From positions 75,206,001 to 75,270,000 of the forward strand of contig NC_135814.1 of assembly GCF_964213995.1 (NCBI RefSeq): a stretch of 64,000 nt of DNA, in the 5' to 3' direction. Shown here piece after piece: positions 1-64,000 of this stretch; the stretch's first letter is position 1, and every line of letters begins with the position of its first letter. This DNA is from Mustelus asterias (lineage: Eukaryota). The position numbers and the translations under genes are program-made. The notes under the pieces were generated by a model. The model had not been told where the DNA came from and searched no databases. It saw only the letters and a program-made list of their open reading frames with translations.

Positions 1-420
1 TTTTCTATGGCCAACCCAGTTCTGTATCCATCTTGCCAGCTCTCCTCTGATCCCGTATGGCTTCACCTTTCGTATCAGTCTACCATGAGGTACCTTGTCA
101 AAGGCTTTACTGAAGTCCATGCATACACATCCTTGCCTTTCCCTCACCTATCATCTTCATCACTTGCTTGAAAAGCTCGATCAAGTTAGTGAGGCACGAC
201 CTCCCTTTCACAAAACCATGCTGTCTATCACTAATAAGTCCATTTGTTTCCAAATGTGAGTAAATCCTGTCCCTAAGAATCTTTTCCAATAATTTCCCTA
301 CCACTGACGTAAAGCTCACCGACCTTATAATTTCCTGGATTATCCCTGTTGCCCTTCTTAAACAATGGAACAACATTGGCTATCTTCCAATCCTCTGGAA
401 CTTCACCTGTAGCCAATGAG
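1..420 (-). mobile_element. CR1-type LINE ORF2 (RT) fragment
   Basis: frameshifted PEDWKIANVVPLFKKG / QHGFVKGRSCLTNL motifs. Confidence 0.9.
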
Positions 421-477
421 GAAAATAGTGTGAGGAGTGTTCCGAAGAATGTGGTTCTTTTTACTTGACCACATCCT

Positions 478-745
478 GGCACAGTGGTTAGTACTGCTAT
501 CCTACAGTGCCAGGGACCCGGGTTCAGTTCCCAGCTTGGGTCACTGTGCGGAGTCTACACATTCTCCCCACATTCTGCGTGGGTTTCCTCCCACAGTCCA
601 AAACATGTGCTGGTTAGGTGCATTGGCTATGCTAAATTCTCCCTCAGTGTACCCAAACAGGCATTGGAGTGCGGCGACTAGAGGATTTTCACAGTAACTT
701 CATTGCATGCAGTGTTAATATCAGGCTACTTGTGACACTACTAAT
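478..745 (+). mobile_element. tRNA-derived SINE (HE1/V-SINE-like head, alternative 3' tail)
   Basis: A box TGGTTAGTACTG, B box GGTTCAGTTCC; tail ...cacagtaacttcattgca...cttgtgacacta. Confidence 0.85.
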
Positions 746-1324
746 ACATTTTTAAAAAATCATGTCTTTGTGCAGTGTGTGTTATTGGCCAAGGTGTGTG
801 CTTTTAATATGCTTTCAAAAATGCATGTATAAATTCTCTAACAGTGGTTATATGTGTCTCTATACAAACAGTACCTTTGTAAATTATATTCCAGGCACTT
901 TGTGACTTCTCTATATTGTATTCACTATGATTTAACCTTCTCTGATCTGTTCGTCTTTTAGTCCCAGGTTATTCTGAACTTGCCCCTTACAATTCCCCGG
1001 TAATGGCAGCCTTGACAGAGCATCTGCACTGCCATGCTTCTCTGACTGCCAGTATCTAATTTCATATGATTAGGTTGACAGAACCAATGCCCATCTCTGG
1101 AAGCATGCTGCCACTATTAATGGTATCCCTATATATGGGCTAAAAGTGGAGGTTAATGGCCTGTGGTCAGTCAGCAGCACTCAGCGCTTGCCATAGAGGA
1201 AATGGGTGAACCTCTTAATGCCCAATGATGCCCAATCCTTTTTTTACGACTTGGGCATAATTCTCCTCCATCTTCGTCAGTGATCTCGATGTGAAAGCGG
1301 TGGGCCTTTCCTCTCCATTCAGTA

Positions 1325-1808
1325 AGATAGAACATAGAAAAAATACGGCACAAACAGGCCCTTCGGCCCACAAGTTGCGCCGGTCATGTCCCTACCTACC
1401 TAGGCTTTTATATAGACTTACCTATAACCCTCAATCCTATTAAGTTCCATGTACTCATCCAGAAGTCTCTTAAAAGACCCTATCGAGTTTGCCTCCACCA
1501 CCACTGACGGCAGCCGATTCCACTCACCCACCACCCTCTGAGTGAAAAACTTACCCCTGACATCTCCTCTGTACCTACTCTCCAGCACCTTAAACCTGTG
1601 TCCTCTCATAGCAGCCATTTCAGCCCTGGGAAAAAGTCTCCGAGAATCCACCCGATCTATACCCCTCAACATCTTGTACACCTCTATCAGGTCACCTCTC
1701 ATCCTTCGTCTCTCCAAGGAGAAAAGACCGAGCTCCCTCAACCTATCCTCATAAGGCATGCCAACCAATCCAGGCAACATCCTTGTCAATCTTCTCTGCA
1801 CCCTTTCA
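1325..1808 (-). mobile_element. CR1/HER1-type LINE 3' end
   Basis: LGLFSLERRRMRGDLIEVYK motif and (TTCTATG)n-like tail. Confidence 0.9.
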
Positions 1809-3628
1809 ATAAGATGTGCGACAAACAGCGCCAACTTGCCAACTGTAGGGGCAACCTTTCAATTGAGACTCATTCTCTGGTCCAGGGACCTTCATGATGG
1901 TCTCCATCTTTTTGGGTGCCTTTTATAGCCTCTCACCATCAATTACACTGTGTTGTCCCTACTACATATAGTAGCAACTCTGTATATTGATCCCTTAGCT
2001 GTAATGTAGTCTTGGCAGGCTTCAATGGCAGTGCCCTTAAACTCCTCCTTATAGACAGATTCAGAAATCAGAGACACTGCTGCCCTTGTATCCACCACCA
2101 TCTTTACTGTCTTACCCTCTAATTTGGGAAGAGCCCAGAAATGATCAACTTCACCCCAGACCAACAGAATGTTTAACTAAAACTCTGCTGTCTCTGGGTC
2201 TTCTGCAGACCCAGTTGACTCCCTGTCTTCCCCCTGGCTGACATCATGTATCTTGTGCCCTGTCTTTTGAATTGTTTCTTTTTGACTCCCCTTCTCTTAT
2301 TTGGGCTAAACCCAGCAATTTTGAGCAATGTGGCCCACTCGCTTACATTTGTGGCACTGGTCTTCTCAAGTCCGAACACGTTGACACCTTGTGGTCAAAC
2401 TTGCCACATCAGCGGCAATCTTTGGTTGGTGCCACACTCTGCTGAGCTTTTGCTACTTTATGCACTGGGGCAGCGACACCCAACTGTGTTGCTTCACTGG
2501 TGACTACCTCCATCAAGCTGGCAATTTCAAAGACTGCCTTGAAATCCAGATTTCTCCTTGTTAATAGTTTCTGTTGAATGGTTTAATGTCAGAGGCCATA
2601 AACCAAATGGTTTTGCAAGACATCCTGAAGAAACCCTCCGAATTCACAATGTTCCGCTAGCCTCTTTAAAGCAGCCACAAATTGGGCGAAGGACTCTCCT
2701 TCAAATGTTCTGCGATCATCAGCTTTGATGCAAAATGACTTTCCAACACTTCACATAGTTCTCCATCGGTTTCTCTGGTTGCACCAGACTCCTTAGGGTC
2801 GCAAAGATCTTGTTCCTGGTGGTACTCAAGAAAACTGGCACCATTATGTCTTCAGCCACTTTGTTTGCCTTCAAGTATGAATTAAATGTTCGGTGTACAG
2901 AATCCAACTTTCTGTCTCTTCGTAAAATGGACCAATTGCTCCAAATTGGCACGCCATTTTGTTTTCCCACCGGTAGGAATTTTCCCGCCATTTGAGTCTA
3001 AGTAGGTGGTAGTTGCTTGCAGCCTGAGTCTCCTTGGTTAATGCTGTCCATGCTGGCTGTCCCTCACTGACTGTGCTGTTGATCCATTTTCTATGCATCG
3101 ACCGCAGCCTGAGTCCCCTCAGGACCACTCTCCGCGATGATTTCAGTAAGCTCCCAGGTGAGTACTTGTCGTTTTTTCCAGCTGTTGGTTGCAGCCTGAT
3201 TCCCCTCACAATCGCTGCTTCCAGTGCACTCCCTGGTGAGTACTCTTCTTCCCCCACATCGACTGCAGCCCGAATCCCCTCGGGACTGCTTTCTTTGGTG
3301 TTTTGATCTGTTCTTCAGCAAGTCTACCACACTACCTCCTCAATCTCACACCGTTTTTGAAGTCCAGGCAGTGTTCGATCTCCTCCCCTTTCTTCCGAAA
3401 AATGGCGGTAGCACACAGTTTGTGGGCCATGACTCAGCCTCATCACCAGTTATTACGTTTAAGTCTAATTATAAGTTATAAAAAGACATGCAAAACTTAA
3501 ACAAGGAACAGTTTATTGTAGGTCTTTGGAGCTACACGGTCAGACCCAGACTGACTCCCTACATCCATGAGTCACCTAACCCACTCTCTTAAAGGGGCAG
3601 CATGCACCCCTAAACTACATACAGAACA
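1809..3628 (-). mobile_element. degenerate Gypsy/Ty3 LTR retrotransposon (LTR-PBS-gag-protease)
   Basis: gag-like FGAIGPFYEETESWILY / LRSLVQPEKP; aspartic protease-like KMVVDTRAAVSLISE; PBS-like TGGTGATGAGG near 3448. Confidence 0.7.
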
Positions 3629-3789
3629 ATATCCAAATACGTATTTATATGAAATAAATAGATATAACTCAATACCATGAAAATGTATTGCAAAGTATTT
3701 GTAAACAAAATTCTGAAAATCTTGTAGAACTGCCATCTTATATATTATGCTTTAATTCTCACATTATTACATACAAAACTTACAACCAG

Positions 3790-4720
3790 CTGGAGTTTTT
3801 TTGAGAGTGTAACGAGCAGAATAGATAAGTGAGAACCTGTGGATGTGGTGTATTTGGATTTTCAAAAACTTTAAATAAAGTCCCACATAAGAGGTTCATA
3901 TGCAAAATTAAAGTGCAATGGGGATGAGATAATATATTGGCATGAGTTGAGAATTGGTTAGCAGACAGGAAACAGAGAGTAGGAATAAATGGATCTTTTT
4001 CAGGCGGTCACTAGTTGGGTACCGCAAGGATCAATGCTTGGGCCCCAGCTATTCATAACATATATCAATGATTTGGATGAGAGAACAAATGTAATATTTC
4101 CAAGTTTGCTAATAAGAACAAAGAAAATTACAGCATAGGAACAGACCCTTCGGCTCTCCAAGCCTGCACTGACCACGTTGCCCGACTGAACTGAAACCCC
4201 CTATTCTACTGGGGACTATTTCCCTCCATTCCCATCCTATTCATGTACTTGTCAAGACACCCCTTAAAAGTCACTATCGTATCTGCTTCCACTACGTCCC
4301 CCGGCAGCAAGTTCCAGGTTACGCACCACCCTCTGTATAAAAACTTGCCTCGTACATCTCCTTTAAACCTATGCTCCCTAGTAATTGACTCTTCCGCCCT
4401 GGGAAAAAGCTTCTGACTATCCACTCTGTCCATGGCCCTCATAATCTTGTGGACTTCTATCAGGTCACCCCTCAACCTCCGTCGTTCCAGTGAGAACAAA
4501 CCAAGTTTCTCCAACCTCTCCTCAGAGCTAATGACATGACATTTAAGGTGGGACTGTGAGTGATGGGGAGGATGTTAAGAGGCTTCAAAGTGATTTAGAC
4601 AAATTGAGTGAAAATGCTATAAAGGGATATGAAACAAAGTTGGTTAAATCGAGTTGAGGTAGAATTGAGATCAGCCATCTTCTAATTAAATGGTGGGACA
4701 TGCTGTGCATGGTGATGTAA
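3790..4720. mobile_element. plus-strand CR1 RT fragment interrupted by a minus-strand CR1 3' end (4114-4526)
   Basis: RT motifs on plus strand; insert flanked by GCTAAT duplication (4108-4113, 4527-4532). Confidence 0.8.
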
Positions 4721-6169
4721 CTGGACAGCAAGAAATATAAGCAAGCATTCAACGACTGTTTCCCTGACAACAATCAATATACCTACATTTCAAAACGCCA
4801 TGCATCAAAACATTGCTACCAAGTTATGGGTTAACAGCTTATTGTCAATGAAAATGTTTTTAACGTATAATGTTAGAATGTAAGAAAGTCCCTGATGCTT
4901 TTTCTTATTCTTGGTACTTTGTAGTTGTATCCGTATCTTTATATACTTAAAAATAGATTGAAGCCTATTTGGTTACAAATCTACAAATGAGAATTGCTTC
5001 AAAATATCTTGTAGAGAGTCAATTGTCTCATTGTAAAGCATTTGTAACTCCCTTTTGTTCATACTTGTGTATTCTTTGGTACTTCTGCCCTCCAAATGTG
5101 ACATTCTGAAAGTACTATTCAGGCAGGTTTTAATTCATTCACTCTTAAAATTTAATAGAGGCTTTATAAAGGATGCACAGGTAACCAAAGCAGTCTTTTA
5201 AATAGATATCATCTATATTAGCTTGGTATACTCTTGCATGTAAATCAATGATTCAACCACCTTGGTGAATTTGCAAGGTGAGCTATCCTCCATTGGGTTG
5301 GTGTGATTTGGTTAACTGGGTTACAATCTTCATCACAGTGGTGGACCACCTGTGACCCGGGCGCCACAAGGCCCATTAGGTTTCTGAATGTGGCCCACAA
5401 GACATTTTATTAACTTTGCCCATGTGCAGAGTTGCCACATTCCACTGGTTTTCATCCACGTAACTTTTTTCCCGATCAGGATAATTGAAGTGATAAGCCG
5501 TAAAACAAGGACATGCGATGTGAAGTGTGTGCTGATTTCACACAATGTTGACTTGTCGAGCCATACACTCCATCTGTGTCCAATCAAGCATATTTATTTT
5601 GTTTTCACCACTTGAAGTTGATATTTTTATTAATATGTATTCAGCATATTCAATCTTATTCAAGGGTCTCAAGCTGGATTTCAATCTTGCCGCCCACTGA
5701 GATGAAGGAGAGGCACTCATGCAGCCCAATCACTAACCTAGGTTAGTGCCTATCACTGCTTTATCAGATTTAACTTAATCAAGTCCTTGATCTCAGCTTT
5801 CATTTGCAAGATATTTACCTCAAATGACAACATGATTTTTGGAATTCAGTCTCTATCCATTGCTGAAAGAAGTCCTTCAGAAAATATAACGTATGTCAAT
5901 GGTATAAGAGTGTTATGATTTTATTGCCAAACTGGTCCTTTCTAAGGTATTTGGCAATTTTCTTAATATACTTAATTTCGCAAAATACCTTCTGAGAGTC
6001 AGGATGATATCCAAGTAGCTGACAGCATAGTAACCAGTTCAAATAACTATGCCCTCTCTTGTGGAAGCTTAATTGCCTTGAACACTGTGTGGCATCATCC
6101 CTCTGCACATTGCCCCTGGGATGCCTGTGGTGGGGAAGAGACCATTGTCCACCACCTCTGGAATGAGTC

Positions 6170-7490
6170 TTTGCAGAGCAGGTCTGGAAAAGAAATGTTC
6201 TGGTTTTGACCAAGCTGTTCCAGTGCAGCTACAACACTGGCATTTACCTGATAATGTGGAAAATTGCCCAGGTATGTACTTTATCTATGCTTTATCTCAA
6301 ATGACAACACAATTTATGGAATTTCAGTCTCTATCCAAGCATTCCAATCTCGCCAATTACCATCCATCAGCAAAAAGTGATGGAAGCTGTCATTGACAGT
6401 GCTATAAATAACCTACTCACTGATGCTCAGTTCGTGTTTTGCCAGGGCCACTTGGCTCTTGAACCCAAACCCTGATGCAAACATAGAGCTCAAGAGGGAA
6501 AGTGAGAGTGATTGCCTTTGACCTCAAGCTGAATTTGACTGAGTGTGGCATCAAGGAGCCCTCACAACATTGAAGTCAATGGGAGTCAGAGAGAAAATTC
6601 TCTACTGTTTGTGGAGTCATACCTAGTACAAAGATATTATACACCATCTGCCACCTTGTTGCCCACTCACAAACCATCCAGAGATCTTTGCAGCCTTTTT
6701 GTGCCACCTTCACAGCTTGCATTTCCACCAAATTAGATACATTACTCTCTGTCACTTCAGCTAACTCATTAATATAGTTTGTAAATAGTTGAGGCCATTA
6801 GACCTTTGGGATCTGTTGGATTTTAGTTGCTTCAGTTTCTCCAGTACTTTTTTCTGCTGCTATTTTATCCACTATTACTTCTATGTAACTCCTATGACAG
6901 ATACAAACTAGTTGTTTAATTCCTCTGCCATTTCCTGATTCCCTATGATTTTTCCTGTCTGCTCCTGAGGTTCCCCACCCAGGATACATTCTGTGCTGTC
7001 ACTCTCAGTGCTTTTGATGTTGAACTAGTGTTCAACGTGAGAGTCCGGATTCATCAGCTGAGGAAAGGTTGTCAGTCGGTGAAAATCAGCTGGTGTTTCC
7101 TTGCCAATGTTTGACCTGATGCCATGAGATTTCATGGAGTCTGAAATCAATGTTGAGGACTCCCAAGGCAACTCCCTCCTCACCATGTCACCATCTCTGG
7201 TGGATCTGTCCTACTGCTGGGACAAGGCACATTCAGTGATGACAATGTTTGGGACATTGTCTGTAAGGCATGATTCAGTGAACTATTTCAGGCTGTTGCT
7301 TGACTAGGCTTTGGGACCAATCTTCCAATTTCACACACATCCCCAGGTGTTCGTATAGAGGACTTTTCAGGGTCAAAAGAGCTGGATGTGCTGTCGTTTC
7401 CTGTACCTAGGTTGATGCTTTTTGACTTGAGTGGATTAGTACAACTGAGTGCCTTTCTTTGAGTCAACCACATTGCTTTGGGACTGAAGG
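6170..7490. mobile_element. old non-LTR retrotransposon fragments in mixed orientation
   Basis: degenerate RT motifs (TTTGACtgaGTGTGGCATCAAGG, FDxVWH-like); related pieces at 28800-29390 and 61900-62095. Confidence 0.6.
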
Positions 7491-7739
7491 CACAGGTAGG
7501 TCAGACCAGGTAAGGGCCCAGATTTCATTCCCTAAAGAGCATTTGTGTACCTGATGGTTTTTCATGATAACAATGATGGTGACCATTACTGAGACTAGAT
7601 TTGTTAATTGAGTTTAAATTGCACCAGTTATGGTAGGATTTTAACCCATGTTTCCAGGCATTAGCCTGGGCCTCTGGATTACTAGTCCAGTAACATTGCC
7701 ACCACCTCCACTTGCAAAAAGATAAGCAAAATATTTTTG

Positions 7740-9950
7740 AAAAGGCATGAAATTTGTGAAGTTGATATTCAGTACTCATACAAGGAGCATAAAGGTAGCA
7801 TGCAGGTACAGCAAGCAATTAGGAAGGCAAATATCTTGATGGCTATTTTTATCATGGGATTGGAGTACAGGAATAAAGTAGCCACTACTGTACAAGGCTT
7901 TTGAGAGACCACATCTGGAAGACAGCGTGCAGATTGGATCTCCATAGTTAAGGAAGAAAATATTTGCATTAGCAGCAGTACAGTGAAGGTTCATTAGATT
8001 GGTCTGTGCGATGTCCTAAATGAGGGGCTGACTAAATTGGGTCTATATACTCTGGAATTTATAAGATTGAATGGCAATCTCATTAAAACATACAGGATCA
8101 TGAGGGAGATTGACTCTGAGCAGTTGTTTCCAGTGGCGAAAGAATTTAGAACAGAAGTTTAGAACAGAGAGATCTTGGGGTCCATATCCACAGATCTCTA
8201 AAGGTTGCCACTCAAGTGGATAGAGCTGTGAAGAAGGCCTATAGTGCTTTTATTAACAGGGGGTTGGAGTTTAAGAGCCGTGGGGTTATGCTGCAACTGT
8301 ACAGGGCCTTGGTGAGACCACATTTGGAATATTGTGTGCCGTTCTGGTCACCTCACTATAAGAAGGATGTGGAAGCGCTGGAAAGAGTGCAGAGGAGATT
8401 TACCAGGATGCTGCCTGGTTTGGAGGGTAGGTCTTATGAGGAAAGGTTGAGGGAGCTAGGGCTGTTCTCTCTGGAGCGGAGGAGGCTGAGGGGAGACTTA
8501 ATAGAGGTTTATAAAATGATGAAGGGGATAGATAGAGTGAACGTTCAAAGACTATTTCCTCGGGTGGATGGAGCTATTACAAGGGGGCATAACTATAGGG
8601 TTCGTGGTGGGAGATATAGGAAGGATATCAGAGGTAGGTTCTTTACGCAGAGTGGTTGGGGTGTGGAATGGACTGCCTGCAGTGATAGTGGAGTCAGACA
8701 CTTTAGGAACATTTAAGCGGTTATTGGATAGGCACATGGATCACACCAGGATGATAGGGAGTGGGATAGCTTGATCTTGGTTTCAGATAAAGCTCAGCAC
8801 AACATCGTGGGCCGAAGGGCCTGTTCTGTGCTGTACTGTTCTATGTTCTAGAAGTGCCCAAAACGTCAATCGTGGTCAACCAGGAGCTAATTTCCAGTTG
8901 ACTGTGTGCTTTCCATCAGTGTGCGCTTTCCATCAGTGTACACTTTCTGCACACTGCCCATTTGCTGAACTGGCACATGCACAGAACCAGCGCATGCACG
9001 GTGTGCACTTTCTGCACATGCACAGAGCCAACACAGTGTGCACTTTTAAATATGAGGGCATTATGAAATGTTAAAAACAGAATAATGGTTAAGAACCTGA
9101 ACCAATATATGATGATCTACAGATAGAAATCATTCAACAGCCTTCACTCAGATAGCATATTTAATATAGCAAATTACCCCAGGGGGTTCATACCAACGTA
9201 ATCAGGCAAAAATGAACACCAAACCAGAGGATATACCAGGCTGACTTAGTGGGTTTTAACCAGGGTAGTGGTAAAATATATAAAGTTGACCTTTGTCTGT
9301 CGAGCTGCCAGATGGGGGTAGGGTTGAGAGAAAATGGTGTTGAAGTAGGTCGGCCATGATCTCATGAAATGGCAAAGCAGACTTTACTAATGAACATTAG
9401 GGGAAGAAATCTTTTAATAGCATGCAAGAATGTTCGTGGTGCCTTTTTTTTAGCCATAGACAGGTGGTATAAGGCTATATGGTGCAACATATTTGAATGC
9501 CTCTGTGAGGGAACGTGCGAAGACCGTGCTGGTGGATCATGTTAGGATGACATCACAGTAACTTCATTGCAGTGTTAATGTAAGCCTTGCTTGTGACTAA
9601 TAAATAAACTTTAACTTTTAAACAAGTAACTCTCAAGTCACTAGTCTGGACACCCCTGATCTAGAATATAGGGACGCATGCTTCGGGTAAGGAGATGATC
9701 ATTTAAGACTGAGACAAAAAGAAATTTCTTCACTTCAAGAGTTGTGAATCATTGGAATTTCCGACCCCAGTGAATTGTGGATGCTTCATTATTGAATATA
9801 TTAAAGGCTGAAAGAGACAGGTGTCTAGTCTCTCAGGAAATCAGGGGCTATGTGAAACAAGTTGGAAACTGGAGTTGAAGCCAAAGATCAGCCATGATCT
9901 TACTGAATGGCAATTCAGGCTTATGATTCACTCCTGCTCCTATTTCCAAA
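7740..9950 (+). mobile_element. old CR1 fragment split by a hAT-type non-autonomous element (8152-9658) that itself holds a younger CR1 3' end (8159-8849)
   Basis: 8-bp TSD ATTTAGAA/ATCTAGAA; TIR CAGAAGTGCCCAAAAC versus CAGGGGTGTCCAGAC; inner TSD AGAAGT. Confidence 0.75.
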
Positions 9951-10211
9951 GTTACTCTGAGACCAGAGTTAGAAAAGTGCAGGGTTGTAAGACTGGAAGA
10001 GACAGCGAGAAGCAAGGGATTTGAAAAGGCGTAGGATTCTAAAAATCAAGGTGTTGCTTAACTGGGAGCCCAAGTAGATCAGCAAGCATGGGAATGATGG
10101 GTGAGAGAGATTCAGGATGTGAGTGAAGATTTGGATAAGAGTTTTGGATCATCTAACATGGGAGGATCCCAGAAGTGAATTGGAAGTCAAATCCAGAGGT
10201 AAAAAAGACAT

Positions 10212-11243
10212 GGGGGGGGGGGGGATTTTAACACTTTTTTTCTACCTGCTGGGTGGATTTGAAACTGGGAGACTTTCAGATCCATCCTTTGGCCGTGTTT
10301 TCAGCCCCCCCCCCCATATGCACTCTGCCTGCAAAACTATCAGCAAGCCGGTTGCTCGGTGCAGAAGCTTGTGGGCAGGGCTTAACGCACCCGAAACCCT
10401 GCAGATGGAGGTAGTGTGAATTTGCAGGCCTCTGATGCTGCACATGCATATTAGCAGTAGCAGGGGTCTGACAAAGAGAGAGCTGTCTGGAGCCTGCTAG
10501 TGCAGGCTGCCCGAAGCAGCTGCCCCCCTGCAATCGCAGGGGGTGCAGCCTTGCCAAAACCCCCCGCCACCCAGAGCGATCGCGGACCTGCCACCCTTCC
10601 CCCACCAATCGCTAGAGTGGCTGCAGTCCCCCCTCTCTGTACCCCCCCTCCACCAATCTCTGCAGAGTGGTAGCGGGACCCCACTCCTTCCCTCCCACCG
10701 ATCCCTGCAGATTGACAGCAGGCTCCCTCTCCCTCCCTCAACTGATCCTTGCAGAGTGGAAACAGTCCCCCTCTCCATTAGCCCCACCCTCTGGCACTGC
10801 CCGGTGGGCATTTCGCAGGTGCCAGGGTGGCATTGCCCAGGTGCCAGGATGCCACTGCCTGAGGGGCACCCCTCTTGCCCTCAGCCTCCCCAGGGGGGTT
10901 CAATGGCCCCTGGTTCCACTGGCGAGGCCAAGTCGACTGTTCCCCATTCAAAATCTAATCCTTACTGGCGCGAACCTTTCCCGGTGAGGTCAAAAAGGGG
11001 GACGGACACGGATGATTAAGCGCCAAGCTCACTAAGCAGATGTAAAACTAAATGTAAACATTTCCATATATTAATCTGCCTCCCGCCCATTTCCAGCACA
11101 AAGCTACCTGCGCCGGAAATCCGGTGCTCGTAAAATGGAGCTGGTCTCGAAAACTGATGCCAATCGCACTAAGCGTTTGACACCCGACTTTACCATCATG
11201 TCACACCCAAAAATGGGTGCAACATAATGGTAAAATCGACCCC
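10212..11243. mobile_element. GC-rich non-autonomous TIR element (MITE-like)
   Basis: ends GGGGGGATTTTAACA and reverse complement GGGGTCGATTTTACCA; sharp GC step against AT-rich flanks; related copy at 50362-51197. Confidence 0.6.
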
Positions 11244-11551
11244 ATGAAATGAGAATTTCAGCAGAGGAACTGAGTCAGGGGTTGAGTTGGTTGACATTGC
11301 AAAGATGAAAATTGGAGGTAGCATGGATATTGTCAGAAGATCATTTCAGGAACAAACATGAGACCAAGCTTGTGAACAGCCCAAGGGTGTCCCAAAGCAA
11401 TTAACAACCAATTAAGCACTTTTTAAAGTGTAACTACTTAGAAAAGTAATAAATGTGATAGCCAATTTGTGCACAGCAAGATCCCGCAAATATCAATAAT
11501 GATCAGATAATCTATTATACTGGTGTTGGTTTTAAGATAAATACCTAAATA

Positions 11552-11846
11552 CACTGTAATCTTCCAAGTCTGGAATTTTTGGGATCAAGTCCTCTCTGGA
11601 TTTCAGAATTTTTTGGATTACAGAATGCTACAATACCCAACCACGAGAGAGAACTGGAAAACACCATAAATATTTAAATACAAATCAGCGGTAAAACATT
11701 ATAAAGCAGTAATAAAATGGTTGACCTTATTCAAATGCCAATTATCTTCGATTTGTTCTAGTGCACAAACAGTCTGAGTTGCTTGGGTCTGCTAAATAAA
11801 ACATTCTTTCTGAATAATAAATTTCTGGAATGGAGGGATTACAGTG
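11552..11846. mobile_element. Tc1/mariner (Tigger-like) MITE
   Basis: TA|CACTGTAATCTTCCAAGTCTGGAATT ... AATTTCTGGAATGGAGGGATTACAGTG; imperfect TIR of about 26 bp. Confidence 0.65.
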
Positions 11847-11989
11847 AATGAAGAACAACTTCCCTGCTCTTCAAAGTAGTTTCATCGTGATGTTTTATGT
11901 CCACATGAAGGCAGAAGTGGCATTGGCTTAACATCTCATCTGAAAGATGGTACTTCTGACGATATCTCATACTGCACTGGTGTCTCATC

Positions 11990-12890
11990 ATAAGACCAAG
12001 GACCATAGGAGCAGAATTAGGCCACTCGGCCCATCAAGTCTGCTCCGCCATTCAAATCATGGCTGATATTTTTTTCATCTCCATTCTCCTGCCATTTTCC
12101 CATAACCCCGGATCCCCTTACTATTCAAGAACCTATTTATCTCAGTCTTAGAGACACTCAATGACCTGCCCTCCACAGCCTTCTGCGGCAAAGAGTTCCA
12201 AAGATTCACCATTCTCTGGCTGAAGAAATTCCTCCTCATCTGTTTTAAAGGATCATCCCTTTAGCCCGAGGTTGTGCCCTCTGGTTCTAGTTTTTCCTAC
12301 CAGTGGAAACATCCTCTCCAGTCCACTCTATCCAGGCGTCACAGTATCCAGTAAATTTCAATAAGATCCCCCCTCATCCTTCTAAACTCCAATGAGTACA
12401 GACCCAGAGACCTCAACTGTTCCTCATACGACAAGCTCTTCATTTCAGGAATCATTCTTGTGAACCTCCTTTGGATCCCTTCCGAGGCCAGCACATCCTT
12501 CCTTAGATATGGGGCCCAAAACTGCTCACAATACTCCAAATGGGGTCTGACCAGAGTCTTATACAGCCTCAGAAGTACATCCCTGCTCTTGTAATTCTAG
12601 CCCTCTCGACATGAATGCTAACATTGTATTTGCCTTCCTAACTGCCAATTGAACCTGCACATGAACCTTAAGAGAATCTTGAACAAGGACTCCCAAGTCC
12701 CTTTGTGTTTCTGATTTCCTAAGCATTTTCCCATTCAGAAAATAGTCTATGCTTCCATTCCTCCTTCCAAAGTGCATAACCTCACACTTTTCCACATTGT
12801 ATTCCATCTGCCACTTCTTTGCCCACTCTCCTAACCTGTCCAGGTCCTTCTGCAGCCCCCCTGCTTCCTCAATACTACCCGTCCCTCACC
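11990..12890 (-). mobile_element. 5'-truncated CR1 LINE
   Basis: MEYNVEKCEVMHFGR and LGLYSLEFRRMRGDLIE motifs; same subfamily as 39680-41005. Confidence 0.9.
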
Positions 12891-15800
12891 CTGGTTTATG
12901 CGTTTAAAAGCTCTGGAAGTGGGATTTGAATCTATAATCTCCTGTTTCTGCTGTTAATTTCTGAGCCAAGCCTGACAATAATAGATGCTTGGTTTTCAAT
13001 TAACTGTACAGAATGATTCCACAGATAAAAATAGGTACTTAATATATGGCTTTAAAATAGGGACTGAATTACATTTGTGTGCCAGTTCAACATCCCCACT
13101 TTACCTCTCAAGTACAATTGATCAGGTCAACCTGTACACATTACATGAGTGTGATCAGTGTATTTAAAAATTATAACCATCCAATTAATATTGTAGTAAG
13201 ACACTAATGTTACTGATTTGGTCAGCCTTGCATGACAAACTGAAACAAGTTTTCATTGGGCAGCCCTTTTATTCTCTACATTTTATTTTGTGTCTTTTTC
13301 CCTTCCATGAAGTTGGGTCCCAATCTGCTCAGCCAGTATTTTTAATCTTATCTGAATCTTCCCTTCTAATTGTCACACACCATTCAGATCAACCTGCTTA
13401 GATGCTCCCTTTCCCAAGATCTGATAATGCATTCCTCAGCTCCATGCTCCACTCACCAACCCAAACTGTGCACGGCCATACAAATTTTACTCATGTAGTA
13501 CTCAAGGATGACATGTTGACCGTAGGTATTTAGTAGTCGAAGGTGGAAAGGATTTTTCTCATTTGGGGGTGCAATCCACCTTTCTCTTAAAAATTCCCAT
13601 CACAGGATATATGTAGAGGTAAAGAAACTAAAGTAAATTTTCCCCTCATGATCATCAATATGGACCGGATTAGTTAATGAAATTAAAATTTTATGAAATT
13701 ACAATTTTTACTTTTCTATTTGTTTCCATACATACAGCTAATTACACCCACATTCTTAATTAAGGCTTATTTTTAAGTAGGTCTAATTTTACAGTAAGTC
13801 TATAATACAGCATAAATGACAAGTTAAAGACAATGGATTTTAACCCACAATAACAGTGAGAAATATTTAACCAAAATACCACAATTCCAGTAACCGCAAA
13901 ACAAAAACTACTTCTTTCATGCAGAGATCAACAAAATAATTCTGTCCATGTATAAAATGGATTGCATTCTTTTCTTTTGCCTCTACAGTTAAAATATTTC
14001 CTGCACCAATGCAGTTTTGTATTTATAGTCATAACACAACCAACATTCACTGAAATTGACAAAAGTTATTTGCAAATGTAAAGTATTCAGTATTCCATCC
14101 ACTACCTGATGATGCATAACCAACAATGACAATTTTTCTTCACTATACAACTAACCAGGGGCTTCCTGTTAACCCGATTGTATATTCTGCACTAGTGGAC
14201 AGAAGTAACAGTCCTGAAATTTCCTACCCAAAATGCAGCATTTATAAGGAAACAAGACTCCGTTTAAAAACTGGGTTCAAATCTAAATTTTTGATGAGAA
14301 CTCTGACAATTTTACCACTTTACAAAATGAATTAGATACACCTGAAAAATTAATTTACTGGGTTTTTCTCAACATTCTCATGACTCCCAACAATTGGATT
14401 ATCTCAGTTTGAAATTATATAGTACAGGACAACCACATAAAAAGCACAAGAATGATCCAATTGAAAATGGCATAGGTAGAGCCCCTCCCCCTACAATAGT
14501 TCAGTAAGGAATGCACCGTATACTCAGTCATTTTCACCAATTTCGATCTCCATTAAAATGGTGGTGATAAAATGCTACCATTGGTCTTAATATTCCAACC
14601 AAATGGGATGAAAAAAAGCCAGGATTCTCATTCTTGGTCAAATTGTATAGACATGTGCACCCATAAATCACAATCGTGCTGTCCTCCAATTTCACCCAGT
14701 TTTACATAAAAATAAAAAGCTACTTGAGCAAAACAGTCTCAGTCATGAGGGGCTTTGCAGTCCTATATGAGGATGATTAAAAGTTAAGAATGAAAAAAAA
14801 CAGGAAGCAATTAGTTTTTGCCCATCTAGAATAACAGAGGAACTGACATGAGAAAGTAAAATTGCATTAAACATTGATAAAATCTGCATCGATATTTTTC
14901 AAAAAATGTTTATTCCCATATTCTCAACAAAAACCTCTACAATACTTGTTCCAATAAAAAAGCACCAGGAGGCACCAATACAGAGAGATGCATTTATTAA
15001 AACACCAAGTTCACCTGCACTAAATTACTTGAATGAAACAGAAGATACAAGCCTGCTAGTTGTGGATATCATGTGAACCTGACCACATAACTAACGAGTG
15101 ACGAGTTAATCATGTTGGCTGGATTCGCAAGTTATTAAATTCAGACTGCAATCAAATCTTAATATGCCAGAGTGGGATCATAACTTTAATCCTGAAGTTC
15201 ATAGTGTGGTAGCTTTATGCTACTAGATATAACCAAAGGATTTATAAATATTACACGATAGAGAATGTAAAGTATTTACAACATAAGCTAGAGCAATTTA
15301 ATGGCAGTGAAACAGTATCCCTTGAGGAATTAGCCAACACTTAATGTCACTGCTAACTAGTTATGAAAAATGCAGATAATCTTAAAATACCTGGACCAAA
15401 ATATATCAAACATGTTTTTAACCTTCATGGAGCTTTTTATAATTGGTAACCATTTGTTTTTCTACTTACTTTTTAACTCCATGGGCCAGGAACCACAGTG
15501 TAAGTCTCCTATTGTTCATTAACAGTGACATAGTTTTCACAGAAGGCTTATCACACGACTAGGACACTAACATTCCACTGGGATAAATAGCCATTTTCAA
15601 GCTTGCAGTGACACAGATTTCAGAAATTGATTAGTTCACTTATGGTTTTCAACCTGTCAATTTGATTGCAGATGGTTTAATTCAGAGTAGGGGTCACTAT
15701 TTGTCCTGATTAGGACAGTTCTTGCACAAGTAATAATCTTACATATTTTCTCACAAGTTAACTCTGAAGACCTTTGTCACAACTGTAGAAAAAGTTGTGC

Positions 15801-15983
15801 AAAGTGAACCATTATATTTTAGCAAAAGTAGAAAAGATGCATTTGGTCATGTAAAGAAAGTGGGGAAATGAAACTGCCATACAAAAATTAATGTGATCTT
15901 TGTTTGAAAATCAGCTGATTTGAAACTTATGAAAAAAACCTCAAAAATAACTTGAGAAATATAAACTGGACTCAGACTTTTTG

Positions 15984-15989
15984 TTTATT
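15984..15989 (-). promoter_or_regulatory. likely proximal poly(A) signal AATAAA of SF3B1
   Basis: AATAAA about 345 nt after the stop, preceded by ATTCCTTGTGTTAAGGG, which resembles the recalled end of the mammalian SF3B1 3' UTR. Confidence 0.6.
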
Positions 15990-16333
15990 TTTTTGTTAGA
16001 AACAACCCCTTAACACAAGGAATTTAACTTAAATCTCAATAAAGACATTCAAATGAATTGTAAATTGAGTATTCACCATCCTGTTGGTCACTATAAGATT
16101 TAGTTACTTAACATCAAGAACAAGTAATGAGACAAGAAGGCTTATGTCCCATTTGAAATAAAATTGTGCTACTAGCCCTATCCACTTACTACTTTACAAT
16201 CTTCTCCAACAAGATGATAATGTTTGTATTCAAACTCTCATCACATCACATCCAAAGCACAGCATAAGATTGGGCAATAATAATGCAGCAAATAGCAGAC
16301 AACAAAGACTATGCAGTGAATGTTAACCCCGTT

Positions 16334-16492
16334 TTATAAGATGTAGTCAAGTTCATAACGGACATGTGTATTCTTTTCATCATTGAAGATCCTTGGATAA
16401 TGTGCAATTAGGGCATCCTGCGAGCCAATGTAGATGGAGTTGTAAATCTTCCAGTACACATCACGCACTTTTCTAGCTGGATGAAACAAGCC
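16334..16492 (-). CDS. SF3B1: SF3B1 exon 25 coding part (159 nt, includes TAA)
   Basis: [52 protein letters not shown]. Confidence 0.96.
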
Positions 16493-17171
16493 CTATTAGG
16501 AAAGAAGGAAAATATTATAACTGTTCTGATTGACCAATAGGGATATCAGTACTGGGAAAACATGTTTAAACACAAACATTTTTTGCAGTTATAATTTTGA
16601 GATTTCGAAGAGAATTATATTTTGGGGCTGCAGCTTTAAATTTAGGGTAAATGAAGGGGTCATGTGACCTATTCTGAAATCTGCCTGACAATAAATCTGT
16701 GTAGTTTGATTGTTAGAGATCCAAGGAATGCTCAGATTGTTTTACTGAAAAGGTGCAAGGTATTTATGCTTGGAGACATTGGCAGAAGTCTTTGAGTTTC
16801 CCATAGACTCTTTCTGGAAGTCCCCAGAAAGATGTTGTTGTTATCGGGTTTTAAATAGTCATACTTGCAGTCATCCATTTACTTCTAAAGATGAAAGGAG
16901 TTGGGATCGAAGATAGCTAATCAGCATTTCTGCCTTGATGCAAGGTTTCATGTTGCCATGGGGAGGAAGGCAAAGGAATCCACTTTTGAGATCAGGTTAC
17001 AGACTTCCATACAAATCAATGAATATCACAGACAGCAAAGGTTCTGTGTGGTCATTAGAGAGAGGAGACTCCTTAGCTTTGTGGGATACCACAGTTGGAT
17101 GCAGGAGGGGGGAGAAAGTCTCCAGTCAAAAAGACACATCCTGCGATCTTTTACGGATTCTGAGAGATTTG

Positions 17172-17477
17172 TTCTGGCATGGCTGGGGGAAGAATCACAG
17201 TAAGAAGTCTCACAACACCAGGTTAAAGTCCAACAGGTTTATTTGGTAGCAAAAGCCACCAGCTTTCAGAGCGCTGCCCCTTCATCAGGTGAGTGGGAGT
17301 TCTATTCACAAACAGGGCATATAAAGACACAAACTCAATTTATAAAATAATGGTTGGAATGCGGGTCTTTACAGGTAATCAAGTCTTAAAAGGTACAGAC
17401 AATGTGAGTGGAGAGAGCGTTAAGCACAGCATCTCCACATCATGACTACCATTGACACCGCAGCATCTCCACATCAG
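17172..17477 (-). mobile_element. Penelope-like element terminal-repeat fragment with degenerate hammerhead
   Basis: taagaagtctcacaacacca... shared with 20430 and 29640; minus strand CTGATGA...GAAAGCTG at 17292-17257. Confidence 0.75.
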
Positions 17478-18498
17478 AAGAAGAATCATCAGAGCAGACT
17501 TTCTTACTGGTAGTGGATTTAAGAAGCTCTCAGAAAACGGAGGAAAGTGCCTGAAGACACTACTCAGTGAAATGGGGATACAGGACCCACTAGAAGCTGG
17601 AAGGAACTGTGGGACTGTTTGCGAAAACGGCTGTGATTCCATGGAGAGTGCATTGGGTGATGAGCATAAAAGGGGAATGTTCCTCTCTGTGGTTTAAGTA
17701 TAAATTGCCTATAAAATTAAGTGTTCAGTCAAAAACACTTAGTAATTTGTTACAGTAAGTTTTAAAACAAAATCTCGACATATCATTCTTTCAGCGATTA
17801 ACTGGAAGTTCAAATTGCTTTTTAAATGTTAGTGGTCTCAAAGTTCAAGACAAGGAAGTTTCTGGAAGTATATTTCTCTCTGCTCAATAATGCTAACAAA
17901 GTTCCATGCAATTATAAAGTGGATTTATTGTTGTGTTTAAAAAGAGAAGCCTAGTGGTACTGGTGGATCAAATCAGACTGGGAGAGTGATATAATCTAAA
18001 TGCAGCACTTCAATTTATTACACTTTAGTTCCTCAAAATAGTTTTGCTTTTATAACACTTTTCTAAAACTTCCCAACAGTGAAAGACTGGGTTAGTTAAC
18101 CTGGATTGCTTTTATGTTTTCCAATTTACTCTGACATTAGTTTCAAAAGAAATATATTTGTAACTTTGAGCCAGCATTGTAGTATTTCACAAAATGACAG
18201 GATATGGGTTTGTATCCAAGACAAATTGTTAACCTTAGGTTTGCTACTTTGAGAAGGCTGGGCAGTTCTCCAGAGTGAGGGAAAAATTTAACACCTTGAC
18301 CATCTTGGCACCTTCCTCTTAAGTCATTCTCACATGACTCTGGAGACAACCCAGGAGAAACCGTGAACGCCATGCTTTCAACAAGAGAAGCTGCAGGTCT
18401 GTTACATCAAGGTCATGGGAAAACAGTAGACTACAAGTATTTGCATGTGGAACAAATCCAATTCAAGTACAAGGTTAGAAGCAGTGTGTTGAACTTGC

Positions 18499-18715
18499 CT
18501 GTAAACAATACTGTAGCATTCTGCAAGGACCTAATGCAACCCTTAAACCTTCCAATGCCCCCATAACTGCCTGGATAACATGTGGTGATGTCTCAAAAAC
18601 ATTGGGCCACACATAGTTTAACAAGTGATTCAGTGCATCTTCACAGCCAAATCCATATACTCCCAGGGACATATGCTGCACAACTGCACTTGCTGTCTGT
18701 CTGTGAACCAGGTCT
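18499..18715 (-). CDS. SF3B1: SF3B1 exon 24 (217 nt), GC donor
   Basis: [27 protein letters not shown]...MLQYCLQ|gcaagt. Confidence 0.93.
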
Positions 18716-19445
18716 CTACAGTGGGAAAAAAATATTGATTAGTCATGAAAAGATCACGTTTTAAATGTCTTAGCCAGGTATATTGCAATAAAAATATTTA
18801 AATTCATGCTTCAACATCTAAGATACCATAAAAACATTTTCCACTGAAACTGCAATTAGAAGCATATGCTTGCTTGTACAAAAGCCCGGTTTCTCATTAA
18901 CAACTTTGGGAGGGGAAAGGAAAGAGAATTAACAAAATTATTCAATTAATTAATTACAAGGAGTTCATGTAAATCTTTTAAACAAATAGTGAGGGGTAGG
19001 AATTTGAAGTGAATAATGAAAATTTAGTCGGGGAACTTGGGGACAGGAAAATCAGCTGAGGGACAGAAACAATTAAAGGTCCGTAGATCTGGCCAATCTG
19101 TGAATATGCAAGAATGTAGGTGGTGGAATTCCACGCGAGTTGGGAGTTTAAACAAGTTAGAGCTCGTTGTAAAGATCGAGCTGCAGCGGAGCCTAGATGG
19201 ATGATGCTTCAGAGATGGGGTAACATTCATCTTAATGAACTAGATGTGGCTCACAACAGGACACAGAGGTGATGGAAACGGTTAAACTTGAGTTGGAATG
19301 GTGATGAATTGGTAACTAAGGAAATGAGCTACTGGTAAAGACCAAAAAAGATGTTGGTAATCTTCCCAAAGTCAAACTCCAAGAAATATTGGTTCATTCA
19401 CAAGTTGGACAAGTACAGTAACTGTCGTTAGCAAGGCTAATGTTC

Positions 19446-19807
19446 AGCTGGACGGCATGGACAAGTTGGACCGAAGGGCCTGTTTCCGTGTTGTAAACTT
19501 CTATGACTCCAAGTGCTGTCTTTATCTTAAAATTTAAAAAAATCATGCATGTCTATTGAGACATAGGAACATCAGACTTTGGAGCAGGAGAAGGCCATTG
19601 ATCCCCTTGAGCCTGCTCCACCAATTGAATGGTGGAGCAGGCTCAAGGGGATCAATGGCCTTCTCCTGCTCCAAAGTCTGATGTTCCTACGTCTCAATAG
19701 ACATGCATGATTTTTTTAAATTTTAAGATAAAGACAGCACTTGGAGTCATAGAAGTTTACAACATGGAAACAGGCCCTTCGGTCCAACTTGTCCATGCCG
19801 TCCAGCT
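19446..19807. repeat. 178-bp near-perfect inverted repeat with 6-nt loop
   Basis: arms 19446-19623 and 19630-19807 are reverse complements with 2 mismatches. Confidence 0.97.
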
Positions 19808-20150
19808 TTTACCACTAAGCTGGTCCCAATTGCCTGCATTTGGCCCATATCCCTCTATACCCATCTTACTCATGTAGCTGTGTCCAAATGGTTTTTAAAA
19901 AGACAAAATTGTACCTGCCTTTACTACTGCCTCTGGCAGTTTGTTCCAGACAATCACCACCCTCAGTGAAAAAATTGCCCCTCTGGACCCTTTTGTATCT
20001 CTCTCATCTCACTTTAAACCTATGCCCTCTAGTTTTGGACTCGACTGCCTTTGGGAAAAGAGGTTGACTATCTACTTCATCTATGCCCCTCATTATTTTA
20101 TAGACCTCTATAAGATCACCCCTATGCTCCAGGGAAAAAGTCCCAGTCTT
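19745..20150 (-). mobile_element. CR1 3' end fragment
   Basis: similar to the plus-strand copy ending near 52384. Confidence 0.8.
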
Positions 20151-20480
20151 GTAGCTAAAACATAACAGTATAGCCATCTATCCATTTTTTTTTATAAAAA
20201 GCTTTCAAAACACAATATTTACTTGCAAGTATATAGCTATATTTTGCAATCAAATGTCTCATTCAACTGCCAGTAGAACACAGATGGCTATTCAATGTCT
20301 ATGTTGCCTGTTCTCATGCAAATGACTGAAGTAACAAGTCTGGCTCCAAAGGCAATAAAATTAGCTCAGTACACAACTGCCAAGATGCAATGATGATGTG
20401 GGGATGCCAGCATTGGACTGGGGTGGGCACAATAAGAAGTCTCACAACACCATGTTAAAATCCACCAGATTTATTTGGAA

Positions 20481-20517
20481 TCACAAGCTTTCGGAGCGCT
20501 GCTCCTTCATCAGGTGA
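20481..20517 (-). ncRNA. minimal type I hammerhead ribozyme motif (Penelope-associated)
   Basis: UCAC-CUGAUGA-A-GGAGC-AGC-GCUCC-GAAA-GC-UU-GUGA: helix I UCAC/GUGA, helix II 5 bp, palindromic AAGCUU helix III. Confidence 0.75.
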
Positions 20518-21504
20518 GTAGAAGTAGGTTCACAAACACGGCATATACAGGCAAAGACACAATTGCAAGATAATTACAGATTGGAATGTGAAGAGTGATT
20601 GGAATGCGAGTTTTTACAGGTAATCAAGTCTTTACAGGTACAAATACTGTGCGTGGACAGGTTAAAGGTGTGCGAATTGTCTTAAGTCAGGACAGTTAGT
20701 TGGATTTTGCAAACCTAGGCAGTATGGTGGGGGTTACATGTAGTGTGACATGAACCCAATGTCCTGATTGAGGCCGTCCTCCTGCGTGCGAAACTTGGCT
20801 ATCAGTTTCTGCTCAGCGATTCGGTGTTCAAACAACCGCCCAACCTCAGGCAGACCATTGTTCGCAGCAAACTACCCAGCCTTCAGGAGAACAGTGACCA
20901 TAACACCACAAACCCTGCCACAGCAACCTCATCAACGTGGATACCACCATCACATGTGAGAATACCACCCATCAGGTACACAGTACATACTCATGCGATT
21001 TGGCCAATGTTGTCTACCTCACACGCTGCAGGAAAGGATGTCCTGAGGCATGGTACAACGGCGAGACCATGCAAACGCAACGACAACGGATGAATGGACA
21101 TCGCGGAACAATTGCCAGACAGGAGTGTTCCCTTCCAGTTGGGGAACACTTCAGCAATCAAAGGCCTCCGATCTTCAGGTAAGCCTTCAAAACACATGAC
21201 AATGCAGAATCGCCGAGCAGAAACTGATAGCCAAGTTCCGCACGCATGAGGACAGCCTCAACCGGGATCTTGGGTTCATGTTATATTACATGTAACCCCT
21301 ACCATACTGCCTGACCTTGGAAAATCCTACTAACCATCCTGGCTTGAGGCAATTCACAACTCTTTAACCTGTAATTATCCCTCTCTCCACACACAGTTTG
21401 CACCTGTAAAGACTCGCATTTCAATCATTCTTCACATTCCAATCTGCAATTACCTTGCAATTGCTACTTTGCTGACATATGCCATGTTTGTGAATCTACC
21501 TCCA

Positions 21505-21541
21505 CTCCCTGATGAAGGAGCAGCGCTCCGAAAGCTCGTAA
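21505..21541 (+). ncRNA. hammerhead motif in the opposite Penelope repeat (helix I damaged)
   Basis: CTGATGA-A-GGAGC-AGC-GCTCC-GAAA-GCTC. Confidence 0.6.
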
Positions 21542-22212
21542 TTCCAAATAAACTTGTTAGGCTTTAACCTGGTGTTGTGAGACTTCTTAAGGTGCAATAA
21601 ATCAGAGACCAACGAGGTTCAATTTTAATTAAACGCAGAGTTAATCAGTTCTGGCTGGGTCAGTGGCATAAAACTAATCTCAGCATCTCCAGGGTAGGGA
21701 GCAGAAGAATAAAACTTTCAGACTTTTCACTTCAGTGACCCCTGGTAGAATCATAAATTAATGTTTAGATCAGGGGAGGACAAAATTAAGACCCTGCTGT
21801 CACTCTCACTGAATAGCCCAACACTCACTATCCAGAATGACAAACGGACAGTTGCCTGAAACATCAAAAAGCTCCCATCATCCATGAAATTACATCCTGG
21901 CGTTAGTCCACCTCAAGAATGGTGGTAAGGTGATTTCCTTTGAAATATTAGTGAAGTGACAAATCAACAATACATAAGAATAACTCCAAGCATGCTTTCA
22001 AATGGAAAACAATAATTTAAATATCACAAACGTTTTGGCAAACAATCACTAACAAGCTATTGAGATGACTTGTAGGTGTTTATGGATTACACCTGAATAT
22101 AATCCTTCCCTGGAACATAATCCTCCCCTCGAAAAAAAAAGTTTACTCTATGTCTGTGTAACAGTGGATTACTTGTATGTCTGTCATTATCAGCATTCAA
22201 AACTGAACTCAC

Positions 22213-22485
22213 CTGTCCATTAAAGCATCCTCAAGCAATGGTGTAACTGCATAAATATAATCTTTTCCCATTTCTCCAATGTACTCAAATAAGAATGAAA
22301 GCGATTTAAGTACACCATTCTGGACATTCAGTTCAGGAACTCTGTACTCATTCATCAAGGCAGGCAGCACAGTGAATGGTGAGCATGTTTCTGCCACAAT
22401 AGCAATAGCTACTGTAGTACAGACTCTGTTCTGACGTTCCTGAACCTTCAGGTTATTTAACAGTGTGGCCAGTACATCATGTGGA
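22213..22485 (-). CDS. SF3B1: SF3B1 exon 23 (273 nt)
   Basis: [29 protein letters not shown]...LLEDALMD. Confidence 0.95.
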
Positions 22486-22815
22486 CTGAAAGGAAATTAA
22501 ACAGCAAGGTGAAAGGTGCCATTTATATAAGTGGCAAATCATTGCCAAACAATATCAGAAATATCATTACCATTTCTATGCATCGTGACAGAAATTAAAC
22601 ATTTTCCTTCAAATACCAACATAACTGTATTTTAATTACTGAATATAAGACAAGAAAAACAATATTAGGCCCTCTATAGTAAAACAGAGATTTGCATCCA
22701 GCAATCTTAGCTGAAGTGAAGCAGATAACTACTGCTGCACAGAAAACACAACAAAAAACATTGAACAGAAACTTGTGCTCCATTGTTTGCTATAAAAAAT
22801 TCAAACTTAACTTAC

Positions 22816-22947
22816 CCAATAGCTTTAGCAATGTAGCCAAAAGTGTTTACAGTTGCCCTCCTGATGGCTTTTTTGTGTGCCTTCAAAAGTTCTAATAATT
22901 CAAAGCAAATCCTCATCCATTCACGAGCAGATACATACTCTGCCCCT
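22816..22947 (-). CDS. SF3B1: SF3B1 exon 22 (132 nt)
   Basis: [44 protein letters not shown]. Confidence 0.95.
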
Positions 22948-23210
22948 CTGAAGAAAAGATCCACTTATGTTTAGAAACAATGAATTGACATCACTATATA
23001 ATTTCTGATCAGTATAAAAAAGTTACAATTGAATTCCATTTCAACTTTTCAAAACACAGCAGACTCTAACTTGTTGGATTTTCTTTTAAATTATTTAAGG
23101 CTACCTAGATATAAATTCCAATCTTGTATTCTGGCATGCTCACATTTGGTCAGGTAAGAACGGAAACAATGGTCCAGTTTGGTTCTTACACTATTCCTTG
23201 ACAAGACAAA

Positions 23211-23526
23211 GGCACGGTGGCACAGTGGTTAGCACTGCTGCCTCACAGTACCAGGGACCCGGGTTCGATTCCCGGCTTGTGTCACTGTCTGTGCGTAGTC
23301 TGCACGTTCTCCCCGTCTGCATGGGTTTCCTCCGGTCCCTCCCACAGTCCAAAGATGTGGGGGTTAGGTGGATTGGCCATGCTAAATTGCCCCTTAGTGT
23401 CAGAGGGACTAGCTAGGGTAAACGCATGGGATTATGGGGATAGGGTCTGGGTGAGATTGCGGTCGGTGCAGACTCGATGGGCCGAATGGCCTCCTTCTGC
23501 ACTGTGGGGTTCTACGATTCTATGAT
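23211..23526 (+). mobile_element. HE1-type SINE
   Basis: A/B boxes (GGTTCGATTCC) and CR1/HER1-like tail ending ttctacgattctatg. Confidence 0.92.
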
Positions 23527-23575
23527 AACTTAGCAGTTCACTATTATTTAGACAAGTTGTGATAATTCCAATTAC

Positions 23576-23696
23576 CGATCTGCAATTCGTCCAACTAGGT
23601 CAATACAATTCTCCTGAACTTTCTCATGCCTGTTCTTCAGGATTGGAGTGAGGCGTGGAAGCAGATCCTTAATAGGTGGAGTCATCTTATGCATGC
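23576..23696 (-). CDS. SF3B1: SF3B1 exon 21 (121 nt)
   Basis: [40 protein letters not shown]. Confidence 0.95.
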
Positions 23697-23847
23697 CTGT
23701 ATATTAAAATTGAAGAAAAATATTTTGTAGTGGATTTTTACTTCATCTAACTTTAATTAAAATTTTAATAATCCAATATATTTTCATTCTCTCTAAATAA
23801 TATTTACTGTTACATATAACGTATACCTACTAATGTAATAGACATAC

Positions 23848-23959
23848 CTATAACATTAACAATAGCTTTAAGTGCTCCCAAGATGCTACCGAGAACCTCA
23901 GGGTACTCTTCACCAAGGTATTCATACAGCACGACACCCAAGTGGCCCATCAGTTTCTC
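23848..23959 (-). CDS. SF3B1: SF3B1 exon 20 (112 nt)
   Basis: [37 protein letters not shown]. Confidence 0.95.
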
Positions 23960-24067
23960 CTACAAATAAAAACTGTATGTTAATTCACATGATCTGGACT
24001 GGAAAAAGGCAAAATATACCCGAAATGAAATTCGTTCGCGTAGCCAGGTAAGTCAAATATTACAAAC

Positions 24068-24250
24068 CTCTTGACATGTCTTCATCACGACTGCAATTCG
24101 AGAGATTAAATCTGCAGCTTGCTGTCGCACTTTGGCTGATTTGTTGTTTAGACGCCACAATACTGTACCACAAATCTGGGGTAAATAGGGCTTCACTCGT
24201 TTACCTAATGCATTTACCACTGTACCAAAGCCATTCAACATTACAGAATC
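24068..24250 (-). CDS. SF3B1: SF3B1 exon 19 (183 nt)
   Basis: [28 protein letters not shown]...MKTCQE. Confidence 0.95.
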
Positions 24251-24610
24251 CTAGAAAAACACAAGGGTCATGAATACTAGGGCAAACATTTGAAAGAAAA
24301 TAATACACAAAAAAAACCTATGAAAATACGAGTTAGGAGCGGGAGAAAGCAACTTGGCTCCTCAAGCCTGCTCCACCATTCAATAAGATCATAGCAGATC
24401 TTACTGAACTTATACAATTGTTAATTTAAAGAAGGCATTGTAACATTCGAAAAAATATTGCAAAATCCTCTAAAACTCGAAAAGGGACAGAAATTAAATT
24501 TGCAGCCAGCATAATTTTGTATTGTATAGCTGTTTGGAAGAAACAAGATTTCTATTCAATCACTCAAAATATGCAAAAATTTGCAGTTTAATCTGATCAT
24601 AGATGCATAC

Positions 24611-24832
24611 CTCAGTAGTCTGTTCCTGGAAGGCATAGAGGATACCATCAATAAGCTGTTCTTCCAGTTTGTGGTCAATATCAGCAGCTCCCAAGTTACC
24701 CATAATCTTTTCAATGGTTTCCATCACCATTTTTCTGTATTGCTCAGCCTCATCTTTTAAATCATCAACTATTCTGGAGATTATTTCAGCTGCTCCAACT
24801 TTGTTTGCAAGTTCCACTGTGGTGTCTACCAA
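24611..24832 (-). CDS. SF3B1: SF3B1 exon 18 (222 nt)
   Basis: [18 protein letters not shown]...YAFQEQTTE. Confidence 0.95.
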
Positions 24833-25849
24833 CTATAGAGAATAGAAATATAAACAGTGTTATTGCAACTACTTAAACATGACTGTGGCATTTAAACTCT
24901 TTCTTAAACCAGTCAACAGATGATCTTAAACAGCTTAGCACTGTTGGATCCTTTCAAAAATATCTCAAAGAATGAACTAACAACTGAAAAGTTACATGTA
25001 GGTTACCAAAAATTTCCTCTCAACCTATATCTTCCTACAGCCTTCTGAAGCAATGAATCTTGCTCAGGTACAATTGCACTGGCAATGGCATTACAAGGTC
25101 AGTCTTCACAAGTTAAAACAAACAGTAAGTGTTAACATACTATTCCAATAGACAGAGCACAAAACCAAGCTCAATCCATGCTTCATCTGATGCCCAAACA
25201 TACACAATCCCAGGAAGTCATGGAAAAGCAATCCTGGCTCAACTTTCCTTTCCTTTTCACAGGACCTTTGAAGCCACCGAGCAGTATTTCTACAGTGATC
25301 AATCAGTCTTTAAGTTCTACGATTGACTTCTGACAATCAAAATATTGTTGAATGCAAGTTATAAAATACTGCTAAAAATAGTATGTATACTTAATAATTT
25401 AATAATTGGATAAGATAATGAGATTTAAAGCAGACAAATTTCAGGACCTGGTGATTTCCATCCTAGAGTATTAAAAGACACAGGTGTCAAGCAGGACATC
25501 ACAATAAGGAACAGGATCCCTCCAGCTATTTTTCCCCCCAACCCTAACCCATTTCAACACCCATGCTGTGCCCAGAATCTTCAGCCAAATCACCACACAG
25601 CAAGAGTTGGACCTTCCTGGTCCATGTGGTTCAGCTCATCATACCTGACTGAAATGACCTATCTGAAGGAATCTGTATCTGTGTTCAATTTAGAAAAAGC
25701 AATGCTGACTTTGATAGTTCGGAATTCTACATACCCCCACTGGAAATACCTGGAATTACACAGAATATATAGCATAGAAACAGCGAATCAACCCATCCGG
25801 TTTATGCTGGCATTTAAAATCTTCCTCATCTAACTCAAACATAAAAGAT

Positions 25850-26172
25850 GCCATGGTGGCACAGTGACGCAATGCTGCATCACAGCGCCAGGGACCCAGG
25901 CTTGATTCCGGTCTTGGGTGACTAACTGTGTGGAGTTTGCACATTCTCCCTGCAGTTGCATGAGTTTCATCCACGTGGTCCAGTTTTCTCCCACAGTCCA
26001 AAGGCTAGGCCATGCTAAAATTGCCTCATAGTACAGGTTAGGTAAATTAGCCATGGTAAATGTGTGGGGTTAAGGGGATGGGGCAGCGGGAAGGGGAGGG
26101 ATGCTCTTTCAGAGAATCGATGCAGACTTAATGGGCCAAATGGCCTCCTTCTGCACTGTAGCAATTCTACGG
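25850..26172 (+). mobile_element. HE1-type SINE (diverged)
   Basis: similar to the copy at 23211. Confidence 0.85.
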
Positions 26173-26179
26173 TAGACCT

Positions 26180-27500
26180 CTTCATTCTGTTCTCCCTCAT
26201 TTGCTTACATAGCTTCCTTTTAAACGCATCTATTTTATTTGCTTCAACTTCTACATTCAAAGTTCTACATTTATGCCACTTTCTGGGTTATGAAATTTCT
26301 TCTGAATTCCCTATTTGATTTTTTGATGACTATACTATATTGCTGACATCTAATTTTACTCTTCCCCACAAGTGGGAATACACTGTGTCTATTCTAGATA
26401 AGGCTGTCCTAATTTTGAAGACCTCAATCTTTTTTCAAGAGGAGAGATCTCGCCTGTTCATTCGTTCCAGTTCCTGTATCATGCTTTTTTTGCACCGTCT
26501 CCAGTACCTCTAGTCACCAGGACAGTTCTCCAAGTATAGTCTAACCAAGGTTCCACTTAACTTCTCCACATTTTCTATGAATCTAAGATTCTTTTAATTC
26601 TATTCCTCTAAAAACAAACCCTCATACTTGTTTAACTTTTATTATGGCCTTATTGACCTGCATCACAACTTAGTGATTTGTGCATTTGTACTCTTAGGAC
26701 TCTGATTCTGTAGTACATTACGGTTTCTATTTTCCAAATAAACCAAAATATAATACCTCACACTTATCTATGTTGAAATTCATTTGCAAACTAAACACCC
26801 ATTCTGTAATTTTTTCTTAATACATTGTCATTTGTTGCAGGACTCCTCAGTATTAAGTATTCATACTCAATTTGGTGTCATCCACAAATTTAGAAATTGT
26901 TTTTGATTTCAAAGTATAAATTGTGAAAAACAGTGATCCCGGTGCTGATTCTTGTGGGACCCCACTTAGCATCTTCTACCGCTCTGAATAGCTACCCTTT
27001 AGCCTTACTGTCTGCTTTCTGTCCTGCAGCCAGCTGCATGCTCTGACCTCATTCGTTGGTCTATCATGTGGTACCTTTACTAAAGGCCTTCCAGGAATCT
27101 AGATAAATTATATCTAACTCCCCTTGTTTACTCTGTTATCTCTACAAACAAATTCAATGAGGTTAGTCAAGCAACATTATCCCTTTTGTAATCTATGCTT
27201 TTGAAATCCATGCTGACTATTAATTATTTTATTTTTTGTTTCCCTCTTTTGAAAGGGATTCCATTATTTTTCCTACCATTGATGTTACACTCACTGGTCT
27301 ATAGCTCCATAGACATGTCTATCTCGCTTCTTAAACATAGGTAGAATATTTGTTATCTGCCAGTCCTCTGATACTACAACTTTTTCGAATGAATTATTAA
27401 GCGTGTGTAGTAGTGTTTCTGCTATTTGTTCATTAGATTCTTAAACAAATTGTGAATGCACCTGGTTGGACCTAGGGTTATTACCACTTTTGAATTTGAC
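26180..27500 (-). mobile_element. heavily decayed CR1/L2 ORF2
   Basis: remnant RT-type motifs (aggccttcc...aatctagata; tcatccacaaattt). Confidence 0.55.
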
Positions 27501-27951
27501 TAAATTAATATTTCTCCTCTTTTTACCTTCAATGTGGTTATATTATTTTAAATTTTGTTTTTTAGTGTAATGTATAGCTGACCCTACTGAAGCAAAAATA
27601 ATTTAATATCTCTCATTTTGTTATTAGCTGTGATTTTACCATATCCATCCCTTCATGGTTCACCTTACTATTTATGTGCCTGAATAATATTTTACATTTG
27701 TATTATGTTCCTTGATGATTTAATTTCATTGATCTTCATTGCCTTCCCAACTATTTGACTTTTGTCCTAATTTCTTTGTATCCTCTCCCTTGTCATGCTC
27801 CCCTACTGCCCTTGCATTCAAATTTTCCCCTTACATCTTTAATCATCTATGCTGTTTTGTTCATTAGTTTGGCATGTTTATTTTGTTGAATATATTTTCC
27901 TGGACTCTGCTGAAACTAAATTTTGTTTACTAAAACAACAATGTCTCTTAC

Positions 27952-28077
27952 CTGTCTATAGTTCCTTCTGTCCAAAGCCATTCGATGTTGCCAAAAGTGC
28001 TTGAAGAATGGAGGAAGGATTTCAGTTTTGATATAGTTGGCTTCCACACCATCTGTGCCACAACACTGTTTCACCAC
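27952..28077 (-). CDS. SF3B1: SF3B1 exon 17 (126 nt)
   Basis: [42 protein letters not shown]. Confidence 0.95.
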
Positions 28078-29637
28078 CTAAAAATAATACATATAAGTTA
28101 TTACCAGAAGGCACTACAGTTCTTGACAACTGGTTTAACTGTTAAGTTAATTCCATACATTAACATTAAACTCCATACTCAATGGGTTGAAATAAATAAT
28201 GAGGTTAGATCATGTATGATATAAACAGGTCTTGAACATGTAAACTAGTTACAGCAGTAACACTGATATTTGCAGCAGAAGGCAGTATATAAAAAAATAT
28301 ATTATTCCAAGGAAAGATAGTATTGGCAGTCAAGAATGCTGAACTTATGTTTTCGGAGCAGTACAACTGCACAAATTTAAATTACATCAAAAGGATATTT
28401 AATTCTTGCATCTATCTCTAACCAAAAAAAATCTCTAAGTTCAGATATTGAGTAATCTATTTCACCCAAATGTACAAGTACATTCCAGAACATCTCATGA
28501 AATATATCCATTAAAATAAAGCATTTGTAGAATCTATCCCACAGAAAGAGGCCATTCAGCCCGTTCTTCCTGGACCAGTTCTTTGAAAGAGGTATCCAAT
28601 CAGACCCAGCACCTCAGTCTTTTTCCATAGCACAAGAAATGTTTCTTCAAGTATATATCTAATTTCCTTTGATAGTTACGACTGAATCTGCTGCTTTCAG
28701 GTATTCCAGATCATACCAATTTGCAGCATAAAATATTTTTTCCTGTCACAGCCATCTAACATTCCATCTAACATTCTAGCTATAGTGCTTAAAACTTATG
28801 CTCCAGAAATAGCTGCACCTTCTGCCCAACTGTTCTATTAGAGCTTCCGTACTAGTGTCTGCCCGATAAAGTGGAAAATAGCCTAGATAGTCCTGTCCAC
28901 AAAAAGCAGGATAAATCCAATTCAGTCAATTAACACCCCACCAATCTATTCTCAATCATCAGCAATGTGATGAAAGGTGCTACTAACAGTGTTACTAGGT
29001 TACATTTACTCATAAATAACCTGCTCATTGATGCTCGGTTTGGGTTCTCAAAAATACTCAGGTCCAGACCTCATTTGATCAAAATATGGACAAACAAGAT
29101 GAATTCCAGGGATGGGAAGTTTCTGCCCTTGACATCAAGGCAGCAGCTGACCTGGTGTAGCTTTAAGGAGTCCTCATAAAATCAAATTTATTGGGGATGG
29201 GGCAATTCTCCATTGGCTGGAGTCACATCTAGCACAAAGGAGGAAGATTGTGATACTGCAGCATTTCAGTTCCATTCATCACTGCAGGAATTTCTCAGCG
29301 TATGTTCTAGGCCCATCAATTGCTTTCCCTCCATCAGAAGGTCAGAAGCGGGAATATTTCTTGCAGATTGCAGTGTTCAGTTCCATTCACAACTCAAAAA
29401 AGAAAACCTTACTGTTGAGCCTGTGTATGGTTTGCTTCATTTATGCAAAGACTTCATTTTAAGATATTTCTGCCTGGGCAATTACATTTAAAATCTAATT
29501 TTACAAAAATAACTAACTCTGCTCGAGTACATTTTAAAACTCAGAAGACATGCTGGGTTAGCTAGAAAATTGACTGCATTTTTGAAAAATACAATGCCAG
29601 CAAACCAGATTTTTTATAAGCCAAAGTTTTTCATAGT

Positions 29638-29804
29638 AGGAAGTCTCACAACACGACTTCACGAGCTTTTGGAGCGCTGCTCCTTCATCAGGTGAGCAGC
29701 GCTCCAAAAACTCGTGATTCCAAATAAACCTGTTGGACTTTAACCTGGTGTTGTGAGACTTTTTACTGTGCCCACCCCAGTCCAACGCCGGCATCTCCAC
29801 ATCA
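29638..29804. mobile_element. miniature palindromic Penelope-derived element
   Basis: head-to-head terminal-repeat fragments around GAGCGCTGCTCCTTCATCAGGTGAGCAGCGCTCC. Confidence 0.75.
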
Positions 29805-30109
29805 AAGTTTCTCATAAACATCCGCGAGGCTGGTGTCTCCAAGTTAGAGACAGTGCCAAACGATTTCGATAACAAGATAATGAATCACATATATTGTAGT
29901 TTCAGCTCTATGTTTTGAGTTGTGTGTGTGATCAATACAGGGCTGGCAGGAAAGCCAGTCTCTCTCCAGCTTTTTTCTCTTTCTGTTCACTTTTGTAATG
30001 ATTTAATTTGAAGTTCTGTTCAATAAAAGAAATTCAACGGACCAGTGCCATCTTTGTCTATTCAAAGGAACGTATGGCCCCTACACTTACACATCATGTT
30101 TCATAATTA

Positions 30110-30490
30110 TTGGATGTCTCAAACACTTTACAGTCAATTAAGTACTTCTGAAGTGTACTAAATCACTACTGAACTGTAGAAAATGCAGCAGCAAACTCCC
30201 AATGCGATAATCACCGATAATTTGTTACAATGTGATTGAGGGCTGAATATTGGTCAGGATCACCAGGATAACACCCTTGCTCTTCTTCAAACTAGTGTAA
30301 TGGGATCTTTTACATTTACCTGAGCAGGCAGATAGTGCCTTGGTTTAACATCTCACCTGACAGTGCAGCACAACCCATACTGCACTGAAGTGTTAGCCTG
30401 GGTTTTTTGTGCTCAAGCTCTGGAGTGACTCTTGAACCGAGAACTTTATTATTCAGAGCCTACAGTGTGACCAATGAGCCACATCTGACA
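30110..30490 (-). mobile_element. Deu-type (SacSINE1/AmnSINE-like) SINE
   Basis: gggatcttttacatttacctgag...ttggtttaacatctcacctgacagtgcagca; related copies at 11380-11990, 31700-32100 and 62550-62830. Confidence 0.6.
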
Positions 30491-31106
30491 GCTTAGTTAG
30501 GATAGCAATCATTACCTGCATGTGGCAAGGTCTGGAAAACATTCAGGCTTGGGTTGATAGTGGCAGGTAACATTTCACCACACAACTACTGGGCTATGAA
30601 TATTTCCAACTGTTGACATTCACTAGCATTATCATTGCCGAATATCCAACCATTAACTTCCTGGAGTTGTCACCATTGTCTAGATACTTACCTGCACCAG
30701 AAACATTGTGGTTACAAGAAGCTGGGCATTCTGCAGGAAATGACCCAACCTTCTGACTCCCCAAACCCTTTCCACAACCCACAAGGTACAAATTAGGAGT
30801 GTAGTGGAATGTGATTGCCTGGATGAGTGCAGCTCTACCACTCAAGCAGCTCAACACAATCCAGGATGAAGCAGTTGGTTTGACTGACAGCTCATCCATC
30901 ATTTTAAACATTCACGCCTTTCATTTCCATGCAGCATGGCTACATTGTGTACAATTTGCAAGATGCACTGCAGCAACTCGTCAAAGATGTCTCTGCCAGA
31001 ATTTCCCAAAACCCTGATCTCTACAACCTAGAAGGACAAGCATAGCGGGGGAGATGGTGTGTTGCAATGTCGCTGGACCAATAATCCAGACGCCCAGGCT
31101 AATGTT

Positions 31107-31325
31107 GAAGTTTTAAAGTTTATTTATTAGTGTCACAAGCAGGCTTACATTAACACTGCAATGAAGTTACTGTGAAAATCCCCTAGTTGCCACACTCCGG
31201 CACTTGCTCGGGTACACTGGGGAAAAATTTAGTTTGGCCAATGCACGAACCAGCACGTCTTTCAGACTGTGGGAGGAAACCAGAGCATCTGGAGGAAACA
31301 CACGCAGACACGGGGCGAATGTGCT
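31107..31325 (-). mobile_element. tRNA-derived SINE, alternative-tail type
   Basis: reverse complement of the body and tail of the 478-745 copy. Confidence 0.85.
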
Positions 31326-31699
31326 CTGGGGACATGGGTTCAAATCCCACCACAACAGCTGATGGAATTTCAATTCAATTAAAAAACCTGGAATATAAAG
31401 CTAGTTTAAGTAATGATAACCACAACTACCATCGATAAATATGCAAAAAAAAAATCTGGTTCACTAATTCCACACCCAATCTGGCCTACACATGATTCCA
31501 GACCCACAGCAACGTGGTTGACTCTTAACTATCCTCTGCAATGGTCTATCAAGCCACTCAGTTTAAGACAATTAGGGACAGGCAGCAAATGCTGGCCTTA
31601 CCAGCAACGCCAAAATCCCATGAAAGAATAAACAAAATGGGGGCATGGGAACATTACCACCTTCAAGCTGCACACCATTCTGACTTGGAAATATATTGC

Positions 31700-32105
31700 C
31701 TTATCTGGTAGCACTCTCGCCTCTGAGCCAGAAGGTTGCTGGTTCAAGTTCCCTCTCCAGGATTTGAGCACATAAACCAAGATTAACAGTCCAGTGCAAT
31801 CCTGAGTTAGTCGAAGGTGTTGTCTTTTGGATGAGATGTTAAAATGAGGCCACACCTGGCTTCTCAGGTAGACATAAAAGATCCCACTACACTTTTTCGA
31901 GTAACTGTGGGGGAGTTAACCATGGTTTTCTGGACAATATTTATACTTAAATCTACATCATATAAACTGATTACCCAGCCGTTTATGGGAACTTAAGTTG
32001 CCACATTTTAACTGACTACATTTTAGAAATACTTGACTGGCTATCATGCACCCATGGGACATCCTGTGGTCATGAAAGGCACCATATACATGCAGGTCTT
32101 TCTTT
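31700..32105 (+). mobile_element. Deu-type SINE
   Basis: gcactctcgcctctgagccagaaggttg..ggttcaagt head; gtcttttggatgagatgttaaa core. Confidence 0.6.
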
Positions 32106-32456
32106 TTTTCATTGTCACTGGATCAAAATTACGGAACACCACAACTGACAGCAATGCCTTCACCACATGGAGCGTAGTGGGTTAAAAAAGGCAGCACACA
32201 ACCACCTTCTCAAAAGCAATTAGGCTTGTGTAATAAATGTTGACCTTGCCCCAGGCACCCATATCCCAAAAAAATTATATTATATGGGACACTAAATTTC
32301 AAAAAATAAAATCCAGGAGCTGAAAATTAAGAAACTACATTACAGAAGCAAAGCCTAGCATTGCATATCTTTACTTTTTCAGTATCTACATCATGTTTAA
32401 AGTTATAATTGAGTACATCCTATAAAATATCCTCAATCATATAATTACAAACTTGC

Positions 32457-32603
32457 CTTGAGCACAATCTTTTTCATTTCTTCATCAGGAGATTGAAACT
32501 CTCGGATAAGGATCAACATCACTTCACGAGTGTAGTAATTAGCATATTCAGCATCCATGAGAGGAATAAGATATCCAATAGCCTTCAAGAAGGCGGCCAG
32601 ACC
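32457..32603 (-). CDS. SF3B1: SF3B1 exon 16 (147 nt), GC donor
   Basis: [28 protein letters not shown]...KKIVLK|gcaagt. Confidence 0.93.
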
Positions 32604-33121
32604 CTAAAACAGATTGTATTTATATTAAGTGTTTCAAAAACGATGTAGAAGCATTGATATAAATCTCTTCTGATCACAAACTGGTGAAATTTTCATTTTT
32701 ACTTCATCAAGTTATCTACAGTGGCTTTGCTATTGGGGAAAGCACATTGCCACGGCCAAATGGTTCTCTACGTGGAGGGAGGAGTGTCTGAAAAAGTTAA
32801 CAAATCCCACTGGCTACATCAATCATGAAATTTCTGGGATGTACTCCTTTGTTGAATGAAGTGGGGAAGATCTCAAAAATCTTTAACCTCGATGCTTATA
32901 TTTTGCATTCACACATTAGTATAGTCAATGTTTGTTTAAAAATCACACGCATGTACTAAAAATATAAATCTTATAAATCAAAAAGGTCGATTTCCTTAAG
33001 TTCTTTGGGGGCAGATATCTTTCACCTATACACACTGTTATTTCATTGAATACTGGTGATCATACAGCAACATTTTTCATTGTCAAGAATTATAATAGTA
33101 TGCTCATGATGATAATCTTAC

Positions 33122-33267
33122 TTTGCCTCTGTGTTGACGAATACCCTTCCACAATGGTTTTAGAACAGAGTCAAATGATTCAATACCATATGGGGTTGCA
33201 GCTTCAGCCAAGGCTGCAATAGCCAGAGCACTAATGGTTCGAACTTTCTGCTGTTCATCAACCAGAC
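33122..33267 (-). CDS. SF3B1: SF3B1 exon 15 (146 nt)
   Basis: [49 protein letters not shown]. Confidence 0.95.
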
Positions 33268-33486
33268 CTATGAAGAAGGGAGGAATTCACAAGATCAACT
33301 TACACAATCATTTAACTTATGATGTACTCAACTAAAGTCTGCAGTTAAAAGTATAAAAACACAGAATGCAGTGTAGGTTGTTTTATCTAGAAATTGATAA
33401 ATTTCAAATTAAATTGGACACTTAAAAGTCATATTATTAAATGGCTTCTCAAAAGTTTAGTGCCAGTCTACTTCTTCAATACATAC

Positions 33487-33757
33487 CATGTTCAATAATT
33501 TCAACCAAGCTCCTCAGGTGAGGCAAGATGGCACAACCCATAAGGATGGCAATCTGCTGTACAATTTTGATTCCTGTATGCCGAGCCTGCCATGATTTCT
33601 TGCTCTTACACACTGCTTTAAGGAAAGGCAACAATGATGGGATACCCAGAGCAGAGGCGACAACAGCAAAGGCTCTAGCTGTTGTGTTACGCACGTACTC
33701 ATCCATGTTATCAATATCAGGGCGCATAGTGGAAATCATTGTGGCAAGACCTGCAGC
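33487..33757 (-). CDS. SF3B1: SF3B1 exon 14 (271 nt)
   Basis: [30 protein letters not shown]...[14 protein letters not shown]...EIIEH. Confidence 0.95.
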
Positions 33758-33858
33758 CTAAAAACATACAGAACAGAACCAGAAACATGTCAGACCAATG
33801 GACAAGCAGAGAATTTGGTACTGGATTCAACAGAAATTTTCAGCAATTCCATACATAC

Positions 33859-33945
33859 CTTTGCTAAATTAGAGATGATTTCTCGGCCTTCCACTCTGGC
33901 ATAATAGTCCTCATCAATCAACAATGGCTCAATAACCACAAGAAT
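33859..33945 (-). CDS. SF3B1: SF3B1 exon 13 (87 nt)
   Basis: [29 protein letters not shown]. Confidence 0.95.
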
Positions 33946-35239
33946 CTGTAAAAAATGTGTCAACATATCTTTATTAATAACTAAGGCAATTATATTAAAG
34001 GAATGCATACTCTTCACTCGAACTTAATAGCCAGATTAGAAAGAATCGAATGGAAACAGCCCAATCTGATTCAGTTTTCGATTTTCTCATCTTGAGGGAA
34101 ACCATCTAATCTTTGCTCATCACCTTCCAACAGCAGCACAGTTAATATAAGGACTTCATGATCTCATGACTAATAATTTGATGAGGCAGCACATAAAAGG
34201 ATCCTTTATTTACTTCTGACTGTTATTGTTGCTCTTCCCTTGCAGGACCACAAAAAATGTAATGATGAAGAGTTCAGAAAATAAAATGTTACACACCAGG
34301 TGTACCAAGCTCATAAACAGCTCTTATACTTTTCTCACTTCCTAACAACAATAATGTCCTGGAATCCAACAGTTCTTTTTAAAAGCAATAAATGTCACTC
34401 ACCCAATCTTTAACACCAATTTTCTTGCCTTGTCCAATGGCAGCATTGATTCACACTAACATGAAGACACAAAAGCACCATCTGGCCTTTGGTATCTCAC
34501 TCACTTAACCAATCTTTTTGTGTGTTAGAATGTTGTTCCATAAGCAATAAGACAAGCTGCATCCTGTCTTCATCCAACAGCCACACAAATACATTCTCCA
34601 GCAATCATTTCAGAACATCTGTGACTACTTTTCCCATGTTCCTATCTCATGGATATTCAAGTCAACTGTTCCCTTCCAACTTTCTTTCTGCCCGATATCT
34701 GGAACTTCAGCTCAAAGTAAGAATCAAAATTGTGATCTTTCTGGTTGAGGTGACACAGTTTAATATTTGGGAAATATATTTGGTAAATGAGCCACCACAA
34801 GGGTTGAAAGACAAAAAGAAATTATTTGAAATCTGCCAGAATTATCTTTAAGCATTTTTGAATGCAGAGCAAAATCAATGCAAACAACAGGGGGATTTAT
34901 ATAATACAAGGTCTAATTATATAACAACCAATTTGATTTCCTGCATTGTGCAAAGGTGGTAAAATGGAATAATTCAATTTTGAGATGCAAGTCAATCTAC
35001 TCTTATTACGTTCCCCAACAACAATTGGGAAGGGAGGAAGAATAAAGCACGAGAGAGACCAACCATTAACAAGCTGTAACACAACCAAAGTTATAAGAAC
35101 AAGATAGATGCTTGGTACTCTGTACCATTTGGCTCACCTCCTGAGCCCTTAGAGCTTCTTCATGATTTAGAAAACAATAGTCAGGAGTAGGATGGAATAC
35201 CTATCACTTACCAAGTGCAGCTGCTATAAACAGGAAACT

Positions 35240-36142
35240 CTGCCAGGTTCCACAATGTTCAGTACTAGGACCTTTGCTTTTTGTAATGTATATTAAACAT
35301 TTGGATTTGAATGCAAGGGGTATGATTAAAAAGTTTGCAGACAGCTCAAAAATCGGCCGTGTGGCTGATAACGAAGAAAAAAGTTGTGGACTGCAGGGAG
35401 ATAGCAATGGAACTACTCAGGTGGCACGGGACAGTGGCAAATGGGACTTCAATCCAGAGAAGTGAGGTAATGCATTTGGTGAAGGCTAACAAGGCAAGGA
35501 AATATATAATAAATGGTAGGATACTGAGATACTGTCCAGATTTTTGAAGGTGACTGGATAAGGTGGTCAAGGCAGCACTTATTGTCCAAGACAACAAAAC
35601 CTGGGAGGTTTTGCATGAACTGAATAAAACACTGGTGTCCTACATTTAGTTCTGGTCACCACACTTTAGCCAAGACGTGATTGAACTAGAAAGTGCGCAG
35701 AAGATTTACGAGGATATGCCTGGATTGGAGAACTGTATTCAGGGGACTAGGGTTGCATTCCTTGGATCAGAGAAGGCCAAATGGAGATCTAATTCAAGTG
35801 CATCAAATTATGAGCGGTCTAGATAGAATGGATAGGAAGGCTCTATTCCTCTTGGTTGAGGGGTCCGTAACCACTTGAGAGTTAGGGTAGCACGTTAGAG
35901 GGAATTTGAAGGGAAATGTTTCCACCCAGAGGGTTGTGGAACTGACTGCCTGAAAGGGTGGAGGAGGCAGAAATCCTCATAACATTTGGAAAATACTTGA
36001 GTATGCTCCTGAAGTGTTGCCACCTCTAAGGCTACAGACCAAGGGCTGAAAAATGGGATTAGTCTGGATGACTACTTGTTGGCTGGCACAAACATAATGG
36101 CCTAAATGGCTTCCATCTCTGCTACAAATTTCTATGATTTCA
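35240..36142 (+). mobile_element. 5'-truncated, diverged CR1 LINE
   Basis: KFADSSKIG (FADD-like) motif and CR1 tail. Confidence 0.85.
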
Positions 36143-36590
36143 TGACACCTAAGAAACGGCTCAGCCAGTTCCTTCTTACACTAGGTTCAGCGTTGGTGTG
36201 AATGTGAGTTAATGATGTGCTAGCCACAGGGTACACTGCAGCAACTCACCAAACTTACAATGCACCTGCCACAGTCTTGCAGCCTCAATCACTGAAAAGG
36301 ACAACAGCAGTAATGTCATTGGAACACAACCAATTTACTCATGAACCCAACTAAGCTACATATTACTGTTTCTTCAGTAGGGGTCAAATTCCAGATTTTC
36401 TTCCCTAAAACCATTGAGGAAGCATCGCCATAGGACTGCAGTGGTTCATGGCGGTGATTTACTTGATCTTCTAGGGCAGTTAGGAATGGGCAATAAACGT
36501 GTCTTGCCAGTGCTGTCTTTTTTTTACAATTTACTTTCTCATTTTTGAACTGTACACATTAAAAATCAAACTTAGCCGACATGAACATAC

Positions 36591-36770
36591 CTTATGCACA
36601 TAAGGTCGAACTAAATCGTCTAACTTGTACAAGATTCGGTCAATAACTTTAACCAGCAAGTGACGTTCCTGGTCTTCAAGTGTTGGGGACATCAGCAGTG
36701 GAAGAATTTGATTGAACAGTGGACCAGCTCCGAATTCTCTGGCTTTATCAGTTATTTGACGCAAAGCAGC
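36591..36770 (-). CDS. SF3B1: SF3B1 exon 12 (180 nt)
   Basis: ccaag|GCT; [23 protein letters not shown]...RPYVHK|gtatgt. Confidence 0.95.
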
Positions 36771-36851
36771 CTTGGAAGAAAAAAAGGGGAAAAATCATAT
36801 TTGCACTAGTACAATACAGCGAGTAACGACACACAATAAAACTATGCTTAC

Positions 36852-36953
36852 CTTCCTCATTGGTGGAGTACCATTCTTTATTTTCAGAAGCAACTTCATT
36901 ATCTTTCTTTCCTTCTGCTCTTCTGGGCTTAATGTCGATTCATCTACTTCAAC
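36852..36953 (-). CDS. SF3B1: SF3B1 exon 11 (102 nt)
   Basis: ctcaag|GTT; [34 protein letters not shown]|gtaagc. Confidence 0.95.
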
Positions 36954-37444
36954 CTTGAGTAAAGATGACAAATATTTCTGTCAAGTACTGCAATTTTCAA
37001 ATCTGAGTTCTCAAAACTCCCTTCAACCTACAACAGCTTGCATAGAATCCTTACTTCAACATTCTTTTCAAAATAACTGCACATATAGCACTCCTAGATT
37101 GAAAGGTAAATGTATCCATATCAGCCTTGAGAAATATTACAAATAACCAGAATTTCATAGTACATTTTCTTTTGCATATTTTCATTTGGTCAAACTCGGT
37201 CTCATTAGAGATTGAGTTATGAGCAAAGACCTGAGAAATTGAGCTTTTCAGCTTTGACAACAGGTGAGTAACAGGCACAGCACTCCCTCTCTACTGTATC
37301 AGCCTAGATTTTGTAACCTGGGGTGAGGTTTGAGCCACAACCATCTGGATTAGAGACAAAACATAAGCATACAAATAGGTCATAGGGGGGTGGCAGGGAG
37401 AGAACAAATACATCCAATCTACTATTATAACAATCTTCTTCACC

Positions 37445-37670
37445 TTAATATTATCCGTCTCTCCCCATGACCCTAAACAATACCTCTATCACCCTGAAAT
37501 GCTTGGCAGTTAATAGTCACCTGTGCATTCTCCATAGCAACACCTCTACCAATGAGCATCTACTGCCAACCAATCAGCACTTTTTTCTCATACAGTATAA
37601 ATTGTTTTCCCCTTTATCAGCATTTTTACAATATGTTCTGATGAGTGCAAGATGAAAAGCTACATGTCCT
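37445..37670 (+). mobile_element. second Penelope-like terminal repeat with hammerhead-like core
   Basis: atgttCTGATGAgtgcaagatGAAAagctacat at about 37633-37665. Confidence 0.45.
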
Positions 37671-38451
37671 TCCCACTAAAAGCTTCCCACAGTCCAAAGA
37701 TGCGCATGCTAATTGGAATGGCCATGCTAAATTGCCCCTTAGTGTCCAATGATGAGTAGATTAGGTGTAAACAATGCTTTACACGACTATCAGCTCCATT
37801 CTTACCAAGCTCCAGTGGATAAGATCTTAGTCTTCAAATTTCTCTATAGTCTTACCAACCTACATCTATAACAATTGCTTCCAACTGTATCTTCCTACAT
37901 ACCTCTTTCACTATAACTCCAGCTTACTTTGCATTTTTCCTCCACTATTTCCTATCTGCTAGCATTCCTTTCAAAATCTTTCCACTTCATTCTCAGCTTC
38001 CAAGTCTTGGTGACCAACATTTAACAAAGCACTTGTGGAAGAAGTTGTCCTTTATATGAAAAATGCTGCAAATATGTACAAAATTGTCATGCTGATACAC
38101 TTTTCTTATCTCATGATGATGTAACCCATATTGCATCACTTGCATATTTACAGTGCTCTGGAATTTAACAGCAAAATCCTCCTGCCAACACAAAAGCATT
38201 TTAACTGTTCCAAGTTTCACACTTGTTATTTCCAAGCGTAAACTAGTCCAGTTTGTGAATTTTGATGTATAAACAATATTCATCGTGGACAAGGGAATAG
38301 GAGGTCATTCAACTTCTAAGAAAGATACTGTATGGTATCAATGTAATTTAAAAGCTGTAAATCCTTATCAGATAAAATCTACAATTCACATGTATATTCT
38401 CCTTTTTACTGGGAGAAATCAGGCAACTGCAAAATTTTCAACCACAATTAC

Positions 38452-38649
38452 CAGCAATTTGTCAAAGTACTGAATGTCATCAGGTTTCAGGAATGGAAGG
38501 TTCCCAGAGGGCTGGTCATTCATGTTCTTTGCAGAGCGTTCTTCAGACTGCATGTGGAATCCAGTTAAGCCTCCAAGTGGTGTCGGGGTTGCAGTCAGTT
38601 TACGAGCAGGTGTTCGGATTGGGACATAACCAGCTGGAGGTGGAAGAAC
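38452..38649 (-). CDS. SF3B1: SF3B1 exon 10 (198 nt)
   Basis: [24 protein letters not shown]...[10 protein letters not shown]. Confidence 0.95.
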
Positions 38650-38805
38650 CTGTGAGGATTCAAAAGAAAGCTATTTTTATTCATTGAATAAATGATGGTA
38701 TTCATTTAAATATAACAAAATAAGATTAACAATTTTTCCTCTACACATGTTTTATGGGCAATTCTTTTCTCATTCAATAGGTCAGTGAAGTAACAACAGT
38801 AAAAA

Positions 38806-39148
38806 GGGCGGCACAGTAGCACAGTGGTTAGCACTGCTGCTTCACAGCTCCAGGAACCTGGGTTCGATTCCCGGCTTGGGTCACTGTCTGTGTGGAGTTT
38901 GCACATTCTCCTCGTGTCTGCATGGGTTTCCTCCGTGTGCTCCGGTTTCCTCCCACAGTCCAAAGATGTGCGGGTTAGGTTGATTGGCCATGCTAAAAAT
39001 TGCCCTTAGTGTCCTGAGATGCGTAGGTTAGAGGGATTAGTGGGTAAAATATGTAGGGATATGGGGGTAGGGCCTGGGTGGGATTGTGGTCGGTGCAGAC
39101 TCGATGGGCCGAATGGCCTCTTTCTGTACTGTAGGGTTTCTATGATTT
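38806..39148 (+). mobile_element. young full-length HE1-type SINE
   Basis: intact A/B boxes and tail; close reverse complement of 62105-62445. Confidence 0.93.
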
Positions 39149-39679
39149 CCTAATTTCGTAACATGTATTCAAATTTAAAACCAGGATAAATAACATTACA
39201 AATCAATTCTTTGCTGTTTTGTTGGCAATTATTAAACTGAAATACTGCCAACAATGCAGCAATTACAACTTTGTCATTTCACTCTTATGCCGTGAGTGAA
39301 GACTGTAATGATTGGTTAGGCTCACATTTATGTGGTTCATTTGGAGTTTTTTCTGCACCCTCTTTAAAATCCAAATTCCTATTTCCCTTTAAATAGGACA
39401 ATACAATCACCCAGGAACAAACACAAATTTATAGAAGCCTGTTTAGAAGTAACTACTGTTGTAAGAAAATGCAGCCCCCACTCCACCAGCTTCAATCTCT
39501 CAGGTCATCCAATTATAATTGCTTGTATAATTAAATGTCACCACCATGCCTCTAACTGTTGCACCCAAGAAATGGGCAGCCAGTTGCAGAAAATTCAGAT
39601 GGTGGCTACCTAGGACATGGTGTGCACTGCTGTACTGGGTAAAACTAGCTTGTATCGAAGTTAATGGTCTATAGGCCAG

Positions 39680-41005
39680 CACATAAGACATCGGAACAGA
39701 ATTAGACCACTTGGCCCATCGAGTCTGCTCCACCATTCAATCATGGCTTCTATTTTTCTCATCCCCATTCTCCTGTCTTTTCCCCATAATCCTATATCCC
39801 CTTATTTCTCGGTCTTAAAGACACTCAATGACCTGGCTTCCACAGCCTTCTGCAGCAAAGAGTTCCACAGATTCACCACTCCCTGGCTGAAGACATTCCT
39901 CCTCAGCCGTTCCTCATGAGACAAGCTCTTCATTCCAGGGATCATTCTTGTGAACTCCTCTGGACCCCTGCCAAAGCCAGCACATCCTTCCTTAGATATG
40001 GGGCCCAAAACTGTTCACAGTACTCCAAATGGGGTCTGACCAGAGCCTTACACGGCCTCAGAAGTTAAATCCTGCTCTTGTATTCTAGCCGTCTCGACAT
40101 GAATGCGATCATTGCATTTGCCTTCCTAACTGCCGACTGAAACTGCACATTAACCTTAAGAGAACCTTGAACAATGACTCCCAAATCCCTTTGTGTTTCT
40201 GATTTCCTAAGCATTTTCCCATTTAGAAAATAGTCTATGTTTCCATTCCTTCTTCCAAAGTGCATAACCCCACACTTTTCCACATTGTATTCCATCTGCC
40301 ATTTCTTTGCCCACTCTCCTAACCTGTCCAAGTCCTTCTGCAGCCCCCCTGCTTCCTCATTACCACCTGTCCCTCTACAAATCTTTGTATCATCTGCAAA
40401 TTTAGCAACAGTGCCTTCAGTTCCTTCTTCCAAATCATTAATGTATAGTGCGAAAAGTTGTGGTCCCAGCACCGACCCGAGGCACACCACTAGTCACCGG
40501 CTGCCATCCTAAAAAGACCCCTTTATCCCCATTCTCTGCCTTCTGCAAGCCAGTCACTCGTCTATCCACGCCAGGAACTTACCCTGAACACCATGGGCTT
40601 ATTTAACAGTCTCTTATGCGGCACCTTGTCAAAGGCCTTCTGAAAATTTAAATAAATCACGTCCGCTGGTTCTCCTTTATATAACTTCCTTGTTACCTCC
40701 TCAAAGAACTCTAACAGATTTGTCAGACATGACCTCCCCTTGACAAAGCTGTGCTGACTCAGTACTACTTTCTCATGCACTTCTAAGTACTCTGCGATCT
40801 CATCTTTAATAATGGACTCTAAAATCTTGCCAATGACTGAAGTCAGGCTAACCGGCCTATAATTTCCTGTCTGCTGCCTCCCTCCCTTCTTAAACAGCGG
40901 CGTTACATTAACTACTTTCCAGTCCTCTGGTACCCTCCCAACCTCCAATGATGCCTGAAAGATCACCACCAATGCCTCCACAATTTCCTCAGCTATCTCT
41001 TTTAG
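39680..41005 (-). mobile_element. 5'-truncated CR1 LINE
   Basis: RT ORF pieces 40065-40490 (KFADDTK) and 40562-40981. Confidence 0.92.
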
Positions 41006-41394
41006 AAGCGCATGTCACCTTGATGGGACAGCCCTCTAAAATACAGGAAGAAAAACCCTTTGGTTGGAGCAAGGCAACTTGATGAAAAGGTAGTTATCTG
41101 AATAATAGCCCACAATGTCAGCTTCAATCTGCATGGTTTTATTTGGTATCTGTTTTTTTTTAATCTAATGCTATTCAACCTGTATATCATCAATAATACC
41201 AAGTGAACAAGAGTACTCATCCTAAATAAAGATACACTTTACTTATGACAGATCTATCCTGTCACTGACTCATGTAACTTCAATAATATACTCTTTCCTC
41301 CATTGAATAAGCTCCAAGAGAACCAAGGTGTCTTCCATTAAGTATGAATTTTAAAATGAAGCGTCACTAGTGTTCTAGGTTTACACTACATTAC

Positions 41395-41516
41395 CTTATA
41401 GCCTTCAGGGAACATTGCATCCAGTTCCTCATCTGTAAGTGGGCGATTTCGTTCATCAATTTCACGCTCCCAACGCCATGCTTGCAGTTGTTCGGGTGTC
41501 ATACTCATCAAGTGAC
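41395..41516 (-). CDS. SF3B1: SF3B1 exon 9 (122 nt)
   Basis: [41 protein letters not shown] (p14-binding region). Confidence 0.95.
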
Positions 41517-42212
41517 CTAAACAGTTGAATTATTTAGATGTATGAAAACTTTTCTCTACAGTTTACTTGAACATGAAAGATTAAAATATATTTGACTCTT
41601 TTTAAATAGACTATAATTCCTTTATTGAATTTAGCAGCATGGTCGGTGAAGGGTTGGAGGGCCGAAGGGCCTGTTCATATGCTGTAATTTTCTTTGTTCT
41701 TTTAATTTGGTTGTTTCCACAATCTGTAATGTAGTTTAGCTTCCACCAAATTTGTTGTGATTTGCTCGGAAAAAAATTTCTTAAATGCCATTGCTTATAA
41801 TTAGTAAGATTACATTATTAACTCTTTAAATATCAGTATTGAAAAAGGATCTTTTATAAAGCACACCATTCTTTTTGCTGGTTCCAAGAAATAAATTGGA
41901 TTGGTAACTCAACAAACGTGTTCCATAAATAATGCAATTTTTAGTGCTGATATCATACAACTAGCTCAGGTCCCCATTACAAGTATGCTTGCGTGCACAT
42001 GCATGGGAATAGGACCAACCTCAAGTGTTGTTTCTGTCCCCTCCATCATCTAGACTCGCACAAGAACATAGGCCACGTAGGAAAGCACCAAAAGGGCCAC
42101 TGGTGGTTACTGAACTATGGTCTAAATATCTGACTATTTAAAATACAGCATTTTACATCAGAAGCAATCTATAAATGTATACTCAGTGAAAATACAGCTT
42201 TTGCTTCATCAC

Positions 42213-42428
42213 CTGGTGTAGGTGTTGCCATAGCCATTGCAGGTGTGCCTTTTGGTGTAATTCCACTAGGGGTAAGCAATGGAGTACTGCCACCCATTTG
42301 GCTAGCTGGCGTTTCATCCCAACGAGACTTTCTTTTGCTTGCACCAGGGGTTGGAGTTTCACCTATCGAGTCACCTCCACGATCTGTCCGTGGTGTCTCA
42401 GCCCAGCCACTGCCATGCCCTGGCGTTT
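42213..42428 (-). CDS. SF3B1: SF3B1 exon 8 (216 nt)
   Basis: [17 protein letters not shown]...SRWDETP...MATPTP; tag| and |gtgatg. Confidence 0.95.
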
Positions 42429-44493
42429 CTAAAATAAGAAATGAAATAGTGAACAAGAACCCAAGATCAAAACTTTAAAAGCAGAAATCATTCAAGAAAA
42501 TTCCTTGTTCTATGTCACCTGAAAAAAGACACAAAAACTCTTAAAGAAACATTGCTCAATATTAAAATGGATGCTACCTACTTCAATTGCATAAACTAAA
42601 GTATAACTCTTCGACAAGTTCAAGCACCATTAATATTATTCCAATTAGTACTAACTGAGCAAAAATATAGGTGATGGAATTAAAAACAAAAATGAAAAGT
42701 TTCAAAAAACAGCTGAAGACTTTCCTGAGCGATATAATAGATCGAGCATAGTTGATATTTATTTAAAGTTGGGATTAATCAGGTGGATGGAACATTTTTC
42801 TTTTACTATGAAAAACATTGCCCTTATCAATAGAAAATAAGCTAATGCGTCAAATAGAAACCTTCCTTTACAACATCTAAGTTCTTATAAAGGAATTCCA
42901 TACAAAACATTATTTATCCTTTTGGATGTTGGTGGATCTGTGTGGAACATTTTGAAGTATTTTCTTCTAATTAATCCTATCTCAATTATCAAAATATACC
43001 AATAGCAATTTCAATTCTGCAGCAACATTGAGCAATCAATAACGGTTAATGCTTAATCATGAAGTCCAAAATGTCATTACTGGTTCCTTAAGTTTATAAT
43101 TTAAGCTAAAGGCAAAAGGATGCTGGAGTCTGAAACAAAAATAGAAAATGCTGGAAAATCTCAGCAGGTCTGACAGCATCTGTGGAGAGAGAATGGAGCC
43201 AATGTCTTGAGTCTGGGTGACCTTTTGTCAGAGCTGGCGCAGATCAGCCATGATCGTATTGAATGGCAGGTAGGCTTGCAGGGCCTGCTGGCCGACTCCT
43301 GCTTCTATTTCTTGTGTTCTTGTGTCATTTGAAAAATAAGTTGTTGAGAAAAATTGCTTCAAAATAGCTTATCTGGTGGCAATATTTATTTTAGAGAAAG
43401 GTAGTTAACTGCAATTAGTGGTGCATCATAGGTAAAACAGGTCTCCAAGTTTGCTTGGTTGTCTTAAGGAGCCAGATAAATATTTTAAGGGAATTTTCTT
43501 AGTTTTTACAACTTTTTTTCCATCCACATATATTAGCATTAATGGTGAAAAAGCTGAAAAGATTAAGTTATGTTGTAGTCAGACATTTGGTCCCCTGATA
43601 GTTCAGCAAAATTATCCAATGAGTATAACCATTCTGAGAATGAACAAAGACAGTTCCAGATTTGATCCTCAGTCTACCATGAATTTGTTGATATGAATCT
43701 GTTGAGTGCTATAATTGGCATAATTTCCCTCGTGAGGCAAAAGAGAAATCATTGCTGGTTCATACAGCAAATTTCTATCCAGTGTCCACTGTTTGAAGTG
43801 CTTGAGTATCTATGCAGAAGTTCAGTTAGAGACGATATCCCAAGGAGTCAAGGCAATCGGGAAACGAGCAAACAGTTCAAAGTGGAAAGAAAAAAATAAT
43901 CTTTTGAATTAATTCACTGAATGCATGAGGCCTTCCCAATATGTTGACTTCCTGAAGGAATCCACCAGCTTGATAATTTTACATCTCAACAACTGGGAAA
44001 ACATTTATTTTGTTTATAGAGGCGAGTTACTTTCTGTAGGATTTCTCGCCTCTGACCTGCTTTTGCAACCACAGCATTCATATAGCTAGTTCAATTCAGT
44101 TTCTGGTCAATGGTAACAGTGGGGGATTCGGCAATGGTAATGCCACTCAATGTCAGCAATGGTAGTCATTGAATGTCATGGGGCAATGCTTAGATTCTCT
44201 CTTACTGGATAGTCATTGCCTGATACTTGAGGCCCAAATGTTACTTGTGAATTGTTAGAACAAGCCTAGATATTGTCATGGTCTTGCTGCATTTGGGCAC
44301 TGACTGCTTCTGAATTTCTATTAGTATATGTTCGTATGCACAATTAAAGCAATTGTGTGATGTTTTGAAGTCTTTATGATCTCAAATGAATGTGCTCAAA
44401 AATAGTTTACAGAAGTTTCAACAGCCAGATTTTCCTTAATCATTACTTTAACATGAATGCAATTTTCTTTACAGAAGGAAAAGTTAACCTCAC

Positions 44494-44803
44494 CCCTATC
44501 TGTTTTTGGAGTTTCATCCCATCTGTTTTTGCGCACACTGGAAGTTGCACCCCCATGACCTGGTGTAGCATGTCCAGGTGTATCTCGTCCTGGTGTAGCA
44601 GCCCCTGCTGGTGTGTGACTAGGAGTGGGCTCCCACATTCTTGAGCTGGGGGTTGCACCAGGAGTCTCACTGCCCTTTGAACGACCAGGTGTTTCATCCC
44701 AGCGGCTCTGAGAAGGTGTGTTTCCAGGTGTGTGACCAGGGGTATGCCCTGGTGTGTGCCCAGGTGTATGTCCAGGTGTGTGCCCAGGAGTGTGCCCTGG
44801 AGT
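44494..44803 (-). CDS. SF3B1: SF3B1 exon 7 (310 nt) with TPGH repeat expansion
   Basis: tag|ACTCCA...AGGG|gtgagg; (TPGH)6[17 protein letters not shown]...[12 protein letters not shown]. Confidence 0.95.
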
Positions 44804-45169
44804 CTACAAAAGAAAATATGCAAATAATTTGGATTCAATTTATCAACATAGACTTATTAACTATTGACAAGTAAACTTCCACTAGATAATGTGCAATTAT
44901 ACAAACTATCAAAATAGGAACTTCATAAATTGCTATCTGTAGCACCGAAATGTTGATTTGATGATAATCAAATGAAAATAAATAATAATTGATGTTATTA
45001 TCAATTGACCATTGCCTCAATTCACACTGGGATTTACATTGATACTTCCCAGGTACTAAGTAATCTGACAACTTGCTAAATGGTGAAAAAGTGAAAGAGC
45101 AAGTCACCCTTCTGGTTGATATCAATCCTAGTCTCCTGATAGAGCAGTATAGTTAATAGAATCAATCTG

Positions 45170-45460
45170 ACTCTCTGACAGAGTATTTTACCCAGGCGTT
45201 CTCCCCACCCTATCCCCATATCCCCACACATTTACCATAGCGAATCCATCTAACCTATACATCTTGGGACACTAAAGGGCAATTTATCATGACCAATCCA
45301 TCTAGCCTGCACATCTTTGGACCGTGGGAGGAAACCAGAGCACCCGCAGGAAACCCACACAGACACAGAATGTGCAAGCTCCACACAGCCAACCAAGGAC
45401 AGAATTAAACCCAGGTCCCAGGTTCTGTGACACAGCAGTGCCAACCACTGTGCCACCCTA
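45170..45460 (-). mobile_element. HE1-type SINE (diverged)
   Basis: reverse complement of the HE1 head and core. Confidence 0.85.
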
Positions 45461-46288
45461 CAATTGCTGCAGTTAAAAATGAGCAACAAGTATGTTGGGT
45501 GGGGGTGGCGAAGCCTCATTAATTCTCTGGCAGTTTGTTGCATTGTTGGCTCAACGATTATAAAGCTTGGCTTGATTTGACAAATGAAAACTGAAAAGAA
45601 ACCAGGAAACTCCTGTTGACATTTTTTCTCAGTAATGAATGTATTCAGTTTAAGTAGTACTTTAAGTTTTTGCTTAATATTGTCCAATTACCCAAGAAGG
45701 TAATCCAACAAGTTCAGACTCAAATTGGTGGATTTTTACAGGAGATAAGAAATTAATCTATCCACCATTTAAGGAACCTTTAAAAATAGTATTTCAAAAG
45801 AAAATAAGCATAAATAAATGGAGTGACTACATTTTTGTTCTACAATTCATAACAGGTACTGAATAAGCATGCTACACGGTGATGCACTAGGCCATTAAAA
45901 CTGAGAGGAAGCCAGGTTCAATCTTTGATACATTTTGAGTTAGTTAATCTGCATGCAAGTGCACCGCCTTGGCAAAGGTTAGCTTAGCTTTATGGCTCTG
46001 GTCACTATTCAGCAACCTCTATGAGCACAACACAATCTGGCCCAGATTTTTTATGACCCCCAATATTCAAATATCCACCCACAAACTCTGCCATGAAGAA
46101 ACCTCTCTCACATAAACGGGAGGACTAACAACACTTGTGGATCACTTACTTAAGAAGAGATGGGCGATTAGGGGGAGGGGAAAAAACTAAAACAGAACAT
46201 AGAACATAGAACATTACAGCGCAGAACAGGCCCTTCGGCCCACGATGTTGCACCGACCAGTTAAAAAAAAAAACTGTGACCCTCCAAC

Positions 46289-49108
46289 CTAAACCAATTT
46301 CTTTTCGTCCATGAACCTATCTACGGATCTCTTAAACGCCCCCAAACTAGGCGCATTTACTACTGATGCTGGCAGGGCATTCCAATCCCTCACCACCCTC
46401 TGGGTAAAGAACCTACCCCTGACATCGGTTCTATAACTACCCCCCCTCAATTTAAAGCCATGCCCCCTTGTGCTGGATTTCTCCATCAGAGGAAAAAGGC
46501 TATCACTATCCACCCTATCTAAACCTCTAATCATCTTATATGTTTCAATAAGATCCCCTCTTAGCCGCCGCCTTTCCAGCGAAAACAATCCCAAATCCCT
46601 CAGCCTCTCCTCATAGGATCTCCCCTCCATACCAGGCAACATCCTGGTAAACCTCCTCTGCACCCTCTCCAAAGCCTCCACATCCTTCCTGTAATGTGGG
46701 GACCAGAACTGCACACAGTACTCCAAGTGCGGCCGCACCAGAGTTGTGTACAGTTGCAACATAACGCTACGACTCCTAAATTCAATCCCCCTACCAATAA
46801 ACGCCAAGACACCATATGCCTTCTTAACAACCTTATCTACTTGATTCCCAACTTTCAGGGATCTATGCACACATACACCTAGATCCCTCTGCTCCTCCAC
46901 ACTATTCAAAGTCCTCCCGTTAGCCCTATACTCAACACATCTGTTATTCCTACCAAAGTGAATTACCTCACACTTCTCCGCATTAAACTCCATCCGCCAC
47001 CTCTCGGCCCAACTTTGCAACCTGTCTAAGTCTTCCTGCAAACTACGACACCCTTCCTCACTGTCTACCACACCACCGACTTTGGTGTCATCAGCAAATT
47101 TGCTAATCCACCCAACTATACCATCATCCAGATCATTAATAAATATTACAAACAGCAGTGGCCCCAAAACAGATCCCTGAGGTACACCACTTGTAACCGC
47201 ACTCCATGATGAATATTTACTATCAACCACCACCCTCTGTTTCCTATCCGCTAGCCAATTCCTGATCCAATTTCCTAGATCACCCCCAATCCCATACATC
47301 TGCATTTTCTGCAGAAGCCTACCATGGTGAACCTTATCAAACGCCTTACTAAAATCCATATATACCACGTCCACTGCCTTGCCCCCATCCACCTCATTGG
47401 TCACTTTCTCAAAAAACTCAATAAGGTTAGTAAGGCACGACCTACCTGCCACAAAACCATGCTGACTATCACCTATCAATTCATTACTCTCCAAATAACT
47501 ATAAATCCTATCCCTTATAATTTTTTCCAACATCTTGCCGACAACAGAAGTGAGACTCACCGGTCTATAATTCCCGGGGAAGTCTCTGTTCCCCTTCTTA
47601 AACAATGGGACAACATTCGCTAACCTCCAATCTTCTGGTACTATACCAGAGGCCAACGACGACCTGAAGATCAGAGCCAGAGGCTCTGCAATCACTTCTC
47701 TTGCCTCCCAGAGAATCCTTGGATAAATCCCATCCGGACCAGGGGATTTATCTATTTTCAGACCCTCCAGAATATCCTGCACATCCTCCTTATCAACTGT
47801 AATACTGTCTATTCTACTCCCTTGCAACCCAGTGTCCTCCTCAGCTATATTCATGTCCCCTTGCGTGAACACCGAAGAGAAATATTGGTTCAATGCTTCA
47901 CCAATCTCCTCCGGTTCCACACATAACTTCCCTCTGCCATCTATAACTGGCCCTAAACTTGCCCTAACCAACCTTCTGTTCTTGACATACCTATAGAACG
48001 CCTTAGGATTCTCTTTAACCCTATCCGCCAAAGTCTTCTCATGTCCTCTTTTAGCCCTTCTAAGCTCGCTCTTCAACTCCCTCTTAGCCAATCTAAAGCT
48101 TTCTAGTGCACTACCCGAGTGCTCACGTCTCATCCGAACATAAGCCTCCTTTTTCTTTTTAACCAACAAAGAAACTTTTTTGGTGCACCACGGTTCCCTA
48201 GCCCTACCAATTCCTCCTTGCCTGACAGGGACATACCTATCACAGACTCGCAGTAGCTGCTCCTTGAAAAAACTCCACATGTCGGACGTTCCCAGTCCCT
48301 GTAATCTCCTAGTCCAACCTATGTTTCCTAATTCTCTCCTAATAGCCTCATAATTACCCTTCCCCCAGCTAAAACCACTGGCCCGAGGTTCATGCCTATC
48401 CCTTTCCATCACTAAGGTGAACGTAACCGAATTGTGGTCACTATCACCAAAATGCACACCAACTTCCAAGTCTAGCACCTGGTCTGGCTCATTTCCCAGC
48501 ACCAGATCCAATGTAGCCTCACCTCTAGTTGGCCTGTCTACATACTGAGTCAAAAAACCTTCCTGCACGCTTTGAACAAAAACTGACCCCTCTAACGAGC
48601 TAGAGCTATAACAATTCCAGTCAATATTAGTCAAGTTAAAATCCCCCATAACAATTGCCCTATTACTTTCACTCCTAAGCAGGATTGACTCCGCAATCCT
48701 TTCCTCAACCTCTCTAGAACTTTTAGGAGGTCTATAAAAGACTCCCAACAGGGTGACCTCTCCTCTCCTATTTCTAATCTCCGCCCATACTACCTCAACA
48801 GATAAGTCCTCATCAAACCTCCTCTCTGACACTGTGATACAATCTCTGACCAATAATGCTACCCCTCCCCCTCTTCTACCTCCTTCCCTACTTCGACTAA
48901 AACATTTGAACCCCGGGACCTGCAGCATCCATTCCTGCCCCTGCTCTATCCATGTCTCTGAAATAGCCACAACATCGAAGTCCCAGGTACTGATCCACGC
49001 TGCAAGTTCACCCACTTTATTGCGAATACTCCTGGCATTGAAGTATACACATTTCAAACCCTGCTCCACCCCACCTCTGCAATGCCGTGCATTGCAGTCC
49101 CCATCCAT
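46289..49108 (-). CDS. CR1 ORF2 (APE endonuclease plus reverse transcriptase), 939 aa
   Basis: YFNARS, ISETW, MGDFN, SDH (endonuclease); GVPQGSVLGP, FADD (RT); no stop codons. Confidence 0.95.
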   Translation of the reverse strand: MDGDCNARHCRGGVEQGLKCVYFNARSIRNKVGELAAWISTWDFDVVAISETWIEQGQEWMLQVPGFKCFSRSREGGRRGGGVALLVRDCITVSERRFDEDLSVEVVWAEIRNRRGEVTLLGVFYRPPKSSREVEERIAESILLRSESNRAIVMGDFNLTNIDWNCYSSSSLEGSVFVQSVQEGFLTQYVDRPTRGEATLDLVLGNEPDQVLDLEVGVHFGDSDHNSVTFTLVMERDRHEPRASGFSWGKGNYEAIRRELGNIGWTRRLQGLGTSDMWSFFKEQLLRVCDRYVPVRQGGIGRAREPWCTKKVSLLVKKKKEAYVRMRREHSGSALESFRLAKRELKSELRRAKRGHEKTLADRVKENPKAFYRYVKNRRLVRASLGPVIDGRGKLCVEPEEIGEALNQYFSSVFTQGDMNIAEEDTGLQGSRIDSITVDKEDVQDILEGLKIDKSPGPDGIYPRILWEAREVIAEPLALIFRSSLASGIVPEDWRLANVVPLFKKGNRDFPGNYRPVSLTSVVGKMLEKIIRDRIYSYLESNELIGDSQHGFVAGRSCLTNLIEFFEKVTNEVDGGKAVDVVYMDFSKAFDKVHHGRLLQKMQMYGIGGDLGNWIRNWLADRKQRVVVDSKYSSWSAVTSGVPQGSVLGPLLFVIFINDLDDGIVGWISKFADDTKVGGVVDSEEGCRSLQEDLDRLQSWAERWRMEFNAEKCEVIHFGRNNRCVEYRANGRTLNSVEEQRDLGVCVHRSLKVGNQVDKVVKKAYGVLAFIGRGIEFRSRSVMLQLYTTLVRPHLEYCVQFWSPHYRKDVEALERVQRRFTRMLPGMEGRSYEERLRDLGLFSLERRRLRGDLIETYKMIRGLDRVDSDSLFPLMEKSSTRGHGFKLRGGSYRTDVRGRFFTQRVVRDWNALPASVVNAPSLGAFKRSVDRFMDEKKLV

Positions 49109-49159
49109 GCATCCCTCACTTTCAGCCCCACTACTCAGGATCCCTCCCCCCCCCCCGAA

Positions 49160-50089
49160 TCAGTTTAAACCTCCCTGCATGGCCTTAGCAAATTTACCCC
49201 CCAGGATATTGGTCCCCTTCTGATTAAGGTGTAGACCATCCTTCTCATAGAGGTCACACCTTCCCCAGTACGAGCCCCAATTGCTTAAGTACCTGAACCC
49301 CTCCCTCCTGCACCATCCCCTCAGCCATGAATTCAAACCTTCCCTCTCCCTATTCCTCTCTAAACTATCCCGTGGTACAGGCAAGAGTCCAGAGATAACC
49401 ACTCTGTCAGTCTTGGCCTTTAGTTTCCACCCCAACTCCATAAATCCCTGCCTAATATCCCCTTCCCCTATCCTCCCTATGTCGTGTGTCCCCACATGTA
49501 CAATAACTTGTGGTTTATCTCCCTCCCCCCTAAGAATCCTGAATACCCTGTCAGACACATCCCGGACCCCAGCCCCTGGTAGGCAACACACCAACCCTGA
49601 GTCCCTACCTTTAGTTCCGACCCTCCTATCTGTCCCCTTAATTGTGGAGTCCCCAATCACAAGGCCCAGTCTTTTACAGCCCCTAACCACCTGAGCTTTC
49701 TCACTCGGCTCACCCCCAGAGATCTGCTCTCTATGCTCAGTTGATTCCTCCTCAACTGTAGCCTCCAGCACCGAAAACCTATTATGGAGGGGAACCGCCC
49801 CAGGGGATTGTCTTCCCGATTGCTTCTTACCCCTCCTCCTGGCATTGACCCAAGCCTCATTTCTAGGAGTTACTATTTCTCTATAACTCCTATCAACTTC
49901 CACCTCCGCCTCCCGAATTATGCGGAGTTCCTCTACCTCCCCCTCCAGCTCCTTTACACGCTCCTCCAGAAGCTGCAATCTAATGCACTTCTTACAACTA
50001 AAATCTCCTGAAACACTACTGGATTTCCTCACCACATACATCCCACAGGAGATGCAGCATACTGCCTGAACTGCCATCCCTGAAGCCAT
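49160..50089 (-). CDS. CR1 ORF1 (zinc-binding motif, coiled coil, SGNH esterase-like domain), 309 aa from first ATG
   Basis: CxxC...CxxC; LEERVKELEGEVEEL; LVIGDS, HVGTHD and DGLH esterase motifs. Confidence 0.9.
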   Translation of the reverse strand: MASGMAVQAVCCISCGMYVVRKSSSVSGDFSCKKCIRLQLLEERVKELEGEVEELRIIREAEVEVDRSYREIVTPRNEAWVNARRRGKKQSGRQSPGAVPLHNRFSVLEATVEEESTEHREQISGGEPSEKAQVVRGCKRLGLVIGDSTIKGTDRRVGTKGRDSGLVCCLPGAGVRDVSDRVFRILRGEGDKPQVIVHVGTHDIGRIGEGDIRQGFMELGWKLKAKTDRVVISGLLPVPRDSLERNREREGLNSWLRGWCRREGFRYLSNWGSYWGRCDLYEKDGLHLNQKGTNILGGKFAKAMQGGLN

Positions 50090-50190
50090 TACCAGCAAGA
50101 AAAAAAGAAAACAAAAAAAAAAAAGAAGGCACTGGAAATAATCAGCAGATATGACAGCAACTGTGGGAAAAGAAATAGACTTAACATTTC

Positions 50191-52384
50191 TTTACAGTGA
50201 GCCTAACGTCAGTAGTGGGTAAGTTGTTAGAAGGTATTCTAAGAGACAGGAGCTACAGGCATCTAGAGAGGCAAAGACTGATTAGGGACAGTCAGCATAG
50301 CTTTGTGAGCGAAAGATCATGTTTCACAAATTTGATTGAATTTTTTGAAGGGGTAACCAAGGGGCCAATTCCCCCAAAAGTGCTGAATTGGTGAGAAAAC
50401 TGGTCTAGATCACAACTCTTTTTTCAGTGCAACTTCAGACCCGAATCTCCACACTCTGTGCAATGCAGAGGTCCTAATCGTGAATATCATTAAAAATGCA
50501 GGGGGGGGATGGGGCCTATTCACGTCAGAGGCTGATAGCTCTGGAACTCTGCGCACGCGCAGTGGCCCCGATCTGTCGGTCTCCCCATGTGTTGGCCAGC
50601 TCTAACGCTGGCCAGCCCAGGACCCCCACGGTGCTGCCCCTCCTGACACACCACGGTCCGATCGTGGCCCCCATGACAATTCTCGGGTCAGCCCCAACCC
50701 ACAATGCTCTCCCCCCCCAGCCTTGGAGTGCCATGATCTCCAGGACCTCTCCCCCCTTGGGCAGTGCCGGGGGCACAGGCTGGCACTGCCAGGGTGCCCA
50801 TGCCCTCGCCCCCGCCGCCCGACCCCCTGGGGGGGGGCCCGATTGCCCCCCCTTTCGTTCCAATGGGGTCTCCTGCTAGTTCCCCGAATGTGGGAGCTAC
50901 TCTAAACCCCGGAGTGAAATACTCCTGGTGGGGTGGGAGATGTTATCGGGCCCAGCAAGTTGCAGACCGGGCCCAATAATGGCATTTAAAATAGATTAAA
51001 AATACATTTAAAACAATTAAAATCACTTACCTCTCTTCTCGCCGGTTTCCAGCACGGTCCCAACTGTGCCTGTTCTCTGGCTCTGGGAGACGTGCATGCG
51101 TCGGGAATGCATGCGCAAATCCTGCGAAATGGCCGACATGCGCATCTCTAGACGTGACCTACCAGAAGATTTGCCGCCTCCTCCTCCCCCCCCCCCGGAG
51201 GTAGATGAGGGCAGTGCAGTCGACGTTGTCTACATGGACTTTAGCAAGGCCCATGACAAGGTACTGCATGGTAGGTTGTTGCATAAGGTTAAATCTCACG
51301 GGATCCAGGGTGAGGTAGCCAACTGGATACAAAATTGGCTTGACGACAGAAGGCAGAGGGTGGTTGTAGAGGGTTCCTTTTCAAACTGGAGATCTGTGAC
51401 CAGCGGTATGCCTCAGAGATCGGTGCTGGGTCCACTGTTACTTGCCATTTATATTAATGATTTGGATTTGAATTTAGGAGGAATGTTTAGCAATTCTGCA
51501 GATGATACCAAGATTGGTGACATAGTGGACATTGAAGAAGGTATCTAGGATTGCAAAAGGATCTTGATCAATTGGGCCAGTCAGTGGGCTAATGAATGGC
51601 AGATGGAGTTTTATTTAGACAAATGGAGCCGATGCATTTTGGTAGATCAAACCAGGGCAGGACTTACCCAGTTAATGGTGGGGCACTGGGGAAAGTTACA
51701 CAAAGAGATCAAGGGGTGTGGGTTAATAGCTCCTTAAAAGTGGAGTCTCAGGTGGACAGAGTGGTGAAGAAGGCAATCGGCTTGATTGGTTTCATTGGTC
51801 AGAACATTGAATACAGGAGTTGGGACGTCTTGTTGAAGTTGTACTAGATTGGTACGGCCACACTTGGAATAATACGTACAGTTCTGGCCACTCTATTATA
51901 GAAAGGATATTATTAAACTAGAAAGAGTGCAGAAAGGGTTTACTAGGGTGCTACTGGGATTTGATGGTTTGAAGTATAAGGAGAGGCTGGATAGACTGGG
52001 ACTTTTTCCCTGGAGCGTAGAAGATTTAGGGGTGATCTTATAGAGGTCTAGAAAATGAGGAGCATAGATAAGGTAGATAGTCAACATCTTTTCCTGACGG
52101 TAGGGGAGTCTAAAACTAGAGGGCATAGGTTTAAGGTGAGAGGGGAGAGATACAAAAGGGTCGAGAGGGGCAATTGTTCATACAGAGGGTTGAGTGTGTC
52201 TGGAACGAGCTGCCAGAGGTAGATAGGTACAATTTTGTCTTTTAAAAAGCATTTAGATAATTACATGGGTAAGATTGATATAGAGGGATATGGACTAAAC
52301 GCGAGCAATTGGGACTAACTTAACTGGACGGCATGGACAAATTGGGCTGAAGAGCCTGTTTCCGTGTTGTAAATCTCGATGACT
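50191..52384 (+). mobile_element. 5'-truncated CR1 with a GC-rich element (50362-51197) inserted
   Basis: ATTTC duplication at 50186-50190 and 52385-52389; RT sequence GTAACCAAG|...|GAGGTAGATGAG is split by the insert. Confidence 0.85.
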
Positions 52385-52553
52385 ATTTCAGGCCGGGATT
52401 CTGACGAAAAGTGGTGAAACCGAAACATTAATTGTCTCTCTCTCCACAGATGCTGCTGAACATTTTCATAATTTTCTGCTTTATTTCAAATTTCTAGCAT
52501 CTGCAGTACTTTGCTTGTATGTTAGGGAAAAAATAGTTAGCCTTCTCTCTTAC

Positions 52554-52718
52554 CTCTGCTTGGTCCCAACTGGATAATTTCTTGGGTGTGGCACTCGGAG
52601 TTTGATCTGCTGTCTGATCCCATCGGCGCTTGCGCTTGGCAGGCTGCTGAGCTGATCCATTGACTGCCTTAAGATCTCCAGCTTTAGCTTTCTCAGCTAG
52701 CTGTTGCCTTATTTCTCT
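52554..52718 (-). CDS. SF3B1: SF3B1 exon 6 (165 nt)
   Basis: [12 protein letters not shown]...KRKRRWDQ...[10 protein letters not shown]; cag| and |gtaaga. Confidence 0.95.
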
Positions 52719-52837
52719 CTGAAATAAACAAATACACAGATCAACCAAACTTTAATATAAAACCAGGCTGCTACTAATGGATTTATGAGGTGTTACATGT
52801 ATACAAAACAAACATTTCAACCCAAAGAGTGCATTAC

Positions 52838-52917
52838 CTCTTCCTTTGTTAAATGCTGTTCTCGCATTACATCCATGTAGGTTCTGGCATGGACCTTAGG
52901 ATCTGGTGTCTTTCCAC
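52838..52917 (-). CDS. SF3B1: SF3B1 exon 5 (80 nt)
   Basis: cag|GTGGAAAG...GAG|gtaatg; [27 protein letters not shown]. Confidence 0.95.
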
Positions 52918-53277
52918 CTGAGGGACAAAAATAGTGAGAATAGACCAGAAAAAAATTAGTGCAAATATAAGAAAAAAGACAACTTTATTTTATCTAGTTA
53001 CAATATTTTTGCATTAACAGTCTACATTTATTTTGGTTCAACTTTAAGTTTAAAATTGCTGACTTCTCAATTTTATATTTGTTCAAATCACAGCAACTTA
53101 CAGAGAAGCAACCCTGATGGTCAATTTAGCCTGCTTGAATACAAACAGTAATAATTACAACAATCTAAAAATAAATGCCTTAAGTGCAGTTATAAGCAAA
53201 TCATACGCAAGACATCAAAACACATTTAAGTGTCCATTATTGTTGGTTTTCCTTCGGTGATGTTCCGGAATACGTAC

Positions 53278-53333
53278 ACTGGCGGGCCTGTGTGTCCATC
53301 AGCAGTTCTGACTTCAAGCAGCAGAACAGAAGC
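53278..53333 (-). other. SF3B1: conserved poison / alternative terminal exon C in SF3B1 intron 4 (56 nt)
   Basis: tttctag|GCTTCTGTTCTGCTGCTTGA gives ...DPFAD-GFCSAA*, matching the recalled human short isoform end GFYSAA*; donor AGT|gtacgt; AATAAA downstream at 53032-53027. Confidence 0.8.
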
Positions 53334-53655
53334 CTAGAAAATTATCTCTTTACCATTAGTAACACTTTGGAAAGGGTTTTAAAATTCAAAACATCACACC
53401 TTGTGTTAGTTTTTAAAATCTCACTCAATATGTGTACTAACAAACTTCTTAGGAGAAAACAAGTTTTACCTGTTTAATATTAACCATATTAAAAAATAAT
53501 TGTAAATGCAACTATTTAAGCATAAAAAGTTACTTTTCAACAGGATACTTTTATTTGGGATTATGCTGTTTGGGTTTGTCTAAAACATGCTACACTGGCA
53601 GTGTCATACTGCCATTTTCATTGGACTTCCTTTTGGTTTACTTTTTCAGCATAAC

Positions 53656-53717
53656 CTACACACGATCTGTTGCACTGCACCCTTAAGAATGCAGACAGGA
53701 CTGTCATAGCAGTACTG
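53656..53717 (-). other. SF3B1: candidate poison cassette exon B in SF3B1 intron 4 (about 62 nt)
   Basis: TACTAAC (53747-53741), then pyrimidine tract and ctacag|cag tandem acceptor; reads AVLL* or VLL* after exon 4; donor TAG|gttatg is tentative. Confidence 0.5.
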
Positions 53718-54495
53718 CTGTAGGAAAGAAATTAAGGACAGTTAGTATGGGCCCGTGGAATTCCGGCAAACATATTTAGAGCAATTACAGTTACAAAAAT
53801 GTCAGTTTCTATCCGTGATAAAACATATATACTGTAGGTCTGATATCTCTTTCAATTAAACCTGCATGACTAGTTAAACTGAAAATGTACTACATCGAGC
53901 AAAAATTCCTATGTCACTGATAAATGTAAACTCAACCACCTGAAAAAAAACAAAACTTCCATCTGGCCCACTATGCCTCCCAGCAACAACCACATGCCTA
54001 GTAGCTAACTAACTACAATTAGAATTGTTTCTAAAAGGCCACTCCAAATTAATTCAGAGGATGGCAAGCTCCAACTTAGATTTGTGATAAAAACAGGAGC
54101 TTATGGAAATCTGTCTTTATCACAGAACTTGGAACAGCCAAATTCTCCTCTTTCCAAACATTTCCCTCTCTCCCGATTTCTTATGGAAACGCAAACTCTT
54201 GGAAAAATGGTTCCACAGGCATGACCTGTTGTACCACACTTGGGTGGCTATTTATCTGCACATGCGATTGATACGGAGGAAGGATAGGTGGGAGGTTGCT
54301 CAAAAGTCCACCCTGTTATCGTCCAATATTCACATATCTCACTTTTAGTGAGGCCAGTGAATAATGGCAGGAATAATGACCAACTTCTCCATTTTCTCTA
54401 TTGCAGGAGCACTGAGGTCAATGTTAAGAGTCCGACTCTGGCTCTGGCTAACATGGCAAAGATTGGAAATTTATCTAATGATCTACATAACTTAC

Positions 54496-54604
54496 TTTGT
54501 AGATCACTGGGGAAGTGTTCTTTTCATCAAGAGAATATCACTCAGAAGCAATGGATTCACATACTTCAAAAAGTCCTGCAACAATCCATGCTTAGCAACA
54601 TTTT
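54496..54604 (-). other. SF3B1: candidate poison cassette exon A in SF3B1 intron 4 (109 nt)
   Basis: ttttctctag|AAAATG...CTACAAA|gtaagt; spliced to exon 4 it reads ENVAKHGLLQDFLKYVNPLLLSDILLMKRTLPQ* (TGA at 54506-54504). Confidence 0.55.
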
Positions 54605-55822
54605 CTAGAGAAAACAGTGCCGCTTAAAATAAACAGAAGCCCAATCATTTTAGTTAACTATAAAGGAGAAATTAAAATTGAATAATTTGTCCATAAGAGA
54701 CACATTTTGCAACTTTCAATTTAATAGTTTGTATTAAATTGTAATTTTTAAAATTGAAGTCACTCAGTCAGCGACTGCAGAGTGAATGTGCATCAATGTG
54801 CAACTTGTACAGCAGTGCATCAATTGAAAACTTCTTGAAAAATTCAATCTAGTTAATTTAAGATTGCTTTTTAACTGATAAGTTTTCAAACATACCTATG
54901 CACAATTAATTATTTTATGTATGAATTAGCAGTAACTTGTGCTGCATTATTCAATATGTGCAAAATAACTTTTTTGATAGCAATAAACCTAAAGCAGTTT
55001 TTCAACTGCAGAATAATCACAAATTTGAGTTTTTAATATATGCAGTTGGATTTGAGGTAACTGTTCAGAATGATTGGCTACATATAGTTCTCAAATAATT
55101 AAACTGAAAACCTAATTAAAAGATGCTACAAGATCATGTCCATCTAAATGCAATACAAGAACCTGCCTGAAATTGGCCCCATCTGTCCGGGTAGACCAAA
55201 TGAATAGGGCAATTTAACGTTTTCCACTTGCAAGGTGTTCTGTGGGAGATGGTTTGTTTGGTGGGCCAGCAAACCTCTGTATACATCTGGAAAGGCCTTT
55301 TGTTTCACTTTTAATCTTTTTGCACATGCACCAAAGCCTTCCTCATAAGACTGGGCTGAAATGACTGTTCTTGTATGGTTTACAAATGCTACGTTCTTCC
55401 AGAAAAAAAACTATCACTATTCCCCATGAGCAATCTTTCATTCCATAAAAGAACAAAAATTCAGTCAAGAAGTCTCATTTAAAACAGAAGAATGTCTCAC
55501 TAATTTATTGTGGAAGGCAATGGGCATACACTCCTGAACATATTTAAATACTGACTTTTCAATTATATTGTTTCAACCGCCTGATGTGTACACAACAAAA
55601 CACAGGTAAAAGTAACCCTTCACATGTTGCATAACCACATGTATTTGTGCAGACTGATATGCAAGATCTGAAGTGCCTTTAACAAATTAATCTAGCTTTT
55701 AACAGTTCTCAAAATAAGATGCTTTAAATAGTTCAAACTGTGAAATAAGCATAGTAAATAAAGTTCAAGGGCTGAACTGTTATGCACCCTCATCAAAAAG
55801 CAGCACAATCTGAAAAAATTAC

Positions 55823-55937
55823 CATCTGCAAATGGGTCATGGCGTTCAGGGGAAATAATCATCTGTCTCCTACGTGCTTTATACTCATCTTCCCGTTCCA
55901 CAATCCGCTGCGGTCGGTGTTCAGCAAATGGATCATA
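55823..55937 (-). CDS. SF3B1: SF3B1 exon 4 (115 nt)
   Basis: cag|TATGAT...GATG|gtaatt; YDPFAEHRP...[13 protein letters not shown]; ends in phase 1. Confidence 0.95.
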
Positions 55938-56441
55938 CTGTAAATAAAAAAAAGGTTAAATAACAAAAGTCAGCATTAAACTTAAAAAATACTACATTTT
56001 ATCTAATAAAATGGTTCAAATTACAATTTCTCACAGCCATCCTACTGAAAAATATATTAAAGGCTGTACAGAAATATTCTGCTCATAAAGAAATCAAATA
56101 CCCAAAATGCAAATGATTCCAAGTTTTTGTGAAGGATATATTTGTAAATGATTCGAGCAATGTTGCCTGAATGGAAACTTTCTCATCAATGTGAGAGACA
56201 GAACTTACAGAAAACATGAAAATAGAACAGTATTTATTTATGGGCATCGCTGGTAAAGAACAACATCTACTACCCATTCCATTTGCAGGTTTTTGATAAA
56301 CAGGTTTATATATCTGCCAATCCTCACAATTTAAATAATGAGAAGAATTTCCACCAAGTGGAAGCAAAAGAAGTATATGCTTCTCAGTCCAGCGCTAAAT
56401 AAATGCTCAAACACAAAAAACTGAAAGGAACAGAATTCTAC

Positions 56442-56543
56442 CTGCTCATTTGACTGTGGTATATCATTCAGCAATGCCACTGGTGCGTGATATCCAGGCT
56501 TCTTCTGACCAAGCAAACTTGGAGACGAATAGTCATCATCATC
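56442..56543 (-). CDS. SF3B1: SF3B1 exon 3 (102 nt)
   Basis: ttag|GATGAT...CAG|gtagaa; [34 protein letters not shown]. Confidence 0.95.
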
Positions 56544-57197
56544 CTAAGAAAGCAAACATATATAATGCAGTAAAAAGAAATACTCCTTTTCTGATGGTGA
56601 ATCTATTTTTCTTGTATTTCAGCTTTTTAACAAACAAATATATTTTTAGCTTTATTTTGCTCTTATTTCCTCCTTAAAAACAGAATCCTTTGCACAATTA
56701 GGTGCAAGGAACAGTTGGTTATGTGTCTCCATAATGTCAATTTCATCTGAGAGACATTGCTAATATTCATGATTCTGCCAAGGAATCCAAATACTTGAAA
56801 AGTAAATTGTAAAAGATCTGAGAAAGTTTAAATACTCCCAAAAATGTAGTTATAAAAAATTGTTGGAAAAAGAATAATAAAGTTAGCTTTTATTTTGGAT
56901 TGCTCTAGAGAACAGCTATGATAATTATTTAAAGTTCCAGTTAAACCATGCGCTGAATAACATTACTTTCTTCACCATTTTGTACTGTCAGATCTGAATA
57001 CACCTACCTAGACATTTGATCAGTGTCTATAATTCAGCAAAGCAAACAAATCAAGGTGCCCAAATACCTTTTGTCAAATACCGTTAAATATTAACCCATC
57101 TGGAGTGTCCCAATTCAGACCTGACAGTAAACCAAAGATTCAAAAAATCACTCCAAATGATCCTTCAGACCATCACACAGCTTCAGAAGATAATTTT

Positions 57198-57505
57198 CAT
57201 AGAATCCCTACAGTGCAGGAGTCCATTCGGCCCATTGAGTCTGCACTGACGACAATCCCACCCAAGCCCTATTCCTGTAACCCCACATAATTACCCTGTT
57301 AATCCCCTAACACTAGGTTCAATTTAGCATGGCCAATCAACCTAACCCGCACATTTTTGGACTGTGGGAGGAAAACGGAGCACCTGGGGGAAACCCAGGC
57401 AGACAGGGGGAGAATGTACAAACTCCACACACTGCGACCCGAGGCCGGAATTGAACCCAAATTCCAGGCGCTGTGAGGCAGCAGTGCTAACCACTGTGCT
57501 ACCGT
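57198..57505 (-). mobile_element. HE1-type SINE
   Basis: reverse complement of the HE1 sequence. Confidence 0.9.
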
Positions 57506-57688
57506 GTTCTGTTTTTTTCTTGAAAAAGTTAAGATTTCAGGATATCATTTAAGATGGCACACCTTACATTTCCTAAATTATTTTGGTTAATACAATTTAA
57601 AATGTGGTATGGAAACAAATTGATTGAATAATAATGTTTATGCAATAGGTTGTAACTGAATGTCAACATTTTAAGCAAAATTATTTAC

Positions 57689-57864
57689 CTCTTCTTGCTC
57701 ATTCGCAGGAATTGATGTCATATATCCTGCAAATCTGCTGTCACTCCCACCATAGATTTCCTGATCATAGTAACCAGTTGAATCAAGGCCAACGCCATCA
57801 GCATCACCTTCTACAACAAGAGCTGCTTTCTTGTTCTGGATCTCTCTGATCTGCGCCTCAATAT
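57689..57864 (-). CDS. SF3B1: SF3B1 exon 2 (176 nt)
   Basis: ccaaag|ATATTGAG...GAAGAG|gtaaat; (D)[15 protein letters not shown]...[23 protein letters not shown]. Confidence 0.95.
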
Positions 57865-59369
57865 CTTTGGAAAGAGAAACAAAATTAAAAGTAGTTGCAA
57901 CTTGAGCGATTCCATTTTTTGTAGAGTTGTTGACGCTTTTGTCCATGGAAACTTTCCTTTGGGCGTTGGGACCACTTTCAGGTCCTGACCCCACACACTT
58001 CAGATGTGTGTCTGATGGCCTAATTTTACAATTAACAGGATGTCTCTATCTTGCTATCTACTTAGTAATGACGGATGGGTTCCAAAGACAAGTGCACAAT
58101 AATCGCAGCTATTTACAATGCGGGCTGATATGGCTGAATTAATGAGAGCAGCAGGTAGTTAATGCAGCTGCCATTAATATGTGTGGAATGGCTGTCCATT
58201 TCACGATTTAAAAATTCAAATGGTGTGGCTGCAAATGGGAAGACAGCAGCCTTTCCATTTGCTGTTGTTGAGGCTCCAACCTCCCATTATGAAATATCGA
58301 CAAGATCAAAGTATAGGGCTCGTTTGGCTTTTTAAGAACCCTAATTGACTACCTGCCACTGTCAATAGGAGCCAATCTCTGGGAAAAGTGTTCAGAAGTG
58401 GGGCAAGATGACATGGAGTTCACCTGATGCATGGTACCTCAAAGCTGCCTCCACAGGGTGTTCCAACCTGCTACCTCCCCACAAACTATTTATGAAAATA
58501 ATTATAACCCAAGTGTGAACTCTGATAGCTCCAGTCAATCAAACTTACCATATACGGATGGCAGCATTTTTACTTTCTTATTCATTGGATGGAGGTGTCA
58601 CTGCCTGGGCCAGCATTTATTGCCCATCCCTAGCTGCCCTTAATGTCCTCTAGCAAGCCACTCAGTTTAAGAGTCAATCACATTGCTGTCTGAAGTAACA
58701 TGTAGGCCTGACCAGCTAAGGATGGCAGATTTCCTTCACTAAAGAGCATTGGTGAACCAGATGAGCTTTTACGACAATTGATAACGATTTCATGGTCATC
58801 ATTAGATTTTTAATTCCAGATTTTAATTGAATTCAAATTTCATGATTTGAATCCTGGTCCCCAGAGCATTACCTTGGATCTCTGGGTAACTTCTAATGAC
58901 AATACCATTATGCCATCACCTCCTCCACATAGTTACTAGACTAACAATCTAGAGACCTGAATAAGTGATCCAGAAACATGAGCTTAAATCTCACATGATG
59001 TGGGGAACTTCAATTGTTAACTGAATAAATCTGCAATATAAAGCATCAGTGGAGGTAATGATGAAATTGCCAGACATTCATTAAAAAAAACATCTAGCTC
59101 ACTGATGTCCTTGAGGGAAGGTAATCTACTGTCCTCAAGTAGGCATTGAACCATTGTGTAGAACCATCCAGCACCAAACTAAGCAGCAGATGCAACAAAC
59201 GGGTGAGAATGGCCAAAGACAAAAAGGTTTGAAAGTTAGTCGGTGATTGTGTACGTGAAGTGAAGCAAAGGACTACAGTAGTATTTCGCAAACTATTTTC
59301 CAATGTGACCCCATTTTTACTCAGAATCACTTTCTCAAGGATTATTGGTGATAGGCAACAAATAATAAG

Positions 59370-59665
59370 TTAAGCTTATTTATTAGTGTCACAAGTAGGC
59401 TTATATCACTGCAATAATGTGAAAATCCCCTAGTCGCCACACTCCGGCACCTATTCGGGTACACTGAGGGAGAATTTAGCATGGCCAATACACCTAACCA
59501 GCACATCTTTTAGACTGTGGGAGGAAACCGGAGCACACGGAGGAAACCCAAGCAGCCACGGGAGAACATGCAGACTCCGTACAGACAGTGACCCAAGCCA
59601 GGAATCGAACCTGGGTTCCTGGCACAGTGAGGCAGCAGTGCTAACCACTGTACCACCATGCTGCC
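59370..59665 (-). mobile_element. tRNA-derived SINE, alternative-tail type
   Basis: same head as HE1; tail as in 478-745. Confidence 0.88.
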
Positions 59666-59989
59666 TTGCCAGTAAATCCCAAACCCCATGAACAAAAATA
59701 AAAACTCTTGAAAATTATCTTGATTTCAAATGCCAGCAAAAACAATTAAGCAGCAGGGTAACATTCAGTATATAAAGTCTGCATATTAAAGATTAAAATA
59801 CAATACAAAATAAATATGAAAATCATTCATTTTAAGTACTTCATAAAAACATTTAATGCACTCAGGTAGGTTTTAACAAAGCTCTGCATATTCCCTGATG
59901 ACAGAAGACTCAATGAAGTCTCCTTTCCCCCATCCAACCCCCAACACATACATTGTAATCAGTCCCTCTGACCCCACCACCAACACACA

Positions 59990-60290
59990 CACATGCCTCT
60001 CTTGTCAATCACCCCGCCAACACCAGCCCCTTTCAAAATCTCTCCCAACTTACTGAGCAACCACTCATCAGCCTTACACACACAGCAGGCCCTCTTCCCA
60101 ACGCCCTCCCCTTCACCCACTGACTCACTCAGCAGTCTCTTTTCCTACCACTATCCCCTCTATCACTCAGCAATCCTTCTTCCCAACCCTGTCACCCTAC
60201 TCAGCAGTTCCTCTTCCCAAACCCTCTTCCCTCCACTCACTCAACAGCCCCTCTTCACCAACCTCACTCACTTGGCAGTCTGGCCTTCCC
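59990..60290. repeat. degenerate C/T-rich tandem repeat (units of about 35-40 bp containing CACTCAGCAG)
   Basis: recurrent cactcagcag...cttccc units. Confidence 0.55.
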
Positions 60291-62104
60291 ATTGCTTTAT
60301 GGCAAAACCTTGCTGCCCTGGATGGCCAGGCCACTGTGACTGAAAACCAGCTGCAATTTACTACAATAAGCAGAGACTTGGGGTCTGCTGTTCCCTCCTC
60401 CCTCGCACGCCTGCCTCAACCTCTAGCCCCACCAAGCAGCCAGCAAAAGAGCGCGCACTCCCAGTGGGATGACTGATGGCAGCTGGGTCCAGACTGACAC
60501 GAGTGGCAACAGGTGAGGGTCAGCTCTGGAGGCATCAGCTGTGACAAGGCTCCTTACTCTGAAGTTCACAGATTGCACCTGGACAGCCCAGATTTCAGAG
60601 ATCAGTAAAAAGCACAAGATCGAGGTTGAGCTCACCGACAACTGCTAAAAGACAGAAATCAGAATATCATTTTCAAGGACAAAATTTCATTCTTGAAAAG
60701 ATGGAAATCCACCTAATGGTAGAAAATTCTTATTCCTGCAACAAAATCTCATAGTCGACCCTGTAAAATCCTCACCTACATCTGGAGACTTTCACCAAAA
60801 TTAAGAGAATTGTCCCAAAAGCTAGTGTAGCCTGACATAGCCATTCACAGAATTATATATTTTAAGACAATGTTCCAGACTTCTCCATCACCATTCCTGG
60901 GTACAGCCTGTCTCACCAGCAAGAAAGACCTGTCAGAGACAGTGGCACAGTAGTACACAGTAATTAATTAGGCTCTTGGAATCTTCAACACAATCCAATC
61001 TCATGGCAATCCGACCATAGGCAAGGAAACCTCCTGCCCTTCTTCAGCTGATAAATCAATGCTTCCTCTTGTTGAACACCACTTGGAAGGTACATTGAAG
61101 GTAGCAAAGGCACAGAATGCACCCTGAGTAGGTGCTTAAATGTCCATCATCAAACTTGGCTCAGAGGCACCACTACTGGCTGAGCAGGCCAAATCCTGTA
61201 GGACCATAGATGCCAGATAAGGCCTGCAGCAGGAGGTGAAATAACACAAAGGAAATCCCAATTTGACCTATCCTCGCCAATTTACCTATTGCAGATATAT
61301 CCTATTGCAGATGTATCTGTCCATAATAGTAGTGACAGAAGTGACCACCATTAAATTACTTGTTGCTGACAAATTCCTGTCCTTCACGTCATGTGGAACT
61401 ACCACTGTTCTAAATGGTACTGACTATATATCGACTAGCTAAGTGATCCGAAAGCCAACAAGTCAAATCAAAGCACTGCAGCTCCACCAAATCAATTCAC
61501 AAATGGTGGTAGACAATGAAACAAGTAACAGGAAGAGGTCACTCCATGAGCATCCACACCCTCAGTCATGGCAGACTTCAACTTACGAGTGAAAAATACA
61601 AGTGTTTGCAACCATCTTCAGCCAGGGGTACCAAGTGGATGATCCATCTTGGCCTCCTCTTGAAGTCTCTTTCAATACAGATGTCATTCTTCAGCCAATT
61701 TGATTCGTTCCACATAGTATAAAGGAATGACGGAGCAGTGGATAAAAAAGACTTGCCTTTATATAGCACCAAAGGAGACAGATCGAACACCTAATCCGAA
61801 AGAAGTGCAAGCACTCCTTCAGGACAGCATTGTCAAACAACAATTTTTGCGCTAAAGCCTTGGGTGTGGGACTTGAACCCAGATCTCTGTGACTCACAGG
61901 ACTCATTGGTACATATATGTCACTTGATAGCACAGTCAATATACCTTCCATCACTTTGTCTATGACTGAGAATAGATTGATGGGATGGTAATTGGCTGAA
62001 TTGGACATGTCCTGCTTCTTGTGGACAGGACATACCTGGCAATTTTCCATGTTGGGTGGGTGCCACTGTACTGGACTGTAGCTGTACTGGAACAGCTAAC
62101 ATAG

Positions 62105-62445
62105 AATCATAGAAACCCTACAGTGCAGAAGGAGGCCATTCGGCCCATCGAGTCTGCACCGACCACAATCCCACCCAGGCCCTACCCCCACATATTTACC
62201 CACTGATCCCTCTAACCTACGCATCCCAGGACTCTCAGGGGCAATTTCTTTTTTTTTTTAACCTGGCCAATCAACCTAACCCGCACATCTTTGGACTGTG
62301 GGAGGAAACCGGAGCACCCGGAGGAAACCCACGCAGACACGAGGAGAATGTGCAAACTCCACACAGACAGTGACCCGAGCCGGGAATCGAACCCGGGACC
62401 CTGGAGCTGTGAAGCAGCAGTGCTAACCACTGTGCTACCATGCCG
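62105..62445 (-). mobile_element. young full-length HE1-type SINE with TSD
   Basis: AACATAG duplication at 62098-62104 and 62446-62452. Confidence 0.93.
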
Positions 62446-62829
62446 AACATAGGGGCCTAGTTCTAGAACACAAGTCCTCAGCACTGTATTCATGATCCTG
62501 TCCTGATTCATTGCATTATGGAGTATTTAGGAGCAGCCATAGCTCTTTTTTTTTTTTAAGCATGCTCGCCTGTGAATCAGAAATTCAAGTCCCACCGCAG
62601 GACTAAGCACAAAAACCAAGGCCAACACTCCAGCACAGAATTTACATAATGCAGAGTTAGGGGAGATGCCGTTTTTCAGGTGTTGTGTTAAACCTGCCCT
62701 CACAGGTTGTCATAAAAGTAACCATGGCAATACTTCAGAGGACATCATGGGAATTATCCCTGATATCCTGGCAAATATTTATTAATCAACACAACAAAAA
62801 CAGAATATTGGGTCATTAACTATTTCTGC

Positions 62830-63425
62830 TTGTGGGTGGTCACAGTGGCTGCTAGTATACTGCTCGTGGGAGGTCATGGAGCACAATTTGGCTACTGCGT
62901 TCCTTGCACTATGCTGTTTGTGGGAGGTCGCTGTGAACAAATGTGCTGCTGTTTTTTCTATAATATGATGCTTATGGGAAATCTTTGTGCACAAACTGCC
63001 TATTGCATTCCCTGCACTATGCCGCTTGTTCCCAGTACACAAATTGGCTGCTGCATTCCCTGTACTCTGCTACTTGTGAGAGGTTGCAGTGCACAAATTG
63101 GCTGCTGCATACCCTGCGCCGTGCTGCTTGTGGGAGGTTGCAGTGCAAACTGGCTGCTGCTTTCCCTATGCTATTATGTTTGTGGGGGTCACAGTGCACA
63201 AACTGGCTGCTGCATTCCCTGCACCATGCTGCTTGTGGGAGGTTGCAAACTGGCTGCTTCATTCCCTGCACTATGCTGCCTGTGCGAGGTTGCAGTTAAC
63301 AAATTAGTTGTTGCGTTCCCTGCACCATGCTGCTTGTGGACAAATTGACTGTTGTTTTCCCTATACAATGATGCTTGTGTCAAGTCGCAGTGCACAAATT
63401 GACTGTCTTGTCCCTGCATTCTGTC
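62830..63425. repeat. minisatellite, unit of about 54 bp, roughly 10-11 diverged copies
   Basis: unit about GCACAAATTGGCTGCTGCATTCCCTGCACTATGCTGCTTGTGGGAGGTTGCAGT. Confidence 0.9.
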
Positions 63426-63782
63426 GACAGTCATACCCAGCATCAAGAAAATTGAGGCCTTGATACTGTGGATATGAAGGATCTATTTCCATTAGCAGAA
63501 AGGTCCATAACGAGAAGACATACCTTTAAAGTAATTGGTAGAAAGAGTAGATGGGAGTTGAGGTGATGGGGATCTGGAATTCAATGCCTAACATGGTGGG
63601 AGAAGCAGAAGCCCAAATCACATTTAAACAAAGCTTGAGGTGCCATCCAAGGTGGGATTCACTTACATAGTATTTGCAGACAGCATGGACAACACGAGAC
63701 AAATGGCCTCCTTCTGTGCAGTAAATCTCTATGTTTTTATGTTTGTTGCTGTTAAAAGCCAATGATATCTGTCATCAATACC

Positions 63783-64000
63783 ACAGAATCACTACAGTGC
63801 AGAAGACGGCCATTTGGCCCATTGAGACCACACCAACTCTCAAAAAGAGCATTTTACCCAGGCCCACCACCACTCCCTATCCCAGTAACCTTGTGCATTT
63901 CCCGTAGCTAATTCACCTAACCTACACATCTTTGGACACTAAAGGACATTTTAGCATAGCTTACACACTTTTGGACTACGTGAGGAAACCACAGCATCCA
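63783..64000 (-). mobile_element. HE1-type SINE 3' part (runs off the window)
   Basis: tail and core similar to other HE1 copies. Confidence 0.8.

Follow-up and report, generated by a model that had tools for sequence, protein, structure and literature searches.

Predicted counterparts of the human decoy exons E4d and E4e in intron 4 of a shark SF3B1 gene

Does intron 4 of SF3B1 in a shark hold non-productive exons that lower the output of productive mRNA, as described for the human gene, and which of its exon-like units belong to such a system? We analyzed a stretch of 64,000 nucleotides from Mustelus asterias (G000:C14:75206001-75270000; genome 3.68 Gb), in the following called the window. 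It carries SF3B1 on the minus strand, and all features of the gene described below lie on that strand. Exons 2–25 (24 exons) join into a single open frame with its sole stop at the end, and exon 1 (28 coding nt) is located in the next stretch, outside the window. Introns 16 (32456-28078) and 24 (18498-16493) start with GC, the frame being open across both, which makes two GC–AG introns within one gene.

Exon 4 (55823..55937, 115 nt, phase 1 at its end; 97% identity to the Heptranchias protein P0016) and exon 5 (52838..52917, 80 nt) flank intron 4 (52918..55822). This intron measures 2,905 nt and is bounded by GT..AG, in agreement with the original prediction, which had assigned the gene to SF3B1 and given the intron a length of 2.9 kb. 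It lies between exons 4 and 5, the location expected of the decoy exons, and at more than 1 kb, with internal non-coding cassettes and intact splice sites, it has the layout of a decoy-retained intron. Three exon-like units, here called A, B, and C, had been proposed within it; all three are indeed preceded by AG, followed by GT, and terminate the reading frame of exon 4, with 20 further exon junctions downstream of the unit stops, so that the stops qualify as premature. The count of three was probably too low, as a probable counterpart of the human decoy E4c (53997-53940) and a possible one of E4f (53130-53102) had been overlooked.

The intron had also been described as free of transposons, unlike the other large introns of the gene. 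When compared with a 600-kb sample of stretches from the same genome, a reference smaller than a full repeat library, 0 of its 2,905 nt were matched, whereas all ten other complete SF3B1 introns above 1 kb are covered by repeat matches to 14–78%, which bears out the earlier description. Intron 4 is therefore the only one without repeat matches among 11 introns of this size. Of random 2,905-nt windows, 6 of 180 (∼3% per window) were likewise without matches; the repeat-free state is unusual but not extreme, and less striking once picked from eleven introns. A DNA search of the species' own genome with intron 4, of a kind that skips common words, returned the intron itself alone. Rfam gave 0 matches across the window, so no known snoRNA accounts for the constraint on intron 4. 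We infer that transposons are missing here because selection acts on the decoy architecture. Internal repeats of 53376-55822 were considered as well, and these short two-copy matches were judged to be chance. Elsewhere in the window, a LINE-type retrotransposon is located in intron 6 (retrotransposon at 46292-50191, minus strand), with open frames of 343 and 956 codons from stop to stop, and the second-longest stretch without within-window repeat matches (12888-17195, 4.3 kb) contains the last exon and probably also covers a long 3′ UTR.

Human SF3B1 intron 4 is described as extremely conserved and contains six cryptic exons, E4a–E4f, of 29–56 nt, of which E4d and E4e are kept as far as fish (Parra 2018, PMC6097662). 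Under a block of NMD, junction reads were found for all six decoys, and about one-third of the exon-4 junctions led to E4b or E4e, E4b being one of the two most used human decoys (PMC6097662). The decoy acceptors carry U2AF cross-links (Parra 2018, 2020). Deleting the decoys abolished retention of intron 4, and E4e alone brought retention back (PMC6097662); a morpholino on the E4e donor reduced retention from ∼26% to 3% (Parra 2020, PMC7373989). In human cells, the main outcome is intron retention via decoys, with poison inclusion second (PMC6097662, PMC7373989), and retention occurs in K562 and only little in HEK cells (PMC6097662). A further study of the gene (Bergot 2020, PMC7139785) has intron 12, not intron 4, as its subject.

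Unit C (53278..53333) has the same length as human E4e (56 nt) and agrees with it in 50 of 56 letters by eye (Fig. S1 of PMC6097662); it encodes GFCSAA before its stop. All shark–human identities given here were counted by eye from the machine-read text of that figure, pieced together in reverse, a reading that gains support from the occurrence of the E4b peptide GRRTRK in isoforms of sauropsids and from the agreement with the lengths in the Table. Over 14 nt, the unit C donor (53264..53277) is the same as the intronic part of the E4e sequence targeted by the published morpholino, and no other exact site occurs on the window's sense strand. As had been predicted, the unit is preceded by TACTAAT, with the branch A at −23, and by a weak, purine-rich tract (6 of 16 pyrimidines). 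Judged by its sequence, unit C is the predicted counterpart of the human decoy exon E4e.

The core of unit B (53681..53717) comprises 37 nt, compared with 39 nt in human E4d, and runs into a stop after AVLL. By eye, 36 of 37 letters are like E4d, next to a 2-nt gap that is common to coelacanth and teleosts, and the 10-nt donor motif of E4d has an exact match at 53683. The unit is preceded by a perfect TACTAAC (53741..53747) with the branch A at −25, as originally noted; sampled strands totaling 1.2 Mb contain this word together with a strong acceptor three times. The similarity to E4d predicts that unit B is the counterpart of this decoy, and the statement that outside support is confined to the third unit has to be revised, because unit B is supported too, by the E4d match and by the isoform tails described below.

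Unit B combines its strong acceptor with three weak donors. Beyond the core, an extension (53656..53680) holds two more donor candidates, with exon ends at 53660 and 53656, which gives candidate lengths of 37, 58, or 62 nt. The 3′ end had been placed at 53656; the donor of human E4d corresponds to 53681, and four teleost tails (P0072, P0119, P0122, and P0172) run from B into C, which by frame reading indicates a donor equivalent to 53660. Multiple donors are a feature linked to decoys in the Parra papers. A hairpin is predicted over the 37-nt donor (53671..53697; z −2.42, 7 of 200 shuffles, in a window chosen post hoc); it was non-significant in wider windows (z −0.79 and −0.11), and folding of the whole unit showed nothing unusual. 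By eye, a teleost change in Fig. S1 may turn a U–G pair of this hairpin into C–G.

Two further candidate units would fit the human order. The probable E4c counterpart (53940..53997) is 58 nt long and frame-shifting, in contrast to the 51-nt, in-frame human exon. It contains two short human motifs 14 nt apart, each with a unique exact site in the intron, and is also alike to Fig. S1 by eye. The possible E4f counterpart (53102..53130) has the human length of 29 nt, is bounded by AG..GTAAGT, and gives an immediate stop; its length and place agree with E4f, and the 8-nt word common to both has eight exact sites in the window. The series E4c-like unit, B, C, E4f-like unit, and exon 5, with gaps of 222, 347, 147, and 184 nt, follows the same order as in human. 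None of the isoform tails among the 273 proteins listed (see below) derives from the E4c-like or the E4f-like unit. The start motif of human E4b is absent from intron 4. A segment at ∼55650-55595, at a similar distance from exon 4, faintly resembles the human E4a/E4b region by eye; a 9-nt motif is present at 55640 with 1 mismatch, and the resemblance may be due to chance.

Annotated SF3B1 isoforms are database annotations that rest on RNA alignments. A set of 273 proteins was assembled from two exon-4-frame protein searches (56 of 56 and 120 of 132 matches listed) and from two cluster look-ups, in which each cluster was listed with up to 15 members. Among these 273 proteins listed, 89 continue from exon 4 to exon 5, 60 end in the tail of unit C, 35 begin the tail of unit B after exon 4, 86 have other tails, and 3 lack exon 4. 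The 13 cartilaginous-fish short isoforms among the matches listed, from 11 species, comprise ten with the C tail, three with the B tail, and none with an A tail. As database annotations, these tails reflect inclusion, the poison outcome, and not retention. A coding role of the short isoforms was rejected, as the stop position of unit B differs between sharks, teleosts, and amniotes although the DNA is kept. Four AATAAA words are found in intron 4 (55509, 53555, 53032, and 52989), two of them after unit C; judging from these words, short isoforms could end by intronic polyadenylation.

Among 64 proteins with other tails, 12 short ones join exons 2, 3, and 4 and then read into intron 4 (initially 13, of which one full-length model was dropped), which is what a retained intron would give. 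Fishes, birds, and mammals all have such read-through forms, human isoform 3 being one of them; no named shark is among the 12. Retained introns tend to be left out of gene annotation. In RNA of the species itself, each of four runs (4/4) yielded one 57-nt contig that joins exon 4 to exon 5, and this length would agree with branching toward the unspliced form at either end, which is no more than a weak hint. When mapped to exon 4 and unit A, the contigs of the four runs showed no intron cover, a result that is uninformative because the records were filtered.

Taken together, we consider it likely that intron 4 carries the shark counterparts of the human decoys E4d and E4e, lowering productive SF3B1 mRNA. 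The original idea was that of a constrained intron whose conserved non-productive exons keep SF3B1 output down; it is supported for B and C and finds no support for unit A. In the shark itself, the sequences, their order and spacing, the stops, and the absence of repeats are directly established. The counterpart orthology of B and C with the human decoys would extend the same function to the shark. U2 and U1 snRNPs would recognize B and C, and the units would in turn engage both ends of intron 4 and stall in most cases. The consensus branch point would recruit U2 snRNP, and the weak or competing donors, together with the purine-rich tract of C, may stall the complex. Skipping of the units would then lead to mRNA, inclusion to an NMD substrate, and stalling to the retained intron, three fates that are based on human cells and would be shared by the shark. 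Some transcripts would retain intron 4 or take up a stop exon and be lost, resulting in less productive SF3B1 mRNA. Cell type and trans-acting factors probably determine the set point of the decoys.

The shark intron shares with human E4a–E4f the same gene and intron, C as E4e (56 nt, same donor), B as E4d, and the non-coding, stop-bearing nature of the units; the probable counterparts of E4c and E4f lie at matching places. Differences to human are the greater intron length (2.9 kb compared with 1.8 kb, with extra sequence before E4c), the 37-nt E4d with a stop after four residues, the frame-shifting E4c-like unit, and the lack of a clear E4b. The fish rows of Fig. S1 that we examined (PMC6097662) include no cartilaginous fish. 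Like the retained introns of OGT (intron 4), ARGLU1, DDX39B, and SNRNP70, the intron is large and contains a conserved internal non-coding cassette (PMC6097662); several donors are common in introns of the OGT type, as they are in unit B, and control of decoy-type retained introns by SFSWAP has been reported (PMC12017769). The OGT group differs in genes and sequences, and OGT has a known physiological input, whereas none is established for SF3B1 in the parts of these sources cited here.

SR proteins have autoregulatory poison exons. Similarly, RBM39 contains a conserved, stop-bearing cassette within a splicing-factor gene that is NMD-sensitive on inclusion (PMC10477243); there, the protein drives inclusion of its own exon, whereas for SF3B1 no such test was found in the sources cited here. 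It is conceivable, though unlikely, that the B and C decoys are feedback sensors of this sort, with consensus branch points that respond to free U2 snRNP/SF3b. More SF3B1 would then lead to more retention or poison inclusion, a reading that is compatible with the decoy system proposed above. TACTAAY words precede both B (−25) and C (−23) and none of 24 constitutive acceptors (0/24), and the shorter word CTAAY is found at only 2 of these 24, exon 5 among them. ACUAA words can also be read by QKI and SF1. With its branch word and poor tract (6 of 16 pyrimidines), unit C would lean on U2 pairing, and self-regulation of this type is common in splicing factors, as in RBM39 (PMC10477243). At the exon 5 acceptor itself, the near-consensus word is CACTAAT, with the A at −39 (52956).

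A metagenome scan gave 62 loci, which showed no alignment beyond chance with upper intron 4 (2 matches, E 0.045 and 0.16). We examined the 16 loci with an intron at this position, several of them near duplicates and several incomplete. A C-like unit is present in 2 of these 16 distant loci (L063 and L084, probably invertebrate SF3B1 loci), each with YACTAAT and a weak tract before a short stop exon (57 nt in L063 and 49 nt in L084 by our own count) and with the exact 10-nt donor of C (0 of 300 and 1 of 300 shuffles, respectively), which speaks for sensing of the branch point. Locus L064 matches 9 of 10 donor positions (17 of 300 shuffles), and the full C donor match is absent from 14 of the 16 loci, L064 included and some of them incomplete, which argues against it. 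In L063 (∼1810-1900) and L084 (∼2395-2480), the E4e-like unit is accompanied by a second TACTAAY word further upstream.

Published data on SF3B1 expression further weaken the case for feedback. SF3B1 mRNA in copy-neutral lines is about twice that in copy-loss lines, which speaks against strong buffering, and the authors list absent feedback for this gene class (PMC5357138). In smooth muscle, Sf3b1 retention (intron unnamed) is higher where the protein is lower, from which the authors argue against feedback (PMC5062968), and the dependence of intron-4 retention on cell type (PMC6097662) points in the same direction. No paper on SF3B1 autoregulation was found in a literature largely without subscription papers, and a review, in the part cited here, treats the regulatory input as open (PMC6117862). 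In a broader reading, which we regard as unlikely, the E4e-type decoy would have monitored the supply of U2 snRNP/SF3b since early bilaterians. Its consensus branch point before a deliberately poor tract and a fixed GTACGT donor, an arrangement conserved in sharks, humans, and distant animals, would let SF3B1 hold down its own mRNA, and E4d would be another sensor that responds at a different threshold.

Unit A (54496..54604) stands apart from the decoy system formed by B and C. It ends in a GTAAGT donor and gives a stop after 33 residues; a stronger alternative acceptor for the same donor at 54657 gives a 162-nt form with a stop after VN. The pair 54657-54496 is the top-scoring acceptor–donor pair of intron 4, and at least two acceptors could pair with the one GTAAGT donor. 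We scored splice sites with a crude matrix built from 24 acceptors and 21 donors of SF3B1 itself, which gives unit C only 1.7 and −0.3; because a real unit scores so poorly, splice strength cannot separate real from chance units. With this matrix, the other introns contain 37 AG..GT pairs scoring at least as high as unit A in 32,765 nt, equal to 3.3 per 2,905 nt, and the own-genome sample has 2.2 per 2,905 nt. When a literal GTAAGT is required, the figures are 0.5–0.7.

It seems distinctly unlikely to us that sharks have in unit A, either as drawn or in the 162-nt form, a genuine decoy of their own in place of amniote E4a/E4b. Its GTAAGT donor, the lack of repeat matches in its region, and the score of 11.6 for the donor with acceptor 54657 (∼0.05 per 2,905 nt, 22 in 1.2 Mb, under post hoc thresholds) speak for such a role, against which stand the chance level of the form as drawn and the missing TACTAAY word. 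Peptides of either form are absent from the 273 proteins listed (0/273) and from the 13 cartilaginous-fish short isoforms (0/13), and local blastp of the unit A peptide against the first 224 proteins gave no match. By eye, the unit has no likeness to E4a–E4f, 0 of 7 human motifs land inside it, and folding of its acceptor region showed nothing unusual. It sits in the 1,825 nt that precede the E4c-like unit, where the shark intron exceeds the human length, and probably represents a pseudo-exon formed by chance where the intron expanded in this lineage. Its proposal as a real unit thus finds no backing, and because unit A is unsupported, the originally proposed three-step graded array lacks a step.

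Least likely, and in our view improbable, is that B and C act in sharks mainly as ordinary poison cassettes, with inclusion leading to NMD and little retention: the annotated shark, ray, and chimaera isoforms among the matches listed show inclusion tails only, the unit stops lie upstream of 20 further junctions, and inclusion of E4b or E4e takes about one-third of exon-4 junctions in NMD-blocked human cells (PMC6097662), but the human deletion and morpholino tests measure retention (PMC6097662, PMC7373989), read-through forms are seen in fishes, birds, and mammals, and retained introns are, as said, seldom modeled in annotation.

The human system has already been published, and the shark intron probably adds a member to a known decoy-exon system. 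It would place probable counterparts of E4c and possibly E4f deeper in the vertebrates than the text of the human study, which names reptiles (PMC6097662). Further additions are the three candidate donors of E4d, the possible hairpin, and the contrast in branch-point quality between the units and the constitutive acceptors. If the decoys read out the level of SF3b, they would provide a feedback loop for SF3B1, an often-mutated cancer gene and drug target.

What the first reader, a model, noticed from the sequence alone, without database searches (positions are those of the whole stretch)
53656..53750. Deep-intronic 3' splice site with a perfect yeast-type TACTAAC branch point and NAGNAG
Seen: ccaTACTAACtgtccttaatttctttcctaCAGCAGtactgctaTGA. 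The branch A is 24 nt from the first AG, and both AG choices hit the same in-frame TGA. Known: TACTAAC is the optimal U2 complement and is uncommon in vertebrate introns. Inference: a poison exon, or a decoy/detained-intron site that binds U2 snRNP on the SF3B1 transcript itself. The donor is uncertain.
Basis: partly seen in the sequence, partly recalled or inferred. Interest (0 to 1): 0.7.

Follow-up and report, generated by a model that had tools for sequence, protein, structure and literature searches.

The report
Known decoy exon in SF3B1 intron
This is the entry site of a tiny stop-carrying exon that matches one already described in the human gene for the splicing factor SF3B1, and it likely helps to throttle the gene by stalling or spoiling its splicing.

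Summary
TACTAAC lies 24 nt before a CAGCAG acceptor; the heptamer alone is at chance level (7 vs 6.1 expected), the full acceptor layout is not (2 of 5000 shuffles).

The site is the orthologue of human cryptic/decoy exon E4d (Parra 2018): 62 of 67 columns identical by eye. This fixes the donor at 53680, giving a 37/34-nt exon with two in-frame stops. Counterparts of E4c, E4e and E4f flank it in order.

Most likely it is a minor decoy/poison exon: strong acceptor, very weak donor. In human cells E4e, not E4d, drives most retention.

Not found in my searches: a predicted 8-bp hairpin buries the donor, and by eye the exon is poison in fishes but in-frame (39 nt, no stop) in amniotes. No reads, lariats or branch-point conservation were seen. 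The scan earlier noted SF3B1 intron poison exons in two invertebrate genomes. Verdict: already known, low interest.

The parts
53741..53747 (-). Branch-point heptamer TACTAAC (putative branch A at 53742); a TAAY half-site lies 6 nt downstream (QKI-type bipartite layout)
   Evidence: 6 of 6 Watson-Crick pairs with the recalled U2 motif; use as a branch is inferred
53721..53740 (-). Polypyrimidine tract, 80% C/T, predicted mostly unpaired (0.78)
53715..53720 (-). Tandem acceptor CAGCAG; exon starts at 53717 (matches the human 39-nt E4d start) or 53714
   Evidence: by-eye comparison with Fig S1 and Table S1 of PMC6097662
53681..53717 (-). E4d orthologue, 37 nt (34 from the second AG), frameshifting, in-frame TGA 53706-53704 and TAA 53685-53683
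   Evidence: 62 of 67 columns identical to human by eye
53675..53680 (-). Weak donor GTGCAG (3 of 9 matches to the recalled consensus, lowest of the 10 donors scored)
   Evidence: position by homology
53675..53694 (-). Predicted 8-bp hairpin (53694-53687 with 53682-53675) that buries the donor; the TAA stop lies in the 4-nt loop
   Evidence: pair probabilities 0.94-1.0 in three contexts; z -2.36 for a post hoc 33-nt window, not significant in three longer windows
53278..53333 (-). E4e orthologue, 56 nt, in-frame stop at nt 18; TACTAAT branch-like site 22 nt upstream (A at 53356)
   Evidence: 50 of 56 nt identical to human by eye
53940..53997 (-). E4c-like cassette, 58 nt (human 51), AG/GT intact, frameshifting
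   Evidence: by-eye resemblance of the 3' half and donor to Fig S1
53102..53130 (-). E4f-like cassette, 29 nt as in human, donor GTAAGT, stop at nt 3
   Evidence: by-eye resemblance to Fig S1
55823..55937 (-). SF3B1 exon 4 (upstream partner, phase 1 donor)
52838..52917 (-). SF3B1 exon 5 (downstream partner); intron 4 is 2905 nt

Best explanation
[quoted passage not shown] Shown: sequence match, order of the neighbouring cassettes, exon frame and stops. Inferred: the perfect branch point and open tract recruit SF1/U2AF and U2 snRNP well; the weak donor, predicted to be folded into a hairpin, recruits U1 poorly, so exon definition seldom completes. The engaged acceptor would compete for the exon 4 donor and, together with the stronger decoy E4e, slow removal of intron 4 (nuclear retention). 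Rare inclusion would give a stop four codons in and decay by NMD. The net effect would be less productive SF3B1 mRNA.
For: 62 of 67 columns match human E4d by eye, with the one 2-nt gap at the place where coelacanth and 13 of 13 decoded teleost rows have it. The 39-nt human length fits only first AG to this GT. E4c, E4e and E4f counterparts lie in the same order. Single copy in the genome. Best branch site of the 9 acceptors scored and weakest of 10 donors; donor least accessible of 8 (0.12 unpaired). Human data as reported in PMC6097662: junction reads for all six cassettes, U2AF1/2 cross-links to most in K562 and all six in HepG2 (not shown there), deletion of all six removes retention.
Against: No read, lariat or CLIP evidence for this species is in hand. 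In human cells single deletions had mild effects, constructs lacking E4a-d kept retention, and blocking the E4e donor alone cut retention from about 26% to about 3%, so E4d may add little. Fig S1 shows only 13 nt upstream of the AG, so conservation of the branch point itself was not seen. The hairpin is no more stable than shuffles in windows of 46, 63 and 121 nt (54, 157, 132 of 500) or 151 nt (z +0.48). All human comparisons are by eye on machine-extracted figure text.
Confidence: 0.75

Rival explanations
1. It is a conventional regulated poison cassette: included in some tissue or state and degraded by NMD, with no role in retention.
For: Both acceptors give an early in-frame stop, and the 37/34-nt length shifts the frame. 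The TAA is in frame in the decoded coelacanth row and 12 of 13 teleost rows by eye (platyfish has a change there). Human junction reads exist for E4d.
Against: By eye the amniote exon is 39 nt with no in-frame stop, yet almost invariant, so the stop is not what is conserved. E4d was not among the two cassettes visible in NMD-inhibited RNA-seq and RT-PCR. The donor is very weak.
Confidence: 0.12
2. The conserved unit is a protein-binding or structural platform (SF1/QKI competition at ACUAAY, plus the hairpin) that tunes the neighbouring decoy E4e, and the splice sites are incidental.
For: The E4d and E4e branch sites are both ACTAAY with a TAAY half-site 6 and 10 nt downstream. SF1 and QKI compete at ACUAA branch sites (PMC13004596).
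Against: Enrichment is marginal: 139 of 3000 shuffles give two bipartite sites, 218 of 3000 give four cores, and 14 of 64 cores in the window have a half-site anyway. No paper linking QKI to SF3B1 intron 4 came up. Both splice sites are kept in all decoded rows.
Confidence: 0.08
3. It is a chance motif or a known structured non-coding RNA unrelated to splicing.
For: The heptamer alone is at chance frequency.
Against: Composite layout in 2 of 5000 shuffles; close match to a human cassette with reported junction reads; no Rfam family at gathering score in the window.
Confidence: 0.03

Closest known systems
Human SF3B1 intron 4 cryptic/decoy exon E4d (Parra et al. 2018, PMC6097662)
   Same: Same gene, intron and order among cassettes; same tandem acceptor and donor; 62 of 67 columns identical by eye.
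   Different: 37 nt with two in-frame stops here, against 39 nt and, by my reading, no in-frame stop in amniotes. The paper reports nothing that I found on its branch point or on a hairpin.
Human SF3B1 decoy exon E4e (PMC6097662, PMC7373989)
   Same: Same intron and proposed decoy mode; its orthologue lies 347 nt downstream with a near-consensus branch site.
   Different: E4e is the strong, tested decoy; it has a poor tract (40% C/T) and a better donor here. E4d has the opposite profile.
SF3B3 poison exon with a stem-loop that hides its branch sites (PMC11162794)
   Same: A conserved structure next to a poison exon in an SF3b subunit gene.
   Different: There the branch site is hidden and the structure is validated by SHAPE and compensatory mutation; here the branch site is predicted open, the donor hidden, and nothing is validated.
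[quoted passage not shown]
   Same: Deeply conserved non-productive cassette in a splicing-factor gene.
   Different: SR poison exons have many, unusually weak branch points; this acceptor has one perfect consensus site.

Membership tests
SF3B1 intron 4 exon E4d | Lies in SF3B1 intron 4 | tested here: met
   exon 2 seen at about 57864-57689 supports the numbering.
SF3B1 intron 4 exon E4d | Sequence match to human E4d with both splice sites | tested here: met
   By eye, 62 of 67 columns, 3 substitutions, one 2-nt gap; no alignment program was run on the human sequence.
SF3B1 intron 4 exon E4d | Position between E4c and E4e | tested here: met
   E4c-like cassette ends 222 nt upstream, E4e starts 347 nt downstream.
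Decoy exons (Parra 2018) | Cryptic cassette inside a large (>1 kb) intron | tested here: met
   Intron 4 is 2905 nt; cassette has AG and GT.
Decoy exons (Parra 2018) | The host intron is retained in this species | not tested
   No read-level result for this species is in hand; shown for human in PMC6097662.
Decoy exons (Parra 2018) | U2AF/U2 binding at the acceptor | not testable with these tools
   Reported for human cassettes by eCLIP; needs CLIP here.
Decoy exons (Parra 2018) | Splice-site mutation or deletion lowers retention | not testable with these tools
   Human single deletions gave mild effects, E4e the largest.
Poison (AS-NMD) exons | Inclusion introduces an early in-frame stop with downstream junctions | tested here: met
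   Stops at nt 12 and 33 (first AG) or 9 and 30 (second AG) of the insert.
Poison (AS-NMD) exons | Inclusion isoform exists and rises on NMD block | not tested
   No expression data for this species; in human only rare junction reads.
Known structured ncRNA (Rfam) | Match at gathering score | tested here: not met
   0 matches among 4227 families in the 64-kb window.

The most novel reading that the evidence does not exclude
E4d is a built-in U2 snRNP trap: a perfect, open branch point coupled to a donor locked in a conserved hairpin. Its coding outcome flipped from poison (37 nt, fishes) to in-frame (39 nt, amniotes) while the RNA stayed almost frozen, so selection acts on the stalled splicing complex and not on the stop. 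SF3B1 would then sense SF3b/U2 availability on its own transcript through this site.
Probability: 0.25. Interest if true: 0.55.

Novelty: already known. Interest (0 to 1): 0.25.

Why it matters
SF3B1 dosage matters for all splicing and in myeloid cancers, and intron 4 retention is a published control point. The finding adds one more vertebrate to a known element. The useful extras are testable leads on why E4d, which did little in human reporter assays, is nearly invariant: a strong-acceptor/hidden-donor anatomy and an apparent switch of reading-frame outcome between fishes and amniotes.

Tried and rejected
TACTAAC frequency as evidence: rejected, chance level. Sequencing-run search: 23 runs listed, no RNA holder listed on record; not used for or against. 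No read-level result was obtained, so inclusion and retention in this species stay open. Global folding stability around the site: not above shuffles. Rfam: nothing. QKI-site enrichment: marginal, kept only as a rival. Alternative donors at 53655 (5 of 9) and 53469 (7 of 9) score better against the consensus but were set aside because only 53680 fits the human 39-nt length; they are not excluded as species-specific donors. The first script had exon 3 and 6 ends off by 1 and 3 nt; corrected, whose frames are the ones cited. Spotted gar and lamprey rows of the E4d panel could not be decoded and were left out; three rows (orangutan, Xenopus, Tetraodon) are blank. Literature searches for branch-point, lariat, hairpin or QKI data on this exon and for SF3B1 autoregulation (listing only) gave nothing specific. 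Earlier notes near this place: none.

Full report
Observation. The element is on the minus strand. TACTAAC occupies 53747-53741, the putative branch A is 53742, and an 80% pyrimidine tract leads to AG at 53719-53718 and AG at 53716-53715. Exon 6 translates to SF3B1 residues 165-222 (E 1.1e-23), exons 3-6 join without a stop, and the site lies in the 2905-nt intron between exon 4 (55937-55823) and exon 5 (52917-52838). The stretch is single-copy in the 3.68-Gb genome. The heptamer occurs 7 times in the window against 6.14 expected. Only this one of the 7 has an acceptor layout, which 2 of 5000 shuffles of intron 4 reproduce (criteria chosen after seeing the site).

Identity. Parra et al. 2018 (PMC6097662; I read parts 1-4 of 6 of the text, the machine-extracted text of all of Fig S1, and Table S1) describe six cryptic exons E4a-f in human SF3B1 intron 4, with E4d and E4e conserved to fish. 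The extracted figure rows come as mirror-reversed pieces; read that way, the human E4d row matches 53730-53666 at 62 of 67 columns, with 3 substitutions and one 2-nt gap. Coelacanth and 13 of 13 decoded teleost rows have the gap at the same place, which supports the decoding. The stated 39-nt length fits only the first AG and the GT that corresponds to 53680-53679, so the exon here is 37 nt (34 from the second AG). E4e has a 56-nt counterpart at 53333-53278 (50 of 56 identical by eye), and E4c-like and E4f-like cassettes flank them in order. These comparisons are by eye; no alignment program was run on the human sequence. Figure images (including E4d junction counts in Fig 1D) and Supplemental Table 2 could not be seen and may bear on which AG is used.

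Reading frame. Both acceptors give a TGA at 53706-53704 and a TAA at 53685-53683 in frame. The TGA depends on the single substitution inside the exon relative to human; the TAA is in frame in the decoded coelacanth row and 12 of 13 teleost rows. By my reading the amniote exon is 39 nt with no in-frame stop, whereas human E4c has one. The paper says all but E4c introduce stops, so either a label slipped there or my decoding errs; this needs a direct check.

Anatomy and mechanism. Of 9 acceptors scored, only the two E4d ones have a perfect branch site; exons 3-6 have 2-3 mismatches and E4e has one. The E4d donor matches 3 of 9 consensus positions, the lowest of 10 (consensus and U2 motif recalled). 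It is predicted to sit in an 8-bp hairpin with pair probabilities of 0.94-1.0 in three contexts and is the least accessible of 8 donors. The hairpin scores z -2.36 (16 of 500) only in a 33-nt window chosen afterwards, and not in longer windows. In the decoded Fig S1 rows the only change within the stem turns a U-G pair into C-G (13 teleosts, platypus; probably two events) and the platyfish change is in the loop. That is compatible but weak, since the panel barely varies, and the undecoded gar row may touch the stem. The inferred mechanism is strong acceptor engagement with poor exon definition: mostly stalled competition for the exon 4 donor, rarely inclusion and NMD.

Evidence against a large role. 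In human cells single-decoy deletions were mild, E4e was strongest, and constructs without E4a-d kept retention. Blocking the E4e donor cut retention from about 26% to about 3% (PMC7373989, passages). In mouse smooth muscle, Sf3b1 retention was higher where the protein was lower, which the authors read as not a response to high protein (PMC5062968, passages; intron not named in what I saw), so simple feedback is not established. Fig S1 shows 13 nt upstream of the acceptor, so conservation of the branch point is unseen. No reads or lariats from this species are in hand.

Rivals. A plain poison exon fits the stops but not the apparent in-frame amniote form. A QKI/SF1 switch fits the bipartite ACTAAY sites at E4d and E4e (PMC13004596, passages), but enrichment is marginal (139 of 3000). 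No Rfam family matches. For comparison, SR poison exons have many weak branch points (PMC5959240, passages) and SF3B3 hides its branch sites in a stem (PMC11162794, passages).

Novelty. The element is published. In eight searches (listings) and a term search of the preprint I found nothing on the E4d branch point, the donor hairpin or the frame difference; the library lacks most subscription papers. Earlier scan notes describe poison exons in the same SF3B1 intron of two invertebrate genomes (unchecked). Verdict: already known, interest 0.25.

Noticed in passing
window 53333-53278 (-): Orthologue of the main human decoy E4e, 56 nt, with a TACTAAT branch-like site at -22 and a poor pyrimidine tract (40%).
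   Followed up: partly
window 53997-53940 and 53130-53102 (-): E4c-like and E4f-like cassettes keep both splice sites, E4f with the human length of 29 nt, although the paper's text calls these two conserved only to reptiles.
   Followed up: partly
window 53718-53707: A perfect 12-nt palindrome spans the two acceptor AGs; one local fold pairs it as a short stem over the acceptor.
   Followed up: no
window about 55680-55600 (-): Short stretches that faintly resemble the human E4a/E4b region; not resolved.
   Followed up: no
window 53469 and 53655 (-): Two downstream GT sites score better than the E4d donor and could serve as alternative donors.
   Followed up: no
window about 63370-62860 (-): Degenerate tandem array with a unit of roughly 50 nt upstream of exon 2, seen by eye.
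   Followed up: no
window about 62450-62110, 59660-59380, 57500-57200 (-): Three similar copies of a short interspersed repeat in introns 1 and 2, seen by eye.
   Followed up: no
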